The notes below the pieces were generated by a model. The model was not told where the DNA came from. It ran no database searches and was given only the letters and a program-made list of their open reading frames with translations. A stretch of 64,000 nucleotides of DNA from Rebecca billardiae RCC1528. Taxonomy: Eukaryota; Protista; Haptophyta. This document shows positions 1 through 64,000 of the stretch, piece after piece. The stretch covers positions 1,426,001-1,490,000 of the forward strand of contig OZ251226.1 in assembly GCA_965240325.2 (NCBI GenBank), written 5' to 3'. Position 1 is the first letter of the stretch, and every line of letters begins with the position of its first letter. A program made the position numbers and the translations under genes.

Positions 1-758
1 CCGCGCGGCCGCCCAACGAGCGCGCGCTCGGTGGCGCGCGCCTTGCGCGTGGCGGCGTTGAAGGCGTCGATGGCCTCCTCGTTCAGCGCGGCGAGGAGCG
101 CGTCCTCCTCTGCGTCGACTGCGCGCGCGGCGTCCGCCTGCCACGTCACCCCCTCTTCCGCCTCGCCGCACAGGCTGGCCCACGCGCCCAGCGCCTGGCC
201 GTGCCCCGCCATGGCTGGCGAGAGGCCGAGTTCGGCCGCGGCGCGCGGCTCGCACAGGCCGAGCGCGCCGAGGAGGTGGCGCGATGTGATCACGCCGGCG
301 TGCAGCTCGCTCCACAGCGGGTCGTCCTGCCGCACGTACGCGAACGTGCGCGGGCCTCCGACGTGCACATCGTCGACGGGCGGAAGCGCGCGGAAGTGAT
401 CGTGCGCGCGCAACTCGTCGAGCGAGGTTGCTCGCCAGTGCACGTTGGGCACGCGCCCGCGGAGGAGCGGGTCCTGGCGACCGCCGGTTCGTTTTGGCGA
501 GGCGCTGCGCTCGCGCGCGCCGCGCCCCACGCCCAGATCGAGCTTCCCTTGCAGCGAGCGCGCGAGCTCCTCGTCGTCTGAGCCGCCGAGCAGCTCAAAC
601 TGATTGGCGGCTGGCGAGCGGGTGGCGCGGGGCATGCCACTGGTGGTGGCTCGACGTTCCGGGCGCCTGCGCGACGGTCGTGCCCTACTGCGTGCGGGCG
701 ACGCCGGCTCGAGCAGCAAGAGCAGAAGCAAGAGAAGTAGTGACGCGCTCGCCGCCAT
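1..758 (-). CDS. Putative YqaJ/lambda-exonuclease-like nuclease with N-terminal signal peptide; 3' end lies outside the window
   Basis: Not in the ORF track because it runs off the edge. Hand translation from ATG 758 is open to position 1: MAASASLLLLLLLLLLEPASPARSRARPSRRR...RVPNVHWRATSLDELRAHDHFRALPP...YVRQDDPLWSELHAGVITSRHLLGALGL. The Q-x4-W-x3-(R/H)-x2-(L/I)-T-S-x4-ALG pattern resembles the N-terminal motif of eukaryotic YqaJ-like proteins. The catalytic PD-(D/E)xK part is not visible in this window. Confidence 0.55.
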   Translation of the reverse strand, partial: MAASASLLLLLLLLLLEPASPARSRARPSRRRPERRATTSGMPRATRSPAANQFELLGGSDDEELARSLQGKLDLGVGRGARERSASPKRTGGRQDPLLRGRVPNVHWRATSLDELRAHDHFRALPPVDDVHVGGPRTFAYVRQDDPLWSELHAGVITSRHLLGALGLCEPRAAAELGLSPAMAGHGQALGAWASLCGEAEEGVTWQADAARAVDAEEDALLAALNEEAIDAFNAATRKARATERALVGRPR

Positions 759-1008
759 GCGCGGATGCGCCGCCAACGACCAAAAGCCCGAAGCCCCGAG
801 AAAAGGGCGGGCCTGAGACGACGGTTTCAGGTTCGTCGAAAGGCCACGAACAGTGGCAGCGGCGTTTGGCGCGAGCGGTTGGAGTTGAGCTCCTCCATTT
901 CGCGGAATATTACCAGCATTTACCCGACCGAGGCTGTCCACCGGCCGCTGCGCAAAGATTCTTCCGCTGCGTGGTGGACGGCCGCGCGCATTCATCATCG
1001 CAACTGCG

Positions 1009-2990
1009 ATGAGACTCTTCCACGCCGCACGCTGGGCGCGACGTGCGGCGCTGGGCGCGGCCTGCGGCGCAAGCGCATCATTTGTGGCCTCTCGCGTCTC
1101 GTTGACCGAGGCCTCCGCGCCGTCGGCCGCTTCCGACCCGCTCTCGCCGCCGAGCGGCGCCCCGGCCGGCGGCCAGGCGCACGGCAAGGTGGTGGCATGT
1201 GGCTGGCCGACGTACACCAAGGCGCAGGTGGCGGAGCACGCGACGGCGGAGACGGGGATCTGGGTGACGTACAGGGACGGCGTGTACGACATCACCGACT
1301 TCGTTCAGGCGCACCCCGGGGGCAACCGTATCCTCCTCGCCGCGGGCAAGGCCATCGACGGATTTTGGAACCTGTACCAGCAGCACACCAACTCGCCCGC
1401 GCCCATGCAGATGCTGAAGGCGATGCAGATCGGTGCGTGCGCGCGGGCGGCAGGTGGCGTGGGGAGTGGAGGCGCGAGCGCCGCATGCCGCGCGCGCCGC
1501 GTGAGGCGGGGCGGGACACCACCACCGTGCATGCACTCGCGCGGAGGTGGATGCGCGCGCCGCATCAAACCGTCGGCGCGGCGCGGCGCTCGTGCGCGCA
1601 TGGCGCAGGCGTGCTCGACCCGTCGGAGGTGGAGCAGATAGACGAGGACGACCCGTACGCGCGTGACCCAAAGGTCCACCCCGCGCTGCACATGCACTCG
1701 GACAAGCCGCTCCAGGCCGAGACCCCCGCCGCGCTCCTCCTCGACAGCTGGGTGACGCCGAGCGACCTCTGGTTTGTGCGCGGCCACCACCCGGTGCCTG
1801 AGATTGACGAGAAGGAGTATCGGCTCACGGTGCGCGGGCGCGGGCTGGCGGAGCCGCGCGAGTTCAAGTTCACGCTCGAGGAGCTCAAGGCGAACTTCCC
1901 CAAGCACGAGGTCGTCGCCACGCTCCAGTGCGGCGGCAACGGCCGGCGGCTCTTCAACGACGTGAAGAAGACGATGGGCATCCCGTGGGGCGCCGGCGCC
2001 ATGTCCACGGCGCGCTGGGGCGGCGCACGCCTCAGCGACGTGCTGCGCTTCTGCGGGCTGCACGACACGGAGCGCGCGGGCGTGGAGCACGTGCAGTTCG
2101 AGGGCGCGGAGAGCCTCACCGCCTCCATCCCGGCCGACAAGGCCGTCAGCTCCACCGGCGACGTCCTGCTCGCCTATGAGATGAACGGAGAGGCGGTGCG
2201 CAGCCGCCCAACGACACGCGCGCGCGCGCGAGACCGCACGCCGCGGGCGGGGCGAGCGCGGCGGGCGGCGCCCTCTGCCGCTGCGGTCGTCGCTGGCGCG
2301 GCCGGCGGCTGCGCCCGCGCGCCTCTCACCCCGAGCCGTACCCGCGCATGCCTCCTCACGCGCGCCCCCACGCGCCCTCCCGCCGGCCTCTGTTCGCGCC
2401 AGGTCCCGCGCGCGCACGGCTACCCTGTGCGCGCGGTGGTGCCGGGGTACGTAGGCGTGCGGAATGTGAAGTGGCTGACGGCGGTGGTCACGTCGGACGA
2501 GGAGGCGAAGGGCCCGTGGCAGCGCGGCATCGCGTACAAGGGGTTCTCGCCCAACGTGGACTCCTTCGACCACGTCGACGTCGAGGCGGTGCCGAGCGTG
2601 CAGGAGCAGCCGGTGATGTCCGCCATCGTCCTGCCGCAGCCGGGGGAGACGGTGGAGGGTGACTCGGTCGAGGTGCGCGGCCTCGCGTGGAGCGGGGGCG
2701 GGCGCGGGATCGTGCGCGTCGACGTGTCCAACGACGACGGGCAGACGTGGACGACCGCGGAGCTCAAGGAGGGGAGCGAGCAGAAGCTCTCGCGCGCGTG
2801 GGCGTGGACGTTCTGGACGGCGACGCTCCCGGTGCCGCCGGGCGCCAAGCCAGGCGACAAGATGCGGCTGTGCGCCAAGGCGACTGACGCGTCGTACAAC
2901 ACGCAGCCCGAGAGATCTGACGCGATCTGGAACATCCGCGGCATCCTGTACAACGCGTGGTCGCGCGTCGAGGTGGAGCTCGATCCGTGA
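1009..2990 (+). CDS. SUOX: Sulfite oxidase (cytochrome b5 + Moco + dimerisation domains), probably mitochondrial; exons 1009-1432, 1609-2195, 2403-2990
   Basis: The b5 domain reads IWVTYRDGVYDITDFVQAHPGG. The Moco domain has WFVRGHHPVP, TLQCGGNGR (Cys ligand), VLLAYEMNGE and HGYPVRAVVPGYVGVRNVKWL. The dimerisation domain has GLAWSGGGRGIVRVDVS, WAWTFW, KATDASYNTQP and IWNIRG. The N-terminus is Arg/Ala-rich. GT-AG introns 1433-1608 and 2196-2402 restore the conserved junctions. Confidence 0.93.
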
Positions 2991-3745
2991 GGCGGAGTCG
3001 CGAGTATTGGCCTGAGTCTCCAGGCTACGTCGCGCTGGCGACACTGTGCCGCTACTCGCTAGCAGTAGCAGGCAGCAGTGCAGTGAGCACACCCGCCGCC
3101 GTAGCCTGCACACCGTCAGCCGATATGACTTACTGCTGTACGTATGAGAGTTCTGAGCAGGAAACGACTAGCTAGCAGCTGATGCGCGATCATGAGGCGG
3201 CTAGCTGGTGCGCCGCCGGGCTTATATTCAATGGTAGCTCAGGATTCTCAGGACCGTACGCGTGGTGGCTACGGAGTACGGTGTCCGCCGCCCTGCTCCG
3301 AGACAATCGGCCTGCTCATGACAGTGACACACGCGGGCTGGCTCCCACGCCCGCCCGCGCGCTGGCGCGCTCGGCGAGGCAACGCCTTGCAATGTTCCTG
3401 TATGCATCGTCATGCATGTAGTCTGTAGACGTAGTCCCTAGCGCCCTTGAGCGGGTCGTGGGCGTGTGGTGGCAGTGCGCGACGACCGCCGCCGAACTGC
3501 TCACAAGGCACGAGCCACGACGCGGCGACGACGACTGCGACGGCTAGCGCGCAGATGACATCACGTGCACGTTTCCGCCCGTACTGGTATCCACCGGCGG
3601 CGTAACGCGTGCGCAGCTCCCTCGGGCCTGCGCACCGCACGCACTCTCAGCGGCCGATGCGAGCGGTCCGCTGCGCACCGCACCCGCGCCGCGCCGACGG
3701 GTCACTGCCAACGACCGACAGCGGCCTCGCGCGCGTCGTCAACGC

Positions 3746-4457
3746 TCACTCCCGCACGACGAGGCTCTCGAGCAGCGTGCGCACGGGAGGAGCGATCGGC
3801 GTCGGTTTCCCGCCCTCGTCAACGTACACGTGGACGAACGTGCCCGCGGCCGCTGCCCGCTGCTCGGCCGCCGCCTTTTCAGCGACTCCGCCGTCAAAGA
3901 TGCCTATGGCGTACGCCACGCTGGACGAGCCCACGCGCTCGACGCGCAGGCCGATGTCGACGGGGTGCGGGTAGGTGAGCGGCTCGAAGTACCGGCACGA
4001 CGACTCGGCGACGAAGCGGGGCGCCTCCTTGCCGATGCCGTGCCGGATCAGGTGCTCGTTGACCGCATCGTCCATAAATGCGTAGTAGATCACCTGCGTC
4101 GTGTGGCGCGCGCGCGCGTGGGAGGGAGGCGGGTGAAGGGTGGACAGCCGCAGGCGCGCCGCTTGTCTCGCGCCAGTATGGTATCCGTGCGCCGCGGCGG
4201 CGACGCCCGTCGCGCGCGTCGCGCACGTTGTTGATGTGCCCAAAGCCTGAGGAGCAGGCGGGCGCAAGGGCGGGGACACGCGCGCGCGCGCATGCAAGGG
4301 GTCAGTGGAGCTGGCGTGGCAGAGGCACCGAGGTGATACGGAGTGTCGCACCGTCCGTGTCATTCCAGCGCGTCTGCCGGCGCTCAAAGAGCGCAAACGC
4401 GCTCCGTGCCGGCGGCGGCGCGCGTGTGGACAGCCGACGCACGTGCACGCCCGCCAT
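3746..4457 (-). CDS. Hotdog-fold acyl-CoA thioesterase (4HBT/YbgC-like); exons 4457-4352, 4246-4227, 4093-3746
   Basis: The spliced product reads [27 protein letters not shown]...FVAESSCRYFEPLTYP...GLRVERVGSSSVAYAIGIF...GTFVHVYVD. This has the RW-D-D-x-GH-NN signature of the family. Confidence 0.88.
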
Positions 4458-4989
4458 CGTGCGTGGTTGTGGCCGGCCGGCCGGCGTTTGTCAAGGTGGG
4501 GGATTATTATATCATTTGAGCTGAAAACGCCTGCTGCGACCGCCTATTCGTCAAGCAAGTTCGTCGTGCCCGAGTGAGATTCTCTCGAACCGGCCGCAGA
4601 CCGGCCATCTCCGGATGCCCAGATGCACGTCTCGGCGCAACGACTGGGCATCACGGCCGTGTGGCGCGCACCGAAAGCTCGGGCAACACGCCGAACTATC
4701 AAATAGTTTCGTCGCGAAGGTCGTGAGGCGCGCTCCCGACCACTCGTCTGTCGGCACCCAAGTTTCACTCAAGCCCATTGGTGCGCTCTAATTAATCCTC
4801 GCCTAGCAACAACATTCTCGCCGTCCGTGCCAAGGTTCGAGCACCTTCATCAGGCCGGCCCTTTGGTCTGGGGCGACCCTGTAAGATTCCTGCCGCATCT
4901 TGACGGGCATCTCCGCGCTTCTCGCGGCGGCTGTCCAGAGAGCTCCGACACCGCACCGCCGGCGCACGCGCAAGCCGATACCCCAAGCT

Positions 4990-6010
4990 ATGACCGACGT
5001 CGCGACGGCCGCCGCTTCCCCGGCGCTCGACGCGCTGCCCAAGGCGTCACCCTCCTCGGTGAAGGGCCTGTGGACGATGGCCAAGCTCCTCTCTGCCTAC
5101 CTCGTCGGCTTCGCGCTCATCCGCGCCTCGGCGGTGTCGCTTCCCCTCGGCGTCGGCATCTCCGCGATGGCGCTGTCTGGGGTGCGCGGCGGCGACGCGC
5201 GTACACGGCCTCGCGTGGCAATGCACGACCCAACGCGCACTCCAAACCGCCTGCGGCGCCAGCCGCACCGCCAGTGCACTCACCCGAGCCGCCGCGCGCC
5301 CTGCGACCCGCGACCGTGCGCGCGCAGTTTTTCGTTGTTGGTGTGGACTGCAGCCGCCGCACCTTCTTCGCAGGCAAGGCTCTCAACGACTTTGTGGGCG
5401 CACTCGTGCTCCTGCCCCTCCTTCGCTCGCTCGACTCCGTGCGCCAGTCGCCCAAGGTGCGCCGCGCGGCAGTGCGGTCGCGGCTCGACCGCGCGGCGCC
5501 ATGCGTCACGGCGGGCGTGCGGCGCGAGCATCGGCGGTGTGCGTGCGGCGCGCGCAGCCCGTTGCTCACTCGCGTTCGCGTCTCGCGCCGCCGCCACCGC
5601 CGCCGCCGCCCCGTCGCGCCGCGCAGGGTGGCCACGGCCTCGTGACGCGCCTGCTCAGCGCGGCGCAGCGCTCGGGCCTCGTGCTCGCGATCGTTGCGGC
5701 CGCCGTCGGCGCCGCGATCTACTTCGGCCGCGTCGTCGACCTGCTCAAGTACTGGGTGGTTCCGCTGCTGTGCATGCACCTGCAGCTCGGCACCTTCACT
5801 TCGTCGACGAGCCGCGGCTCGTGGCCGTCGTACATGCTGCTCCACCCGGCGATGCAGGAGGCGGAGCACTCCGGCCTCGCGGAGGCGGCGCGCGAGACGC
5901 CCGCGTACGCGGTCAAGCAGCTGCACCTCGCGGCGGAGCGCGCGATGCCGTCGGGCGCGTCGTTCTCCGGCCTCGGCGCCTCGCTCATGCGCTTCGTCAT
6001 CGTCAGCGGC
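4990..6010 (+). other. Module 1 of fusion: degenerate plastid omega-6 (FAD6/DesA)-like desaturase domain lacking His boxes
   Basis: SGFFVVGVDCSRRTFFAGKALNDFVGALVLLPL parallels the FAD6 consensus TGFFVIGHDCAHKSF...VEDIVG.LAFLPL. LLKYWVVPLLCMHLQLGTFT parallels VKFWLMPWLGYHFWMSTFT. The His residues of box 1 are replaced by V and R, and the box 2 and box 3 regions are deleted or eroded. Confidence 0.65.
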
Positions 6011-9000
6011 AAGCGCGAGTTCGTCCTCTGGCCCCTCGGCGCGGCGCTCGTCGCGCTCAGCTCGCCGTCCGGCCGCGCGGCGCTCGCCATCGACTCGATG
6101 CCGTGGCAGCTCACGATGAAGGAGACGACGGAGTGGATGGCGCGGCACTACGAGATCCCCTTCATCCTCGTCGCCACCTACCTCACCGGCATCTACGTCG
6201 GCACCAAGCTGATGGCCTCGCGCCAGCCGTTCGACCTGAAGGGCGCGCTCGCCGCGTGGAACTTCCTGCTGAGCGCCGGCTCGATCACCGGCTTCGTGAT
6301 GGCGTCGCACCTCGCGATCAACGCGGTGCGCCACAAGGGCGTGCACGCGCTCGCGTGCGACAACACCGTGTGGTGGGGCAACCCCGCCGTCATGCTCTTC
6401 TGCCTCTCCAAGGTGCCCGAGCTCGTCGACACGGCGTTCATCGTGCTGCGCAAGAAGCCGCTCCACTTCCTGCACTACTACCACCACGCGACGGTGCTGC
6501 TCTTCTGCTGGGACGCGTGGGTGGTGAACAACGCGGTCGGCGGCATGTTCGCCATCATGAACCTCCTCGTGCACTCGATCATGTACGCGTACTACTGCGC
6601 GGCCGCGATCGGCGTGCGCTTCCCGCAGATCCTGCGCAAGAACATCACCAACCTGCAGCTCACGCAGATGGTGCTCGGCTGCAGCCTGTGCGTGTACAAC
6701 ATGTGCAACTGCAACCGCACGCCGTCGAACAACATGTACGGCCTCGCCATGTACGCCTCGTACTTCGCGCTCTTCCTCAACTTCTGGGTGCAGCAGTACG
6801 TGATCATGCCGCGCAAGAAGAAGGCGGCGGCGGCGGCGGCCAAGAAGGAGGAGGCGGCGGCCGCGGCGGCGGCGGCGGCGCCCAAGGGCGCCAAGCCGGC
6901 GGCGGCGGAGGAGAAGCTGCACTGGGGCTACTTCCTCTCGCCGATCAACTGGCCGATGGGCTCGTACATCGCTCTCGTCCACGCGCTCGGCATCTGGGGC
7001 CTGATGCGCGCGCCGTACGCCGCGCCGCAGACGTGGCTCTGGTCGTTCATCCTCTGGCCCATCTCGGGCTTCGGCATCACCGGCGGCGTGCACCGGCTGT
7101 GGTCGCACCGCTCGTACAAGGCGAAGGCGCCGTTCCGCTTCCTCACGATGGTCGCCAACTCGATCGCCAACCAGGGCACCATCCACCACTGGGCGCGCGA
7201 CCACCGCGTGCACCACCTCCACTCTGAGACGGACTCGGACCCGCACAACGCGCTCCGCGGCTTCTTCTTCGCGCACGTCGGCTGGCTGCTGCTCAAGAAG
7301 CGCCCCGCGGTGATCGAGGCGGGCAAGAAGGTGGACATGAGCGACATCGACGCCGACTGGGTCTGCGAGGTGCAGCGCAAGCTCGACCCCTTCTGGAACA
7401 TGTTCTGGTGCTTCGTCTTCCCCGCGCTCGTCGCGCAGCACGGCTGGGGCGAGAGCTTTGGCACGGGCGTGCTCGTCGCGGGCTTCATGCGCTACGTGTA
7501 CGTGCTGCACTGCACGTGGCTGGTGAACTCGGCGGCGCACCTGCACGGCGACCGGCCGTACGAGCCGCGCACCAACCCGTCCGAGAACTTCACCGTCGCC
7601 GTCGCCTCGCTCGGCGAGGGCTGGCACGACTGGCACCACAAGTTCGCGTTTGACTACGCGGCCTCGGAGTACGGCATCGCCTTCCAGTTCAACCCGACGA
7701 AGCTGATCATCGACATGGGCGCGTGGGTCGGGCAGGTGTACGAGCGGCGCCGCGCGACGGACATCTGGCAGCGCGAGGTGGCGCGGCGCGACGCGAAGGA
7801 GGCGGAGCTCGCCAAGCTCACGCTGCCGAAGGACTCGACCGAGCTGAGCAAGGCGTCGGTGCGCGGCGCGATCCCGGAGCACTGCTTCAAGCACTCGTAC
7901 GCCAAGTCCTTCTACCACCTCGCCGAGGACCTGGCGATCATCGGCGCGCTGGTGGGCGCGGTGCTGTACGCGCAGCAGGCGCTGCCGTCGTGGGCGATGG
8001 CGCTCGCGTGGCCCGTCTACTGGTTCTACGCCGGGCTCGTCGGCACGGGCCTGTGGGTGCTCGCGCACGAGTGCGGCCACGGAGGCTTCACCGCTAGCCA
8101 GGTGCGGCGCCGCGCGGCGCCGCGCGGCGCGCGCGCGAACCGAGCAAGCGGGCTGGCGAGCGGTGCGCGGCGGGATGCCGCGGCGTCGGGTGCCTGACCG
8201 CTCGCCCTGCCCGCGCCCCCCATCGCCCTGCCCGCGCCCGCAGACCGTGAACGACATCGTCGGCTTCACCCTGCACTCGGCGCTGCTGACGCCCTACTTC
8301 TCGTGGCAGATCACGCACGCGAAGCACCACCGCCGCACCAACCACCTCACCGATGGCGAGAGCTGGGTGCCGTCGGCGGGCAACCCGAACGGCAAGCGCG
8401 CGCAGTGGTACAAGACGCACGCCGGCACCATCTTCCGCATCGCGCTCGTCTGGACGATCGGCTGGTGGGTGTACCTCATCAACAACGACACCGGTGCGCG
8501 GCGCGTGCCGAGCGCGCGCGCGCGCGCGCGCGCGCGCGGCCAGCCAGCCTCTCGCGCCGCGCCGCCCCGCCCCGCGCGCGCGCCGTCGCGGCCACGTGCC
8601 GTCCCGACCTCTGACGCTCTCCGCCCCCGCCCCGCCGCCCTCTGCGCACAGGCGCGCGCAAGAACAAGGGCCAGTCCCACTTCGACCCGAACGCGCGCGG
8701 CCTCTTCTCCGCCAAGGAGGCGTGGAAGGTGCGGGCGTCGAACGCGGGCATGGTGGCGATGCTCGGCGTGCTCGGGTATGCGTGCCAGGTGTTCGGCGTG
8801 CGCCAGGTCGTGGCGCTCTACTTTGTGCCGCAGATGATTGTGAACATCTACCTCACGTGCATCACCTTCATGCAGCACACGCACGAGGCCGTGCCGCACT
8901 ACGACGAGAAGGAGTGGACGTGGCTGCGCGGCGGCCTCGCGACCGTCGACCGCTCGATGGGCGTCTGGTTTGACCGCCGGCTGCACCACATCACCGACTC

Positions 9001-9217
9001 GCACGTGTGCCACCACCTCTTCTCGGACATGCCCTTCTACGGCGCGAAGGAGGCGACGCCGTACATCGCGGAGCACTGCGGCAAGTACTACCGCTCGCAC
9101 GTCTCCACCTACGCCGGCTCGGTGTACCTCGGCTTTTGGCACGACTTTTACACGACCATGAAGGCGTGCCTGGTCGTGCAGCAGGACGGCGTCGACCACT
9201 TCTGGTACTTCAAGTGA
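4990..9217 (+). CDS. Four-module fatty-acid modification fusion (~1203 aa): degenerate FAD6-like desaturase + ELO elongase + delta-9 desaturase + FAD2-type desaturase; exons 4990-5181, 5328-5456, 5627-8101, 8244-8493, 8652-9217
   Basis: Four GT-AG introns give a continuous 3612-nt frame. ELO motifs: SKVPELVDTAFIVLRKK, FLHYYHH, MNLLVHSIMYAYY, ITNLQLTQM. Delta-9 His boxes: HRLWSH, HRVHH, HDWHH, plus WLVNSAAH. FAD2-type His boxes: HECGH, HAKHH, HVCHH, plus TFMQHT and EWTWLRGGLATVDR. Confidence 0.92.
6110..6810 (+). other. Module 2 of fusion: GNS1/SUR4 (ELO) condensing enzyme, ELOVL6/saturated-acyl-like
   Basis: HYYHH at about 6473-6487, plus the KxxExxDT, NxxxHxxMYxYY and TxxQxxQ motifs, and a GLAMYASYFALF C-terminal helix. 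Confidence 0.92.
6917..7775 (+). other. Module 3 of fusion: SCD/OLE1-type delta-9 desaturase with no fused cytochrome b5
   Basis: GITGGVHRLWSHRSYKA (HRLWSH at 7091-7108), WARDHRVHH (HRVHH at 7202-7216), DPHNALRGFFFAHVGWLL, and GEGWHDWHHKFAFDY (HDWHH at 7625-7639). Confidence 0.93.
7825..9217 (+). other. Module 4 of fusion: FAD2/FAD3-family (delta-12 or omega-3) desaturase
   Basis: VRGAIPEHCFKHS, GLWVLAHECGHGGF (HECGH at 8066-8080), LHSALLTPYFSWQITHAKHH (HAKHH at 8316-8330), SHFDP, and LHHITDSHVCHHLFSDMPFY (HVCHH at 9002-9016). Confidence 0.92.
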
Positions 9218-11407
9218 GCGGGGCAGCCGGTGACGCCTGTCCCCTCGAGCCGCGCGCACGCGCCTCCGGGCGGGTGCCGCGTGGCAGGGCGCACCCGCGG
9301 GTAACACCGCGCGTGCGCCGTACCGCCAGCACGCCCTTCTCTCTCGGCTCGCGCCTCCGTACCGGAGTCTCAGGGGCCGGCGGCCGCGGCACGCGTCGGC
9401 CGAGGCCACGTGCGCGGTGCGCCGGCTGAGATTGAGCCGGCTCGCTTTGTCCAGCCTTGGCAGTCGCCTCAAATCAGCATCCGCCCACCGCATGGTATCC
9501 ATGACCACCCACAAATTGTCACCATCAGGATGCTCCCTGCTATAGCTATACTTGTCGATCGATCGTCTGCTGTCGTCCGTAGTAGACAGGTTGCACAGGA
9601 AACTGTCCTTGGTGTTACATTTCTCAGAGACGGCGCCTCTGAAGGATGGCGCCCGCCCACTCGCCGCTCGTGGGTGGCGCGCGCCTCGCGTGTCGATGCA
9701 GCCCCGCATGATGACTAGCTGAATGCGCGTGTCGTCAGGACTTGTCCGCGTGCGCTACATCCCTTGAGCTAGCACAGCCGGGACACCCTCGCCGTCGGCA
9801 GTGACTGTCATCATCCCAGCACACGTCGCGTGATGAGACGGCAAAGCCACAGCAGCATCACCCTCTCGACCAGGATCATCAGGCAGCTGGAGACAGTCCT
9901 CCCTTCGACGCGTCTCGGAGCGAGCGCACACGCCCGGCTCTATCTGCTTCACACCGCCCGCGCCATCCGCCTCGAGCCCGCCAACGCCCGTCACCACGCG
10001 CAGTATGGCAAACCGTCATGATCGGACCGAGCTCGTCGACGAGTGCAGCCTTCGCCAGCAGTGCCGCGCGCGAGCATTCGAGTTCGACAGTAAGTCGTCA
10101 GCGACTTGTGGGCCGGCGGGGAGATCCACGCGTGGCATGATAGCATGTAGGTCGTCAGCTCCTGCTCGGTGTACGCACGCGCTCTGCATCTGAACACTCG
10201 ATAGAAGCTTTCGATGATCACCATCGAGCTGTCTACGTGAGCCTGTGCGACCGTCTGCGCAACACCTCGCGCCTCACCCTTGGTGCTGCGCTCACGCGAG
10301 ACAAAGAAGGCTATGTAGGGCTCACTGACCATTCGTACAGTAAGAGCGTCCTTGCCGCAGCGAGTGACAGCTTCCTTCGCCCGCTCCTTAGCACTCGCCC
10401 TGCTGTTCTTGGGCGTGAGTGAGGCGTGGTGCCTCGTCAGCCTGCCGAGCAGTTCTTGTCGATGCGTGTCACAGCGCGGAAGCACGTGTGCGTTCGAGAG
10501 GCGTCGTGCGTGGATGCCGTTCTTCATGCTGACGACATAGACGGACTGCGTAGCGGCCATCTCCTCATCCAAGAGCCTCGAGCATGCCACGACTCTGACA
10601 CTTCAGCGCTCCGGCCGGCGCGCATGCACCATCAAGTGCAACCGAGCGATTGAGAGGTAGCCGCCGCCAGCTTTTCGACCCTCACCAACACGCGCTGGAT
10701 GAACATTGCAAGGTTGTCGCATTCTATGAGTGTCGCGTGTCTCCTCCCGCGACTGTTGCTGCGCAACGTGATGTGCAAGACCAGTCGCGCGCGCGCTCCA
10801 TCCAATGCATGCACAGCTGATGCATGGACGTGGCCGAGCGCAAGCACGCACGCGCGAGTCGTAGGCTGCGAACGTCGTGTGCGGCCAGACTGCGATGTGC
10901 ATGGCACGTATCCACCTTGCATTGCTACCTCTCTTCACACCGGGCCTGGAACTCTTCCAGGCTGAGACGGCCTGCTCTGCTGCCCTCTGCGACTCAGATG
11001 CCACGTGAACGTGCCGCGCGGCTGCGCGATGTCGCGATTGGAGCTCAAGGGTGGTTGACTTTCGGTACATGCTACTCAAGCAGGAAGAGGCCGATCGAGG
11101 CGCGGAGTGGCGCGCTGCACCCGCAACAGCGGGCATCGTGCAGCGCGCGAGAGCGCGCGCCGCTTCCGAGCGCACGGCGACGGCGCCATGTACCGAAAGA
11201 CGGGTGGACAGGTCGCGTCCACTGGGAATGTAACATCTGTCAGTCGCGGGCGGTCATTTTTCCGTGCAACCTGTCAGTAATAATAATATAACGTTCGGTA
11301 TAATAATAATACTAATTAACCCGGGTATATATATATATATTATCGAATAAGATCGATATCTCGCGTCGTAGTCGCGCAGCAATTTTATATACAGCATTGT
11401 AAGACGA

Positions 11408-12640
11408 CTACGGACTTGCTGGTAGCACGGTGAGCACGTGCGGCGACGGCTTGCCCGCCGTGCCCGCGTGCCCGCGTGGGGCCGTGTGACCTGTGCGGGC
11501 GAGCCGTGGCCCAGCAGCACGCCCGCGGTCAGAGTCGCGTGCTGAGTTGGTGGCGTTCGAGCGCGGTCGCCTCCAAGAGTTCGTCGTGCACGCTGAGGCG
11601 CAGCCCTCACACGCGACGCACCGCACAAAACCAGCCGTTGGCGTGCACTGCCTCGCACCCGCCACTGTCAGCCCGTGGCCGGTAGCATGCGTGGGATCAG
11701 TGTCCCCGAAATGATCGACTCCGGCATGAAGACAGGACAACGCGCGAAGGTAGGCGTTGCTCGTGTTGCCAGAGGCGATGTCTCGCATGATTGCATGCGA
11801 GCTGCGAGCGTCGCGCAGGTCAAGGAACTCTGTGCGCCAAGCTCCTCTGGGGCCCTGCGCGCTGTGCACGATCTGTACGCTGTCGTACCCCTGCCTACGT
11901 CCCTCTCGTACCAGGACTTGGTCGTACACCCCGCACGAAACCACGTGCTCGCCAATCTTTGGCGGGCACGCGTAGGACGGATCCCCGACTTCAAGCTCCA
12001 TGACGGCTTTGCAGAAGTCCAAACCGTGGCACCTGGTAGACGGACAGGACCCGTTGGCATCTGCCTTTAGGCGGAAGTACTTCTCGATCAGCAAATGCTT
12101 TGCACACAGCTCCACGTCTTCGCATGCCGTCACAGTCACCTCGCTGGACTGCATGAGCAGTCGGAGGACGATCGCGAGCTTGTGCGGACCAACGAACGTT
12201 CTTCCAGTGTCCCAATACGTGTCAGAGCACCCGCGAGCGTAATACATCCACACGCCGACGGTCTTGTCTTCGAACTTGTCGCTGACGTGTACGACAGGCA
12301 CGTGGACGTGCGAATTGCCAATCTCGGCGTTCAACTTGCAGCCTTCATGTGACCTTTCATGGGCATTGGGGAAGAAGCCAATGTCAGGCGGGGTCGCAAA
12401 CGTTGGCTCACGAGCAGGCGGCTTCTCGACCTCGCTTCGACGGAAGCACACTGGCCACACAGCAAGGAGCTGCACCAAAACCACGGCGTGCAGGGCGGCA
12501 GCCATGCTGCGGCCAGAGTTCCTTCTCATCAGTTCAATAATAAGGGCGTTCTCGGGCCCACAGCGGTCCCACAGGTCGCTGCTTGATTTATTCGTTTTTC
12601 GGACCCGGGCGATGGCGATTGGCGACAATGGCTCGCTCAT
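11408..12640 (-). CDS. Hypothetical Cys-rich protein with N-terminal hydrophobic anchor or signal (start at 12640 or 12505)
   Basis: Long ORF with protein-like composition. It has the hydrophobic stretch ALHAVVLVQLLAVWPVCF and the blocks GVWMYYARGCSDTYWDTGRT, GYDSVQI and TEFLDLR. These look like an uncharacterised algal family I recall but cannot verify. No function assigned. Confidence 0.6.
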   Translation of the reverse strand: MSEPLSPIAIARVRKTNKSSSDLWDRCGPENALIIELMRRNSGRSMAAALHAVVLVQLLAVWPVCFRRSEVEKPPAREPTFATPPDIGFFPNAHERSHEGCKLNAEIGNSHVHVPVVHVSDKFEDKTVGVWMYYARGCSDTYWDTGRTFVGPHKLAIVLRLLMQSSEVTVTACEDVELCAKHLLIEKYFRLKADANGSCPSTRCHGLDFCKAVMELEVGDPSYACPPKIGEHVVSCGVYDQVLVREGRRQGYDSVQIVHSAQGPRGAWRTEFLDLRDARSSHAIMRDIASGNTSNAYLRALSCLHAGVDHFGDTDPTHATGHGLTVAGARQCTPTAGFVRCVACEGCASACTTNSWRRPRSNATNSARDSDRGRAAGPRLARTGHTAPRGHAGTAGKPSPHVLTVLPASP

Positions 12641-12842
12641 CGGCGGGTGCGTGGCGGGCGCGCCGCGGCAGGGCTGAGCAGCCTGTCGGCGCGTGGGGTG
12701 ACGTGCCCGGCAGTATACGTCACCAGTCGGGTCGCGGTGCCTGCTGGCATCGTCCTCGGCCGCTCGCAGCTCAGGCGCTGCGCTGATCGGTACGCTCGCG
12801 CTCACGCTGTGCGCGCCGGCCGGGCCCAGCGCAAGCGCCTCG

Positions 12843-13477
12843 ATGAAGGCGGCTAAGGGCGTAAAGCCGTACTCGGATGAGGCGAAGGCGGAGACCTACG
12901 ACATATAGCGCGCGGTAGTTGCGCAGAAGGCGGCTGCCATGCGGTGGTGTTGGGGCGCGCGGCTGCGTGCTCGGCCGACGACAACGAGCCCTCTGGCGCG
13001 CTCGCATCATCGAAGTTGAGTGTGTTCACAGCCACGCCGGCGGGGATGCGCTGGAAGATTGCTCCAGCCTTCCGCGCCAACGTTGAGCTTGCCAAGCAGT
13101 AGTCGGCACGCCAGGCCGCCAAGCTCGCGCGCCTGCGTAAGCAGCACGAGGCCGAACTTGTTGACGTGCGCTAGGCTGAGGCGGTGAGGTTCGACGCGGC
13201 TGAGCTCGCCGACCAGCTCGGTATCCTTCCTGTGCCCGCCGTGGAGGTCGCCGCGCCGAAGCCGGACAACATGCGGCCCAATGGCCAGAATGACGCGTGG
13301 TCGTTGCGGGAATTCAACCAGAAGAAGGCCGTGCGAACTCCGCAGAAGGAGGCGGAGGCAGCGCGTGCGCGTGCTGGCCCGCGGTCCGTAAGTTCACCCG
13401 GTCGACGTCGACCTCTGTGCGAACGCCGGACGATACCCGCGGCGCAGGGTCTGGAGCTGACATCGACAGTCGCCTAG
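12843..13477 (+). pseudogene. Possible decayed coding fragment with in-frame TAG stops
   Basis: The frame reads ...MRWKIAPAFRANVELAKQ*SARQAAKLARLRKQHEAELVDVR*AEAVRFDAAELADQLGIL..., with TAG at 13100 and 13172 interrupting a coiled-coil-like sequence with coding-like codon usage. Confidence 0.3.
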
Positions 13478-13499
13478 TGAGCATGCTTACCTGCCCCTG

Positions 13500-13860
13500 A
13501 GGTTGGCTGCACTACACGCACGTGATGTCTGGAATGTATGATGCCGTCAGCCCGACTCGAATGGCCTACCAGGCCGCAGCTGCTAGCATAAGCAGACTCC
13601 GCGTGCGTGCTGAGCCTGAGAGCATGCAGTCCGAAAATGGTCGACGGTGCCCGCGGCAGCGCAGCCGCAGCTGCCGCCTGGGGCTGGCGCGGAAGCTGAG
13701 TGAGCATGTACGTCTGTTCCTGAGGTGGTCTACTGCACGTATGTAATGTCTATATATAGAATGCATGATGCCGTTAGCCCGACTCACACGGCTGGCACCA
13801 GGCAGCGGCTCTTACTCGGCGCGCGCGCTGAGAGCCCGCGGGTCCGAAAGTTGAAGCATG
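13500..13860. repeat. Diverged tandem duplication (period roughly 230 bp)
   Basis: atgtatgatgccgtcagcccgactc (~13534-13558) matches atgcatgatgccgttagcccgactc (~13761-13785). The motif gggtccgaaagttgaagca occurs at ~13840 and again at ~14052. Confidence 0.6.
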
Positions 13861-14229
13861 CCGTCCGCGGCCCCGACGTGGACCTCGTGGCGTCCGTGGG
13901 GCACATGGTATTGGAACAAAGTCGTCTAAATGGTACATAGCCGCTGGGTTGTACCTCAGGCACACCCTGGGGGTGCCGCCAGACGCGATCTCGAGCGCCG
14001 CAGACCCCCGGGAGCGCCGCCGCCATCGTGCACAAAAAGTGAACAGCAATCGGGTCCGAAAGTTGAAGCAGCGACCTACTGTGGTGTCTTTGTGCGGTGT
14101 GTCATGCAGGCGCCTGACCCGATTGTGCACGCAAACACTTCAAAGAATATACTGTACTCCCGGGCGGCGGTCATCGGGATGCACCCCTGGAGCTGTGATG
14201 CCTGCTTGGTCACTACCTATAGGCAGGCG

Positions 14230-14300
14230 TGAGCGCTATCACAGCAGCCATCGTCATCCGCGAGGGGATGTCGTCGGCGAGCAGCGTGGCGAGCAGCGGC
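14230..14300 (+). repeat. Copy of the kinesin 5' UTR/start-codon region
   Basis: gcagccatcgtcatccgcgaggggATGtcgtcggcgagc (14244-14282) matches gcagccatcgtcatccgtgaggggATGtcgtcggcgagc (17743-17781) with one mismatch. The flanking tgagcgct and gtggcg are also shared. Confidence 0.8.
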
Positions 14301-14451
14301 GGGCCGGCGCCGCGAATGACGCGCGCCGCCGCTACGCCTAATATTATTCAGCGCTGATGGCGCCGACAATATTAGCAGTTATTATTATAATATTTAGTGT
14401 AAATTACAATTTAATGAGGCTCCGCGCACTCGCACCACGGCACCAGCGGCG

Positions 14452-16291
14452 TCATCCCGCATCGTCGACTTCCTTGGGGACCGGTGGCCACGGCCAACGC
14501 GGAAGTGTTGAGGCGATGACGCTGGCGGCAAGCGCGACGACAAACCACACAACAAAGAACAAACGGCCCATCCCAAGCAGGTCGCCGGGGCCAAGCAGGC
14601 CGCCGCCGTGGGCACTGGCCTGCGCGGAGGCGCTGATGCAGGCGGTGTAGATCCAGCCGGCCACGACGGGGCCGACGGCGTTGCCGAAGCTCGAGGCCGA
14701 CTGGTTGACGCCAATGGCAAGGCCGACCTTCCCGGGCGGCACGCACGCCTTGGAGAGCAGCACCGAGCACTGCATCACCGCGTTGTTGCCAAACGCGCCG
14801 AGCGCGATGGCGATCGCCATGCACAGCACGATCAGGCCCACGCCCCCGCGCGCGGCCCTGCCCAGCGTCGGGTCCGGCAGGCCGCGGCCGGCATCGAGGG
14901 CCAGCGGGACGAGGAAGTCCACCGCGTTCGCGGCGAGGCCGAGCTGGAGCGCGTTCACCACGCCCACGCTGTTGACGAGCCGGTAGAAGAGGAAGAGCAC
15001 GCTGCACATGGCCGTCAGCCCGCCGACGGCCTGCAGCGCGCCAATCTCCTTGGCGCTCATTGCGTGCCCTCCGTGCACCGCCTCCGCCTGCGTGCAGGCG
15101 GTGCGAAGGGGCGCGGGGGCTCGTCACGCAGCGCACGCGGCGCACGCGCGCTTCGCACGTGCCGACGCCCGTCGCTGCGCGCACCGACAGGCGCACGGGC
15201 AGAATCTCGGAGAAGCCCGTGTACGTGGCGGTGAAGAGGACCTGCTGCAGCTGGAGCAGCAGGAAGATGCGGTTCTTCTTCTCGCCGCTGGTGCGCGCAA
15301 GGTGCACCTCCGAGGGCTGCTTGCTCAGCGCGAGCGTGCGCAGCAGCTGCGAGTGCGCCGTCGTCGAGTGCCGGTGCGACGACCGATCCGCCGCCGCGTG
15401 CTCGGCGTCTGCCTCCACTTCCCAATCCACCAGCTGGGTGCTCACACCTGCGTAGCTGCCTAGGGCGTCGAGGAGCGCGGAGTGGCCGCGGATGACCGCG
15501 TGTCCGTCCTCGTCAAGGTCGTCGGCCAGCGTGGAGCAGCTCGGCCGGCGCACGAGCAGCGACTCGGCGAGAAGGCCGCTCCCCTCTGTCCGCGCACCGC
15601 CCCAGCCGCCGCCCGAGCGCGTCTCTGGCAGCAGCGCGAGTGCAAAGCCGAGGTTGACGGTCGAGAAGGCGCACGACGAGGCGCACGGGAGCAGGTACGG
15701 GTACCGCTCGAGGAAGGGCCACGCCGACGGCTCGAACACCGACGGATACTGCGTCGTGGGCGAGGCGAGCATGCCGCCGAGCGTCGGGCCGACCACGACG
15801 CCAAGGCCCATCGCAAAGCCCACAAACGAGAAGACTCGCGCCTCGTTAGATGGGTCGGTGATGTCGGCCAGGTAGATCTTGCCCACGGTGACGCCGCCTG
15901 CCGACGCGCCTTGGAGCAGCCGGAACGTGAGCGCGCACACGAACGTTGGCGCCATCGCGAACGCGAGCAGGGCGAACGGTCCCACTGCCATGCAGAAGAG
16001 CATCACCGGCCGCCGCCCGAGCCTGTCGCTCAGGTAGCCGTACAGGGGCGAGACGACGAACTGGCCGAGCTTGTACGCTCCTGCGAGCATCCCCGCGTAC
16101 AGGCCCACCTGCGACTCGTCGATCGCCGTCAGCTCGCGCACGTAGAACGGCACGAACGGCACGACCAGCATCATGTTGAGCGCGTCGCCAAAGATGCACG
16201 CGACGACGACCATCACGCGCTTCCACGGGATGGGCGAGGGCGCTCCTAGCGAGGGTGCGAGAGGCGGCAACGAAGTCGTGAGCGGCGGCAT
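14452..16291 (-). CDS. Major facilitator superfamily transporter (DHA1/ZIFL-like); exons 16291-15185, 15087-14452
   Basis: MFS motif A GYLSDRLGRRPV, RLLQGASAG, YLADITDPSNEARVFS, GVVVGPTLGGML and ERYPYLLPC. It has about 12 hydrophobic segments and a long central loop. The intron donor could alternatively be at 15196. Confidence 0.88.
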
Positions 16292-16538
16292 GGGCACGCG
16301 GCTTGTTGGTGCCCGCCCGGGCGTGACAGCGCAGCGCGCAGCAAGCGGTCTCGGCGATCGCCGCCCACGGCTCACCGGCCAAGTTCCGGCCGAATCTGAA
16401 TTCGCTCCCCGAGTCCCGGACTAGCAACTCGTCGGCCGCCGGAAAAGGATCCACAGTCAAAGGATGACGAAAGGAACGGAAGGGGGGTTACTGTACAGTT
16501 TACTAAGAAGATTCAGAGAGACGCACCGGCAGCCACAG

Positions 16539-16960
16539 CAAGGGCGGTAAGGGCTGTCAACTCCCAGTGGCGCCGAACGAGTGGCGGAGGTTGGTTGCCC
16601 CTCAACTCGTGCGGCCTCGCGGCGCAGCGGCTAAGTCTCCTGGGGCGCCGCCCTGGAGGGCGCGTGGGGTGCGCACGCCGCGTGCTCCTGCGCCCGCGGC
16701 AGCGGCCGCGGACACGGCGCGCGTGGTTGGTCGCATGCTAGACAGCACGCAGTACCCTCCCACGCCGCGCGCCGCGCTCGCCGGCGCCCTCGCCGCGCCT
16801 CAGGCCAGCCGCGCACGCGCGCCGCACCAAGGGCCAGCCGTGGCCACGCGCCAGCCGGCGGCGCGCGCGCGGTGCGCGGTGCGGTCGGCGCGGGTCGGGC
16901 GCGCGCCCGGGGCGAGGCTCGCGTATGGTGGGCGCGCGCCATGCCGCCTCGCGCCGCCGC
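16539..16960 (+). repeat. Left arm of long inverted repeat
   Basis: Reverse complement of 17254-17675, differing by about one substitution and two small indels. The ORF track shows near-identical peptides (VAPQLVRPRGAAAKSPG...) on opposite strands. Confidence 0.95.
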
Positions 16961-17253
16961 GCTGACGCCCGCATGGGTCGGCGCGCACGCGTTTTCATGC
17001 TGTCGAGTGTGCATTGCCATGTTTGAAAATGCTCATGTTGAGACGATCATGGGAAGGCAGCGACGCGTGATAGACAAGCGCAGACCACTGATATGTGCAC
17101 GGCTAGCCTCCTACTATGGCACGCGAGTCCCCAAGTGCCCGCGTTCGTCGCACTGATGCGCTCACAGCCGCTTGTCCAAGCTCATTTCTGATGGCCGAGG
17201 AATGCTCGACGAGCACCCTTCAGCAGCCGCGTGGAACGTGATCAAGCTCGTGT

Positions 17254-17675
17254 GCGGCGGCGCGAGGCGGCATGGCGCGCGCCCACCATACGCGAGCTTC
17301 GCCCCGGGCGCGCGCCCGACCCGCGCCGACCGCACCGCGCACCGCGCGCGCGCCGCCGGCTGGCGCGTGGCCACGGCTGGCCCTTGGTGCGGCGCGCGTG
17401 CGCGGCTGGCCTGAGGCGCGGCGAGGGCGCCGGCGAGCGCGGCGCGCGGCGTGGGAGGGTACTGCGTGCTGTCTAGCATGCGACCAACCACGCGCGCCGT
17501 GTCCGCGGCCGCTGCCGCGGGCGCAGGAGCACGCGGCGTGCGCACCCCACGCGCCCTCCAGGGCGGCGCCCCAGGAGACTTAGCCGCTGCGCCGCGAGGC
17601 CGCACGAGTTGAGGGGCAACCAACCTCCGCCACTCGGCGCCACTGGGAGTTGACAGCCCTTACTTACCGCCCTTG
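17254..17675 (-). repeat. Right arm of long inverted repeat (spacer 16961-17253)
   Basis: Reverse complement of 16539-16960. Confidence 0.95.
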
Positions 17676-17766
17676 GCCACCCGGTGGAGCTTTGATGCCC
17701 GCTTTCTTGGCCGCAGGCGGGTGCCGGAGGCTCTGAGCGCTGGCAGCCATCGTCATCCGTGAGGGG

Positions 17767-20085
17767 ATGTCGTCGGCGAGCGTGGCGCGCGGCGGAGGCG
17801 ACGCGCCGGCGGTGCGCGTCTTCGTGCGCTTCCGCCCGCAGAACGCCCTCGAGGAGAGCGAGGGCGGGCACGGTGTGGTTAAGTACGTCTCGGAGCACGC
17901 GTGCGTCGTCAGCGGCTCGTCGAGCTTCACCTTTGATCGCATCTTCGCGCCCGACGCCTCGCAGGCGGACGTGTACGAGCAGACGGCGCGCGAGATCGTC
18001 GAGTCGGTGCTCGACGGGTACAACGGCACGGTGCTCGCGTACGGGCAGACCTCGTCCGGCAAGACGCACACGATGGAGGGGCCGTCGATCGACGACGTCG
18101 CGGCGCGCGGCATCGTGCCACGGATGGTCAGCACCCTCTTCGACGGCGTGCGCGCGGCGCCGCCCACCTCCGAGTTCGTGCTCGGCCTCTCCATGCTCGA
18201 GATCTACATGGAGCGCATCCGCGACCTGCTCGCCGAGCCGCCCTCCGCCGACGCGCCCGCACCCTCGCTCGCGATCCACGAGGACCGCTCGGGCGGCACG
18301 TTCGTCGCCGGCCTCACGCGCGAGTACGTGTCGAGCGAGGAGGAGGTGTTCGCGCTGCTGCGCCGCGGCGCGAAGGGGCGCGCGACGGGGGCGACGCGGA
18401 TGAACGAGGGCTCCTCGCGCTCGCACTCGGTCGTGCTCGTGCTCGTGCGCCAGCGAGACACGCTGAGCGGCTCGGTGCGCACCGGCCGACTCTGCCTCGT
18501 CGACCTCGCGGGCTCTGAGAAGGTGGCGAAGACGCAGGCGTCCGGGGTGGCGCTGAAGGAGGCGCAGACGATCAACAAGTCGCTGTCGGCGCTGGGCAAC
18601 GTGATCAACGCGCTCACCGCCGAGAGCGCCGCCGAGGGCCCCGCCCACGTCCCGTACCGCGACTCGAAGCTCACGCGCGTGCTGCAGGAGTCGCTCGGCG
18701 GCAACGCGCGCACCGCGCTCATCGTCACGTGCTCCGCTTCGTCATACAACGCGGACGAGACGCTGTCGTCGCTGCGCTTCGGGCAGCGCGCGAAGCGGAT
18801 GCGGAACAAGCCGGTGGTCAACCGCGAGCCCTCCGCGGGCGAGTACAAGGCGCTCCTCCTCGAGGAGAAGCGCAAGAGCGCCGCCCTGGAGGAGGAGGTG
18901 GGCGCCCTCCGGGCGATGCTCGGCGGGGCGGCGGAGGCGGGGGACGGCGGCGCGGCGGCGGAGGCGGCGGCGCGCACTGAGCAGCTGCGCTCGCTCATGG
19001 AGCAGCTCGATCGCGAGCGCGCCTCCCGCCTCGCCGCCGAGCACGCCGCGCGCGAGAGCGGCGAGGCGCTTCGGGCCGAGACCGCGCGCGCCGCCGACCT
19101 CGAGGACGAGTGCGCCGCGCTCGCCGACTCGACGACGCTGCTCGAGGCGGAGGCGGAGGAGCTGTACACGCGGCTGGCGACGGTGGAGGTGGAGCTGGAG
19201 AAGGCGGCGCGCGCGCGCGACGCGGCCGCGGAGGAGCGCGCCAGCCTCGCCGAGCAGCTCGCTGCACTCGCCGCCGCGGGCGCACCGGCCGCGGCCGGCT
19301 CGCGCCGCGCCGAGTGGGCGGCTGTGGCCGCGGCGAGGCGGCCGAGCGCGAGCTCGGTCGAGGGGTTCGCTCGGCGGCCGAGCGCGAGCTCGATCGAGCC
19401 AGTCGCGCGCCGGCCGAGCGCGAGCTCGATCGAGCCAGTCGCGCGCCGGCCGAGCGCCAGCTCGATCGTCGAGGCGGCCGCGCGCGCAGGCAGCGCGCCC
19501 GCCGCGGACGCGCCGCCCGCCGCCGCGGGCTCTCCAGCCCACGCGCCGGCGCCGGCGGCGCACGAGCTGGTAGCAGCGCGGGTGGACGCGCTAGCGTCTC
19601 GGTGCGGGGCGCTCGAGGAGGAGAACGCCGCGCTCTTCGCCGGGCTGCAGGCCAAGATCCAGCGCGTGATCGACCTCGAGATCGAGCTGGACGGCCGGAA
19701 GGAGGCGCAGCGGCGCATGCTCAACTCGCTGGGCGCGTGGGAGCTGTACGACGAGCTGGAGGAGCTGCGCTCTGAGCACGCGCGGCTGGGCGCGCGGCAC
19801 GCGCGGCTGGAGGAGGAGCACGAGCGGCAGCTCGTCGCGCTGCGTGTCGCCGAGGCGAAGGTGAGCACGCGCTCGCTGGCGGCGGACGCTTGGCACGCCT
19901 CGCACTCGGCCGGTGCTGGCGCGCCGGCCGCGTCGCCAGGCCACCACAGCACCGGCAGGGTGCACAAGCCTCGGCCGACGCTGCGCGGACGCAGCGGCAG
20001 CACCGACGCAGCGGCGGTGAGCGGCGTGGGCATGGCGACGGCGGCAACAACCCTCGGCGATCACTACTTCTCGTTCGTGTGGTGA
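17767..20085 (+). CDS. Kinesin heavy chain-like motor (kinesin-1-like), single exon, 772 aa
   Basis: VRVFVRFRP, P-loop GQTSSGKT, SSRSH, DLAGSE and HVPYRDSKLTRVLQESLGGN. A coiled-coil stalk follows. The tail LQAKIQRVIDLEIELD and VHKPRPTLRG resemble the kinesin-1 tail and the IAK-like region. Confidence 0.93.
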   Translation: MSSASVARGGGDAPAVRVFVRFRPQNALEESEGGHGVVKYVSEHACVVSGSSSFTFDRIFAPDASQADVYEQTAREIVESVLDGYNGTVLAYGQTSSGKTHTMEGPSIDDVAARGIVPRMVSTLFDGVRAAPPTSEFVLGLSMLEIYMERIRDLLAEPPSADAPAPSLAIHEDRSGGTFVAGLTREYVSSEEEVFALLRRGAKGRATGATRMNEGSSRSHSVVLVLVRQRDTLSGSVRTGRLCLVDLAGSEKVAKTQASGVALKEAQTINKSLSALGNVINALTAESAAEGPAHVPYRDSKLTRVLQESLGGNARTALIVTCSASSYNADETLSSLRFGQRAKRMRNKPVVNREPSAGEYKALLLEEKRKSAALEEEVGALRAMLGGAAEAGDGGAAAEAAARTEQLRSLMEQLDRERASRLAAEHAARESGEALRAETARAADLEDECAALADSTTLLEAEAEELYTRLATVEVELEKAARARDAAAEERASLAEQLAALAAAGAPAAAGSRRAEWAAVAAARRPSASSVEGFARRPSASSIEPVARRPSASSIEPVARRPSASSIVEAAARAGSAPAADAPPAAAGSPAHAPAPAAHELVAARVDALASRCGALEEENAALFAGLQAKIQRVIDLEIELDGRKEAQRRMLNSLGAWELYDELEELRSEHARLGARHARLEEEHERQLVALRVAEAKVSTRSLAADAWHASHSAGAGAPAASPGHHSTGRVHKPRPTLRGRSGSTDAAAVSGVGMATAATTLGDHYFSFVW
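19336..19470 (+). repeat. 36-bp coding tandem repeat x4 (RRPSASS[IV]...)
   Basis: RRPSASSVEGFA RRPSASSIEPVA RRPSASSIEPVA RRPSASSIV in the kinesin stalk. Confidence 0.9.
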
Positions 20086-21146
20086 GTTCATGTCCGCCGC
20101 GCCGTCGATTGATATCACGGGCCGCATGTGAACCGCCGCGCTGATTCCGTCTAAGCTACTTGAGTCTTGATGATAATTCCGGGACTTCGGGAGCGGCGAC
20201 CTACGCTAACTACCCGGCCAGTAAGAACTCACCCGAGTACCGTAAATAGGATACTAGTACGGAGTCACGTCACACGACAGCGGCAGGTTACGCGCGCTAA
20301 ATATATTCGCACTTGGCGACCGGCGAATCAGGTAATAGTAACTACTCGATCGGCGCTAGATCTAGCTTATTATGCATGACGACGACGAACCGTCACTCGT
20401 CAGCACGCGACCGTCCGACCCGCGACCGGAAGACTCAGACTGAATCCGCGCGATCAGGCGATCATCATAACTCGGACGATGATGACAGCGGCAGTCAGAC
20501 GACAGACAGACTACGGGACTTGGATTGCCCCATGACTCAGGCACGAGCCCCGACGACGAAGCTTAGCGCAGAAACGGACGACGATCGACGGCAATTCGCC
20601 CTAAAAAGAGTGCTCTGCATGCTGGGCTGCCATCGGCAGCTGGGCTCCATCGGGATCAGTGCTGGTCAGCGACCTAATAAGTGACAGATGGTAAACTTTA
20701 GATGGCGATGGCCAGTGGCAATTGGTATGCGGGTAATACTACTCTTAATGATTAACAGGATGGCGCGCACTCAGCCCGCCGCCGCCAACCAATCAGGGTA
20801 CAGTAGTACTGTGACATGGGTATTTAGGTTGCAAGCCTTTCACTCTTCTGCCTACCGTCCCGTCGACATGCACTTCCGACGACATACCGCGAGATTTTCG
20901 CGAGACAGTTCGAAAGGGCGCCACGATCTGAGATCACGGGCCAATAAGCCAGCGTCGTCCAATCCGGTCGCAGCACGCGCGGGCTTCTCGGAGCACCCGC
21001 AGGAAGCCGGCATACACAAGCTGCATGTTGACGAGGGACGAGCCGAGTCTGCAGCAGCAGTCTCACCACTCGCTCCTCCCCTCACTGCGGCAGCCCCAGG
21101 CCGCCGGCGTCGCGCGGCTGCCTTTCGCGCTCGAGACGCGAGCGCC

Positions 21147-23213
21147 ATGTCGGCAGTTGCGTCCGCCGCCGTCCCCAGTACAGCCGATGCCCACGCCCAG
21201 CCGCCCCACTCCTCAACCCTGCCCGCCCACGCGAACGGGCTGCCGGCCCCGCATCACGGAGTGGAGGCGCTGGGTGACGGCGTCCGCATGGGCGACGTGC
21301 CGCGCAACGACGGCGCACGCGCGATGCCTGTCGCGTCGGAGAGTGCCGCACCGCATCCCTATCTCCCTCTCGCCCCGGCCGCCACGCTCACCTCTCACGC
21401 GCCATACGGCGGCGTCGAGTTTGGCGGTGGGATGCCCCCGCCACATGCTGCCGCGAGCGCACGCGCGGCGGAGCAGCACGCGATGGGCATGGCCGTGCAG
21501 GAGGCGGTGGCGCGAGGCAACGATGGGCTCGACACCCCCGACGCCATCGCGCCAGGCTACGTGGCTGCGAACGCGCCGTCCATGCCGCAAAACGTCACGG
21601 GGATCACGGGGATCCCGCCAACGCCGCTCGACCCGAGCGAGTGGCTGCTGCAGATCCATCCGGCATCACGCATCCTCTTCGAGAAGCAGCTGACGCACTC
21701 GGACACCAACCGGCTCGGCCGCATGGTGCTGCCCAAGTCCTACGCGGAGCAGCACTTCTCGGCGCTCGACGGCCAGCACGGCGTGCCGGTCGTGGTGGCC
21801 GACGTGTACGGGCGGACGTGGACGTTCAAGTATCGCTGGTGGCCGAACAACAACTCGAAGATGTACCTGCTCGAGGGCATCCAGCCCTTCATCCGCACCG
21901 CCGGCTTCGAGGCGGGCGACATCTTCGTCTTTGCCGTCTGCCCACGCGGCAACTTCCAAGTCGGTGGCAAGAAGCGGCTCACGGCTGCGCCCGCGCTGCA
22001 GTCGCGCCCAAAGAGCTCTGCGTCGCTCAAGGGGAAGGCGGCGCACGGCGCGGCGGCTGGCGGCGCCGCGGCGGCGTCAGCGATAGCGCAGGTCACGGGC
22101 CGGCCGAACCCCGCGTGCGTTGCCGCGATCCCCGGGGCCATGCCGCAGTACGTCGCGCCCGTGCGCGTGCTCTCGACGCCACCGGGCCTCGCGCTCCCGC
22201 CTGCCGAGCTGCTGCCCGCTGCGCAGTCGTTCGCGCAGCAATCCCTGCAGCCGCACCCGATGCCAGAGACGTCGGTGGCGGCGTCGAGGTCAGGGATGCG
22301 CATGCCGGACCAGCTCGCCTTGCTCCCGATTGACCAGCTTCCGCTGCCCCTGCCCGCTGGCGTGAACGGCCAGCTTGGTGGCGAGCGCGGCATGACCGCA
22401 GCCGCGGCGCAGTTTGCGGCCGCTCAGGTGCTTCTGCAGCGTCCGAGGCAGCAGTCGGGCTGCGTGCCGTTGCCAACGCTGGCGGCGGCATCGGCGGAGC
22501 TCGCGCCGACGGCCGCGCTCGCACAAGAGCTTGTGGAAGCCGCAGGGCTCGCCGCCGACGGCCACAGCGACGCGCCCGCGCTCCCACCGCGCGGCAAGCG
22601 CTCGCGGGAGAAGCAGGCGCTCTGGCCCACCGTGCCATCGAACACCATCAAGATGCTCTTCGAGACCGAGCTGACGAGCTCCGATGTCCACCGAACCAGC
22701 CGCCTCGTGCTGCCCGCCGAGCACGCCGAGATGTTCTTCCCGCAGATCACGTCCGAGGTGCAAGCAATGCTCCTCACATGCTTCGAGCCGGACGGGCAGC
22801 CCTGGCAGTTCAAGTACTTTTGGTGCGCGCGACCGCCACATGTCTGCGCGCGACCGCCTCGCCGTGCGCCCCAGAGCTCACCGGACATCGCGTGCGCCCG
22901 CGCGCTCGCAATGCGACATCCCCACAGCTCGGCGGATCCGCGGCAGGGCACCATGTACGTGCTGGAAGGCGTGCCGCCGTACATCCAGCAGGCGGACCTC
23001 GTGCCTGGCGATGCTCTCGTCTTCGGCCAGAGCAGTGACGGCAACTTTATCATTGGGTCGCGCAAGCAGAGCGCCGCCAACATCATGCACTCGTCGGTGT
23101 CCCTGGGTGCTGAGCCCGCCGCCAGCGCGCTGTCTGCACGGGCCAAAGGCAAAGCCCGCAGGCAAACGCCAGCGGCTGCAGGGGAGCAAGCGGCGTGCGA
23201 CACCTCCAGCTGA
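21147..23213 (+). CDS. B3-domain transcription factor (LAV: ABI3/VAL-like) with two B3 domains; probable intron 22823-22927
   Basis: First B3 (~21675-21970): LFEKQLTHSDTNRLGRMVLPKSYAEQHF...WTFKYRWWPNNNSKMYLLEG...FEAGD. Second B3 (~22656-23065): LFETELTSSDVHRTSRLVLPAEHAEMFFP...WQFKY...MYVLEGVPPYIQQADLVPGD. Confidence 0.9.
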   Translation: MSAVASAAVPSTADAHAQPPHSSTLPAHANGLPAPHHGVEALGDGVRMGDVPRNDGARAMPVASESAAPHPYLPLAPAATLTSHAPYGGVEFGGGMPPPHAAASARAAEQHAMGMAVQEAVARGNDGLDTPDAIAPGYVAANAPSMPQNVTGITGIPPTPLDPSEWLLQIHPASRILFEKQLTHSDTNRLGRMVLPKSYAEQHFSALDGQHGVPVVVADVYGRTWTFKYRWWPNNNSKMYLLEGIQPFIRTAGFEAGDIFVFAVCPRGNFQVGGKKRLTAAPALQSRPKSSASLKGKAAHGAAAGGAAAASAIAQVTGRPNPACVAAIPGAMPQYVAPVRVLSTPPGLALPPAELLPAAQSFAQQSLQPHPMPETSVAASRSGMRMPDQLALLPIDQLPLPLPAGVNGQLGGERGMTAAAAQFAAAQVLLQRPRQQSGCVPLPTLAAASAELAPTAALAQELVEAAGLAADGHSDAPALPPRGKRSREKQALWPTVPSNTIKMLFETELTSSDVHRTSRLVLPAEHAEMFFPQITSEVQAMLLTCFEPDGQPWQFKYFWCARPPHVCARPPRRAPQSSPDIACARALAMRHPHSSADPRQGTMYVLEGVPPYIQQADLVPGDALVFGQSSDGNFIIGSRKQSAANIMHSSVSLGAEPAASALSARAKGKARRQTPAAAGEQAACDTSS

Positions 23214-24673
23214 GGAGGGTGCGGTTGCGCTCCCGGTGGCAGCACCGCTGAGAATGGTGTGCGCCTCCCGCCGGGTCTTTGCGTTCACTCCCCCGCCCCT
23301 GAGCATGGAGGGCTTTGTCGGCTGTACGCGCGTCGCACCACCACCTCCAGCGCTCAGTCTCTGCCTGACACCTGTGTTTGACTCCACTCTCTGCCGCGTA
23401 CCCCCAACTACCGTCGTGTCTGCGTGACGACAGCAGGTGCTGGTCATGCTTCCAGACATCATTCATGCAGCTCGAGTGCACGTTGAATGCCAAGGGCACC
23501 GTGACCGCTGCAGCCGCAGCAGCGGAGCGGCGCCGGCGTCCCCGTCGATGTCAAGACTTTCGCTGTCCCAGAGCGCGCTTGCTGACAATGTCTGAGCTAC
23601 CAATCGGACTGTGCAGCTCGGCAGCCGATGACGTTATTCTCATCGACTGCGATACGACTTACGACGACTGAGCGAGTGTATTCGGACTATTAAATAAATG
23701 TCGATTCAAATAGTTTGTTTAATGTTTATTTTAATAGGCAATGTTTTTAAATAGGCCGACTTTATTATACATATATATATATAATAAACTAGTCGGCGAC
23801 ACTTAGACGACGAGTTTCAACGGCGTGCAGCGGACGACTACTGCAATTGAGCAGTCAGATCTAGATCGTCTGCCGAATGACGTACGCGCGGACACGGTCA
23901 TCGGACGACCGCTCGACCGGAATCTTGCGACGCGAGTCGACGGTGAGGCTCTATCGGACCCGCAAACCGGAGTCCGAATCAGCCGACGCTACGGCCTCTA
24001 TTGAGACGGTGCCGCACCCGCAGCCGAAGATTGGACAGTCGGACCCGTGACCATTGATGCTCATCCCGCGCATCCCGCGCATGCGTGTGCAATCCGTGGC
24101 ACAGCTGTACCATTATTGCTGATACGCCTTCGACCGGGGCGCGGCGGAGCCTGTGTCCATTCCGCAACCGGCACTCGGTCACCGCCATGAGGACGTACAC
24201 GCACGCCGGTACAGCTGGGGCGCAGCGGTGGCTTGTCAGTGCGGCGGCTCTGGGAATTTAGGAAAGCCGAACTCTGAAGCCCGTCTCTACTCAGTGTAAT
24301 CAAGCACGACCATCTCACTGATAATCCGGATCGACGTCGCCGCAGCGGCGGCCACTACTAGACGCGCGCCGAACAGGTTGTCACTCGTGCTACAGTACTG
24401 TAGTTAGCTTCGCTGCAGCTGATCGCGCCCGCGACCCAAGCCCGGCGAGAGCGCATGCAGAGCGTGGAGGCTAAGGGCTCTTCCCGTGTGGACGGACCAT
24501 GTGCGTGGGGACGTCGCGGGCGGCGATGGCCGGCGATACTGATGTTCCTGTCCGGTGATCAGAGGTCGTTCGCGCCGATTCGACGAAACTCGGCTTCCTA
24601 GTACATCGTCGTCTCGAGCGGCCGAGCGCCAGGGCCCGCCGCCGTCGACCATCGCCGAGTCGCCCGTTCATCA

Positions 24674-25825
24674 ATGTCGCCGATCTCGCGCTGCCTCGTC
24701 GCCGCCGCGCTCCTCGGATGCGCGTCCGCTCTGCGCACGCCCGCAAAGCTGAACGCGCCGAGCAGGGCGGCGTCGACTGGCAGCCCGGCCAAGCTCGACC
24801 GCCGCGGCATGATTGCGGGCGCGATGTCGGCATTCCTCGCGGCGCCCGCACTTGCCGAATACACGCTGCCGGACCTGCCCTACCCGTATGAGGCGCTGGA
24901 GCCGTACATCGATGCTGCGACGATGCGCTTCCACCATGACAAGCACCATGGTGCGTTGCGCCCTTCTCGGCGCACATGCATGCCCCGCTCCTGCCGGGGT
25001 CGGCTCAATTCATTACCCACGTGCCCCGCGCCGCGCCGCTTTGCCCGCGCGCCACGTGCGCACCAGCCACGTACGTCGCGAACGTGAACAAGGCGCTGGC
25101 GGGCAAGCCGGAGAAGAGCCTCCTCGAGCTGCAGAAGGACGCGATCGCCGCGGGGCCGGCCGTGCGCAACAGCGGTGGTGGCCACTACAACCACGCCCTG
25201 TTCTGGGAGGAGGTGTGCGGCGCGGCACGCGTGGACCGTGGCCGCGCGCGCGCGCGCGCGGCTTGCCTCACGCCACGCGCGCCGCGCGCCCCGGCCCCGC
25301 CCCGCAGATGGGCCCGTCGACGGGCAAGGGCCCCTCGGGCGAGCTCGCGGCCAAGATCGACGAGGCGTTCGGCTCCTTTGACAAGTTCAAGGAGGAGTTC
25401 TCCGCCAAGGCGGCCGGCCGCTTTGGCTCGGGGTGGGCGTGGCTCGGCGTGAAGTCGGACGGCAAGCTCGCGATCGACACGACGCCGAACCAGGACAACC
25501 CGCTGATGGACGGTGGCTGCGAGACGAAGATGATCCCGATCCTTGGCCTCGGTGCGCTCGCGCGCGCGTCCACCAGCGCATCCGCTGCAGCGCCTGCTCC
25601 GCTCACCACGTGCGTCCGCCGCGCGCGCCGCGCGCGCATCTGGGTGCGCCCTGGCCACGGCTGCTGCCTGAACCCTGAATAGATGTGTGGGAGCACGCGT
25701 ACTACCTCAAGTACCAGAACCGCCGCCCGGAGTACATCTCGGCGTTCTTCAACGTGGTCAACTGGGACAAGGTGGCGGACAACTACGAGAAGTACGCCAA
25801 GCAGGGCAAGGGGGTCCCCTTCTAG
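24674..25825 (+). CDS. sodA: Mn-type superoxide dismutase with tripartite plastid/thylakoid presequence; exons 24674-24950, 25067-25212, 25308-25551, 25683-25825
   Basis: [55 protein letters not shown] and [18 protein letters not shown]. The GG-H and NQD residues are typical of Mn-specific SODs. Confidence 0.93.
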
Positions 25826-26547
25826 GCCGTGCGGCGCCACCTCACAGGACGCACGGTCACGGCCGCCACGAGGAAGTGACGAGAGTGAGCTACCGTGGGC
25901 GCGCGACACAACCGTTGCCAGCGCCGCCTGGGCCCCAAACGGGCCGCCGGGTGGCGGACGCGCGCCGCATGGGACTGGAGCGAGGGCACCGCCACCCCGT
26001 CGGAACTGTGCGATGCCGCACGGCACCACACAGCCTCCGGGACCGAGCCTCCGCAGTCCGCTGCCAGTGCCGCTGTAAGCCTGGCCGGGTCTGCTGAATA
26101 AGTGGATTCAGGCTGCGGCGGGGCTCACTGCGCTCATGGCTCAAGAGTCAGGCCACAGGCGGCGCGTGCTCTGACCATTGATGGACGATCGCCTGCCTTA
26201 CACGACATGCTGCCGCATGGTGACTGGCGCGGAGAGTCACCGCGTATAATAACGTACTGCTTTTAAATATGCAAATTCAGCAATAATACGTTACCGTCAG
26301 CTACTACTGAGTACTGGCAGAGTCATCAGAATGCTGGCCGCGGGTGATCGATCAGAATGCTGGCGGTGATCGATCAGCACTCACAGCAGTCACTACAGCA
26401 GGCTCCGTCAGTCCGTGAGAGATTCCGTGACGACTGTGTGAGACGGCTGAGACTGAGAACGTGCAAGACGCGCGTGCTACTGCTGCGTCGCGGTCGTGTC
26501 AGCGGTGACCGTGACGCACTGACGGCGACGCCGATGATGATGACGAC

Positions 26548-28359
26548 TCAGCTGATATGTGCGTGGCTGAGAGCGACATGCCAATCGACGACGGCGGCCG
26601 CGTGCCTGAGGACGGTGTGCTCGATTGTGTGCAGGCAGTCCGCCATATGCGCCTCCTGCGAGTACTCCTCGCCGACAAGGGGTGTGTGCCGCATCTTGCG
26701 CCAGCGCAGCCAGTCCATCGCGAGCTGCGTGGCGCGCCACGATCGCGCCGAGCCCCACGGGCCGTGCGCGAGCGGGATGAGAGCTTCCCACAGCGGCTCG
26801 TCGTCGTCCTCCTCCTCCTCACCTTCGTCGTCATCGTCGTCGTCGCTCGCGTCCTCATCGTCCACATCGCTCGCCCCGTCGGCGCGCTCCTGATCGGCGC
26901 GCTGGCCGCCGGCCTGAGCGCGTGCGTGCTGCACCCGCTGGCTTGCGGCGTGCCACTGCGCCGCGGGTGGCCACTCCGCCTGCGCGAGCGCCTCGAGCGC
27001 GCTGCACAGGCCGATGGCCGCGAGGTCCTCGCCGTCGAGCGCCGAGCCCTCGCTCGGCGGTCCGCGCGCGCGCGCCGCGCAGGACGCGTAGCTGTCGACG
27101 CACGCCCAGTCTGAATCTTGCAGAAGCAGCAGAGCGCTGCACGCCGCGACGAGCTCGGCGAGCCCGCGCGGCGGCGACGGCGCGTGTCCGGGCGGGGTGC
27201 GCGCCGTGGGCGGCCGCTCGCCGCGGTCGTCCTCCGCGAGGCCGAGCTCGAGCGTGAGCGTGTCCCCGAGGCCGTCCCACGGCGACGGCTGCAGGACGCA
27301 CGCCGCGCGCAGCAGCGCGATCCGCTCAGCAAAGCTGTGCAGCGCGCGCTCCGCGCTCGCCTGCAGCGCGCGCAGCTCTGCGCTGAGCGCCGCGTCCGCG
27401 GCGGCGTCCGCGGCGGCGCGCGCGGGTGCGTGGGCGCGCGCGCGCGGCGCGTAGAGCGCGGCGCTCGCGCCCACCGCGCGCAGCCAGCTGCCGTCCGCCA
27501 CGGCCTCCACGAACGCGCGCAGCTCGGCCGCGCTCACGCTCACGACGTCGGCCGGGCGTGGCGCGCTCGGCGCGCGCGGGCCGAGCAGCGACTCGAAGCA
27601 GAAGCCGTAGCGATAGATGAGGTCGGCGACGGTGAGGCCCTCGCCGTACGACTGCGTGCACTCGTCGCCCGGCGCGAGCGGCGCGAGCGCGGCGCCGACG
27701 ATCGCGCGGCCGCCCTCGGCGCGCTCGTACGCGACGGTCGGGCGCTGGCCGCTCGGCACGTCGGGCGCGTTGAGCGTGCAGACGAACGGGACGATGCAGC
27801 CGCCAAACCACGGGTTAACGTGCGAGATGACGACGGCGCACAGCGCGCACCACTCGTCGAACGTCGCGCCGCGCGAGGCCCCCGTCGCGCACGCCTTCTC
27901 GTACTCGGCGCGCAGCCGCGCGAGCTTGGCGCGCAGCGGGAGCTCGAGCTCTGAGCTGGCGAGCCAGCGCTGCCGCGCCGCGCTCCAGCGCCACGGCGTC
28001 GGCACGTCGTCGGGCAGCACGCGCAGGTGCTCGAGCCAGCGCGAGCGCGCGCCCTTGGCGCGCTCAGCCAGGATGAGCCGCGCCAGTCGCGCCTGACTGT
28101 CCACCTCGTGCGCGCGCTCGTCGTCGCGCGAGCGGGCGCGCGCGCCAAAGCACGCGCGGCGCGGGATGCGGAAGAGCACCTCGCCGCGACGGACGGCGGC
28201 AGTCGCCACGACGCCCCAGCCGTGAATGACTCGGTGCTCGCATTCGTCACCGGGAGCGACGAGGCGCACCTTGTCGCTCCACCACACACCTCGAGAGCGC
28301 AGCCACGCCTCATACGCGTCCGCCATCGTGGACGCGTTCTCACTCACGCCGGTCACCAT
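26548..28359 (-). CDS. SET-domain protein lysine methyltransferase (SETD6/Rubisco-LSMT-like); alternative start 28326
   Basis: [42 protein letters not shown] and [23 protein letters not shown]. The usual NH motif appears as [10 protein letters not shown]. Confidence 0.8.
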
Positions 28360-28515
28360 TCACCAAAGCACCGTCGCGGATCAGGCCTCCCAACCGCAAG
28401 GCTTGTGCTCGAGCAGCGGCGGCGCGTCCTCCGCCCGGTCGCATCCGTTCGTCTGCGGCGCAAGGCCCGCTGCGGGTGCTGCGCGGTCCGGCTGCGCGAG
28501 CTCAGCGCGGACACC

Positions 28516-29508
28516 ATGTCGCGCCCCGACCATGTCTTCAAGCTGCTGCTCGTCGGGGATGCAGGCGTGGGCAAATCGTCGATGCTGCTGCGATTCACCG
28601 ACGACACGTTCGAGGAGCACATGGCGTCGACGATCGGCGTCGATTTCAAGGTGAAGACGCTTCGGATCGGCGAGCTGACCGTGAAGCTGACCATCTGGGA
28701 CACCGCGGGGCAGGAGCGCTTCCGCACGCTCACGAGCAGCTACTATCGCGGCTGTCAGGGAATCATACTCGTGTTCGATCTGACACGCGCAGACACGCTC
28801 ACCAATGTGCAGACATGGCTGAAGGAAATTGACGTGTTCACCGCGCCGCCCGTGCCCGTCAAGCTTCTGGTGGGCAACAAGGTGCGCGCGGTGGCAGTAC
28901 GGCCCGCGTCTCGCGCTCGTCGCGGGGCGCGCGTTCCGCCGGCCTGGCGCGGGCTGGCTGAGACACTCGCCTGTGTCGCGCGCCCGCGTGCAGGCGGACC
29001 TGGCCGACCAGCGCGCGGTGAAGGACGAGGAGGCCCTCGACTTCGCGCGCAAGCAAGGGATGCTGTACCTCGAGGCGTCCGCGAAGACGCGTGCCGGCAT
29101 CCGGCAGGCATTCGAGGAGGTGCGGGGTGGGGCGCGAGCGCACGCGGCATGTTGCCGCGCTTCGCGCGAGCCGTGCGCGACACGTTCTTGTCGGGGTCGC
29201 GCGGGGCCGCGCGGCGTGGAGGCGCACGCCCTCGCGCCCTCGCGCCGGTGCTACGCGCGCCGACATCTCCACGCCTCCCTGGCGTGGCTGACCGTGCACG
29301 GCGCGCCCGGCTGCGACGGCGCGCTCGCGCCGGCCTCGACGCGCAGGCGGTGCGACGCATCCTGGACACCCCCGCGCTGCTGGTGGACACGCACGTCGGC
29401 GGCGGGGCTGCCGGTGGCGACGCAGGGCAGGGCGGCAGTAGAGGCTCGATCCATCTGACCGCGCCTGCGGACCCGCGCGATGCTGAGGGTCGTGGCTGCG
29501 CCTGCTGA
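28516..29508 (+). CDS. RAB18: Rab18/RabC-family small GTPase; exons 28516-28881, 28994-29119, 29347-29508
   Basis: [39 protein letters not shown] across a splice junction, EASAKT and a C-terminal CAC (CXC prenylation motif). Confidence 0.92.
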
Positions 29509-29788
29509 GTGGTTGTCAGACGTGCAGGTCCAGGACGACATTCACTCAGACTAATAAGACTCGGAGTTGAGAGCCGGTACTTTAGGTACCAGGTACCTGT
29601 AGTGGACGCCGTACTTTACCGGAGGGCGCGGTATCGTAGCCGGCTAGCCGCGCGTGCATCGTGGAATCGGAAATCGGAAAGGGAGTCCCTCCCTTGGTGG
29701 GTGGAGTCGTCCCGACTCCCCCGCCGGCGCCCGGCGGCCATTTTTCACGCGCCCGCCTTCGCCGCAGCACTGTGGGCAAGCTCACAAC

Positions 29789-31054
29789 ATGTTCAACCCA
29801 TCGCAGGCGACGAAGCGCACCAGTGGCAACGGCGCTAAGAGTACGCTGTCCGAGAATGAGAAGCGGCTGCGCGAGGTGTTCGACATGATCGACAGGGATA
29901 GGTCGGGCAAGATCAGCGCGCGCGAGCTCGCGGTCACGCTTAGGATGCAGGGGCAGGAGATCAGCGACTCGGAGGTGGCTGAGATCCTCAAGCTCATGGA
30001 TGAGGACCACGACGGCTCGACGCTCTCGTTCGAGGAGTTCAAGCATATCTTCGCGGCCGCTGAGCTCTCGGACCATGAGCTGAGCACGACCGAGATCACG
30101 CGCGAACTCTCGCAGCACGCTCGCGCCCTGCACATGCAGGTGCTGACGCAGCACGGCTTCACGCCACTCTGGGAGACACTCGAGCGCGAGCGCGCGGCGC
30201 AACCGCCCGCGGGCGAGAGCCAGGCGCACAAGACGCGCGACGCGTGGGGACGCGCGCGGATGCAGCTCGCGAAGCTGATCGACTCGGACAAGGTGCAGGC
30301 GGTGCTCTTCGTGCTCGTCGTGTTGGACATGTTCGTCATCTGGGGCGAGCTGCTACTCGTCTTCACCGCGTGCAAGAACGACGAGTACTGCGAGGCGCAC
30401 GGCTGCCACATCGACGGCTCAGAGCACCACCTGCGCGCGCTGGCGGAGAGCTCGAGTGCCAGCGAGGACGATGACGAGACCGTCTTCGATCTGGGCGGGC
30501 TGTCGGACAAGCAGCACAAGTGGGAGGTGGTGCTGCACTCCATCTCGCTCAGCATCCTCGGCCTGCTGGGCCTGCACATCGTGCTCACCTTGGTCGCCTA
30601 CGGTGCGCGCACGCGATGCGGCCGATCGCCGCGCTCCGTCTGCCCCCAGCTCCGCGCACTCACCGCAGGCATGTGCGCGCTGCCCCCGCGCCCTCGCGGC
30701 CGGCGCCCGCCGCGCACCGTAGGCCGCGCGTTCTTTCGCAACCCGTTCTACATCTTCGACATGATCGTCGTCGGCGCCGCGTTGGGGATGGAGGCGGCGC
30801 ACATCTCGGCGGGCCCGCTCGTGGTCGTGCTGATGAGCTGGCGCGTGCTGCGGATCGCGCACGCTGCCTTCATCGCGTACGAAGTGCAGCACCACTCCAA
30901 GCACAAGTCCAAGGCCAAGGCGGCGCATCGTGCGCGCTTCGTGGAGAAGATGAAATACCACCATGCGCAGCGCGCGCAGAGTGCAGACGGCGGAGAGAGT
31001 CTCAAAAAGGGCTCCGGCTTCACCGCGGTGGTCGTAGAGGCGGCCGCCTCATGA
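29789..31054 (+). CDS. EF-hand pair fused to Hv1-like voltage-sensor/proton channel domain; probable intron 30603-30722
   Basis: EF loops DRDRSGKISARE and DEDHDGSTLSFEE. S1 is VLFVLVVLDMFVIWGELLL (Asp at ~30326), S2 LHSISLSILGLLGLHIVL, S3 YIFDMIVVGAAL, and S4 VVVLMSWRVLRIAH. No pore domain follows. Confidence 0.82.
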   Translation: MFNPSQATKRTSGNGAKSTLSENEKRLREVFDMIDRDRSGKISARELAVTLRMQGQEISDSEVAEILKLMDEDHDGSTLSFEEFKHIFAAAELSDHELSTTEITRELSQHARALHMQVLTQHGFTPLWETLERERAAQPPAGESQAHKTRDAWGRARMQLAKLIDSDKVQAVLFVLVVLDMFVIWGELLLVFTACKNDEYCEAHGCHIDGSEHHLRALAESSSASEDDDETVFDLGGLSDKQHKWEVVLHSISLSILGLLGLHIVLTLVAYGARTRCGRSPRSVCPQLRALTAGMCALPPRPRGRRPPRTVGRAFFRNPFYIFDMIVVGAALGMEAAHISAGPLVVVLMSWRVLRIAHAAFIAYEVQHHSKHKSKAKAAHRARFVEKMKYHHAQRAQSADGGESLKKGSGFTAVVVEAAAS

Positions 31055-31554
31055 CGAGTCCCGACGAGATTCACGACCGGCCGTGCCCGTGACGGCCGTC
31101 TAACTTGAACTTGCTCACGACCGGCGCACGGCCGCTCCGCGTGGCACCGCCAGGATCTTATTCTAATAATAATATTTTTTAAAGCTGATGTGATCAGGAC
31201 TCAGTACTGTGTGCGTCTGCGGAGTACCCGGGGCCTGCCGCGGAGTGCCGCGGTCTCGGAACTTCCGCCGGCGGTGCGGCCCCTACCAGTAGTTACACGG
31301 ACGAGGAGCTTAGACGGCATACGAGTATAGCCCGTTACGGCCTGCTCGCTGCGCTCACAGAGGAACGAGGGACAGCGGCCGTTACGGGCTAGACGACATG
31401 CATCGTCGTAGCTAGCTACGATCTCGCCCGCCTGAGCTGTGTGCGTCTCTTATTCTGAGTAAACTGTATGCGGGAATTGATTCTGACAAAACAGTCCGGA
31501 GCCTTCTGAGCGCCGCGGCGGCCAGCGGGTCCGGAGTCGCGTGGGCGGTGCGGG

Positions 31555-32160
31555 ATGACGGTCATCAGCCGGATGACGCTCATCAACCACTTCGTGCGGC
31601 TCTTCATGCTGATCGCGCTCGCCCTTCCGGTGTCGCACGCGTACCATGGCTTGCCGGGTCGCGTGCAGCTTGCCTCCCCCGTCATCTCGCGCGCTCCCCG
31701 TCGCCATCGCAGGGCGGCCATCACGTCTGTTGACATGCCGAGCGGCCAGGAGCTCTGGGCGGCCGCGCACGACGCGTGGGAGAGCGTGAGGGCGAGGGTG
31801 ATCTTCGAGCGCGGCGCGCTGCGGATTCTCGACCCTGACCTCGCCGCGTTCGTTGGCGGCGCGGTGGGTGTGATTGGCACCGTCGAGTCCATCATGGCTC
31901 GCCGGCGTGCCGTGCGCGATCGGCTGACGTGCGTCTACTGCGACGGCTCCGGCTCGCTGGGCTGCGGCGTGTGCTTCGGAACAGGCATCGGGAGCGACGG
32001 CCTGCCGTGCGGCGCGTGCTCGGGCACGGGCAAGGTGGACTGCGTCTCCTGCCAGGGCTCGGGTAACTCCGTGCTCCTGGCTGAGGACCGCAACCTGATC
32101 CGCGAGCTCGCCGGGCTCGGCACGATGACGGGCGAGCTCGAAACGGAGATCGACCGCTGA
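31555..32160 (+). CDS. ORANGE-like DnaJ-type zinc-finger protein with plastid presequence (alternative start 31573)
   Basis: Signal peptide (LFMLIALALPVSHA) followed by an Arg-rich transit peptide. AAFVGGAVGVIGT matches the ORANGE SFxGGAVGV motif. There are four CxxCxGxG repeats: CVYCDGSG, CGVCFGTG, CGACSGTG and CVSCQGSG. Confidence 0.8.
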   Translation: MTVISRMTLINHFVRLFMLIALALPVSHAYHGLPGRVQLASPVISRAPRRHRRAAITSVDMPSGQELWAAAHDAWESVRARVIFERGALRILDPDLAAFVGGAVGVIGTVESIMARRRAVRDRLTCVYCDGSGSLGCGVCFGTGIGSDGLPCGACSGTGKVDCVSCQGSGNSVLLAEDRNLIRELAGLGTMTGELETEIDR

Positions 32161-32896
32161 GCAGCGCGTGGTGCAGGTGGTTTGCTACGCGGGAGGAGAG
32201 TGACGCGCACGACCAGGCGGTGGCTGGCCAGCCGGCAGGAGGCTGCCTGCGGCGCTGGCACGTTCTGCGCTGCGCTGGAGAGTTACCCGATCCGCGATTT
32301 GCTCTGTGATCTGTCACCATTCGACACGCGCCGTGAGTAACGCCGTCGGTCGTGTTGCCCCTCACTGCGGCGACGGCCTCCACGGCCTCCGCGCGCTCGG
32401 CACCTCCTCGACCGCACTGCTGTCTGAGTGGCAGCTGCCAGTACACCGTGCGGCCAGTGATTCATCGCTTCAACCGCCTGCAGCAGTCCGTCAGTGTCAC
32501 CGACACCTGTCATCGGGGCTCCTTCTCTCTCCCTGAGTCCCGTCCATCATCCACGAGTCGTTGTTAATCATACGGGTAACTGACGAATTGCCCATCCAAT
32601 AATGCACCCGACCCGAGGGCAATCGATGAAGACCCTTTCATCAGGGACTTCCTTTGCTTTCAGTGCCGCGCGCGGTGAAGCCGAAAAGGCGTGCTCGCTT
32701 TTTTGCCGCAGGTTGTTTCCACAACAACCCTCGAACGAAACTCATCGCAGGGAATTCCGGACGACCCACCCCGCAACAGCAAAACGCACCCGGCCGCGAG
32801 CGTGCACCTTTGAAGACGCAGCAGCACCAGGCAGTGCCGTCAAATCACCAGTTCCTCTCGCTCGGCCCCGACGCGCTCGCGGCCCTCCAGCGCGCG

Positions 32897-35800
32897 ATGG
32901 CGAGCGGCGCGCTCGCTACCCTTCTCGGTGCAGGCGTGATGACGGGTGGATCGTCACGCATCGCCCCTGCCCCCACCAGCCTCATCCGTCTCGACCTCGG
33001 CCGGCTTGACGCCAGCAACGCATCCTCACTCGCCGCGGTGCACGGCATCGCAGGCGCGCCGCCGCGCATGTGCGTGGGGCGCGACGAGTTCAACACGAGC
33101 CTGGCCATCGTGCCGTGTGACGAGGCCCGGGCCGAGTGGGCCGGCTCGCCCGTCTCCCAGCTCCGCCTCGTCAGCCCGTCCGAGAACCTCGCGGAGGGGC
33201 TGAAGCGGCACCTGCTCCTTTCATTTGGCGGCCGCCGCCGGGCGCGCGCCGCGCACGCGGCGGCGGCGGGCTCGCCCGCGACGCCGCTCCTCGTGTCCGA
33301 TCCCGAAGGGTTCTCCTGCCTCGGCACGCGCCGCGGCTGGTTCGGCGGCGACGGCGCGCCCGCGCTCGTCGCGTGCGAGTCGAGCCGGCGGCGCGCTTGG
33401 ACGGTGCAGACGCCGCCGCCGCCAGACGGCAAGTGCAGCGTGCTCACGCCGACGGCGCCGCCGTCGCCGCCTGGCTGGAGGGACGACGCGGCGCGGCTCG
33501 CGCCCGATCGCGTGCTCTGCCTCGGCCGCGCGGGCGAGCGCTGCCTCGCGCGCGTCGCGCCGCGCAAGGGCGCGCGCGGCGTGTGGCCGCTGGCACCCGC
33601 CGGGCCCATCACACCGCCTGCGTGGCTCGCGACGCGGCTGGTGCGCGGCGCGAGCAAGCAGCGCTTCGCGATGGTGCCGCGCAAGGGCCAGCGCGGCCGC
33701 ACGCTCGCCGGCGTCCGGCCGGCCACCAGCCCGGACATCGACCCGGACTGGGACGAGGAGGACGAGCTGCCGGCGGCCGCGGGCGCGCAGACCGGCTTTG
33801 GCGCCGCGCGCGCGGAGGGCAACGCGACCGTGCGCGCCGACGGCACGGTGGAGTGCGCGCGGGGCGCGGAGACGGCGGAGTGCGCCGCGGCGTGCGCCAT
33901 TCGCGTCAGCGCCAACGCCTCCAACGCGTCGGCGGGCGGCGAGACCGAGTGCGCCGCCGCCGCCGCGGGCGCGCGCGCGGCGTGCGCGGCGGCGCACGCG
34001 GCCGCGCAGGGCGACGGCAGCGTGCTCGGTGGCGGCGGCTCGGCGGCGGCGGCGCTGGGCGGCGGCGGCGGCGGCGCCGGCTCGTGGAGCCGCGCGTCGA
34101 TCTGTGCCGCGCTCGTCATGCTCTTCTGCGCCGCCGTCCTCTTCTGGGAGCTCGTGCGCCCGGCGGCCGCGCGGCTGCAACCGCTGCTCGGCGCAGGCAA
34201 GGCGGCGGGCGCCAGCGCGGACGAGTCGGGGCGGCCGGCGCCGCCGCCCGAGCACGCGCCGCCGCGGCCCGGGCGCGTGGCGGCGGTGGCGGCGGCGGCG
34301 GAGGAGGCGGCCGCGCCCTCGCCGCCCTCGCCGCGCGACTCCCCGCCGCGCGAGCCGCCCACCAGCCCCGAGGCGCTCACCACGGACGCGGCCATGTCGC
34401 AGGTCGAGGCGGCGTTGGCACGCGTCGAGATAGTGCAGGCGGCCGCGGCCGCGGCGCTCGCGGCGGCGGAGGAGGAGGCGCGCGCGGACGAGGCGACGGC
34501 GGCGGTGCTCGCGACCGCGCGCGAGCTCCGGCTCAGCTCGCCGCGCACACCGCGCGGCAGCGCGCACGCCGAGAGCGGCAGCGCCGCCGCCGCCGCGGAC
34601 GACGAGCGCACGCCTGCCTCGGGCGCGTCCACGCCTCCGGGGCCGGCGCGGCCGACGGCGGACGTGGGCGGCGGCGGCGGCGCGGCGGCGATGGTGGAGG
34701 CGGGGTTGGCGTCGGGCGCGGCGGGGGTGCGCGTGACGCCGATGCGCGCGCCGCCGCCCGTCGCCGCCGCCGCCGCCTCGCGCCGCGGCCCGGCCCTCGC
34801 CCACGACGTGGCCGAGCAGCCGGCGCCGCAGGTGGCGGAGGCGGCGATGGCGCGCGCGGCCGCGGCCGCGGCCGCGGCCGCGCGCGCCGCGCAGCTTGCG
34901 AAGGGCGAGGCGGACGGCGACGAGGGCTCGGAGGAGGCGGAGGACGACGATGCGGACGAGGACACCGAGGGGCCGATGCCGGGCTCGTCGCCCGAGCCCG
35001 CCTCCAAGCACGCGCCCGCCCAGCCGGCGGGCAGCGGCAGCGGCAGCGCGGCCGACGGCTTGAGCGGAGCCGCCAAGCCCGCGGCCGCGGCCGTGGCCGC
35101 GGCCGGCGGCGCCGCCGCCGCCGCCGGCGTCGCGGCGTGCGCCGCCGCCACCGCCGCCGCGGCGCGCAGCTGGCCCGCCGTCGCGCCGAGTGCGAGCGAG
35201 GCGAGCAAGCTCGCCGCGACCACCGACGTCACCGCCCTCAGCGCGCCCGAGCCCGCGCCCGAGCCCGCCGCCGAGGGCGAGGCCGCGGTGAGCGGCGCGC
35301 GCGCGCGCGCGCTCGCCGCCCTCGCCGCTCTGGGCAAGGACGAGGCCGCCGCCGCCGCGGCGAAGGGCGGGCCGCGGGGCGGGCTGGGGCGGGCAAAGAC
35401 GATGGGCGGCTCGAGCTCTGCCGCGCCGGGCGGCGCGCGCGGCGTGGGCACGATGGCCGCCGCCGCCGCCACCGCCGCATGCGGCTACACGGACACGGCG
35501 CGCGCTTGCCTGAGCGGAGGCGGCGGCGCGCGGCCGGGCGGCGCGGGCGCGCGCCGGCCCGCCGAGGCGGCGCAGCGCGTGTCGCGCGCGATCGCAGAGT
35601 CGACCGTCGCGTCGGCGATGAGCTCGGCGGTGCGCGCGGCCGTCGAGCGCGCGGCGAGCGCCGCGGGGCAGCCCTCCGCCGAGGCCGCGCCCGCCGCGCT
35701 CCACCCGCGCCGCGCCGCCGCCGCCGCCTCGGCCGCCGCGGCCGCGCGCGCCGGCTACCAGCCGTTCCTGCGCAGCAGCACGGGCGGCGGCGGCGGCGAG

Positions 35801-38800
35801 GGGAGCGGCGGGCGCGCGAGGGCGCAGCCGCACCCGGCGGCGACGCCGTCGCGCAGCTCGGCGCCGCCCGCGCCGTACGCCGCCGCGTCGGACGCGGACG
35901 AGGCGGCGGCACACGGCGCTGCGGCCGGCGCCGCCGCGCACGAGGGCGCGGGCGCGGGCGCGGGCGAGCGCGCGTCGGCGGGCACGCCGCCCGCGGCCGT
36001 GCGCGCCGCGCCCGGCCCGCTCCGGCCGCACCACTCCGCCGTCCGCCCGCCGCCCGCCGCGCGCTGGCAGATGCAGATGCAGGGCGCGCCGGGCGCCGCG
36101 CGCGACGCGCGCGCGCACTCCAGCGGCGGCTGCTCCTCTGCGACGCACACGCCCACCGCTGCGTCGCGCGCCACGTCTGAGCAGCTGTCTGCCGGCGGGC
36201 TGCTGCTGTCCGGCACGTCGGCGGCGACGACGGCGACGCCGCCGGGCGGGCCGACGCCGATGTGGCGGGACACGCGCGCGCGCGCCAGCGCCGCCGGCGC
36301 GGAGAGCGCGCCCACCTCGTCACTCCACTCGCCGCCGTCCGCCGACGCGTCGCTCGCGTCCGCGCGACACACGACCGCCGACAACTCCGCCTCCGAGCTG
36401 GACAACCCGAGCTGCACCGACGCGGGCGCGGGCGGCGGCGGCGGCGCGCCGGCGGGCAAGAAGCTGAAGGGGCGCGACTCCGCCGGCACGCCCTCGACCA
36501 TCAACTCGCCGCAGCCCGAGGCCGACGGCGCGCGCCGGCTGCCGACACCCGCAAGCAGCTCGCCGCTGCACGCGCGCCGCGCGCGCTCGCCGGCCGCCGT
36601 GCAGACGCCGTATGCGCGCCGCGAGGAGGAAGAGGAGGAGGAGGCGGCGGGCGGCAGCGGCGCGGGCGGTGCGCCGCGCGCCGGCTCGGCGCAGCCCGCC
36701 GCGCTCCCGCCGCCGCCCGGCGACGACGTCCTCGAGGCGATGGCGCCCCTCTTCGAGTTTGGCAGCGGGCGCGACGAGACGGGCCGCGCGCACGCCGACG
36801 CGCCGCTCGAGTTTGCGCCGCTGCCCGCCACGCCGGAGGGCGTGCGCGCGGCGGCGCAGCGCGCGGCGTCGGACTCGCTCGACCACGACGGCGGCGGGAC
36901 GGAGCGGCGCGAGGCGCTCGAGAACTCCGCCGTCGCCGCGTACCACTACCGCGAGGGCATGCGCGCCAACACGGAAGGCGCGACCGCGCGCGCAGCGGGT
37001 CACTTCTCGGCGTCGCTCGTCGTGTGGCCGTCGGTGCCGACGCTTCTCTCGCTCGCCAACATGCACCTCAAGCTCGGGGGGCCGTGCGCGGTGCGCGCGT
37101 GCGCGGCGAGCCGCGGCCGCCGCCGCAGCCGTGCCGCGCGCCTCGCTGCCCGCTCAGCAGACCCGCGGCCGCGCCGCCGGCCGCCCGCTCGGCCCGCCGG
37201 CCTGCCTGCTGCGCGCCACGCCCCGCGCTGCTGACGGCTCGATCTGACCGGCCCCCGCCCTCTCCCGCGTCGCCGCGCCCGCGCCGTGCGTCTGTGCGTG
37301 TGTCGCGCCCGCGCTCTCGGCGCGCGCCCGTCGCGGCTGGCGCGCGCGCAGGCGGTGGCGGAGGCGGTGTACCGCGCGCTGCTGCGGCGCGGCGCGCCCT
37401 CCGACTCGGCCGCCCTGTCTGTGGATGGCTCGGTGCTCGGCTCGGCCGCGGTCGTCGAGCTGACCTCGGGCCAGCGCCGGCTGCTGCGGCGCAAGCTGGA
37501 CGAGGTGCGCGCGCCGCGCGGCCCAGGCGCGCGGGCCGCGAGCCGAGAGCCCGCGCGGCCGCACCGCCGCCGCACCGCGCGCGCGCAGCAGCCGCTCGCG
37601 CGCCCTCGCGCCTGGGCCACGCGGCGCGCGCCTGCCCGCCGCCCCGCCCGCCGCCATCCCACCGCCATCCCCGCCCCTCCGCCGCCCCTCGGCTGCGCCC
37701 GGCCGCTCCCCACGGCGCGCGACGCGCAGGTCGCCGAGCGGAAGCGCAAGTCGGTGCAGTCGCTCCGCCGGCGCTCCGAGCCCAGCGCGCTCGCCGCCGT
37801 CGCGTCCACCGTGCCCGCGCGCAGCGCGCGGATCGAGGCGGCGGCGGACGCGGCGGTCACGTGGCTGGCGGTGCACGCGCTGCGGCAGCGCTCGCTCCGG
37901 GTGCGCTTCTCGCTCGCGGACTCGGTGGCGCCGCAGCCCTCGCCCGCCGGCGCGCGCTCCGGCGCGGGCTTCAGCCTGTTCGACCCGCTGCTCGGCGCGG
38001 AGGCGAGCTCGATCGCGGGCGCGGGCAGCACGCCAGGAGCACTGCTCACGCCCGGCAGAGCGGGCGCGCGCGGGTTTGGCGCGGCGGCGGCGGGTGGCGG
38101 CGGCGCGGGCGGCGCGCCGAGCCCGGGCGGCGGCGCGGGCGGCAGCGGCAAGCGCTCGCGCTCCACGCCGCGCGCGTCCACGATGCGCCGCACCGCGTCC
38201 TCGCCGGCGGTGCGCGTCGACGCCGAGGCTTCGGCCGACGCGGGCGGCGCGGGCCGCACCCTCTCCATCCCCGGCTCGGCCGCCGCGCTCAGCGCCGCCG
38301 CCGAGTCGAGCCGGCGCGCCGAGGTGTCGGAGCTGGTCCGGAGGTACGAGGAGATTGCGCAGGCGCGGCGCGCGTCGAGGGAGGCGGCGGAGGGCGGGCT
38401 CTCGCCGCCGCCCAAGCGCGCGAGCGCGGGCGACGCGGAGGCGGAGGGCGGCGCCGACGCGGACGCGTCCACCGCCACCACGCCCGGCCGCACGCGCACC
38501 GGCGGCAGCTTTGCCGCCTCGCCCGGCGCGGAGACGGAGCGGCGCGTGCAGTTTGCCAGGCACGGCACGTCGGGCTCGTTGCTCGCCTCGCCCGTCTCGC
38601 AGCGCCGCCAGCCGCGCCTCCGCGCCGCGTCCGTCGCCGACCTGCGCGAGTCGGTGCTCGCGCCGCCCATGTCGCGCGAGGAGGCGGAGGCGCACGCCGC
38701 GGCGGAGGCGGAGGTGGAGGCGCACATGGCCGCGGCGATGCGCGCCGCGGCGGAGGGCGGCGGCGGCAGCGACGGCGGCGGCGGCAGCGCGCTCTCGTCG

Positions 38801-39357
38801 CCGCCCGCCTCCGGCGCCGCCAGGCGGCGCACGCGCACGCGCAGCGGCAGGATGCGCGCCACCGCGGAGGAGGCGGAGGACGAGAGCCTCGACGCGGCGC
38901 TGCCCGACGGGCTCGCGCCGTCGCCGAGCGGCAAGGCGCCCTCCACCACCTCGTCGTCCGGCCGGCGGCGCAGCCGCGCCCACCTCGAGCCGCACGCGGA
39001 CAGCCCGTCGCCGGCGGCGCGGAGCCGCGGCTGGCGCGCGCTCCGCCCCGCCGTGCGCCTCGGCGCGCAGCTCTCCGCGCGCGCGATGCTCGCGCAGCGG
39101 TACGCGGACGAGGCCGAGCACGTCGCCGCCGAGGCGACCGAGGACCTGCTCGGCCGCCGGATCGACCAGCTCATCGCCAGCCAGCGGCGCACCACCACGA
39201 CGCGCGGCGGCGGCGGCGGCGGCGGCCGGCGCTCGGGCGGCGCCGCGTCGGCCGCGTCGGGCAGCACCGACGTGGTCGGCGGCTGGCGCTTCGTCGACGA
39301 CGACGACGAGGAGAGCGGCTCGGAGGCGGCCGAGAGCGACGGCGAGGACGGCTTTGA

Positions 39358-39396
<39 letters not shown>

Positions 39397-40057
39397 GCTG
39401 ATGGACGAGGAGGAGGAGGCCGCGCGGCAGCGGGGCGCGGCGCGGCGCAAGGGCACCGCCGTGCCGGGCCACTTTGCGTTCGTCGACGCGGCGCTCGACG
39501 ACATGGGCGGCTCGGGCAGCTCGCGGCGCGCCTCCACGTCCGCGCCGCAGTTTGTGAGCGCGCTGCCGAGCCGCCGCCCGTCCGTGGCGCGCGGCGCCGA
39601 GCCGCCGCGCCCGACGCGGCGCGGGGCCTCGATGCTCCTCTCGAAGAAGGGCGCGGCGGGCGGCGGCTCGTTTGGCGTGCCGCCGCGCCGCGCGAGCGCG
39701 TGCGCGTACGGCGGCACGCACTCGGCGCACGCGCACACGCACTCGCAGGCCATGGCCGCCGCGGTCGCCATCGCGGCCGCGGGCATGGACGAGGACTCCG
39801 ACTCGTCCGTGCCCTCCTCCGCCGCCGGCTTCGCCGGCGACACTCGGTACACCACGTCGGTCCCGCCGCCCGTGCCGTACGGCGTGCAGATGGGCACGGC
39901 CGTGGCCGCGCGCGCGGCGGGCGGGCGGCAGCTCTCCCGCCCGACCAACGACGTCGTGCGCGTCGGCCTCGGCCTCCCGCCAAAGATCGGCAGCGCCGGC
40001 ACCTCCGCGTCGTCGGAGGGCTCGAGGGGCGCGGCGCCGTGGAAGCGCGGCCGATGA
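32897..40057 (+). CDS. Giant (~2220 aa) Ala/Pro/Gly-rich single-pass membrane protein with Cys-rich ectodomain and a TPR-like unit; exons 32897-37090, 37352-37504, 37730-40057
   Basis: Two long ORFs are joined in frame by GT-AG introns. The N-terminal region has spaced C..W motifs reminiscent of ricin-B, plus N-glycosylation sequons. The TM segment is SICAALVMLFCAAVLFWELV. The TPR-like unit is YREGMRAN...HFSASLVVWPSVPTLLSLANMHLKLG. An acidic tract lies at ~39300-39420. Confidence 0.65.
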
Positions 40058-40887
40058 GCGGCCGCCTATGCTTTGCATGACATGGTAGTGGCAGTCGTAG
40101 TAGCAGAGTAGAATGTGGCGTAGCTGCTAGTATAGTCGTACTAAATATGAACGGCTACTACTCAGTTTTCAGTAGGCCATCTTCAGAAGTGACTAAAGTC
40201 AAAGTGAGACGACTCGCGGACTGATCGCGGACATATCGGACGTTGGACAGGGCCACGCGAGACGCGAGTCCGACTCGGCGACGCGAGCTCGCGCTGAGCG
40301 CGGGGAGTCGGGCCTCCCCCGCCCTCTGGGGAGCCGGGGAGGTTTGCATACGACTACCGCGCCATAGGCATGACGATGATTATATCCATATACAGCAATT
40401 AATTACTAACGAGTAACGGTTAGCGGCTCAGTCTGCGTAATATCCGGTTATACTGATACTCTTATTACTTATAGCCTCGTCCGAATTGGCCCGCGCGGTG
40501 AAGTTCGCCGGCCGTCGAAGGCCCGGACTGACTCATTTACTGAGTCTCAATTCACAATAATTGATGATGAGTCTCGGAAGGATCACCGCCACCGCACCAC
40601 GTTGACGAGTGACACTGTCACTGGGCACACTGGCGACTGGCGGTCACTGCTGTTCCCAGCTGCTCAACATCGGTCGGCGAGGGCGACCACGTGCTCACCG
40701 CCCTGTCTGCGGCGGAGCGCACGGCGATCGAGAAGCGCTTCTACGCCGAGCTCGGCATACCCACGCGTCTTCCCGCCGCCGTTCTTCGCACGGCGTGTAG
40801 CTTCGCCGCGAGCAGTGAGCAGGCATCACGGGCGCCGGCTCGTCGCCGCGACCGCAGGACTGCGCCGACGTCGGCCCCACTGGGGCT

Positions 40888-41784
40888 TCACGAGCCACGG
40901 TAGGTGGAGTACGACCATGGCGAGCACAGCAGTGGCACGTGGTAGTGCTTCTCCGGGTTGTCGATGCCAAAGCGCAGCGGCACGTCCGCGAGGAAGGGCG
41001 TGCCTGCCATCGGCGTGCCCTTCACCGCGTAGTACTCGCCGACGGCAAACATCCACTCGTACACGCCCTCGGCGAAGCTCTCGCCGGCGAGCGCGGGGCC
41101 GTCGAGCCGGCCGTCCGAGTTGGTGATGAACGTGCCGATCACCTTTGGCTCAGCCGGCCCGTCCGTCGCGCCCGAGCCTCCGAGGTAGCGCAGCGTGACA
41201 GGCAGGCCAGCCGCGGGGCAGCCGTGCGCCGTGTCCAGCACGTGGCAGGTGAGCTTGCCCGTCGGTGCCGGCGGTGCGATGAGGCGAAGGCGCATCCACG
41301 CGATCTTGCGCACCTGCGCGAGGCACTCGGCCATCTCCACCCCGGGTGAGTTCTGCAGCCGCCGCTCGAACGACCCCAGGATGATGCGCTTGGACGCGTT
41401 GCGCACGGCGAGGATGAACGGGAAGCCAAACTTGCTCTTGTACGCGTCGTTGAGCGCGGTGAATTTGGCCATCTCGTCCGGCGTGAGGGCGCCCAGGCCG
41501 GCGCGCTTTTGCTCGTCGGTCGACTCCGCCGTGAGGTCGCCGGCGATCGCCGCCTTGCCCGCGAGGTCGGGGTGCGCGCGCAGCAGCGCGAGCTGCTCGT
41601 CGGCCGACGCGCCCGTCACCACCTCCCACATCGCCTCGTCCATGGCGCTCAGCGAGTCGAAGGGGGCCGCCCGGGCGTGGGCGCGCTCGGCGATCCACGG
41701 CGAGTTCTCGTACACCGGACCGACCGCCGAGACGAAGGCGCCCGCCTCGAGCGCACCGAGCTGCATCGCCGACGTGAACTGCAT
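40888..41784 (-). CDS. TTL: Bifunctional OHCU decarboxylase / 5-hydroxyisourate hydrolase (allantoin synthase, transthyretin-like)
   Basis: YENSPWIA, LLRAHPDLAG, STDEQKRAGL and YKSKFGFPFILAVR (UraD domain). These are followed by LTCHVLDTAHGCPA, TNSDGR and HYHVPLLCSPWSYSTYRGS (HIUase domain with C-terminal YRGS). Confidence 0.95.
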   Translation of the reverse strand: MQFTSAMQLGALEAGAFVSAVGPVYENSPWIAERAHARAAPFDSLSAMDEAMWEVVTGASADEQLALLRAHPDLAGKAAIAGDLTAESTDEQKRAGLGALTPDEMAKFTALNDAYKSKFGFPFILAVRNASKRIILGSFERRLQNSPGVEMAECLAQVRKIAWMRLRLIAPPAPTGKLTCHVLDTAHGCPAAGLPVTLRYLGGSGATDGPAEPKVIGTFITNSDGRLDGPALAGESFAEGVYEWMFAVGEYYAVKGTPMAGTPFLADVPLRFGIDNPEKHYHVPLLCSPWSYSTYRGS

Positions 41785-42034
41785 GCTCCGCGAGTTGATG
41801 GGCCGAGCGTGATGCACACGGCCACCTACCGTAGCTGAGTAGTAGCTGAAGTCAGTCTCCGTCTGGGCGTCTGGTCCTTGGTCTGGTGGCGATCTGCAAG
41901 CCACCTGACGACGACGGTGAACGGGTGAAGCCACTGTCTATTTCTTTGCCACTGTCTTCTCTACACTGCTTCGTCACTATGCGCAGACCCTGTTCTCAAC
42001 AGTCATCACTTGATCCGTTCAGTCAATCTGCAGC

Positions 42035-42685
42035 ATGGCGTCGTCGTATCTCCCTGGGACGCTGGGAATGGTGGTCCTACTCGGCCTCCTCATCCGGAAG
42101 AGGATAACGTTTCGACGAAGAGGACTGACGAGGGTACGCGCGCTTGTTGTCCTCGGCTCCGGTGGCCACACGTCCGAGATGCTGCGCCTGCTGCAGCAGC
42201 TCGTGCTCCGCAAGGGCGGGGTGTACCACGAGGTGCGCTTTGTGGTCGCCGACACGGACGCCTCCAGCCGCAAGAGCGCTGAGGGCGTTCTGTCCGAGTG
42301 TGCGCATATGGAGCATCCACCGCATGTCGAGTTCGTCACCATCCCTCGCAGCCGGGAAGTGGGCCAGCCGTACCTGACATCTGTCCTGACCACTGCGCGC
42401 GCCGCATGGCGTGCCCTCCACATTGTGCACTCCGCCGATCCGCACATACTCCTGTGCAACGGGCCTGGGACGTGCCTTCCGGTCTGTGTGGCAGCCATCC
42501 TGAGGCGGGCTCTTGTCGGCGGGACGCCGACCATCGTGTACATTGAGAGCATCGCCCGTGTGCACACACTGTCCCTCACCGGGAAGCTCATCATGATGCT
42601 GCACCTGGCCGATGCGTTCCTTGTGCAATGGCCCCAACTTGCGGCGCGCTACCCGCGTGCATGCTTCATCGGGCGGCTGTGTTGA
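42035..42685 (+). CDS. ALG14: UDP-N-acetylglucosamine transferase subunit ALG14
   Basis: N-terminal TM segment, VLGSGGHTSEM, IPRSREVGQ, LCNGPGTC, YIESIARVHTLSLTGK and FLVQWP. Confidence 0.95.
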   Translation: MASSYLPGTLGMVVLLGLLIRKRITFRRRGLTRVRALVVLGSGGHTSEMLRLLQQLVLRKGGVYHEVRFVVADTDASSRKSAEGVLSECAHMEHPPHVEFVTIPRSREVGQPYLTSVLTTARAAWRALHIVHSADPHILLCNGPGTCLPVCVAAILRRALVGGTPTIVYIESIARVHTLSLTGKLIMMLHLADAFLVQWPQLAARYPRACFIGRLC

Positions 42686-42921
42686 CCATGGGCTGTCCCG
42701 TTGGTGGCCTGGCTGACATGCAGGTTGCGCAGGGCTCATCGCATGGCGAGGAAACAGACAACGTCGGCTTTCCGGGCCGCACCCTGTACGACAACATGTA
42801 TTCCGCGCCTGCTGCTGATTCGCCTGATTCGTCATTTCGTCTCAATCTTCTGCCTTCTGGCGTCGCCGCGTAGCATGCACTCGCACAGTTCGTTCGATCA
42901 ATTCTGATCTTCTCAGAATGA

Positions 42922-42923
<2 letters not shown>

Positions 42924-42994
<71 letters not shown>
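42924..42994. repeat. (TA)n microsatellite
   Basis: About 70 bp of pure TA run. Confidence 0.95.
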
Positions 42995-42997
<3 letters not shown>

Positions 42998-44569
42998 ATA
43001 GCTAGCTAGCTGTCGCGTCATGGCCCGCGGTGCAGGCGGAGCGCGCAGCGTGGAGCCCGCACCAGCGGGCCCGAACCACGTTTCAAAAAGATCTTTGATC
43101 AAGAAAAAAGGGACGGGGGGCGATTTTTAGGGCTGGCGGAGACCGAGTTTCGAGTTTTTGAGATCGCATAGAGAGGTCTATTAGGCCGAAAATAACCGCG
43201 CCCAGCTGATTCCCATAAGTAAAGTGCGATCTGGACGTCAGCTGGACGTGACATTAACGTAACGGTTCGTTACGAGCGCGAGTTTAAGTATGAGAACCGC
43301 CAACCGATAAAAACGGCAAGGCAAGGGATAGGCTTCGCGAAGGCAGAGGAGCCGCGAACATCTCAATATTATCTCGGTACGAGCGATCTTTCCGTCTCGG
43401 CGGGTCGAATAATAATTGGCGGGAAGGCCATATTCAATAGCAGTGCTCCGTTAAGGAGGAATCGAGCCGCGGGTCGTAAGTACGTCATTATATCAGTACA
43501 TTGGCTCGCTAACGGTGTTGGGGGCATAAGGTCATTTTGGGTAATTGTGGGTATTATCATACCCAGTTGGGGGCCAGGGGGCGCGCGGCACGCGCTCGCT
43601 CCAAAACGGGGCGAGCCCTCGTACTCGTCGCCCTCGATCGACCGCCATCGGTGTGGACGACCGCGCGGAGCGCGCGCCGCGCGCGCGCCGCCCGCGCGGC
43701 CGCGGGCGCCTCCCGCGCGGGTGGCGCACGCACGCCCGCGCGCCCGCCCGCGCGCGCGGCCGCGTTTGCGGGCGCGCGCGGATTTTCGAAGGCTTCTGTC
43801 TGTCGGGCGTTGCGTCCGACTCGTGCGCCATGTCGTGCCATGTCGTGGCGTGCGCATGTGCGCACTCTCGGTGGGGTGGTGCGCGGGCGGCGGCGCTCTC
43901 CTGAATTCTACCCCGCGCCCGTTTCGCTGTGCGTGCGCGCTGCGTCGCGCAGGCACGCGAGAGTACCTGCGGCTCCCGCGCGGCCGACGTGGACGGTTGC
44001 CCCGGCGCGCCGCTTCAGCACGCGCTCGCGTGTCTGCGTGGACTGGGTTATAGCGCGCGTGCCGCGCCTTCTTTTCTCGGTGCAGGCGCGCTGGCTGCAG
44101 GCCTTGGCCATCGACTACGCGGCGCGCACCCTAGCACTCCCTAGCAGCCAGCCGCGACGAGTCCGAGTCTGCGCGCGCAGATGGGCGGCGGCGCGCAGGC
44201 CGTGCGCGCGCAGATACACGAGCACGTGCGCGTGAAGGCGCTGGGCGCCGAGCTGGCAAAGCGCGACGCCGAGCTCGACGCGTGCGCGCAGAGGCGCTGG
44301 GCGCCGAGCTGGCGAAGCGAGACGCCGAGCTCGACGCGCTGCGTCACGCGGCACGGATGCGCTGGGCGCGCGCGCTGCCCTTGTCCACGCCCTGCAGCAG
44401 CTCGAGCAGGTGTGGACGGCCCTCGAAGCTACGGTGGGCGAGCGCGCGCCGCTCAGCCTGCCGCTGGCCGCCGCCATCCTCGAGGCCGACGCGGCGGAGC
44501 AGGCGGCGGGCGAGCACGGCGGCGCGGTGCGGAGCAGGGCACGCGTGCGCCTGGCGGCGGGCGCGACAC

Positions 44570-44735
44570 GCCACTCGCTTCGTCCCACCCCGAGCTCCGC
44601 TCGGTCTGCGCGTGGCTGCGCAGCGTGGGCGGGCAGCAGTGGCGCGCGCTCTCGCTATGCCGGCCCGAGGCGCGCCGGCTGAGCGACCAGCGGCCCTTCG
44701 TCGAGCGCATGGCGCAGCGCGAGCACCTCAAGCAG
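44570..44735 (+). pseudogene. Possible HMG-box-like gene fragment among decayed exons
   Basis: HPELRSV...GQQWRALS...SDQRPFVERMAQREHLKQ is followed by a GTGCGC splice donor and resembles HMG-box helices 2-3. Upstream frames shift and contain a local duplication (ALGAELAKRDAELDA twice, 44232-44340). Confidence 0.35.
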
Positions 44736-44776
44736 GTGCGCGCGCGCGCGCGCACGCGCCGGCCCGCGCCGCGCGG

Positions 44777-44878
44777 CGCCTCTCGCCCTGCACGCGCGCC
44801 GCCCCGCTTCCCCGCGCGGCCCGTCCGCGCCTCTCGCCCTGCGCGCGCGCCGCCCCGCTTCCCCGCGCGGCCCGTCCG
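44777..44878. repeat. 51-bp tandem duplication
   Basis: cgcctctcgccctgc(a/g)cgcgcgccgccccgcttccccgcgcggcccgtccg occurs twice. Confidence 0.85.
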
Positions 44879-45861
44879 CTGGTGTCCCGTGCCACCCTTG
44901 GCCGTCGGCGCGCCCATTCACGCGCCGCGAGTCCGACGGACGGGTCTGACTCTCACTCACTCTCCGAGACGGTGCGGCTCGGCCTGTCTGACTGCCAGGC
45001 AGACGCCAGACCGTGCGGATTGACGACGTCACGGTCTCATTCTCAACCACTGCGCCGCGGGCCCCCAACTGCGTTGGTTCTACGGAAAAGGACCGCGGAA
45101 CGCGGTCATAATATCATATATATATCTGCTGAAGTCAATAATCTGTATATTCTGTTAAGTGTTATTATCCTGTCACGGCACTCGGATCCTGGGCCTGGCC
45201 GATCTCAGATTCATTGATAAATCATTCTGATGCCCCCGCAGGGCGCAGCGCCCGCGAATCTCCATTGACTCCACTCTCCAAGTCTCCAGCAGCCCAGCAG
45301 TTCAGATCACCGTTCACCGTGTATGACTGACAGCTCGGACGGTTACTGTGAGTTGTATCGGACTGTGATCGGGTCCGCGATCATCACTTCCCAATGATAA
45401 CAGTCATCAATTATTATTCCGCCGACTCCTGATTGATTCGGCAATATTATATTGCCTCGCGGTCGTCGGTTTTATTATTAATATCATCAGAATATTTATA
45501 ACGACGTGGCATGCATCATGGATTAATTTGAAAAAAAATATATATATAACGACTACATCAGCGGCGCATACAGTATATTAACGACGTGGTATGCAACGGG
45601 CAGGCGTCAGAGTCAGCAAGCTGTAGCAGCAGATCGAGCAGCAGAGACAAACACCAGGAGGCAGGATCAGCGCTCCTCGCCGTCGTCCCCCCCGCCCCTC
45701 GGGCTCGTAGCCGCCCATCACTCCATCGCCGAGCGGAAGCTCGACGCACCGTCTGGCATCGACGCGCGCGCGCCACCGCGGTGGTCGAGGTGCCACGCGG
45801 CGCGCATAAATAAATATATATTTATATATAACTATATATATAACTATATATATATAGTTTT

Positions 45862-46189
<328 letters not shown>

Positions 46190-46626
46190 CGACGTGGTAT
46201 GCAACGGGCAAGCGTCAGGCTCAGAGTGCAGCAGACACATAGAATGCGTCCGCGCCTTACAACCAGGTCAGGCAGTGCGCCACCCGCAGCCCTGCCCCTC
46301 TGAGGGAGCAGGGCCGGGATGGAGCACCGCCTCGGCCTGGGGCACGCGGCGGCGACGGCAGATGCCGCCGCGGCCGAGCGCCTTCCGGAGCACTTGGATG
46401 AGGGTGAGGTCGTAGTCAATGTCGCCGCCCGCCGACCTAGCGGCGAGCAGCTGCGGCAGACGGCAGCCGCGGCTGTCGCCCCCGTGCGCCCGCGTGGGCG
46501 CCTGTCAGATGAGGATGAGGAGGTCATAGTACGCGTCGCCGCGCGCCGGCCAAGCGGCGCGCAGCTGCAGAAGAGGGGCTTGGAGAGTGAGCGCGCCGCC
46601 TAGTGCGCTCTGGGCAATGAAGCGGA

Positions 46627-46628
<2 letters not shown>

Positions 46629-46663
<35 letters not shown>
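46629..46663. repeat. (TA)n microsatellite
   Basis: Pure AT dinucleotide run. Confidence 0.9.
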
Positions 46664-46667
<4 letters not shown>

Positions 46668-47048
46668 TTTTAATTATTTTAAACAACAATTTACTGTGAG
46701 CTACGAGTGGCTGTGACGACTGCTGCTAAGCTAAGAGTCTAGATTATAGATCGTCCATATTGCGCGCCGCGCCGCCGGGTCTGGCGGGGTGCGGTGTCGG
46801 GGGACGGGTGTGCAGCCTGAATGCGGGCCCTGGCCCTGCGGCCCGTGCCGACGAAATCCTAGGTCATCGTCGGAGCCGGCGCGGCGGCGCGCGAAATCAC
46901 GGCACGCGTGCCCGGCGAGTGCCCGACTCGGCCCTCGGGCACGGTAGTCCGCAGCCAAATCTGCTCCACAGCTAGTAGACGACCACGCAGAGCGCGCCGG
47001 TGTGGTGTTCGTGGCCGGCGTGCACGGCCGCGTGCCGCGGCCAACTCC

Positions 47049-47828
47049 TCATGCGCCAACACCCTCATCACGGAAGGCTGTGGTCATGTCGACTGCCTCT
47101 TCGAGGGGAGGGTCAATCCAGTCAATCAACACCTTGTCCGGCCGCTGCAGTGGCGGGCCGCGCCTGCACCATCGCACGAAAGACTTGAGCTGCGGTACTG
47201 GCCCGTCGACGGTGAGCTCGAGATGGTGGTCATCAAGCCAGTGCGGCGTGTAGGTGAGCTGGCGGTTGAAGCCGGCCTCGATCTTGGTGTGGCGCAACGT
47301 GTAATCGAGCACCTGCTTGTCTCCATGCATGTCGATCTTCACGCGCCGATCCACCTGCATGTCAAAGTTGATCAGAGGGAATGCCGTGCTGTACATCCCC
47401 GAGCTAGACACGAGGTCCTTCGCCTCAATGGACGCGAGCTCGCACGGGCCATCGATCTCAGCACACGTCTCCTCGAGATACTGCTTGATCCAATCAACAA
47501 ACTTATCCACGCGCTTGCCCTCGGCGATAATCTCGATGCGATCGACGCCCAAGCCGTAGACGACGCCAGTAAGCCCGCGCTTGAAGCCAGCCTCCATGCG
47601 GCACTGGGCAGCAAGCTTGGCCAGAACATTCCGTGGCGCGACGACCTTGATCGAGACCCGATCTGGCACGCTTGATTCGTCCAGCACAATGCGAGCGCGA
47701 GGGAGCTGCAGCTGGTGGGCTCGCGGGAAGCACACCGGTTGCGCCAACGCGAGGCGTGAGGCGACGGTAGGAGCGCCCGCCCCGGTGATGAAAGCCTGGG
47801 TCGCGAGGACGACGATCGCAGGCAGCAT
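47049..47828 (-). CDS. Plastid-targeted protein with two tandem acylphosphatase-like domains
   Basis: Signal peptide MLPAIVVLATQAF plus transit peptide. Repeat 1 is EAGFKRGLTGVVYGLGVDRIEIIAEGKRVDKFVDWI. Repeat 2 is EAGFNRQLT...LELTVDGPVPQLKSFVRWCRRGPP. The canonical VQGVGFR and WVxN catalytic motifs are absent. Confidence 0.7.
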   Translation of the reverse strand: MLPAIVVLATQAFITGAGAPTVASRLALAQPVCFPRAHQLQLPRARIVLDESSVPDRVSIKVVAPRNVLAKLAAQCRMEAGFKRGLTGVVYGLGVDRIEIIAEGKRVDKFVDWIKQYLEETCAEIDGPCELASIEAKDLVSSSGMYSTAFPLINFDMQVDRRVKIDMHGDKQVLDYTLRHTKIEAGFNRQLTYTPHWLDDHHLELTVDGPVPQLKSFVRWCRRGPPLQRPDKVLIDWIDPPLEEAVDMTTAFRDEGVGA

Positions 47829-47972
47829 CGCAATGACGCCGGATGACGGTCTCGATGTCAGCGGCCGAGAGCGCTCTCGCGACGCCGACGACACGCGAGC
47901 GGCCGCCTCGCTCACCCGGCTGATTTTGTTTGGTGCGTCACAACGCGACGAATTCGAGCCGAGTGGCTTAGT

Positions 47973-48647
47973 ATGGCGGCGCAGCTCGGCACGTGGTGCA
48001 GGCGCGCGCTCTTGAGTGCTCGCCGTGGTGGGCCCAGCGTTCGCCTCGGACCTGTGTGCGCCGCGTGCGCCGGAGCTTCATGTGCGCTAGCGCTGGGCAT
48101 GCCCACTTCCGCGAGGGTGGAGTGCTCGGGCGCTGCTGGGCGACGAGCGGCCGCAACGGCGGTGGTCGAGCTGCCTGAAAGGCGATTCCGGATCGACGAG
48201 CTTGTTGTGGGCGATGGCGACGGTCCAGCCGTGGATGGCGCATACGTGAGCATTCACTACCGCGTCACGGTCGCTGAAAGTGGCGACGAGCTCGATCGCA
48301 CCCGCGACGCACCAGGCTTCCTGGACCGCATGTTTGGGGAGCCAGCCGTGTTCAAGCTCGGCGACCTCTCGAAAAAGCGCGTCATCGGCGGGATACACGA
48401 GGCCGTGCGAGGCATGCACGTCGGTGGCAAGCGCGTAGTGCGGATGGTCCTGAAGGACCCGGAGTTCGGCTATGATACGCTACCGCCCGACACGCAGGGC
48501 CGACCAATCATCCTGCATCCCTGGACAGACTTGATCATCGAAGTGGAGCTCGTCTCTATCGCACTCGCAGCAGAGCATCCGGCTGAAGGCCGCTTGGGGA
48601 TTGCTGGCGTGCTCGACAGCCTTCGAGCCCAGCTGGCTTTGCTCTGA
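47973..48647 (+). CDS. FKBP-type peptidyl-prolyl isomerase (divergent), organelle-targeted
   Basis: DELVVGDG, VSIHY, FKLG...VIGGIHEAVRGMHVGGKR, PEFGY and LIIEVELVSI, with an Arg/Ala-rich N-terminus. Confidence 0.85.
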   Translation: MAAQLGTWCRRALLSARRGGPSVRLGPVCAACAGASCALALGMPTSARVECSGAAGRRAAATAVVELPERRFRIDELVVGDGDGPAVDGAYVSIHYRVTVAESGDELDRTRDAPGFLDRMFGEPAVFKLGDLSKKRVIGGIHEAVRGMHVGGKRVVRMVLKDPEFGYDTLPPDTQGRPIILHPWTDLIIEVELVSIALAAEHPAEGRLGIAGVLDSLRAQLALL

Positions 48648-50681
48648 CCCCACATGGAGTCGTCGAACGCTGGTGGCAACCGTTCGATCCGCAACGCGGT
48701 CTGCAGGGCCGCCGCCAGCCACGCCCACATGGCACATCCCTCACCCTCTCCCAATCAGATGGCTTCAATCAATGAACTCGTGAGGAGCCAACGTGATGGT
48801 TCAACGTTGCTACAATGTGACACGTGTCACGTGGCCGTGCATCGAGTACACTGGCGTGCCGTTCCAGCACTGTGCCTAGCTTGCATTCCCATAGTGATAG
48901 TACCTCAGCCGATTCGACGAGAGTGTCCGGCCAGTAAGCCAGTCACTCAGTGACGACGCTCGGCTGCAGTCGACGCCTCACTTAACTACTAAAGGCTGCT
49001 ATATGTGGAGTTATAGGGAATCTATAACTGAGTGTCTACATGAGCAGCGACGCCAAGAATCCGCGGCGGCTCGCATGGCATTCCAGCGTAGACCGTCGTG
49101 CCCCGCGCGCACCGCGCCGCGCGCAGCCGCAGGACTAGGAGTCCTGGTGCGCTGCTCGGCCAATTCGGCCCGCACAGCGGCGCACCTGCAGGACTCGGTT
49201 TGTTCCTCGCTCATCGGGGCCAAGTTATCGGGGCCAACCACCCGTCCCAGAAAGCCCCTGAGCCCGTCTTCGGCTCAGCGGGCTCAAAACCTACCGACGG
49301 TAGGTTTTGAGCTCAATGACTACGAAATGGGCTGGCAACGAATAGCTGCGGGTATTTTTCAATACCGCGGGGAGCCTTGATGTAGGTGGCTGGGACGGGT
49401 GGCTTCGCTCCGTGGGGCGCATCGGGCTGCTTTCGACGAAGGCGCCGAGCTGGGCAGGGGGATCGCCTGCATCGGACCACTCAGGTGCACTCTCCAGTCT
49501 CCGCCGCAGGAGCCGGAGGTGCACCGGAGGCCGCAGCCCCTCTGGCGGGCTCTGCTCGGTAAGGTCGCTGGCTGTCCGTGTGACAGTCACTCCGTGACCG
49601 TGTGGCCTGGCTCCCCGCCTGATGGCTGATCGTTCGGCGGCGCGACTACATCATCTGTCCTCGCCGCGTCGCCCCTCATGCAATGCCCTCTTGCTCTCGC
49701 CGCTGTTGCGTCAACCCGCACGCTTCGGCATCGTTTGCGGGCGCCCTCTCGACCTCGGGCAGCAGCTCAACCGCCACGGCCCACGCTGCTGCCAGCGCCC
49801 GCTCGGGCCGCTGTCGTTCGTTGCTCAAATCCCAACATAACTAGCTGAACCTGATCGTTCCAAATCATCGTGGTCTACCCCACGACGCCGCGCGCCACGA
49901 CCATCCAGCTCCAGTCGTACCCGACACCATACGAGACGGGACATGGCGGAGTCGGGAGTGGCTAGACATATATCTAGATATATCTAGATATCTATATATC
50001 TATATCTATATATATATATTATAAACTACACTGGGGTCCCCAACCGCAATTGCTCCGGGACACTGCTTTTTGCTGACTACGGCTGCTGACGATCACGATG
50101 AGATGCGCAGCGTTTCTGTACCGCTTGCCAAACTAACGTGCGAGATCGGCACGCCGAGGCCCCCAAAAAAACATTTTCTGTGCTTCGTCGGACCAATAGA
50201 CTAAACGAAGATCGGCTAGGAGATCGGAAGAGAATCAGCTTTGCAGCCGAAGGCCCTCTTGGGAGTCGGAGCTCCTTCCAAGCAGGGCGGCGCGGCCTCA
50301 CCGCCGCCGCCGCGTCTGGGAGAGGAATCTCGGAATTCCTCAACGACACCATGAGCACGCTGCCCGGCGTCGCCGGCGCCGCGCACGTGGCGTTGCCCTC
50401 GGCGCGCTCCTCGGGGGAGCACGACGAACACGCGCTGCCCGCACCCGTCGACGCCTTCCTCTTCGCCTTGGGCGCGCTCGTGCTATGGAACCTGCGAGTG
50501 CAGGAGCAGAAGCTCTTTATCTAAATGTCGTGCGGCACCCGTTGGCCCGAGTGCACGCCGCGCCGCGCCGTGCTGAGGGGGCAAGCATGCGCGGCTGGGC
50601 GCCGCTCGGCCGGCTGCTGAGGTCGCGCAAGTCGGTGAATTCGGCGCGCGACCCGAGGCTCCCCAGCGAGGAGTCGAGCAG

Positions 50682-51020
50682 ATGGATGTCCCATCTGCGG
50701 CTTACGGAGAGGCTGAACCGTTATGCGGTACGATGACGAGCACGCATGGCGATGTTTACAAGGTCGTCGACACCCAGGGTGGGCTGGCTATGGTGAAGCT
50801 CACACGACGCGCGTCCGCCGAGAACAGCACAGCCCGATGCAAGGCCCAGCTTCTCAGGAAGCTCAGGTACGCGTCCGGCGCGCTGCCTGGATGCAGCACG
50901 CACATCACAGTGCCCCTCGTCGCCCGCCGCCGTTCGCTTGTACGCCTGCAGGTGGAGGTGTCCACTGCGTACCAGTATTCATTGGGACGGGCGACGCCCG
51001 AGGACAGAGGGCGATGGGCA
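50682..51020 (+). pseudogene. Decayed protein-kinase N-lobe fragment, copy A
   Basis: HGDVYKVVDTQGGLAMVKLTRR...KAQLLRKL...VEVSTAYQYSLG. It is similar at nucleotide level to the reverse complement of 52540-53000. Confidence 0.45.
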
Positions 51021-52539
51021 TATCCTGGCACGGCAGGGTTCCATTCCAATTCAGCCCTCGCGGCACGCGCGCGCGCCGTACGCGCGCGCAGTTCTTCACG
51101 ATCACCTCACGGCCGGGGCGCGACGCGCGCGCGCCCGGCGGCCTTAGTCAGGAGGCGGCGTGACTCTGACGATCGTGGAGACGGACTTTGTATACCTCTG
51201 TGGATGGCGGCATCGGACGCAGCTGAGTGACTTCAAGGTCCGGACCCGGGCGCCGAGACCGCGGACAGACTCGTAGATTTTGGACGCCGGACGCGGTCCT
51301 GACCGCTGACACCCTGACGAGTGACGGCTGACCTGCACCGGCCGCGCCGGAGCCGGGTGCCGGGCGCGGCAGCGCCGGGCGCGCCTCAGACAGGAGTCAG
51401 CTGGCATCAGGCTCCCGCTCAGGGCCGCGCAGGCGGCCTACATCAGCCTTACTGCTGCGGTACGGCTGATGCTATCTATATACTTATATGATCAGCATGC
51501 TGCTATATATGAATATGATGCCATCTGCTCAGTCTCAGTAAGTCAGATCAGATCCGCCGGCGTCTTCTCACGACTTCTGTCTTGCGCGGACCGACTTAGG
51601 CCGGGCGTCACGGTGTAACTGCTCGGACCCGCGTGCCACTCGGACAGCGGCTCCGGCTCCCGCCCCGGTGCCGCACTCGACAGTCGACTGGCGACCGACT
51701 GGCGCCGCTGTCTCGTCACTGACGCGTACGGCGGACGGTCTGACGGACTGACACGTCGAGTCCGACTGTCCGAGCCCTCGTCGGCTACTACGGAGTACGG
51801 TGCTATGACTGTCTCACGTTATCGAACTGACGCGTGTCTCAGTCTGGCTCTCCTGTCTCCGTCGATCCGACTCGTCTGTCGGACCGTGCGGTCATCCGTG
51901 CCGGTCCGGAGAGTACAAGTCACGCACTGAGTCTGAGTCCGGCGGTCCCGGAGTGACCGTCGGACTGACAGTCTGACTGCTGGAGCAGTATCTGAGCGGT
52001 ACTAGCCGACGGTACGGACGTAGTTTAAGTTTTGAATAAGTTTGCAATGGCGACGGCGCCCGTTTAGATTATTAATCGATCGACGACGATAATATTTAGC
52101 GCGCGCGGCATGACAGCCGGCATGACGATCGAGCCCGACGCGCCGAACTTCTCGGAGGAGGCCTGAGCACTGTCGTGACCGTTGCCAACGGTCACGACTC
52201 CGGACACCCTGGGACTGGCTGGGTGGGCGGCCGCGGGCCAGCCCGGTCATTACGCGGCAGCCGTCGTCCGTGTGTGACTGAACGACGCGGACTCGTCAGC
52301 CGGACGACTGACTGGCGGCGGCACCGCGTCCCGCACTCCGCCGCGCCGGCGGCGCGTCGGCGCGCGGCGACGCAGGCTTGGTGCACGACCGCGAAGGCAC
52401 GGCAGCCGAAGCCAGTTGCGTAGGCGACTGCGTCAGCACGTGTGTGCCCCGGACTCGACCGTCTGCCGCACAACGGAGCCTGTTGCCGCCACGCAAGCCC
52501 AGCGGCGCGCGCTGCGCACGCTCGGACCGCGCGGGCTGG

Positions 52540-53000
52540 CTTGCCCTCAGCTGTCCTCGCGCATCGCCTGTCCCAATCAATACGGGTACGCCGTGGACGC
52601 CTCCACAAGCCGAAGGCGAAGGGCGTGATCATCGAGTGCCTCGGATGCCAGCAGAAGGAGTTTGGCATCGGCACGGACGTCGGTGGGTGGACGTTCGACG
52701 GCACCGACAAGCACTCCATGACCGAGTCTGCCAGCTTCATGTACCGCCGCTTCTGCTTCGGCCCGATGCGTGAGACGACGTACGTGCTGAGCGGGCCGCA
52801 AGCCACTCGGCGGCCGGTCCACGCCGCACGCGGGGTGCGGCCAAGCTCGGCCTGACGGCGGTGTGGTTGCCAGCGGTCGGGCGTCGTGTGAGTTTCACCG
52901 CAGGCCGCCCCCCCTGCGCATTGACGACCATGCAAACGTCGCCGTACGCGCCCGATCCCGCACGAGTTGCCTTGCACAGTAAGCCGTATGGCCCATCGTG
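52540..53000 (-). pseudogene. Decayed protein-kinase N-lobe fragment, copy B (inverted), interrupted by a foreign fragment
   Basis: The minus strand reads AGSGAYGDVCMVVNAQGGRPAVKLTRR (GxGxYG starting at 52958, then AVK). Further on it reads LVEASTAYPY*LG. Confidence 0.5.
52605..52810 (+). pseudogene. Scramblase-like exon fragment
   Basis: KPKAKGVIIECLGCQQKEF...SMTESASFMYRRFCFGPMRET resembles phospholipid-scramblase motifs (E..GCE and E.S....R.C.G..R). No start codon or full gene surrounds it. Confidence 0.4.
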
Positions 53001-54337
53001 GACGCCCTTCGCAAGCTGTCGCCACTTCGCCGCGGTCTCCTAGTTTTCCGCTCCCGCAAGCCTTCAACTTTGCTTGAGACCCCTTCGACCGCTGAGAAAC
53101 CCGCACAAATCCAGCGAACAGTGGCCGAGATGCTAACAAGATTGCAGCTAGGCCGAATCGGCATCATCGTGCCTTTCGGGATGACGATTGGCTCTTTCAA
53201 CTTTGATTCCAAAGATTCATAAAGATGCTATTGAGATAATATGTCTCACTTTGTCCCGGGAGAAGTTGAGATGATCCATCGACCGACCAATGGGAAGGCA
53301 GAACCGCGGGCATCGCGAAAAAAAGCGTGAATTGTTCGCGGGTTGCGGCCCAGGCCCGACAAAAAACGCAGCGGGTCAGAGGCTAGCTCATTAGCGCCAC
53401 TGTGGACCTTACGTACTCCTCGGATGACGACAGGTAGTGGTTGCAGCGAGCGGCGCGCTCTGTCATGCGGCCTATTCGTCAATCCCCCAATGCTGTACAG
53501 GACTACCGAGACGGTGTAACAGCTACTGTACTAATACTACTATCAGAATTTACCGAGTTACTCACGCGGTCGCTCGCGGCAGACCGATTCATCAGTCTGA
53601 GCAGTGTCCCTCCTCATCGGCGGCGTCACGATCGCGGGGCCTGTAGCCAGTGTAAGCCGCAGTCACGGACACGGACACGGCGTGACGGCGGGACAGATCC
53701 GATCCGACGACGCGGCTCAGGGCTAGTCAGTGGCTACTGGCTCAGCGCGCGCTGCGTCATTCGGCGGCGGTCATTGCCATTGGGGTCCGTGCTGCTTCTA
53801 GTTGCAAGGAAGTGACCGGTAGGCTGCTCGTGGTAGTCCGAGTCCGTGCCAACCCTGGCACGTATCCATGCGCATGGTCGCCGAATAAGTCAGTGGAATG
53901 ACGGCCTTGTCATCCTTTATCGCTTTGCGCAGCATCCTGGTCTGCAACCCTCGCAAGTGTGGGTCGCATGTCGGGATAGCCCTCGGGAGTCAAGCCGTAG
54001 ACGACGTTGATGTCACGAGAAAGGAGCTCGACGCCACGACGAGCACTGTCACGCCGAACCTCGAGCTCGCCTTTGGAGAGTGCACAGCGCAAGATGCGCA
54101 TCAAGCGCGTGCTCACCTCGGCCTGCGGGGCAGCCATGCTGGAGGGCGGACGTTTTGGCGGTGCTGTTTCAGGAAACAGAAATGCTGGTAAACAGAAAAT
54201 CATCGCCGAAGGACCAGAACGAAGACCGCGCGCGATCCACGTCCACCTCGGCCCATCGTGGGGTCGTGGGCCAAAGGCAGTCAAGGGCTGAAGTTCGTGG
54301 ACCCCGCTCGAGTTGCAGCTGCCGTCCACGCCACAGC

Positions 54338-56701
54338 ATGCCAGCGCAACATGTGTACCGCACGCGCCGGCGTGAGGCAGAAGAGCGGCGCGCACTGAGT
54401 GTGCGTGCAGCGTCTCTCGCGTCGGCACTGTGCGCCCTGGCCGTGTTCGCGTTGCGCAGCAGCAGCGGCAGCGGCAGTCACTGGTGGGCAGGCCCATTGG
54501 TTACGCTGAGTGAGCCGGTGGACGACGACCTCCCCCAAGCTGTGCTCGGTGAGCAATCGACGCTTCTCGGCGATTGGATCTCCTCGGGCAGCACATCCGA
54601 GCACACCGAGCATTGGGCGGACACGTCGCATCTGCGCGACCTTTCGCGCGAGGCTGAGAGCGCAGAGCTGTGTGCGCCCCAGCAATCCACTCCGATGCAG
54701 ATGGGCAACCCTGCGCGCCCCTTCAGCGAGCTCATCCCCGAGGACGCCGCTGGACCACCGGAAGCACCTTCTGTCGAGCCCTCGGCACCGGGCTCCAACC
54801 TTACGGCCGGCTCGCCGGAGGGTTTGACTGGCCCATGCGTGTGCGGCGCTGCAGAATGCGACGCTTTCTGCGCGAGCGTGGACGAGCGTGCATCACGCGC
54901 AGAGGCGCGCGCGCGCCGGCTGAGCGCTCGGCTGCTGGGCGCCCACGCGCGGACGAGCAAGCTGGTCGATCGGTTGATGGCGACTGACCACGAACCCACG
55001 GCAAGCCCAGCTGCAGCGGCCGAGCACGCACCGCCCCCGTCGGGAGGATGGTGGGGTTGGGCGCTGTCTGTCCTCGTAGGCATCGGCCTCGGCTACACGT
55101 GCGGCGCGCGCACGCGCGAGCCCGCACCGAGCTCGTTCGAGACCGACGCGCACCCAGCGAGCGCGTACCCGCGGCACTCCTACGAGCCCTACGAGCCTGA
55201 CGAGGACGAGCGCTCGGCGGCGCACACGCCCACGCCGATTGTGCTGCGCTCGCCGCGGCGAGACGAGCGCCCGGGCGCTCCGGACGCGGCAGCGCACACG
55301 CCAACGACGCCGGCGGACGCTGGTGCCGTGCGGCCGCGCGCGGCGTGCACCTCGGCCGAGGCGCCCGTCGCGGCCTGCAGCCCACCCAGGGCGGTGGCGA
55401 GTGCGCCCGCACACACCGCCACGCCGAGCACGCCTCCGCGCGCGGCAGGCGCAGCGGCGCGGCAGAGCATGTTGGACACGCCCACGCCGCCGACGCCCCC
55501 GGACGGCGCACCGCCATCCGCGCCACACGGCGCTCGCCTGGACGGTGGGAGCGCGCACACCACCCCCACGCGGCCTGCTGCAGAGCACACGGCTGAGGAG
55601 GCGCCCGCAGCCTCGCCGCGCGTCAGGCGCGTGCCGGCGCTGGTGGCTGTCAGCCTGCCGACGGTGGAGATCGGCGGCGCGCCACATCGAGCCCCAAAGC
55701 CCAGCGGCGCGCAGCCGGCGGCTCGGCTGCGGCTCCGCCTCCTTACGCCTGCGCTGCTTGCGCTCGGCACGGGCGCGCTGCTGCTGTGGGCGTTTTGCCT
55801 CCTGGCGCCCGTGCTCCAGCTCTCGCGCGGCGCGGCCGAGCTCGGCGCGCGCGCCGTCGGCGAGGAGGCGCTGGAGCTGCGCCGAGATCGCGAGCACTTG
55901 CTCGAGATCGCGGCGGGGCTGTCCAGCGCGAGCCGAGAGGCCGCCAGCTGGCGCGAGGAGCGCGCGCGCGAGCAACCCTCGGAGCGCGTCGGCAGCAAGC
56001 CGCGACGCGCTCCGATGCGACGCGACGCGCAGCTCGGGACACACCCGACTGTGGTGCAGGCCCTGGACAAGCTGGCTCCGCAGCCGGTGCACGCGCAGGG
56101 CTGGCGCGCGTGGGGCACCATGTGGCTCAAGGTGGCCACCGACTCGCTGTCCAGGCGCACGCAGCAGGGCGCCAGCGTGCTCTCGGGCTCCGCCGACTCG
56201 CTGCGGCGCGCGCAAACGCTCGCGCACCAAGCGCTGAGCACCACGGGCGGAGCCGTCGCGCAGGTCGGCAGAGGCGTGGCCGCTGCCTCGGCGCAGACAG
56301 CCTCACGTGCCACCGACGCGGTCAGCAGTGGCAAGGCCCGCCTCCAGCACTTCGTCGAACGCGCGCGCAGCCAGACGAGGCGCGCAAGGGCCGCCCTGGC
56401 CGGCGGCACAGCGCGGCTCCAGCGGCTGGGCAAGCGCGCGAGAGGCCGCGCCTCGAGCGGCAAGGAGCGGCTGCAAAGGCTCGTTGCGCGCGCCAGGACG
56501 CCGACGGCAACGAGCTGGCAACCTCCCCCAGACCCGGCGTCCGCGTCGATGAGCTTCGAGGCCGGCAGTGCTGACGACTGTCAGAGCATGCCCACGGCCG
56601 CCTCCATGATCACGTGCATGCAGATGGCATCGTCGGACGGGTGGGACGACGCCAATGACGGCGACGGCCGAGAGGCCGACCCAACAGCATCGTTGCCATG
56701 A
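54338..56701 (+). CDS. Hypothetical multi-pass membrane protein with Pro/Thr-rich linker and amphipathic C-terminal repeats
   Basis: Uninterrupted frame of ~787 aa with three hydrophobic segments (ASALCALAVFAL, WALSVLVGIGLGY, LLALGTGALLLWAFCLLAP). It has repeated AHT(P/T)xP motifs and repeated G(K/T)ARLQ units. Confidence 0.6.
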   Translation: MPAQHVYRTRRREAEERRALSVRAASLASALCALAVFALRSSSGSGSHWWAGPLVTLSEPVDDDLPQAVLGEQSTLLGDWISSGSTSEHTEHWADTSHLRDLSREAESAELCAPQQSTPMQMGNPARPFSELIPEDAAGPPEAPSVEPSAPGSNLTAGSPEGLTGPCVCGAAECDAFCASVDERASRAEARARRLSARLLGAHARTSKLVDRLMATDHEPTASPAAAAEHAPPPSGGWWGWALSVLVGIGLGYTCGARTREPAPSSFETDAHPASAYPRHSYEPYEPDEDERSAAHTPTPIVLRSPRRDERPGAPDAAAHTPTTPADAGAVRPRAACTSAEAPVAACSPPRAVASAPAHTATPSTPPRAAGAAARQSMLDTPTPPTPPDGAPPSAPHGARLDGGSAHTTPTRPAAEHTAEEAPAASPRVRRVPALVAVSLPTVEIGGAPHRAPKPSGAQPAARLRLRLLTPALLALGTGALLLWAFCLLAPVLQLSRGAAELGARAVGEEALELRRDREHLLEIAAGLSSASREAASWREERAREQPSERVGSKPRRAPMRRDAQLGTHPTVVQALDKLAPQPVHAQGWRAWGTMWLKVATDSLSRRTQQGASVLSGSADSLRRAQTLAHQALSTTGGAVAQVGRGVAAASAQTASRATDAVSSGKARLQHFVERARSQTRRARAALAGGTARLQRLGKRARGRASSGKERLQRLVARARTPTATSWQPPPDPASASMSFEAGSADDCQSMPTAASMITCMQMASSDGWDDANDGDGREADPTASLP

Positions 56702-58325
56702 CTCAGACGATATATGCTGATCATACAGGATTACAGCTAGAGAGACGAGCTATCAGCAGAGAGAGAGCAGACGACGATATGATGACAGCAGATGATGACG
56801 TACTAGCTGACGAGACATCATCGTCGTCGCTCGGACAGTTCGGCGTCACTGACACTCACTAGCTTACTCAGTAGTCAGTCAGCAGCGCTCTGCGCTGTCT
56901 GTCTCAGTCTGCGACTGCAGCGCAGTCGTAGTCTGACATATATTTTTAATATATTATAAAATACAAATATAATAAATAATATAAATAAAACTCGTGCCCT
57001 GGCGGGCGGGGGGGTCGGCGGGCCGTGCCAGTGCTGTCGCAATGTATCCTTTGCGGGTTCGCGTCTGCTTTCCACATTCGCTCCGGTGGCCGTCGGGGTG
57101 ACGGACAGTCAAGTGCAAGGACCAGTGACACGTGAAGTTGGCTCTCTGACGTGTACACACGTCTCGCGGTCTGTACTCTTAGTAGTATGCGCATCACTCC
57201 ATCAGCGAGGCCCACACCCACGAGGGAATCACGAGCGCGTTGACGTTCACGCGGTCGTCGCTTCTCGCCTCTGTTCGGCATGAGGAGCTTAATGTTGGTT
57301 GTGCGCGCGCGCGCGCAAAGCGACAGCGTGTGCCACTCGCGATCGAGAGTGGGCAAGCGATGCTCACGCGGGCACACGAATCGCAGCGCATCCGTCACCG
57401 GCGTCACGACTTCCGCCTCGTCCCGCAGCGCCTGCGCCATGGACGAGGATGGCGCGGCGATGTTGCATCAGCTCGACGTTTCCGATCTCTGTGCGGATGG
57501 CATCACGGGCTTGTCTGTGTCGCGCTGCGGCGAGGGTCGCCAACTCGCGAAGACGCGGTTGCTGCCACGGCGACAGACCCGGGAGGTGCGTCCGCTGCGC
57601 GTCGTACGCCGTTGGCGTTGCGCTTCCGTCGCATTGGTCACCGTCGACGCCATGCAGGCCGGACGTGGGCTTGTCGGCTGAGGGACCGGACCGCGAGCGA
57701 GGACTGAGTCCGGTGCGCGGATTCCGGCGATCGAGTTCAGAAGGCCGCGCCAAAGCTTGCGTCGCGTGCGATGGCGCTTCCCGCCCGCGAGACGCCTCGT
57801 GATGAGGGCCTTTCCGCACCGAGCCCGACGCGCCGCGGTGGATCGCGCGAGGCGGTCATCGTGCGCAGCGCATGATGCTATGGCCGGTGCGAGCGCTCGA
57901 CGTGCACGTCGGGCGCGGATCGCCCCAGGTCGCACGATCGTGTCGACGCGCCGAGCGTACCGCTCCAAACGCGTCGATTTAGCCCCCGTTCGACCTGCAC
58001 GCGAGACGACGAGGGCAGCAATCGCGAATCGGGCGAAAACCCCCCTCGGAAGTCCTCTCACGATGTCCGCGCTGGCGTTGGATTTGGCGCGCGCCGCCCA
58101 TGCGCTCCGCGCCATCGGGGAGATGTTTTCGGCCGAGCGTCCCCAGTGGGAGCTGCGAGGGCGCCCGGTAGTGAGCGAAGCGATTTTCTTTTCTTGGCAA
58201 GGCGATTTTCTTTTTTCTTTTTCTTTTTATTAACTTTTTCCCGGGCACTACAAGGGGCGGACCTACGGCCCGCCATACAAGCATTTAGCTAGCTCAGTGT
58301 CGTCATAGCATCTCTGATCTCATCA

Positions 58326-59792
58326 TCAGTCATCGACCGACAGACGGCGACGATGATCTGGATCATTGGACGATGATGATGCTGTGCTGCGGATAGCAGC
58401 TTCCACCTCGTGCATGCGCCTTCGGTGTGCGAGATGGAGGGCCGTAGCGCCATTCGAGAGCCGCACGTGTACGCGCGCGCGATCGGCACCTTGCTCGAGA
58501 AGAGCAAGGGCCACATCGACGTGGCCGTACTCGATGGCAGTGATGAGCGGCGTCCACCCACGCATGGACGGCAGCTGGGAGGCGTGACACGGGGCTCGGA
58601 GGAGCGCCCGGACGGCGGCTGCGTGCCCATTTTCCGCAGCGGCATGGAGGGCGGTGGCCCCGTTTGCATACTCTGTATTGCGCTCGGGGTAGTACGCCAG
58701 TTGGCGTGCTGCAGCGTCGCCGCTCGGTGCAACCACGGCCCCCGTGTAGTCAGCCGGTGGCCGGAGCGTGAGGTCGGCATCGGCACCGCCCGCGCACAAC
58801 TCAGTGATGGCCTGCACCAGCCCTCGCTGGGCAGCGAGGTACAGCGGAGCCGTGTCCCCAGCGAGGAGCGCGTTCGGATCGGCGGCGCATGGCTCGCGCA
58901 GAAGTGCGCGCACAGCGGATATGGCATTGCTGTCGGCAGCTGTGTGCAGTGGCGTGGCGCCCGTCCTGGTCCGCTTCTGCACAGCGCCGGGGGTGTGCGC
59001 GCACAGGCGTGTGACGACTGCGGCATGGTCGAGCTCTGCGGCAAAGTGAAGTGCAGTCGTGCCCGCAAATGGGTGAGCTCGCGTGCAGTCAGCCCCAGCT
59101 GCGAGGAGCGCCTGGACGACGCCTTCATGGCCCATCGCGGCCGCAGCCTGCAGGGCCGTCGCGCCGTGGGCTGCTCCGGTCTCCAGCGCCGCACCGTGCG
59201 CCAACAAGCGCCGCACAGTCTGCACATTGCCACCAGTCGACGCGATAAGCAGCGGCGTCGATCCATCCGCCGCGGGTGCGTCGACGTCAGCGCCGCCGGC
59301 CAGCAGGTCGTCGATGGCGCGTAGGTTCCCCATACCTGCCGCCACATGCAGCGGAGCACCGCCTGACTGCAAGGCAGGCACCAGGCCAAAGGGGATCAGC
59401 AGCCGGGCTGAATCTACATGCCCAGCGCGGTTGGCATAGAAGTGATGCACGGCCTCGTCTTCTGTTAGCTCGGCTGCGATCAGATCCACCGCCTTCGCGT
59501 CCACCAAGCCATGCTGGTTTGGGACCACGACTACGTTCCACGCCGGTAGGACGTGCACGAGCAGCTCCTCTGGATTTGAAAGAGGCAGGCCCCTGCCGTG
59601 CGGCACGAGAGCCGTGAATGCGCGGGACGGGCCAACGGCGATCTCGACGGGCGAGAATCGCACGAGCTCGGACTGCGCATCGACACCGACAGACGATGCC
59701 ACGATGATTACCGCGAATGCCAGTCGGCATTCGCGTACCACGGCATTCGCGTGGGAGGGGGGAGCCCTGGTCCTTGGGACAGCGGCATCCAT
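58326..59792 (-). CDS. Ankyrin-repeat protein with N-terminal hydrophobic segment
   Basis: About 9 ankyrin units (APLHVAA, STPLLIA, ATALQAAA, TTALHFAA, ATPLHTAA, APLYLAA, ATALHAAA, WTPLITA, ATALHLA). LAFAVIIVASSVGVDA is a signal-like stretch. Confidence 0.88.
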   Translation of the reverse strand: MDAAVPRTRAPPSHANAVVRECRLAFAVIIVASSVGVDAQSELVRFSPVEIAVGPSRAFTALVPHGRGLPLSNPEELLVHVLPAWNVVVVPNQHGLVDAKAVDLIAAELTEDEAVHHFYANRAGHVDSARLLIPFGLVPALQSGGAPLHVAAGMGNLRAIDDLLAGGADVDAPAADGSTPLLIASTGGNVQTVRRLLAHGAALETGAAHGATALQAAAAMGHEGVVQALLAAGADCTRAHPFAGTTALHFAAELDHAAVVTRLCAHTPGAVQKRTRTGATPLHTAADSNAISAVRALLREPCAADPNALLAGDTAPLYLAAQRGLVQAITELCAGGADADLTLRPPADYTGAVVAPSGDAAARQLAYYPERNTEYANGATALHAAAENGHAAAVRALLRAPCHASQLPSMRGWTPLITAIEYGHVDVALALLEQGADRARVHVRLSNGATALHLAHRRRMHEVEAAIRSTASSSSNDPDHRRRLSVDD

Positions 59793-60224
59793 CGTGATCG
59801 TTCGTACAGTTTACTATGTTTTAACGTGCACACTTGGTTAAGGCGTGATTGACGCCATCCAACAGCACTGCACAAAGACACCGCCACAAAACAGACCGGC
59901 GTAGGTAGGTGAGGGGCGCGTTGCCGCACCTCATCGAGGCGGCCATTACGCAGGCAGGCGACGATCAGGGCGCTCCAGCGCGCAGGCGGGCCCGGGCGGC
60001 GGAGGCACCATAGCCTGGAACGGCAGCGTAGTCGTCATCCGGCATGCGCTGTCGGCTGTAGGTAGTTACTACCCCCATAGTAGTATTTTAATTTTTTAGT
60101 GACAGTGATATGTCACACGTGTCACGACGTAACTAAGCTATAGTGCATGCAATACACATCGACATATGCGTAGATATTGGTGAGCAGCAACAACATGATG
60201 ATTGAACACTAGCGCGCGCATCAA

Positions 60225-63200
60225 TCACATCGCCGTGTTGCGCCTGGCCTCCATCGCGATGGAGTTGTTATTGGTCTGGCGTGAGGTTGTGGCCTGGCCC
60301 TTGTAGCTGGTGGATGCCAGCCTTTCCGTGTTCTGACGGACGGCTCGCATCTGATCCACCAAGTCGGCAACCTGCAGCGGCCGGCACGGGCGAGGAGAGG
60401 ACAGAGGCGCAAGGGAGGCAGCGCAGTCGGTCAGCAAGCAAGCAAGGCGCCGCATCAGCTCCACCGCAGCCGCCCGGGGTCGCGCGCACCTTCTGCTGCA
60501 GGGTGCGCAGAGCCTCGCCGAGCACATCCTGGACAGGAGCATCAAGAACCCATTTCTTCACCATCGGGTAGATGTTATCCAGGACGTAGTCGCGCTGGTT
60601 GCGCGCAGACTCCTCAAAGTTTCGGAACTCCTCGAAGATCTCCGGCATCTGTGGGGCGCGGGGAGACAGCGAGCGCGCGAGGGATGGCGGGCGTGACGTG
60701 AGGCGCTGGGACGACATACATAGGGCTCGCGCCAATCGACCTCGTGGAGTGCTCGCGTGCCCCGCGCGAGACGCACCTCATCCGCAAGAACGGGGCCCTG
60801 ACGGCGCTCCATGTCGCGAGCCTCCTCCACGATGACCGTGAAATAGTGGATGCCCTCCTGCTGCGACTCCATCCAGTCGCGCAGCTGGTCGGCGGTCTCG
60901 AGCATCTCCTCAAGGCTGCCGATCGCCGACTCGTCCGCGGCGAGCAGCTTCTCCTCAAACTGGTCCACCCTCTCCTTCCGAGGGCGCGCATCTGGGTCTC
61001 CGCACACGCCGCCGCGCGACGAGATGAGCGAGCGGATGATGGGGTGCTCCTCGGGCTCCTCGCGGATGGCGTCGTCGAGCGGGGTGTGGCCGAAGCCGTC
61101 CACCGCGTTGACGTTGATACCCTGCACAGTTAGCAGGTAGTTGCACGCCGACAGCTTCACCGAGGACGCGGCCACATGCAGTGGCGTGCGGCCCATCGCG
61201 TCCTGCACGTTCACCTCGCACCTGAAGCGAATGAGCCGCTGGATCTGGTCGACGTCGTCGTGGAAAGCCGCCTCGCACATCCACAGCGCAGGGTCGAACC
61301 TGCCGAGATGCGCCGAGTTGGCGAGCAGCAGGTCGACGCACGCGTCGTTCTTGGAGAGCAGCGCGTCCTGCAGCGGCGTCACGCCCCAGCGGTCGCGCGC
61401 GTTCACGTGCGCGCCGTAGTCGATGAGCAGCTCGCAGTTGCGCACCTGGCCGCACGCCGCGGCGACGTGCAGCGCCGAGCGCTTGTCGTGGTCGTTCAAG
61501 TTGACGTCCACGCCGAAGCGGCACAGCCGCATGAGCTTGACGTCGCCACCTGGCTCGCCTGCCGCGAGGCACAGGTCCTCCACCTGCGTGTCCCCGCCAC
61601 GAGTGCCGCCCTTGTTCCACAAGAGCTCGGCCACGTCGTTGTGGTTGTGCCGGAGGGCGTCGCTGAGCGGGGTGCCGTTGTGATGATCCTCCACCGCTAG
61701 ATCAGCGGACGAGTCGAGCAGGAGCTTGACGACCTCGAGGTGCCCGCCGCACGCCGCGAGGTGCAGCGCGCGCCGCCCGCTGCGGTCGCCGCGGTTGACG
61801 TCCACGCTCGTGTTCTGGATGATCTCCTTCGCGCTCGCAAGGTCGCCCTTCGCGCACGCGATGACGAGCCGGCTGAGGTGCAGGTCGTCGCGCTTCTCGC
61901 GCGCGCTCAGGAGCACCTTCTCCAGGGAGGTCTGGTTGCTTTCGTCCTGCTGTGCCGCAAGCGCAGCCTTGGCAGCCGCCCCACCCTTGGAGCTAGCCGA
62001 GTCTCCGCTCATGCGCGACATCTTCGAGCGCGCGGACATCTTCGACCTCGCCGACAACGCAGAGCGATGGCTCCCGGCTGCGACGAGGCGAGTCGCGGAG
62101 CATGGGTCGGGCGCACGCGTGAGCCATGCGCGCGTCGCGCGCACCCGCAGCGGCGCGGGGCTGACCTCTCGGGCACAGCCGTGGGCGTTGGCGCGCACCT
62201 TCGTCGTACACGTGCGTGTACTGGCGCATCGCGCTGTCCATCATCAGCCCCTCCTCCTGCGGGTACGTCTTGATCAGCGCCTTGTACGCATCGCGCGTGA
62301 GCGAGTACACGACCGTCTCCGCGCCGCTCGCCGTGCGGCCGTTCTTAAAGTGGCGGATGCTGAAGGTGAAGGACATGCTGCCCACCGTGCTGCCCGACGA
62401 GCGCACCTCGAGACCCTCGCCATCCTCAGTGGTCATGCCGACCAGGTTGAGCTGCATCTCGTCCTCGTACATCTCGATGCTGCCCGACTTGATGACGAAG
62501 AGCTCGTTGCAGACCTCGCCCATGCGGAAGACGGTCGTCTCCGGCTCGATGCGACGCTCCTTGAGCACCGAGGCGAAGCGATCCTTGAAGCCCTCCGAGC
62601 ACTCGGCGAGCAGCGAGCAGCCGCTGATGATGTGCCGGATGGTGTGCTTGGACACCTCGAGCTGGAGCGACATGGGGAGCATGTCGTACACCTGCTCCGA
62701 CTGCACGGACGAGAGCGACGCGTCCTTCAGCCGGGCGTGGAAGAACGCCTCGATCTTCGCCTTGAGGTCGCCAGGCACGCGGATGTGCGCGACGTACGAC
62801 TGCACGATCTCGAGCTGCGCGCGCTTGGCCACGATCTCGTCGTCCTGCTTCATCACGAGCGCCGAGATCTGGCCGACAGTCCACGCGTACACGGTCATGT
62901 TCACGATCATCGCGACCACGAAGAAGAGCAGCTCGGTGTACGTCGCCGGGAGCTGCGTCAGCCCGAGCGACGTCAGCATGGACATGACGAAAAAGAGGCA
63001 CATCAGGTACTGGTTTGCAAACGTCACGGACGAGAGGCGGTCATTGCCGATGTGGTCGTGCTGCGAGTCCACCACTTCCTCATAGTAGCGCAGCTGCGTC
63101 CACCACGTCACCTCGGCCCCTTCGGCCAAGGTCGAGAACGCGCACAGGTTCCAGATGCACGAACCGAGGTGCGCCGCATACAGGAGCACCCCCAGGTACA

Positions 63201-64000
63201 TCTGCAGCCCGCTGCGGAGGTCGTCATCGGGACAACGCTTCCTCCACTTGCTGATCGCAGAGCGCAGGTACCGCATGTTGATCATGCGCAGCACGCGCAG
63301 CGTGTACGGCACGAAGGCGGGCGCACCCACGGCGAGCGCGAGGAAGTTGTGCGGCCAGCACGCAAAGCAGTCGAGCGGGAAGTCCCTCGCCAAGTAGTGC
63401 CTGGCGATGCCTGCAGGATCGTAGACAGTGACCGAGTGCTGGTTGATGCTGGACACGCGGAAGCGCAGTGCGATGCGCACGATGTAGAAGATGTCTGCGC
63501 CGATGCCCATGTACAGCAGCGCCTCTGACTGCTCCGCCCTGGTGCCGAAGCAGACGGCGACCGGGATCACAATTGAATCCCACGCAGTCACGTACAGGAA
63601 GAGCGTCTCGAAGAGGCCGAACGCCTTCGAATCGTGACGCACGATGAAGCTTGGCACGGCGGCGGCTGCGGCAGCTGCCGTTGCATCACCGCCGCCGCTG
63701 TTGGCGAGCGCAAGGAGCCGCGTGGACCGAGCCATGCCGAATGCAGCGGCCACGCGCAGGCTCATGCGGCCTTTCGCGTCCAGCTGTCCGAGCAGCGGGG
63801 TGTCCTCCTCAGCGGCACTTACCCGCGCGAGGTCCCTGTCGGCGGCGTCATCCTTGTGCGCGAAGAGGGCAGCGACCAGATCTCGCCATGTCACGTCGGC
63901 CGGCGGCTTCTCAACGACGGTTGTCGTGATGTTCGCAAGCTTGATGCCGTTGGAGAAACCCACCAGGCCGCCATCGCTGCTGCTGTCATCGCTGTCGTTT
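60225..64000 (-). CDS. Cyclic-nucleotide-gated/Shaker-like cation channel (6TM + C-linker + CNBD + ankyrin repeats), 5' end outside window; exons >64000-62199, 62077-60777, 60648-60490, 60371-60225
   Basis: IARHYLARDFPLDCFACWP, S4 LRVLRMINMRYLR, pore FFVMSMLTSLGLTQLP, S6 YAWTVGQISAL, C-linker LPMSLQLEV and CNBD FRMGEVCNELFVIKSGSIE. About 7-8 ankyrin repeats follow. Three GT-AG introns keep the frame. Confidence 0.9.

Follow-up and report, generated by a model that had tools for sequence, protein, structure and literature searches.

A five-exon gene on the + strand, at positions 4990-9217 of the 64,000-nucleotide stretch of the Rebecca billardiae RCC1528 genome that was analysed (the window), encodes several lipid-modifying modules in one frame of 1203 amino acids with a single terminal stop. 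The modules follow one another as a dead desaturase of FAD6/DesA-like fold, an ELOVL6-like ELO, an SCD-type delta-9 desaturase and a FAD2-type delta-12 desaturase, which confirms the earlier observation. The product is probably a single polytopic ER membrane protein. It is predicted to have about 20 transmembrane (TM) helices, a number derived from hydropathy and AF2-predicted helices rather than from a dedicated topology method; a whole-chain AF2 pTM of 0.50 does not define the inter-domain arrangement. Substrate chain length and regiospecificity were assigned by homology and from automatic annotations. The predicted mass of 133.8 kDa agrees with the earlier note, which expected a coding sequence of about 3.6 kb and a product of about 135 kDa. 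The features of the gene are as follows.

4990-9217, +: fusion coding region, whole; 5 exons, 1203 codons and TGA (9215-9217)
4990-5181, +: exon 1, aa 1-64; N-terminus and TM helices 1-2 of the pseudo-desaturase, placed by orthologue alignment
5182-5327, +: intron 1, 146 nt, GTGCGCGG...GCGCGCAG
5328-5456, +: exon 2, aa 65-107; degenerate box 1 VDCSR (5343-5357), NDFVG motif, degenerate box 2 region
5457-5626, +: intron 2, 170 nt
5627-8101, +: exon 3, aa 108-932; rest of the pseudo-desaturase to the FAD2-type start, through HECGHGGFTASQ
5627-6100, +: pseudo-desaturase, exon 3 part, aa 108-265; TM3-4, KYWVVPLL..MH motif, single hydrophobic tail helix (about aa 238-253)
6101-6820, +: ELO (GNS1/SUR4) condensing-enzyme module, aa 266-505, from Pfam, the ELOVL7 6y7f match and motifs
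6821-6928, +: linker 1, aa 506-541; Lys/Ala-rich, low complexity
6929-7795, +: acyl-CoA delta-9 desaturase (SCD-type) module, aa 542-830, from 4zyo/4ymk matches
7796-7855, +: linker 2, aa 831-850; charged
7856-8101, +: FAD2-type delta-12 desaturase module, first part, aa 851-932; HECGH 8066-8080
8102-8243, +: intron 3, 142 nt; missing from orthologous transcripts
8244-8493, +: exon 4, FAD2-type middle part; HAKHH 8316-8330
8494-8651, +: intron 4, 158 nt; missing from orthologous transcripts
8652-9217, +: exon 5, FAD2-type C-terminal part; HVCHH 9002-9016, stop 9215-9217

All four introns are 142-170 nt long, run GTGCG...CAG and have lengths that are never a multiple of 3. Several in-frame donor/acceptor pairs are possible for intron 1, and the pair chosen gives a gap-free match to orthologue sequence. 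Full-length orthologues (1186-1226 aa), which lie in public transcriptomes and genomes without annotation or wrongly split, were recovered from other Pavlovales (haptophyte) samples, and four of them (P0002, P0003, P0005 and P0006) align colinearly with the gene model through all four splice junctions. In the orthologue P0002, the TM helices of exon 1 correspond to AF2 helices 22-45 and 50-72. Exon 3 is an uninterrupted frame of 825 codons inside the ORF 5501-8197 and holds the remainder of the pseudo-desaturase, the ELO module, linker 1, the delta-9 module, linker 2 and the FAD2-type start, so that the claim of the earlier note that elongase, delta-9 and FAD2-type start share one exon was borne out. 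An antisense ORF of 1050 aa spans the same stretch as the exon 3 frame. As the DNA is about 70% GC and holds long chance ORFs, ORF length alone is no evidence, and the argument is carried by domain E-values and orthologues.

The three catalytic modules are each recognised by several lines of evidence. The ELO module matches Pfam PF01151 over profile positions 1-241 of 242 (E 2.8e-61; 207.6 bits, the cut-off being 27) and ELOVL7 (6y7f, E 4e-19), and its motifs KVPELVDT, HYYHH (6473-6487), MYAYY and QLTQM are intact and aligned to ELOVL7. Its nearest named relatives, at 38-44% identity, are called ELOVL6 by automatic annotation, and it forms a clade of its own among them in a tree composed of uncharacterised sequences. 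The delta-9 module matches human SCD1 (4zyo, E 4.5e-82) and 4ymk (E 6.3e-80), and every metal-ligand position is aligned, including the His boxes HRLWSH (7091-7108), HRVHH (7202-7216) and HDWHH (7625-7639) as well as Asn and His of the di-iron site in NSAAH. The FAD2-type module carries all three of its boxes, and Pfam FA_desaturase matches lie in exon 3 and in both downstream exons (118 bits in the orthologue P0002). The nearest stand-alone relatives are haptophyte proteins of about 385 aa with 50-57% identity, with which it forms a clade of 100/100 support in a tree built without an omega-3 outgroup or a characterised enzyme; the named members are omega-6/delta-12 desaturases, by automatic naming. 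The family assignments made earlier, together with the intactness of the His boxes in these three modules, are upheld. A Pfam search and a motif scan of the fusion protein likewise found no Cyt-b5 domain and no HPGG motif, in line with what had been reported for this sequence.

The N-terminal module has the fold of a desaturase (AF2 pLDDT 82), with best Foldseek matches to DesA/FAD6, among them P20388 and P46312, at a probability of 1.0 and TM scores of 0.52-0.56. Active FAD6/DesA-like desaturases have eight conserved His in three boxes, which bind the di-iron centre. Here box 1 is VDCSR, aligned with the HDCGH/HDCAH of active enzymes, and boxes 2 and 3 are missing from this protein, as they are from every copy in Pavlovales, euglenids and Rhizaria; the structural core residues of the fold (C, G, W, P) are kept. 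Since all His-box ligands are lost, the module was rejected as an active desaturase and is, judged from its sequence, a pseudoenzyme in which the usual di-iron binding is impossible. The dead desaturase seen in frame by the earlier note is real. It is no decaying remnant, a reading rejected because the module is under purifying selection and is present well beyond this lineage. The dN/dS ratios were 0.21-0.50 for the N-module, 0.14-0.32 for ELO, 0.27-0.66 for delta-9 and 0.16-0.34 for FAD2, which shows purifying selection on all four modules, the dead one included; the linkers, at about 0.5-3, are near neutral.

In addition, the hydropathy-based count of tail helices in the dead module follows the next domain, with one helix in all five proteins in which ELO follows and two in seven of the eight in which a desaturase follows, a pattern that fits the role of a topology adaptor. 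The N-terminus of an ELO must be lumenal. Five helices in the N-module would place it there and would leave the later cytosolic active sites correctly oriented (5+7+4+4 helices), so the dead module with its single tail helix may serve as membrane scaffold and topology adaptor. The order of the domains is indeed the pathway order that had been claimed. It can, on this topology model, also be explained by membrane insertion, and ELO stands ahead of delta-9 in every ELO/delta-9 fusion found (Pavlovales, Rhizaria and two direct ELO-delta-9 fusions).

We propose that the three active modules would catalyse the first committed steps that the aerobic PUFA route takes in the ER, from 16:0 through 18:0 and 18:1(9) to 18:2(9,12) (PMC11943726; PMC4377986 for the pathway context). 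The ELO module would act as an ELOVL6-like 3-ketoacyl-CoA synthase, and KCR, HCD, ECR and cytochrome b5 with its reductase would be supplied in trans, as probably would an acyl-CoA:lysolipid acyltransferase. As delta-9, an SCD-type enzyme, would act on acyl-CoA, whereas the FAD2 type is described as using 18:1 bound to phospholipid (PMC4377986), an acyl-transfer step should intervene between them, and the line would be broken at this point. The possible substrate channelling of the earlier note would thereby be biochemically awkward. What the fusion would secure is a 1:1:1 stoichiometry and co-localisation, for which a closed substrate tunnel is not required.

Related fusions were found in several protist groups, in which the His-less module is joined to delta-9 or front-end desaturases. 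Euglenid proteins (Eutreptiella P0011, Euglena longa P0335) have N-module, delta-9 and FAD2, i.e., three of the four Pavlovales modules in the same order; Rhizarian proteins (Chlorarachnion P0012, Mataza P0035) have ELO, N-module and delta-9; among Amoebozoa, Dictyostelium XP_636528.1 has an N-like module, delta-9 and b5. In Paramoeba P0331 the dead module sits between ELO and two b5-front-end desaturases. A direct ELO-delta-9 fusion adjoins an NCLDV capsid gene on a giant-virus contig. Among the fusions found, the complete set of four modules occurs only in Pavlovales, where ELO has been inserted after the dead module and ahead of delta-9. As the ELO of the Rhizarian proteins belongs to a different, very distant type, their fusion is independent; judged by ELO type, ELO and delta-9 were joined on more than one occasion, and such repetition argues for a functional benefit. 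A literature search found no paper describing such an architecture, and to that extent the earlier claim of novelty stands; the architecture itself was already present in public sequence data and has the relatives just listed.

These observations also bear on a rather unlikely reading, in which the acyl chain is passed from module to module, with 16:0-CoA entering, 18:2 leaving and no mixing with bulk pools. The independent recurrence of ELO/delta-9 fusions, the conservation of the fusion throughout Pavlovales, the retained core residues and purifying selection of the dead module and its position in Paramoeba all speak for such a hand-over, which would require either an acyl-CoA-dependent FAD2-type module or a dead fold acting as acyl- or lipid-binding relay. 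However, the ELO product needs KCR, HCD and ECR before it can reach delta-9, none of which was found by Pfam in the polypeptide, the FAD2 relatives are acyl-lipid enzymes as noted, and the linkers are predicted to be disordered (AF2 pLDDT below 50 in the P0002 counterpart of linker 1, residues 518-537) and evolve nearly neutrally. A broader version, which we hold to be fairly improbable, would make the His-less fold an ancient non-catalytic module (scaffold, topology adaptor or acyl-binding relay) round which multizymes were built in protists of at least four supergroups, and possibly in giant viruses, the Pavlovales protein being the most complete, a single-chain metabolon of about 20 helices leading from 16:0-CoA to 18:2 with real hand-over. 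If true, an acyl-CoA-dependent FAD2-type step would be implied. The fusion offers a natural system in which to ask whether enzymes that modify lipids operate as a physical assembly line.

It is clearly unlikely that the product is other than linoleate, for example because delta-9 acts mainly on 16:0 and the resulting 16:1n-7 is extended by ELO to 18:1n-7, because the C-terminal desaturase has omega-3 or bifunctional delta-12/15 activity, or because one of the modules is regulatory. SCD-type enzymes vary in their preference for 16:0 or 18:0, and specificity was assigned only from relatives of 38-57% identity, most of them automatically named. Diatom FAD2 also accepts several chain lengths (PMC4377986). 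Against this, the ELO module groups with ELOVL6-named elongases of saturated and monounsaturated chains and not with PUFA elongases, and the named clade members of the C-terminal module are called delta-12/omega-6.

Stand-alone ELOs have a C-terminal di-lysine ER-retrieval signal, which the Lys cluster after the ELO module resembles. Together with the Lys/Ala-rich composition, predicted disorder and near-neutral evolution of the linkers, this would suit a polyprotein from which linker cleavage or internal starts yield separate ELO, delta-9 and delta-12 enzymes, the fusion ensuring only co-expression. We consider this very doubtful, as neither a protease module nor any known cleavage motif was seen in the fusion protein, linker length varies freely among species, which is unexpected for a processing site, and the dependence of the tail-helix number on the following domain would make no sense unless the chain entered the membrane in one piece. 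Moreover, all Pavlovales transcript contigs retrieved carry a full-length single ORF. P0002 is uninterrupted on three intron-free contigs of 3.86-3.88 kb from three samples, which have no counterparts of introns 3 and 4, and P0003, P0005 and P0006 are each a single ORF on a transcript contig; the P0006 cluster comprises MMETSP transcripts labelled 'type:complete' as well as fragments from Pavlovales sp. CCMP2436. In at least four further transcriptome samples of Pavlovales, the fusion is thus preserved as a single ORF on a single mRNA. That separate adjacent genes were wrongly merged is close to refuted, as the earlier note had argued, for although spurious long ORFs are frequent in high-GC DNA, ELO, delta-9 and both junctions lie within one exon, the separately assembled Logan contig L004 (run ERR14847148) is 100% identical over 7.6 kb, exon 3 included, and the same colinear architecture is found on spliced transcripts from four to five other samples.

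The only solved structure that matches the N-module in both profile (E 2.9e-32) and fold is FADL (8xks chain K), a desaturase-fold protein inside the larger Chlamydomonas Orf2971/Ycf2-FtsHi import motor; it belongs to another compartment and another complex and is a structural precedent only. Plastid FAD6 and cyanobacterial DesA share the fold, with profile matches to proteins that have HDCGH/HDCAH and HNxHH/HDRHH boxes, whereas in the N-module about 70 residues that separate box 2 from TM3 are deleted and there is no plastid presequence. Stand-alone haptophyte delta-12 desaturases have the three His boxes in common with the C-terminal module, which in Pavlovales is part of a fusion and is about 40% identical to plant and oomycete FAD2. 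With the ELOVL6 or 'delta-0' palmitate elongases, the ELO module shares full length, the motifs KxxExxDT, HxxHH, MYxYY and TxxQxxQ and seven predicted helices; unlike them, it forms part of a chain of 1203 aa, preceded by a five-helix module and followed by a desaturase, and has no free C-terminus bearing an ER-retrieval signal. Similarly, the whole catalytic domain of SCD1 (4zyo, 4ymk) is matched with the di-iron ligands aligned, but yeast OLE1 has a fused cytochrome b5, whereas the Pavlovales delta-9 module does without one and is joined on both sides to other lipid enzymes.

The fusion is borne out: several modules lie within one exon, Pfam identifies their domains, and relatives carry colinear single ORFs. 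The gene, read in the earlier note as a single-chain elongase with two live desaturases and a dead one, and its neighbours are as follows.

1485-2990, + strand: sulfite-oxidase-like molybdopterin oxidoreductase gene (Oxidored_molyb and Mo-co_dimer)
3749-4396, - strand: 4HBT-type acyl-CoA thioesterase-like gene (Pfam 4HBT, E 7e-9)
4990-5181, 5328-5456, 5627-8101, 8244-8493 and 8652-9217, + strand: five exons of the fusion gene (1203 codons, single terminal stop)

The thioesterase-like gene, divergently oriented about 600 bp upstream of the fusion gene, may be a lipid-metabolism neighbour with a common promoter region. A + strand ORF at 5501-8197 holds a complete ELO domain (Pfam, E 2.8e-61) and, after it, an FA_desaturase domain; on two ORF pieces downstream, Pfam matched the central and final parts of another FA_desaturase domain. 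The GC content of the window is about 70%, compared with 73% reported for Diacronema lutheri, and long ORFs occur on both strands; because of this composition, spurious ORFs of 1050 aa (5117-8269, - strand) and 775 aa (4900-7227, + strand, other frame) overlie the fusion gene. Therefore, ORF length by itself is no proof of a gene, and such overlapping ORFs are a trap for ORF-based gene callers. All four introns have the form GTGCG...CAG, with lengths of 142-170 nt that are never a multiple of three. Intron 1 allows several donor/acceptor pairs that keep the frame, and 5181/5328 was taken because it is the sole pair that matches the orthologue sequence without a gap. Exon 3 (5627-8101) runs from the last part of the N-terminal module through ELO, linker 1, the entire delta-9 module and linker 2 into the C-terminal desaturase (its first 82 residues, through HECGHGGFTASQ), and the fusion of these parts is therefore independent of exon joining. 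The predicted product is 133.8 kDa.

Independent assemblies and relatives agree with this model. Window 925-8536 is 100% identical to a contig of run ERR14847148 that Logan assembled separately. When a protein search was confined to long candidates, it retrieved full-length relatives of 1186-1226 aa with 69-76% identity (76% for the best public orthologue), which are colinear with the gene model end to end and gap-free at all four predicted junctions. Among these Pavlovales orthologues, P0002 is one ORF on three contigs of 3.86-3.88 kb from three samples; these contigs are without introns 3 and 4 of the window and therefore represent spliced mRNAs. P0003, P0005 and P0006 are each a single ORF on contigs of 4.0-4.6 kb, and the P0006 cluster includes MMETSP transcripts labelled ‘type:complete’ that give one 1226-aa ORF. 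In relatives, therefore, one mRNA with one ORF carries the fusion. Pavlovales sp. CCMP2436 contributes two NCBI fragments to this cluster, KAJ1633766.1 (‘ELO family’, 196 aa) and KAJ1633768.1 (‘fatty acid desaturase, partial’, 222 aa), an example of public annotations that split or truncate the gene, so that the elongase and desaturase inventories of these algae are miscounted. Four public runs (a small RNA run and three others), each sharing 5-7% of the sampled words, gave only chance matches of 20-250 nt to the window, which came from other high-GC organisms and were absent from the RNA run; a megablast search of a plasmid collection gave no match to the window, as expected.

The predicted chain is divided into four modules:

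aa 1-265: dead N-terminal module, a His-less FAD6/DesA-like pseudo-desaturase (box 1 VDCSR; boxes 2 and 3 lost)
aa 266-505: ELO module (KVPELVDT, HYYHH, MYAYY and QLTQM motifs; alignable to ELOVL7)
aa 542-830: delta-9 module (SCD1 matches: human E 4.5e-82, mouse E 6.3e-80)
aa 851-1203: C-terminal FAD2-type module (boxes HECGH, HAKHH, HVCHH)

The closest named relatives of the ELO module are annotated as ELOVL6 (38-44% identity), and HRLWSH, HRVHH, NSAAH and HDWHH of the delta-9 module line up with the di-iron ligands of SCD1. The closest stand-alone relatives of the C-terminal module are haptophyte proteins of about 385 aa (50-57% identity), the named ones being omega-6/delta-12 desaturases, followed by plant and oomycete FAD2 at about 40% identity. 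Pfam and a motif scan found neither a cytochrome b5 domain nor an HPGG motif in the fusion protein, in agreement with the earlier note.

Judged by homology, the live modules would be a condensing enzyme of the palmitate type, a delta-9 desaturase acting on acyl-CoA and a delta-12 desaturase, and together they would cover 16:0 to 18:2, the steps with which the ER pathway leading to EPA and DHA starts in such algae (PMC11943726, PMC4377986). The fusion would set their stoichiometry and location. Direct substrate channelling is doubtful, both because the ELO product requires KCR, HCD and ECR, which are all missing from the polypeptide and, as had been anticipated, are needed in trans, and because FAD2-type enzymes are described as acting on phospholipid-bound 18:1 and ADS/SCD-type enzymes on acyl-CoA (PMC4377986). 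The earlier reading of the chain as an assembly line is plausible, with only part of it supported.

Elongases and desaturases of the ER membrane are regarded as separate enzymes, and the existence of physical metabolons among them is an old unsettled question of lipid biochemistry, which a conserved natural chain of an elongase and two sequential desaturases opens to test. PUFA yield in engineered yeast and oilseeds is limited by imbalance and by shuttling between acyl-CoA and PC pools, and the fusion offers a ready-made part for such engineering. Natural elongase-desaturase or multi-desaturase fusions were undescribed in the full-text literature searched, a set that leaves most subscription journals and patents outside; the genome paper of Diacronema lutheri counts desaturases and elongases and does not mention a fusion. 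All component families are well known, and the orthologue sequences are already public without a functional reading.

By its sequence, the N-terminal module is conserved and not in decay. Across five Pavlovales coding sequences, dN/dS was 0.21-0.50 for this module, 0.14-0.32 for ELO, 0.27-0.66 for delta-9, 0.16-0.34 for the FAD2-type module and about 0.5-3 for the linkers, values that are meaningful only relative to each other, as dS is squeezed by strong GC3 bias. A profile of the module retrieves active desaturases carrying HDCGH/HDCAH and HNxHH/HDRHH boxes, and the best fold matches of its AF2 model (pLDDT 82, pTM 0.75) are Synechocystis DesA and chloroplast FAD6. An origin as a recent internal copy of the FAD2 module was rejected, since profile and fold searches favour FAD6/DesA-type relatives; hhalign between the two modules gave a weak 46-column match near box 1 (probability 56%).

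A membrane role for this module is suggested by topology. For P0002, full-length AF2 modelling (pLDDT 84.7, pTM 0.50) predicts 5 + 7 + 4 + 4 long hydrophobic helices in the successive modules and disorder in linker 1. In ELO proteins the N-terminus is lumenal and the C-terminus cytosolic, as in the ELOVL7 structure, and in SCD-type and FAD-type desaturases both termini are cytosolic, as in the SCD1 structure; passage from a four-helix desaturase fold into ELO therefore requires an extra helix. A single hydrophobic helix lies between the conserved R-D/E motif at the end of the module and ELO in the Pavlovales proteins (5/5), and two follow the motif in seven of the eight proteins where a desaturase comes next, so the predicted helix count is what the topology argument demands. 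The module could plausibly serve as a scaffold and topology adaptor in the membrane. ELO precedes delta-9 in all ELO/delta-9 fusions observed here, for which membrane topology would be a reason unrelated to the pathway.

Comparisons across lineages indicate that ELO and delta-9 were also joined independently in Rhizaria; the rhizarian ELO domain forms a very long separate branch in the ELO tree. A direct ELO-delta-9 fusion, P0010 (564 aa; L009:5211-6905, a Logan DRR337542 contig), shows 45% (ELO) and 60% (delta-9) identity to the window modules. Its gene and an NCLDV major capsid protein gene are 1.4 kb apart, so a giant virus appears to encode it; the contig also has thioredoxin and histone genes. 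Such repeated fusion argues for a benefit in coupling both steps. The fused Pavlovales copies make up a single clade of the FAD2 tree, within a group supported 100/100 which also includes euglenid fused copies and stand-alone haptophyte-type genes, with other FAD2s outside. This tree allows either one ancestral module/delta-9/FAD2 fusion common to Pavlovales and euglenids, followed by insertion of ELO, or two independent events. A common origin of all fusions is not upheld, the deep branches of the delta-9 tree being unresolved, and transfer between Pavlovales and the giant virus is not claimed, as their weak delta-9 pairing (82/45) has no counterpart in the ELO tree. In an IMG/VR scan for viral ELO-delta-9 fusions, the matches were all stand-alone delta-9 genes apart from one odd 2968-aa ORF. 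The latter (L010:3-8909, UViG_3300043395_004365, a 103-kb contig of 58% GC) has a delta-9 domain with 55% identity whose frame is open for 2968 codons upstream across repetitive sequence; it could be a genuine giant fusion or no more than a high-GC open frame. Tandem delta-9 domains, two per protein, were seen in Amorphochlora amoebiformis (P0009, 566 aa) and Darwinula stevensoni (P0018, 546 aa).

The His-less module occurs in other arrangements elsewhere. In euglenids (Eutreptiella P0011, Euglena longa P0335) it is followed by delta-9 and FAD2-type modules, and in Rhizaria (Chlorarachnion P0012, Mataza P0035 and others) it stands between ELO and delta-9. In Paramoeba atlantica P0331 (1498 aa, N-terminus incomplete), and in P0334/P0333 on a 41-kb ENA contig, ELO and the His-less module precede two cytochrome-b5 front-end desaturases. 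With two HPGG motifs and boxes HDASH, HIIGHH and QIEHH, then HEAVH, HNEHH and QIEHH, the Paramoeba chain appears to unite an elongase and two front-end steps of a PUFA pathway in one polypeptide. The amoebozoan Stenamoeba P0174 has a module copy that retains box 1 (HDCGH) and a box-2-like HHTVHH. Conservation of the dead module in euglenids, Rhizaria and Amoebozoa hints at a pseudoenzyme role unrecognised in this enzyme superfamily. Among solved structures, the module has a single relative, the FADL subunit of the Ycf2/Orf2971-FtsHi motor of Chlamydomonas. Amoebozoan delta-9/b5 proteins match the module more weakly: in Dictyostelium discoideum XP_636528.1 (‘delta 9 fatty acid desaturase’, 701 aa), an N-terminal region of about 300 aa without His boxes precedes the delta-9 and C-terminal b5 domains and weakly matches the module (profile E 2e-4), so that the pseudo-desaturase may exist in this model organism too.

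What the first reader, a model, noticed from the sequence alone, without database searches (positions are those of the whole stretch)
4990..6010. N-terminal pseudo-desaturase (FAD6-like) retained in frame
Seen: clear FAD6/DesA-like blocks, but box 1 reads GVDCSRR instead of GHDCAHK and the later His boxes are missing. The hydrophobic helices and two clean introns are preserved. Inference: the ancestral fusion may have used a FAD6-type omega-6 module that decayed once a FAD2-type module was appended at the C-terminus (module replacement). The relic may persist as a topology, scaffold or partner-binding domain.
Basis: partly seen in the sequence, partly recalled or inferred. Interest (0 to 1): 0.75.

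Follow-up and report, generated by a model that had tools for sequence, protein, structure and literature searches.

The report
Dead FAD6-type desaturase domain, conserved
The first ~330 residues of a giant algal fatty-acid enzyme (elongase + two desaturases in one chain) are a desaturase of the chloroplast/cyanobacterial FAD6 type that has lost all its iron-binding histidines yet is kept by selection. The same dead module sits in front of many different lipid enzymes in other protists, so it is probably a working non-catalytic part, not junk.

Summary
Exons 1-3 (4990-5181, 5328-5456, 5627-c.5986) encode a collinear, shortened FAD6/DesA-type desaturase with no histidine boxes (box 1 = GVDCSRR, 5340-5360).

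- **Profile match:** the module profile against intact FAD6/DesA gives probability 98.5%, E 1.6e-15. Against the protein's own FAD2 module it gives 49%, and against its delta-9 module nothing.
- **Fold:** an AlphaFold model of an ortholog matches only the Chlamydomonas FAD6-like subunit FADL/FAD6a (Z 12.5; next best 4.8).
- **Expression in relatives:** transcripts of four relatives (one named as Pavlovales) carry the module in one 1186-1226-aa ORF, and one cDNA contig skips all four predicted introns.
- **Selection:** dN/dS is about 0.38, between the catalytic domains (0.21-0.33) and the linkers (0.62-0.76).

The "module replacement" story is not supported as stated. The same dead module, with the same internal deletion and a shared KR[DE] tail motif, precedes delta-9 alone, delta-9+FAD2, cytochrome-b5 front-end desaturases and a KCS condensing enzyme. 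These modules form one clade, so the decay predates this architecture.

My best reading is a non-catalytic membrane scaffold or pseudo-partner domain. That function is inferred, not shown.

I found no paper describing it. The scan's first stage noted the same stretch before (s1-350529).

The parts
4990..5181 (+). Exon 1 (64 aa). Short cytosolic N-terminus with the FAD6-type 'LP...S..K..W' lead-in, then the TM1-TM2 hairpin. There is no room for a targeting presequence.
   Evidence: ATG, frame, GT donor. Collinear with FAD6 profile positions 36-76. Aligns to ortholog N-termini. Covered by a relative's cDNA contig.
5182..5327 (+). Intron 1 (146 nt, GT..AG, phase 0).
   Evidence: Absent from the relative's cDNA contig. 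The junction ALSG|FFVVG is continuous in the orthologs.
5328..5456 (+). Exon 2 (43 aa). End of TM2, the degenerate His box 1 and the following amphipathic helix (NDFVGALVLLPLL). The box-2 region carries no His.
   Evidence: hhalign against intact FAD6/DesA: probability 96%, E 4.2e-9, template positions 77-114.
5340..5360 (+). G-V-D-C-S-R-R, the former His box 1 (G-H-D-C-x-H-x). Both His are replaced, while the central D-C is kept in nearly all dead modules.
   Evidence: D and C are invariant or nearly invariant columns.
5457..5626 (+). Intron 2 (170 nt, GT..AG, phase 0).
   Evidence: The cDNA contig's pieces on either side are adjacent on the record. The junction SPK|GG is continuous in the orthologs.
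5627..5986 (+). First 120 residues of exon 3.
- TM3-TM4 with the KYWVVPLLCMH motif (5747-5779).
- A shortened cap region without the HH and box-3 histidines.
- The retained 'TPAY..K' remnant (5897-5923) of the FAD6 'IPxYNLR' motif.
   Evidence: hhalign probability 91.5%, E 8.8e-7 for TM3-TM4. Alignments. AlphaFold helices of the ortholog.
5987..6073 (+). Tail motif (RFVIVSGKRE) plus one hydrophobic helix (FVLWPLGAALVALSS). Inferred to be a fifth TM that carries the chain to the lumenal side for the ELO domain.
   Evidence: The KR[DE] motif is shared with P0011, P0018, P0020, P0021, P0022 and P0031. The model has a helix here at low pLDDT. The topological role is an inference.
6134..9217 (+). 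Context: the catalytic rest of the same ORF.
- ELO elongase, about 6134-6820.
- SCD-type delta-9 desaturase, about 7043-7645.
- FAD2-type desaturase, about 7850-9214, across introns 8102-8243 and 8494-8651.
   Evidence: Pfam: ELO 2.4e-61, and FA_desaturase in three exons. Single ORFs of 1186-1226 aa in the relatives' transcripts.

Best explanation
The N-terminal ~330 residues are a catalytically dead, shortened FAD6/DesA-type membrane desaturase domain. They span exons 1, 2 and the start of exon 3.

**What it keeps and what it has lost**
- It keeps the four-helix membrane core and part of the cytosolic cap.
- It has lost every His-box ligand of the di-iron centre, so it cannot desaturate.
- It has lost about 60 residues between box 2 and TM3, and most of the box-3 region.

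**What it most likely does (inferred)**
- It is translated as the first part of a ~1200-aa ER polypeptide: dead domain, one TM, ELO, delta-9, FAD2-type desaturase.
- I think it works as a non-catalytic structural module: a membrane scaffold and built-in pseudo-partner.
- Live FAD6, FAD2 and FAD3-type desaturases pair with each other. This dead fold may dock in the same way against the live desaturase or elongase domains, or hold an acyl chain or lipid. Either would organise the multi-enzyme chain and fix its membrane topology.

**Shown versus inferred**
- Shown: the homology, the fold, the loss of ligands, the expression in relatives, the purifying selection, and the recurrence in other fusions.
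- Inferred: the scaffold, partner or lipid-holding role, and the topology argument.

**What the confidence figure covers**
- The figure of 0.6 is for the whole statement, function included.
- The identity as a conserved dead FAD6-type domain alone I would put near 0.9.
For: **Homology to FAD6/DesA specifically**
- A profile of five ortholog modules, searched against 1.84 billion proteins, finds named plant 'omega-6 fatty acid desaturase, chloroplastic' proteins and other HDC[AG]H-box desaturases as its only intact relatives, at E 1e-8 to 1e-4. These include cyanobacterial-looking, unnamed ones.
- hhalign against intact FAD6/DesA: probability 98.5%, E 1.6e-15, 144 columns.
- Against the protein's own FAD2 module: 49%, 41 columns. 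Against its own delta-9 module: nothing.

**Fold**
- The AlphaFold model of P0003:19-290 has pLDDT 76.6 and pTM 0.71.
- VIA-align gives Z 12.5 and 12.4, with about 200 residues aligned, to 8xqw_M and 8xks_K. The next best Z is 4.8.
- Those chains are the Chlamydomonas 'fatty acid desaturase domain-containing protein / FADL'.

**Dead**
- No His remains at the box positions.

**Expressed**
- Full-length transcripts exist in four relatives. One has an in-frame stop upstream of the ATG.
- A spliced cDNA contig covers exons 1-5.

**Selected**
- NG86 dN/dS is 0.38 (range 0.21-0.50). The comparison values are ELO 0.21, delta-9 0.33, FAD2 0.24 and the linkers 0.62 and 0.76.

**Generic role**
- The same dead module precedes delta-9, delta-9+FAD2, b5 front-end desaturases, KCS and ELO-containing megaproteins in haptophyte-like and amoebozoan sequences.

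**Topology parity**
- One hydrophobic helix follows the KR[DE] motif where a 7-TM ELO comes next. Two follow where a cytosol-starting domain comes next (sequences).

**Precedents**
- Chlamydomonas FAD6a has partly conserved boxes, no iron density and a bound fatty-acid-like ligand. It serves as a structural subunit (bioRxiv 10.1101/2024.09.02.610899).
- FAD6/FAD7, FAD6/FAD8 and FAD2/FAD3 heterodimers have been reported (Lou et al. 2014, as cited in PMC11142380).
Against: - No experiment or structure shows contact between the dead domain and any live domain.
- I could not obtain inter-domain confidence or coordinates from the model.
- dS is 0.4-1.0 in a genome with extreme GC3, so the absolute dN/dS values are rough. 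The module also evolves about twice as fast as the catalytic domains.
- The degenerate modules sit on long branches, so their single clade could be partly long-branch attraction. The AU test group was named after the tree had been seen.
- No RNA data exist here for the window's own organism.
- Pfam itself does not call the domain (about 20 bits, under the 29.7 cut-off).
Confidence: 0.6

Rival explanations
1. An ancestral fusion in this lineage carried a live FAD6-type omega-6 desaturase, which decayed because a FAD2-type module was added at the C-terminus of the same chain. The relic is what is left.
For: - The chain does carry a live-looking FAD2-type module that does the same chemistry.
- The nearest non-Pavlovales relative of the module (P0011/P0022) also has delta-9 + FAD2 downstream.
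- Amoebozoan FAD6-like + delta-9 fusions keep boxes 1 and 2, which suggests a once-live ancestor.
Against: - Dead modules of the same starred clade, with the same deletion and tail motif, occur with no FAD2 module. Examples are P0031 (delta-9 only), P0018/20/21 (b5 front-end desaturases) and P0049 (KCS).
- AU p 0.0005 against a separate origin for the Pavlovales decay.
- Continued purifying selection is not explained by replacement alone.
Confidence: 0.15
2. A neutral or near-neutral relic. The region survives only as a hydrophobic leader that inserts the chain into the ER membrane. Any four-helix segment would do, and the desaturase fold as such has no role.
For: - The module evolves faster than the catalytic domains (pN 0.23 against 0.10-0.14).
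- It has large internal deletions.
- Exon 1 alone has no significant profile match.
Against: - Non-TM motifs are conserved across very distant fusions: the D-C of box 1, W..P....H in TM4, P.Y after box 3, and the KR[DE] tail.
- dN/dS is well under that of the linkers.
- The model keeps cap helices that match FADL.
- ELO, delta-9 and FAD2 enzymes insert on their own in other organisms (established knowledge), so a leader is not needed.
Confidence: 0.15
3. The module is still an enzyme or metal site of another kind. It would use the conserved Asp-Cys of old box 1 and the conserved TM4 His (and LLHP His) in place of the di-iron histidines.
For: D and C of box 1 and the TM4 His are among the few invariant columns shared by live and dead modules.
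Against: - All eight canonical ligands are gone.
- All eight are required in membrane desaturases (established knowledge).
- The same D, C and TM4 His are also conserved in live FAD6, so they are more simply explained as fold residues.
- The TM4 His is lost in some dead modules (P0049, P0031, P0025).
Confidence: 0.05
4. A gene-model artefact in this genome. Exons 1-2 would not be part of the mature mRNA or protein here (for example an alternative downstream start), even though relatives use them.
For: - No RNA run of this organism was available.
- The database's own gene call for this locus (P0001) starts inside exon 3.
Against: - The reading frames of exons 1 and 2 are open and phase-compatible, with canonical GT..AG introns.
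- They are 62-78% identical to the relatives' expressed N-termini, with dN/dS 0.35-0.50. That would not hold for untranslated DNA.
- P0001 is a prokaryote-style ORF call that also runs into intron 3.
Confidence: 0.03

Closest known systems
FAD6 / DesA omega-6 (delta-12) acyl-lipid desaturases of plastids and cyanobacteria
   Same: - The order of sequence blocks is the same from the N-terminal 'LP..VF....K.W' lead-in to the 'IPxYNLR' motif. In between come TM1-TM2, the box-1 context (G-x-D-C), the helix 'N/E-D-x-V-G...P-L', and TM3-TM4 'K-[YF]-W-L-x-P-W....H'.
- hhalign probability 98.5%.
- These are the only intact relatives found by the exhaustive profile search.
   Different: - All three His boxes are lost.
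- About 60 residues between box 2 and TM3, and most of the box-3 cap, are deleted.
- There is no N-terminal targeting presequence; algal FAD6 has about 85 extra residues.
- It is fused to ER-type enzymes instead of standing alone.
- It adds a KR[DE]+TM tail that FAD6 lacks.
Chlamydomonas FADL / FAD6a, subunit of the Ycf2(Orf2971)-FtsHi chloroplast import motor (PDB 8xks chain K, 8xqw chain M)
   Same: - It is the best and only clear structural match (Z 12.4-12.5, about 200 residues).
- It is a FAD6-derived protein used structurally. The paper reports partly conserved His boxes, no iron density and a fatty-acid-like ligand.
   Different: - FADL is a separate plastid inner-envelope protein in a protein-import machine, and it keeps part of its boxes.
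- Identity to the model is only 17%.
- The profile of the module does not find FADL by sequence.
- The module here is an N-terminal domain of ER lipid enzymes, with no boxes at all.
Natural desaturase fusions: OLE1-type delta-9 + C-terminal cytochrome b5, and N-terminal cytochrome b5 + front-end desaturase
   Same: These are multi-domain ER polypeptides that put helper and catalytic parts of fatty-acid modification in one chain. Several carriers of the dead module have exactly these architectures downstream of it.
   Different: In those fusions the added domain (cyt b5) has a known redox role. The added domain here is a dead copy of a desaturase with no cofactor ligands.
Dead-paralog partners of live enzymes ('prozymes', e.g. 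trypanosomatid AdoMetDC prozyme), from my own knowledge and not tested here
   Same: The concept is the same: a catalytically dead homolog kept by selection because it pairs with a live enzyme.
   Different: Here the dead and live parts are different desaturase subfamilies joined in one chain. Pairing has not been shown.

Membership tests
Membrane fatty acid desaturase superfamily (Pfam PF00487 FA_desaturase) | Sequence match to the family profile at or above the curated cut-off | tested here: not met
   Single window exons give no hit. The ortholog N-termini score 11.5-20.8 bits (E 4e-4 to 0.26) against a cut-off of 29.7, always at profile positions 4-63.
Membrane fatty acid desaturase superfamily (Pfam PF00487 FA_desaturase) | Homology detectable by profile-profile comparison and exhaustive profile search | tested here: met
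   hhalign probability 98.5%, E 1.6e-15. Window exon 2 gives 96% and the exon 3 N-part 91.5%. Intact desaturases are hit at E down to 2e-8 among 1.84e9 proteins.
Membrane fatty acid desaturase superfamily (Pfam PF00487 FA_desaturase) | Four-TM core plus cytosolic cap fold | tested here: met
   AlphaFold model of the ortholog module: pLDDT 76.6, over 90 in the TM core. Z 12.5, rmsd 4.2 A, 197 residues aligned to FADL; next best Z 4.8. The cap is shortened.
Membrane fatty acid desaturase superfamily (Pfam PF00487 FA_desaturase) | Three histidine boxes (eight His) that bind the di-iron centre | tested here: not met
   Box 1 is V-D-C-S-R (5343-5357). The box-2 region has no conserved His. Box 3 and the HH after TM4 are deleted or replaced. 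The same holds in all five orthologs.
Membrane fatty acid desaturase superfamily (Pfam PF00487 FA_desaturase) | Iron binding and O2-dependent desaturation | not testable with these tools
   Needs a purified protein or a heterologous expression assay.
FAD6/DesA subfamily (plastid/cyanobacterial omega-6 acyl-lipid desaturase) | Closer to the HDC[AG]H-box FAD6/DesA group than to the HECGH-box FAD2 group or to SCD-type delta-9 | tested here: met
   All intact hits carry G-H-D-C-[AG]-H, and some are named chloroplastic omega-6 desaturase. hhalign gives 98.5% against 49% (own FAD2) and 1% (own delta-9). The tree places the module inside FAD6/DesA when rooted on FAD2 domains.
FAD6/DesA subfamily (plastid/cyanobacterial omega-6 acyl-lipid desaturase) | Plastid targeting presequence (eukaryotic FAD6) | tested here: not met
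   The conserved lead-in block starts about 15 residues after the Met. Algal FAD6 (P0085, P0086) has about 85 extra N-terminal residues. No targeting predictor was run.
Chlamydomonas FADL/FAD6a-type structural FAD6 paralog | Part of the Ycf2/Orf2971-FtsHi import motor; direct sequence relationship to FADL | tested here: not met
   The profile of the module finds no PDB chain by sequence. The similarity is at fold level only, with 17% identity. The fusion partners are ER lipid enzymes.

The most novel reading that the evidence does not exclude
The window shows one member of an old, undescribed domain family. The family is a FAD6-derived dead desaturase module with a characteristic deletion and a KR[DE]+TM tail. 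It has been attached repeatedly to ER acyl-chain enzymes: delta-9, FAD2-type and front-end desaturases, ELO and KCS elongation enzymes. Carriers occur in Pavlovales sequences, in Amoebozoa such as Paramoeba, and in metatranscriptome sequences of unknown origin. In this reading it acts as a built-in pseudo-partner, or as a lipid-presenting subunit that assembles these enzymes into channelled 'assembly lines'.
Probability: 0.3. Interest if true: 0.8.

Novelty: new variant of a known kind. Interest (0 to 1): 0.62.

Why it matters
**Open question in the field.** Membrane desaturases and elongases are thought to work in loosely defined ER 'metabolons', and how they are held together is unresolved. 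A conserved dead desaturase fold sits in the same chain as live elongases and desaturases in several eukaryotic groups. That gives a concrete, deletable candidate for the organising part.

**Practical use.** Pavlovales enzymes are used for engineering omega-3 oils. Whether the N-terminal module is needed for activity, stability or channelling decides how such genes should be trimmed for expression.

**Annotation.** Current gene models cut this gene into pieces or start it inside exon 3. As a result the module is missing from the databases.

Tried and rejected
- **Pfam on single exons:** nothing for exons 1, 2 and the start of exon 3. They are too short, so I went on to the orthologs and to profiles.
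- **PDB sequence search with the module profile:** no chain found, even at E up to 1. The relation to FADL shows only at fold level.
- **NCBIfam:** no help in naming FAD6. It gave only weak sub-threshold matches to bacterial DesA/DesB models.
- **Foldseek alone:** weak (E 6e-3, TM 0.50). The VIA-align second look gave the clear result.
- **Hydropathy scan:** a simple Kyte-Doolittle threshold scan was too crude to count TM helices. I used the model's helices instead.
- **First dN/dS script:** it mis-indexed window codons after an insertion, because of the keeplength option. It was replaced. The N-terminal figures were the same in both.
- **Sequencing runs:** only one run held anything, a relative's spliced contig. 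There was no RNA of the window's organism, so the transcription start here stays untested.
- **Fusions with all three His boxes intact:** none found among the 56 hits or the search with the Stenamoeba module. The latter is a word-based search with few candidates, so absence is weak.
- **Duplicate of the protein's own FAD2 or delta-9 module:** rejected.
- **Literature:** seven searches found no description of this fusion or of a dead desaturase domain family. The Diacronema lutheri genome paper does not mention it.
- the three window exons were never joined into one protein for any search, fold or alignment. They were searched by reference one at a time and kept as separate rows in scripts. The full-length work used the relatives' own uninterrupted proteins.
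- **Second structure job:** not used, because neither inter-domain confidence nor coordinates are returned.
Full report
**What is at 4990-6010**

The + strand carries a spliced eukaryotic gene in very GC-rich DNA (about 68-70% here).

- The ATG at 4990 is the first in its frame after a stop just upstream of 4900.
- Reading the sequence gives exon 1 at 4990-5181 (64 aa) and intron 1 at 5182-5327.
- Exon 2 is 5328-5456 (43 aa), intron 2 is 5457-5626, and a long exon 3 runs from 5627 to 8101.
- Two more exons follow (8244-8493 and 8652-9217).
- All of the first junctions are phase 0, with GT..AG introns.
- Pfam on the exon translations finds ELO (E 2.4e-61), an SCD-type FA_desaturase, and a FAD2-type FA_desaturase spread over exons 3-5. 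It finds nothing in exon 1, exon 2 or the first 158 residues of exon 3.

They were always used one by one, by reference.

**The gene model and its expression in relatives**

A word search with the first 165 residues of exon 3 found the window's own truncated ORF call (P0001) and seven relatives. Among them are P0002, P0003, P0005 and P0008, at 1186-1226 aa.

- All four carry an N-terminal extension that matches exons 1 and 2. Their box-1 stretches read G-V-D-C-[SV]-R-[RGH].
- P0005 is an MMETSP transcript. Its cluster holds NCBI fragments from Pavlovales sp. CCMP2436, so the window is most likely from a related Pavlovales-type haptophyte.
- The four proteins come from transcript contigs of about 3.9-4.6 kb, each with one uninterrupted ORF.
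- In L001 an in-frame TAG lies upstream of the ATG.
- The only public run holding similar sequence gave one 3887-nt contig of a relative, under 90% identical. It lies on exons 1, 2, 3, 4 and 5 and skips every intron.
- The three window exon translations align end to end with the relatives' continuous proteins, at junctions ALSG|FFVVG and SPK|GG.
- No RNA from the window's own organism was available.

**Is it a desaturase, and of which type?**

Pfam matches FA_desaturase weakly on four of the five ortholog N-termini. The E values are 4e-4 to 0.26 at 11.5-20.8 bits, under the 29.7 cut-off, and always at profile positions 4-63.

A profile of the five N-termini (A1) was scored against 1.84 billion proteins and gave 56 hits at E up to 1e-3.

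- The intact ones all carry the G-H-D-C-[AG]-H box and the FAD6-type box 2.
- Several are named 'omega-6 fatty acid desaturase, chloroplastic'.

Profile-profile comparison gave the following:

| Comparison | Probability | E-value | Columns |
|---|---|---|---|
| Module vs intact FAD6/DesA | 98.5% | 1.6e-15 | 144 |
| Module vs the proteins' own FAD2-type module | 49% | 1.8e-4 | 41 |
| Module vs the proteins' own delta-9 module | 1.4% | 0.038 | 8 (no real match) |
| Window exon 2 alone vs FAD6/DesA | 96% | 4e-9 | 38 |
| Start of window exon 3 alone vs FAD6/DesA | 91.5% | 9e-7 | 36 |
| Window exon 1 alone vs FAD6/DesA | 0.4% (not significant) | 0.15 | 40 |

Exon 1, although not significant by itself, aligns collinearly just before exon 2's match.

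An AlphaFold model of P0003:19-290, built with a 32-row alignment, reached pLDDT 76.6 and pTM 0.71, with the membrane core above 90.

- Foldseek's two top hits were chains of the Chlamydomonas Ycf2/Orf2971-FtsHi motor.
- VIA-align scored them at Z 12.5 and 12.4 over about 200 residues, against 4.8 for the next entry.
- That chain is the 'fatty acid desaturase domain-containing protein / FADL'. By sequence it is related to intact FAD6 at E 1e-34.

So the domain is a FAD6/DesA-type fold.

**What has been lost and what is kept**

The alignments with live FAD6 show the following.

- Both His of box 1 are replaced (V and R in the window).
- There is no conserved His in the box-2 stretch. The window's G-G-H is N, K or S in the orthologs.
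- About 60 residues are missing between box 2 and TM3.
- The HH after TM4 is missing, and box 3 is missing.
- The kept features are the N-terminal lead-in, TM1-TM2, the D-C of box 1, the following helix, TM3-TM4 with W..P....H, and the P.Y of the 'IPxYNLR' motif.

Without the eight histidines a membrane desaturase cannot bind its di-iron centre. That is established knowledge for this superfamily. I therefore regard the module as catalytically dead.

**Selection**

Nei-Gojobori estimates were made over ten pairs: four transcripts, plus the window's exons kept as separate rows.

| Region | dN/dS |
|---|---|
| Dead module | 0.38 (range 0.21-0.50) |
| Tail / TM5 | 0.40 |
| ELO | 0.21 |
| Delta-9 | 0.33 |
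| FAD2 | 0.24 |
| Linker 1 | 0.62 |
| Linker 2 | 0.76 |

dS is 0.4-1.0 and GC3 is extreme, so the numbers are rough. The ranking is clear, though: the module is constrained, less than the enzymes and more than the linkers.

**The unexpected part: the module is not peculiar to this gene**

Other hits are dead or half-dead modules in front of other enzymes.

| Protein(s) | Architecture after the module | Source, where known |
|---|---|---|
| P0031 | delta-9 only | |
| P0022 (N-terminally partial; its module resembles P0011) | delta-9 + FAD2-type, no ELO | |
| P0018, P0020, P0021 | cytochrome b5 + front-end desaturase(s) | |
| P0068, P0071 | as P0018, with an ELO domain upstream of the module | Paramoeba atlantica (P0068; P0071 is an unnamed member of its cluster) |
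| P0049 | FAE1/KCS condensing enzyme | |
| P0051 | FAD6-like + delta-9 + C-terminal cyt b5 | Polysphondylium |
| P0023, P0073 | FAD6-like + delta-9 + C-terminal cyt b5 | Stenamoeba (P0073) |
| P0084, P0025, P0056 | FAD6-like + delta-9 + C-terminal cyt b5 | |

- In Stenamoeba, boxes 1 and 2 are still present and box 3 is broken.
- The Pavlovales modules share two features that FAD6 lacks. These are the deletion between box 2 and TM3, and a tail motif '..LLW.KR[DE]' followed by hydrophobic helices. The deletion is shared with P0011, P0017/20/21, P0018, P0019, P0031 and P0034; the tail motif is seen in P0011, P0018, P0020, P0021, P0022 and P0031.
- In a tree rooted on the FAD2 domains, all dead modules fall in one group inside FAD6/DesA (support 93/86).
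- The Pavlovales modules sit in a starred clade of 13 (100/98) together with those other architectures.
- A tree that keeps the Pavlovales modules apart from the other dead ones is worse by 60 log-likelihood units (AU p 0.0005).
- Two caveats apply: long branches are involved, and the group was chosen after seeing the tree.
- No fusion with three intact boxes turned up.

The identification as a FAD6-like pseudo-desaturase kept in frame stands. The causal story, decay after a FAD2 module was appended, does not fit. The decay, the deletion and the tail are shared with fusions that have no FAD2 module. An older live FAD6-like + delta-9 fusion remains a reasonable ancestor, given the half-intact amoebozoan forms.

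**How it most likely works (inference)**

The module always stands next to ER acyl-chain enzymes of different chemistries, so its role should be generic, not specific to omega-6 desaturation.

- Live desaturases of these subfamilies pair with each other. FAD6/FAD7, FAD6/FAD8 and FAD2/FAD3 heterodimers are said to channel substrates (Lou et al. 2014, as cited in PMC11142380).
- A FAD6 paralog with partly conserved boxes, no iron density and a bound fatty-acid-like ligand serves as a structural subunit in Chlamydomonas (10.1101/2024.09.02.610899).
- My best reading is a non-catalytic membrane scaffold or built-in pseudo-partner, possibly still holding an acyl chain, that organises the multi-enzyme chain.

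A topology detail fits this reading.

- After the KR[DE] motif, the Pavlovales proteins have one hydrophobic helix before the seven-helix ELO domain.
- The fusions in which a cytosol-starting domain follows (delta-9 or cyt b5) have two.
- The number of membrane crossings before the first desaturase domain therefore stays even.
- This suggests that ELO was inserted into an older dead-module + delta-9 + FAD2 chain of the P0022 type.
- The ELO and desaturase topologies used in this argument are established knowledge from solved structures. They were not tested here.

**Novelty**

Seven literature searches found no description of the fusion or of a dead desaturase domain family. The Diacronema lutheri genome paper only counts desaturases and elongases. 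Public annotation splits the CCMP2436 ortholog into 'ELO family' and 'fatty acid desaturase, partial'. The scan's own first stage had noted the same stretch as 'elongase + delta-9 + FAD2-type desaturase, plus a dead desaturase' (s1-350529).

I rate the finding as a new variant of a known kind: a pseudoenzyme of the desaturase fold, in a new and recurrent fusion context.

**Limits**

- There is no RNA from this organism.
- There are no coordinates or inter-domain confidence from the model.
- The orthologs are few.
- dS is saturating.
- The function is inferred only.

Noticed in passing
window 3749-4090 (-): A 4HBT hotdog-fold thioesterase superfamily ORF (Pfam 4HBT E 3.5e-9, 37 bits, above the cut-off). 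It lies head to head with the fatty-acid megaenzyme gene, about 600-900 bp from its ATG. This may be a divergently transcribed lipid gene pair.
   Followed up: partly
window 4990-9217 (+): The whole gene is a single chain: dead FAD6-like module + ELO + SCD-type delta-9 + FAD2-type desaturase, about 1200 aa. This is confirmed by single-ORF transcripts in four relatives. It belongs to the scan's separate note s1-350529.
   Followed up: partly
window 5645-8197 (+), protein P0001: The public collection's gene call for this locus (851 aa) starts inside exon 3 and reads on into intron 3. P0004 and P0007 likewise read through introns. NCBI splits the CCMP2436 ortholog into 'ELO family' and 'fatty acid desaturase, partial'. 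The dead module is therefore absent from current annotations.
   Followed up: yes
P0068 / P0071 (P0068: Paramoeba atlantica; P0071: unnamed ENA member of the same cluster), not in the window: These are megaproteins: ELO + dead FAD6-like module + cyt b5 + desaturase, with a further cyt b5 + desaturase in P0068. They are up to 1498 aa. They look like a second, independent 'assembly line' that uses the same dead module.
   Followed up: partly
P0049 / P0059 (JGI metatranscriptome), not in the window: A dead FAD6-like module (box 1 = G-N-D-C-A-G-G) is fused to a FAE1/KCS-type 3-ketoacyl-CoA synthase (Pfam E 3e-121).
   Followed up: no
window 34001-40000: This stretch has 81-85% G+C, far above the 60-72% of the rest of the window. 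I did not look into it.
   Followed up: no
window 5581-5628, 6811-6889, 8501-8583: Simple GC-rich repeats were flagged by the read-laying tool. These are (GCC)n at the end of intron 2, an Ala/Lys-rich (GCG/GCC)n linker between ELO and delta-9, and (GC)n in intron 4. The coding linker repeat differs in length between relatives.
   Followed up: no

What the first reader, a model, noticed from the sequence alone, without database searches (positions are those of the whole stretch)
29789..31054. EF-hand-fused Hv1-like channel with a two-arginine S4
Seen: a calmodulin-like EF pair N-terminal to a poreless four-helix domain. The S1 Asp is present. S4 reads M-S-W-R-V-L-R-I-A-H rather than the Hv signature R-x-W-R-x-x-R, so the first Arg is lost. 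The S2 acidic countercharge appears replaced by His, and the S1-S2 loop and C-terminus are His-rich. Known: Hv1 selectivity depends on the S1 Asp and S4 Arg residues, typical Hv1 channels lack EF hands, and Hv channels handle pH homeostasis in marine algae. Inference: a Ca2+-regulated, weakly voltage-dependent proton channel or sensor linking Ca2+ signals to pH.
Basis: partly seen in the sequence, partly recalled or inferred. Interest (0 to 1): 0.72.

Follow-up and report, generated by a model that had tools for sequence, protein, structure and literature searches.

The report
Calcium-sensor-fused proton-channel relative, two-arginine S4
This alga has a real gene that joins a calcium-binding module to a pore-less proton-channel-type voltage sensor lacking one gating charge pair; relatives occur in several groups of marine protists, I found no paper describing them, and they may let calcium signals open a proton pathway.

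Summary
It encodes an N-terminal EF-hand pair (Pfam EF-hand_7, E 2.6e-15), a helical linker and an Hv1-type S1-S4 domain with no pore.

- **Kept Hv1 residues:** S1 Asp, E119, H140, D174, D185 (as Glu), W207, R208 and R211 equivalents.
- **Changed:** R205 (R1) is Met, E153 is His, F150 is Leu.

An exhaustive search found 130 relatives. Of the 117 with an S4 motif, 77 lack R1. In the 48 complete sensors, R1 and the S2 Glu are kept or lost together in 47. EF-hands occur only in R1-less proteins (20 of 77 against 0 of 40), and all mapped ones fall in one tree group. That group includes transcript-derived proteins, a dinoflagellate and the dictyochophyte Florenciella.

A profile of the group hits solved Hv1 structures (E 1.6e-20) far better than any other voltage sensor (1.5e-10).

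R1-less Hv channels that conduct protons are already known from plants and from Aplysia Hv3. I found no paper on the EF-hand fusion or this protist group.

Calcium gating and proton conduction are inferred, not shown. Verdict: a new variant of a known kind, and directly testable.

The parts
29789..30602 (+). Exon 1: start codon, EF-hand pair, helical linker, S1, S1-S2 loop, S2
   Evidence: ORF. GC at codon positions 1/2/3 shows coding periodicity, e.g. 0.65/0.31/0.95 in S1-S2, and none upstream of the ATG. The N-terminus aligns with that of P0001.
30603..30722 (+). In-frame intron (GT..AG, 120 nt, phase 1) between S2 and S3
   Evidence: No codon periodicity, 0.78/0.83/0.83. Absent from all relatives, including transcript-derived ones. 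L001 has an intron at the same place and phase, 1382-1513. AF2 pLDDT is under 50 here. The PDB alignments skip it.
30723..31054 (+). Exon 2: S2-S3 turn, S3, S4, C-terminal helix, His/Lys-rich tail, stop codon
29858..30052 (+). EF-hand pair (residues 24-88)
   Evidence: Pfam EF-hand_7 E 2.6e-15. pLDDT above 90. Foldseek matches single calmodulin/troponin C lobes, TM by target 0.75-0.86.
29891..29926 (+). EF loop 1, DRDRSGKISARE: canonical 12-residue loop (D1, D3, S5, G6, I8, E12)
   Evidence: Read from the sequence. The loop is conserved across the group.
29999..30037 (+). EF loop 2, DEDHDGSTLSFEE: 13 residues, one more than canonical
   Evidence: Read from the sequence. Most members of the group have the same extra residue.
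30086..30280 (+). Helical linker (residues 100-164) with the conserved G-F/Y-T-P-L-W motif (residues 123-128, nt 30155-30172)
   Evidence: AF2 helices 100-123, 127-137 and 146-164, with pLDDT of 75-92 in ten-residue blocks. The P-L-(W/Y/F) motif is conserved in the EF-bearing group.
30287..30364 (+). S1 helix (residues 167-192), with Asp180 (30326-30328, equivalent to D112) and Glu187 (30347-30349, equivalent to E119)
30365..30505 (+). Extracellular or luminal S1-S2 loop, rich in Cys and His (T-A-C-x5-C-x4-C-H...)
   Evidence: A T-x-C start and further Cys residues are conserved in the R1-less group.
30506..30601 (+). S2 helix (residues 240-271), with His250 (equivalent to H140), Leu260 (F150) and His263 (E153, 30575-30577)
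30743..30796 (+). S3 helix (residues 319-336), with Asp324 (equivalent to D174) and Glu335 (D185). His338 follows in the S3-S4 loop.
30815..30883 (+). S4 helix, with Met349 (R205 position, 30833-30835), Trp351, Arg352 (R2), Arg355 (R3) and His358 (N214 position)
30884..31051 (+). C-terminal helix continuous with S4 (to about residue 400), then a His/Lys-rich tail
   Evidence: AF2 helix 343-400. Sequence.

Best explanation
**Shown.**
- The gene is real and has two exons.
- It encodes a cytosolic N-terminal EF-hand pair joined by a conserved helical linker to an Hv1-type voltage-sensor domain that has no separate pore.
- The residues that make the Hv1 proton pathway are all present: the S1 Asp, the S4 Trp, R2 and R3, and the D174 and D185 positions.
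- The outermost gating charge R1 is Met, and its S2 partner E153 is His. The same pair is gone across a whole protist group that carries the EF-hands.

**Inferred.**
- The protein is a proton channel that conducts through its voltage sensor, as Hv1 does.
- With R1 and the closed-state countercharge missing, its voltage dependence is shallow and its activation range is shifted.
- Much of the control has passed to the EF-hand module. On binding Ca2+, that module would grip the conserved linker helix just before S1 and bias S1/S4 towards the open state.
- A cytosolic Ca2+ rise would then open a proton pathway.
- His263 at the inner countercharge site may add sensitivity to cytosolic pH.
- His250, His338 and the Cys/His-rich outer loop may give a site for Zn2+ or external pH.
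For: **The gene is real.**
- Coding periodicity in both exons, none in the intron or the 5' flank.
- P0001/L001 is 49% identical in global alignment, with the identity concentrated in the exons. It has an intron at the same position and phase.

**Domains.**
- EF-hand_7 E 2.6e-15.
- AF2 model with mean pLDDT 76.6, confident EF, linker and S1-S4.
- Voltage-sensor fold, Z 12.8.

**It belongs on the Hv1 branch.**
- Best PDB sequence hits are Hv1: 3wkv at 1.5e-4 for the single sequence.
- With a 31-sequence profile, 3wkv scores 1.6e-20 and 5oqk 1.6e-18 over S1-S4. The next hit, a Cav sensor, scores 1.5e-10 and covers only part.
- The nearest ESM Atlas cluster is named 'Voltage-gated hydrogen channel 1' (score 0.90).

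**Key residues** are tabulated.

**The family.**
- 130 relatives were found.
- Of the 117 with an S4 motif, 77 lack R1.
- In the 48 complete sensors, the E153 position is Glu in 10 of 10 R1-bearing rows. In the 38 R1-less rows it is Gln in 31, His in 6 and Asp in 1.
- EF-hands are found in 20 of 77 R1-less proteins and 0 of 40 R1-bearing ones.
- All EF-bearing rows fall in one 31-row tree group, SH-aLRT 86.
- Short representatives without an EF-hand have longer cluster members that carry one.
- EF loop 1 is canonical and conserved across the group.

**One transcript.** MMETSP and EukProt transcript ORFs hold both domains.

**Functional precedent from papers.**
- Neutralising E153 shifts activation by -55 to beyond -100 mV, and R205A/N/Q channels still conduct (PMC4969798).
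- AcHv3, which lacks R1, is proton-selective, leaky and weakly voltage-dependent (PMC10911540).
- Plant Hv channels lack both R1 and the S2 FxxE motif yet are working proton channels (PMC10657467).
Against: - No current, Ca2+ binding or localisation has been measured for any member of this group.
- EF loop 2 has 13 residues, so only one site is clearly canonical.
- A single EF pair, half a calmodulin, may act structurally or in assembly rather than as a switch.
- F150 is Leu and E153 is His only in the window's small sub-group (the window protein, P0001, P0002, P0004). Its behaviour may differ from the Gln-bearing majority.
- No RNA data for this organism could be found. The only run held four short low-depth contigs that do not cross the intron. 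Splicing and expression here are therefore inferred.
- Deep branches of the tree are weakly supported.
- The EF-linker contact is a guess. The model's coordinates could not be inspected.
Confidence: 0.5

Rival explanations
1. It is a working Hv-type proton channel, but the EF-hand pair is not a Ca2+ switch. It serves as a constitutive structural, dimerisation or targeting domain, or binds a partner protein. Gating would remain by voltage and pH, merely shallower, as in plant Hv channels and AcHv3.
For: - EF loop 2 is non-canonical at 13 residues.
- Some members have degenerate EF loops, for example the P0028 cluster with H-E-D-N-S-G, which the EF search did not detect.
- R1-less Hv channels work without any EF-hand (PMC10657467, PMC10911540).
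Against: - EF loop 1 keeps every Ca2+-ligand position (D1, D3, S5, E12) across most of the group despite about 30% overall identity. That argues for selection on Ca2+ binding.
- The linker before S1 is conserved and confidently helical.
Confidence: 0.25
2. It does not conduct. It is a stand-alone voltage/Ca2+ sensor that regulates another protein, or a Ca2+-binding membrane anchor. Non-conducting Hv1 relatives such as TMEM266/HVRP1 would be the comparison; their non-conduction is recalled from my own knowledge and was not checked here.
For: - The defining RxWRxxR signature and the FxxE charge-transfer motif are both broken.
- Pfam Ion_trans scores are below the curated cut-off.
Against: - The residues needed for proton selectivity and conduction in Hv1 (S1 Asp with R2/R3, and Trp207) are invariant in the group.
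- Natural channels with the same two losses conduct protons (PMC10657467, PMC10911540).
Confidence: 0.17
3. It is an artefact: a pseudogene, or two adjacent genes (an EF-hand protein and a voltage-sensor protein) read as one because stop codons are rare in 68% G+C DNA.
For: - In such G+C-rich DNA long ORFs arise by chance, and many overlapping ORFs are listed here.
- No RNA evidence exists for this locus.
Against: - Coding periodicity is continuous from the ATG through the EF-hands, linker, S1 and S2 in one exon.
- The same fusion is found in an orthologue at 49% identity and in at least 20 further clusters, several from transcriptomes.
Confidence: 0.03

Closest known systems
Hv1 / HVCN1 voltage-gated proton channels (human, mouse, Ciona; coccolithophore EhHv1 and CpHv1)
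   Same: - Four-helix voltage sensor without a pore domain.
- S1 Asp selectivity filter; E119, H140, D174, D185, W207, R208 and R211 equivalents.
- S4 runs on into a long C-terminal helix.
- The protist-type His three residues after R3 (RxxH, PMC10377628).
- Best sequence match among all solved structures.
   Different: - R205 (R1) is Met, E153 is His and F150 is Leu.
- There is an N-terminal EF-hand pair with a conserved linker. I found no paper reporting this for any Hv1.
- The S1-S2 loop is long and rich in Cys and His.
Aplysia AcHv3 (LPWRxxR), the 'unconventional' mollusc Hv channels (PMC10911540, PMC10377628)
   Same: - A natural hydrophobic residue at R1.
- Large intracellular domains and a long S1-S2 loop.
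- Proton-selective with very weak voltage dependence, which is the behaviour predicted here.
   Different: - AcHv3 has a Pro before the Trp, and no EF-hand is reported for it.
- It is an animal lineage. Common descent with the protist group was not tested, since no named AcHv3 sequence was available here.
Land-plant Hv channels AtHv1 and PsHv1, (S/N)LWRxxR (PMC10657467)
   Same: [quoted passage not shown] This is the same pair of losses seen here.
   Different: - No EF-hand.
- AtHv1 needs mechanical priming.
- The R1 position is Ser or Asn there, and Leu or Met here.
Channels and oxidases with built-in EF-hands (plant TPC1, NOX5/DUOX)
   Same: A cytosolic EF-hand module in the same chain as a membrane domain confers Ca2+ activation. 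AtTPC1 appears among the structural matches that span both EF and voltage-sensor parts, though at high rmsd.
   Different: In TPC1 the EF-hands lie between two six-helix pore-forming repeats. NOX5 is an electron transporter. Neither is a pore-less voltage sensor.

Membership tests
Hv1 / HVCN1 voltage-gated proton channel | Four transmembrane helices (S1-S4) forming a voltage-sensor domain with no S5-S6 pore domain | tested here: met
   AF2 helices 167-192, 240-271, 319-336 and 343-400, with nothing but a tail after S4. Voltage-sensor domains top the structure search, Z 12.8.
Hv1 / HVCN1 voltage-gated proton channel | Acidic selectivity-filter residue in mid-S1 (Asp112 in human) | tested here: met
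   Asp180 aligns to D112 in 3wkv and 5oqk. It is invariant in the 31-row family alignment.
Hv1 / HVCN1 voltage-gated proton channel | S4 signature R-x-W-R-x-x-R (three arginines with Trp207) | tested here: not met
   S4 reads M-S-W-R-V-L-R. R1 is Met349, while W, R2 and R3 are present.
Hv1 / HVCN1 voltage-gated proton channel | S2 charge-transfer motif F-x-x-E (F150, E153) | tested here: not met
   The motif reads L-G-L-H, with Leu260 and His263.
Hv1 / HVCN1 voltage-gated proton channel | Inner and outer S3 acidic residues (D174, D185) | tested here: met
   Asp324 and Glu335.
Hv1 / HVCN1 voltage-gated proton channel | Closer in sequence to Hv1 than to the voltage sensors of Kv, Nav, Cav or VSP | tested here: met
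   Profile against PDB: Hv1 entries 1.6e-20 and 1.6e-18 over S1-S4; the next hit is Cav at 1.5e-10; Ci-VSP scores 1.2e-6.
Hv1 / HVCN1 voltage-gated proton channel | C-terminal coiled coil that makes the dimer | tested here: inconclusive
   S4 continues as one helix to about residue 400. Coiled-coil propensity and dimer formation were not computed.
Hv1 / HVCN1 voltage-gated proton channel | Proton-selective conductance gated by voltage and the pH gradient | not testable with these tools
   Needs patch clamp.
EF-hand Ca2+-binding proteins (calmodulin-like pair) | Paired helix-loop-helix motifs recognised by curated profiles | tested here: met
   EF-hand_7 at 57 bits against a cut-off of 30. EF-hand_1, _5, _6 and _8 are also above their cut-offs. 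The fold matches calmodulin lobes.
EF-hand Ca2+-binding proteins (calmodulin-like pair) | Canonical 12-residue loop with ligands at positions 1, 3, 5 and 12 and Gly at 6 | tested here: inconclusive
   Loop 1 (DRDRSGKISARE) meets it. Loop 2 (DEDHDGSTLSFEE) has one extra residue, as in most of the group.
EF-hand Ca2+-binding proteins (calmodulin-like pair) | Binds Ca2+ at physiological concentrations | not testable with these tools
   Needs ITC, a 45Ca overlay or a mobility-shift assay.
R1-less natural Hv channels (plant Hv, AcHv3) | Non-basic residue at R1 with W, R2 and R3 retained | tested here: met
   Met349. The motifs of the known channels are taken from PMC10657467 and PMC10911540.
R1-less natural Hv channels (plant Hv, AcHv3) | Common descent with plant or mollusc R1-less channels | not tested
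   No named plant or Aplysia sequence was in hand. The tree held only unnamed database proteins.

The most novel reading that the evidence does not exclude
A whole group of marine-protist proton channels (haptophyte, dinoflagellate, dictyochophyte and others) has exchanged part of its voltage lock for a built-in Ca2+ sensor. The lock is the R1-E153 salt bridge that holds Hv1 closed.

These would be the first Ca2+-gated proton channels. They would turn a cytosolic Ca2+ transient directly into a proton flux or a pH signal. In the window's sub-group, a titratable His at the inner countercharge site would add cytosolic pH sensing.
Probability: 0.35. Interest if true: 0.85.

Novelty: new variant of a known kind. 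Interest (0 to 1): 0.7.

Why it matters
Hv1 channels are known to be gated by voltage and the pH gradient, and proton channels underlie calcification in coccolithophores and the flash of dinoflagellates.

I found no paper describing a proton channel directly controlled by Ca2+.

This group was probably overlooked because database screens for Hv channels use the RxWRxxR signature (PMC10377628), which it fails.

If the EF-hands gate the channel, there would be a direct link between Ca2+ signalling and pH or membrane-potential control in major marine phytoplankton groups.

The group would also be a natural experiment on what the R1-E153 pair does in voltage sensing. In 47 of 48 complete sensors the two charges are kept or lost together.

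The protein is small (381 aa) and has no known partners, so standard expression and patch clamp can test it.

Tried and rejected
- **Word-index protein search.** Both the whole ORF and the sensor region alone returned only one relative, P0001, because EF-hand words saturated the candidate list. The exhaustive search was needed.
- **Metagenome locus scan** with the two-sequence alignment found only unrelated EF-hand genes.
- **Sequencing runs.** One run of unknown kind held a fifth of the sampled words. Its four short contigs (29735-30275 and 31069-31321) do not reach the intron, so they say nothing about splicing or expression.
- **Foldseek with the whole model** returned only calmodulin-like lobes. 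The voltage-sensor match came from VIA-align.
- **Pfam Ion_trans** is below its cut-off for this protein, so Pfam alone would not call the sensor.
- **Paralogues in the window:** none.
- **Organism.** It could not be identified with these tools. 'Haptophyte' comes from earlier notes of the scan and was not checked.
- **Spliced model.** The two exons were never joined. The model therefore carries a 40-residue intron-encoded loop between S2 and S3.
- **Literature.** Six full-text searches found no paper on an EF-hand-bearing Hv channel. Subscription-only papers are not covered, for example the 2018 survey of dinoflagellate Hv1.
Full report
**The gene**

The window is G+C-rich (0.58-0.85) and has spliced genes, so it is eukaryotic DNA. 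Earlier notes of this scan call the organism a haptophyte; I did not verify that.

On the + strand an ORF runs from 29654 to 31054, and its first ATG is at 29789. G+C by codon position shows strong coding periodicity from 29789 onwards: position 2 at 0.31-0.48 and position 3 at 0.88-0.95. There is none in the 135 nt before the ATG.

The periodicity collapses to 0.78/0.83/0.83 between 30602 and 30724. That stretch begins with GT at 30603 and ends with AG at 30722. It is 120 nt long, so it stays in frame. It encodes an Arg/Pro-rich 40-residue insert that no relative has and that AlphaFold leaves unstructured.

The one close relative is P0001, on metagenome contig L001. It has an intron at exactly this position and phase (L001 1382-1513). 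It also has a second intron (971-1099) that splits the codon of the S1 aspartate, cta g|ac.

I therefore read the gene as two exons, 29789-30602 and 30723-31054, giving 381 residues. Everything below used the unspliced ORF or single exons by reference, and residue numbers are those of the unspliced 421-residue reading.

The gene lies between a Ras/Rab-family GTPase gene that ends at 29508 and an unrelated ORF that starts at 31555.

**The observation**

Residues 24-88 are an EF-hand pair (EF-hand_7, E 2.6e-15; four other EF-hand models also score above their cut-offs). In the model they match single calmodulin or troponin C lobes.
- Loop 1 (DRDRSGKISARE) is canonical.
- Loop 2 (DEDHDGSTLSFEE) has 13 residues.

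The C-terminal half gives its best PDB sequence matches to the two solved Hv1 structures (3wkv at 1.5e-4, 5oqk at 0.23).

The AlphaFold model was built on 54 aligned relatives and has mean pLDDT 76.6 and pTM 0.66. It has helices at 167-192, 240-271, 319-336 and 343-400 and nothing resembling S5-S6.

An all-against-all structural comparison puts voltage-sensor domains on top:
- Ci-VSP: Z 12.8, rmsd 2.1 over 124 residues.
- Nav, Cav and CatSper sensors: Z 11-12.
- Hv1 chimera 3wkv: Z 9.4 over 140 residues.

Position by position, against human Hv1 numbering:

| Human Hv1 | Window protein |
|---|---|
| D112 | Asp180 |
| E119 | Glu187 |
| H140 | His250 |
| F150 | Leu260 |
| E153 | His263 |
| D174 | Asp324 |
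| D185 | Glu335 |
| R205 | Met349 |
| W207 | Trp351 |
| R208 | Arg352 |
| R211 | Arg355 |
| N214 | His358 |

The S1-S2 loop and the tail are indeed His-rich. It missed the intron, the Leu at F150 and the long second EF loop.

**The family**

The word-index search found only P0001. The exhaustive HMMER search with the sensor part found 130 representatives at E up to 1e-3.

Of these, 117 carry a W-R-x-x-R-x-x-H/N S4 motif. Forty have Arg at R1, the classical RxWRxxR. The other 77 do not: Leu 55, Met 9, Ile 6, Thr 3, Ala 2, Val 1, Phe 1.

In the 48 sequences with a complete S1-S4:
- The S1 Asp, E119, H140, D174, D185 (Asp or Glu), W207, R208, R211 and the trailing His are kept almost without exception.
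- The E153 position is Glu in all 10 R1-bearing rows.
- In the 38 R1-less rows it is Gln in 31, His in 6 and Asp in 1.

The positive charge and its inner countercharge have therefore been kept or lost together in 47 of 48 rows.

EF-hands were detected in 27 of 129 members by Pfam. Searching with the window's own EF region, they occur in 20 of 77 R1-less proteins and 0 of 40 R1-bearing ones. That gives Fisher p = 1.4e-4, not corrected for relatedness. Among R1-less proteins long enough to hold an N-terminal domain, 19 of 27 have one.

Three short representatives without an EF-hand turned out to have longer cluster members with one, so most EF-less rows are fragments.

On a quick maximum-likelihood tree, all EF-bearing rows fall in one group of 31 R1-less rows (SH-aLRT 86). 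The canonical channels form another group. Deep branches are weak.

A profile of the R1-less proteins hits Hv1 structures at 1.6e-20 and 1.6e-18 across S1-S4. The next hit is a Cav sensor at 1.5e-10, over part of the domain only. The nearest ESM Atlas cluster is named 'Voltage-gated hydrogen channel 1'.

Sources that carry names:
- MMETSP transcripts (P0005, P0023, and P0137 marked 'type:complete').
- An uncultured dinoflagellate transcriptome (P0016).
- Florenciella sp. RCC1693, a dictyochophyte (P0139, in the cluster of P0023).

The fusion is therefore transcribed as one ORF in relatives, and it spans at least three major protist lineages if the window's organism is a haptophyte.

The window protein, P0001, P0002 and P0004 form a small sub-group with His at E153 and Leu or Met at F150.

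**How it probably works**

Shown: the architecture and which residues are kept or lost.

From the literature:
- In Hv1 the S1 Asp with the S4 arginines makes the proton-selective pathway. E153 and D174 stabilise the closed state, and neutralising E153 shifts activation by -55 to more than -100 mV. R205 can be neutralised without loss of conduction, often with less gating charge (PMC4969798).
- Aplysia AcHv3, with Leu at R1, is proton-selective but leaky, with about 60 mV per e-fold (PMC10911540).
- Plant Hv channels lack both R1 and the S2 FxxE motif and still work as voltage-gated proton channels with shallower curves (PMC10657467).

Inference:
- The window protein conducts protons through its sensor, with a loosened closed state and shallow voltage dependence.
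- The N-terminus of Hv1 is cytosolic and leads straight into S1.
- In this group, a canonical Ca2+ loop and a conserved, confidently helical linker bearing a P-L-(W/Y/F) motif have been kept at about 30% overall identity. That fits a Ca2+-dependent clamp of the EF lobe on the linker, which would bias S1/S4.
- His263 could make the inner site sensitive to cytosolic pH.
- His250, His338 and the Cys/His-rich outer loop could form an external metal or pH site.

None of these functional steps has been measured. Among the full readings I give Ca2+-modulated proton conduction about 0.5.

**Rivals**

- A proton channel whose EF-hands are structural rather than a switch (0.25).
- A non-conducting sensor (0.17).
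- An artefact of ORF calling (0.03). This last rival is contradicted by continuous coding periodicity in exon 1 and by the recurrence of the fusion.

**Comparison and novelty**

By its defining S4 signature and its S2 motif, the protein fails a strict Hv1 membership test. By fold, selectivity residue and sequence similarity it is on the Hv1 branch. It is best filed as an unconventional Hv-type channel.

Loss of R1, and its joint loss with FxxE in plants, is already published. The new points are:
- the EF-hand fusion;
- the existence of a broad protist group with it;
- the near-perfect coupling of R1 and E153 across that group.

Six full-text searches found no paper that describes an EF-hand-bearing Hv channel or a Ca2+-activated proton channel of this kind. 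The 2023 review of Hv channels across the tree of life does not mention one in its protist section, and its searches relied on the RxWRxxR motif. Subscription journals are outside the library, so an earlier mention cannot be excluded.

**Limits**

- No RNA evidence for this locus.
- The organism was not identified here.
- The tree is unrooted, built by the quick method, and lacks named reference channels.

Noticed in passing
P0031 (398 aa) and P0128 (474 aa), hits: Each chain holds two complete canonical Hv1-type sensors: two S1 Asp motifs and two R-F-W-R-L-x-R-x-x-H S4 motifs, joined by an acidic/His-rich linker. These look like natural covalent tandem Hv1 'dimers'. P0120 looks similar, with a truncated first unit.
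   Followed up: partly
L001 971-1099 and 1382-1513: The metagenome orthologue P0001 was called as one 432-aa ORF straight through two in-frame introns. The first splits the codon of the selectivity-filter Asp. The second sits at the same position and phase as the window's intron.
   Followed up: yes
window 30365-30505 and the same loop in relatives: The S1-S2 loop of the R1-less group starts with a conserved T-x-C and holds further conserved Cys residues (Y-C-E-A-x-G-C-H in the window protein and P0001). This may be a disulfide or metal site on the outer face.
   Followed up: partly
window 34001-40000: G+C of 0.81-0.85 over 6 kb, far above the rest of the window.
   Followed up: no
window 28615-29508 (+): Ras/Rab-family small GTPase gene with introns (Pfam Ras, E 2.5e-28 on one exon), ending in ...G-C-A-C-stop, a Rab-like C-terminal Cys motif. 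It lies only about 280 nt upstream of the EF-Hv start codon.
   Followed up: partly
window 31555-32160 (+): A 201-aa ORF with repeated C-x-x-C-x-G-x-G motifs, like a DnaJ-type zinc finger. No Pfam match at E 0.01.
   Followed up: partly
P0019 (3267 aa), hit: A giant protein matched in 11 separate stretches to the S1 region of the query, with no W-R-x-x-R motif. Its nature is unknown.
   Followed up: no
P0129 (195 aa), hit: The one exception to the R1/E153 coupling: Leu at R1 but Asp at E153. It sits inside the canonical group on the tree, so it looks like a separate, recent loss of R1.
   Followed up: partly
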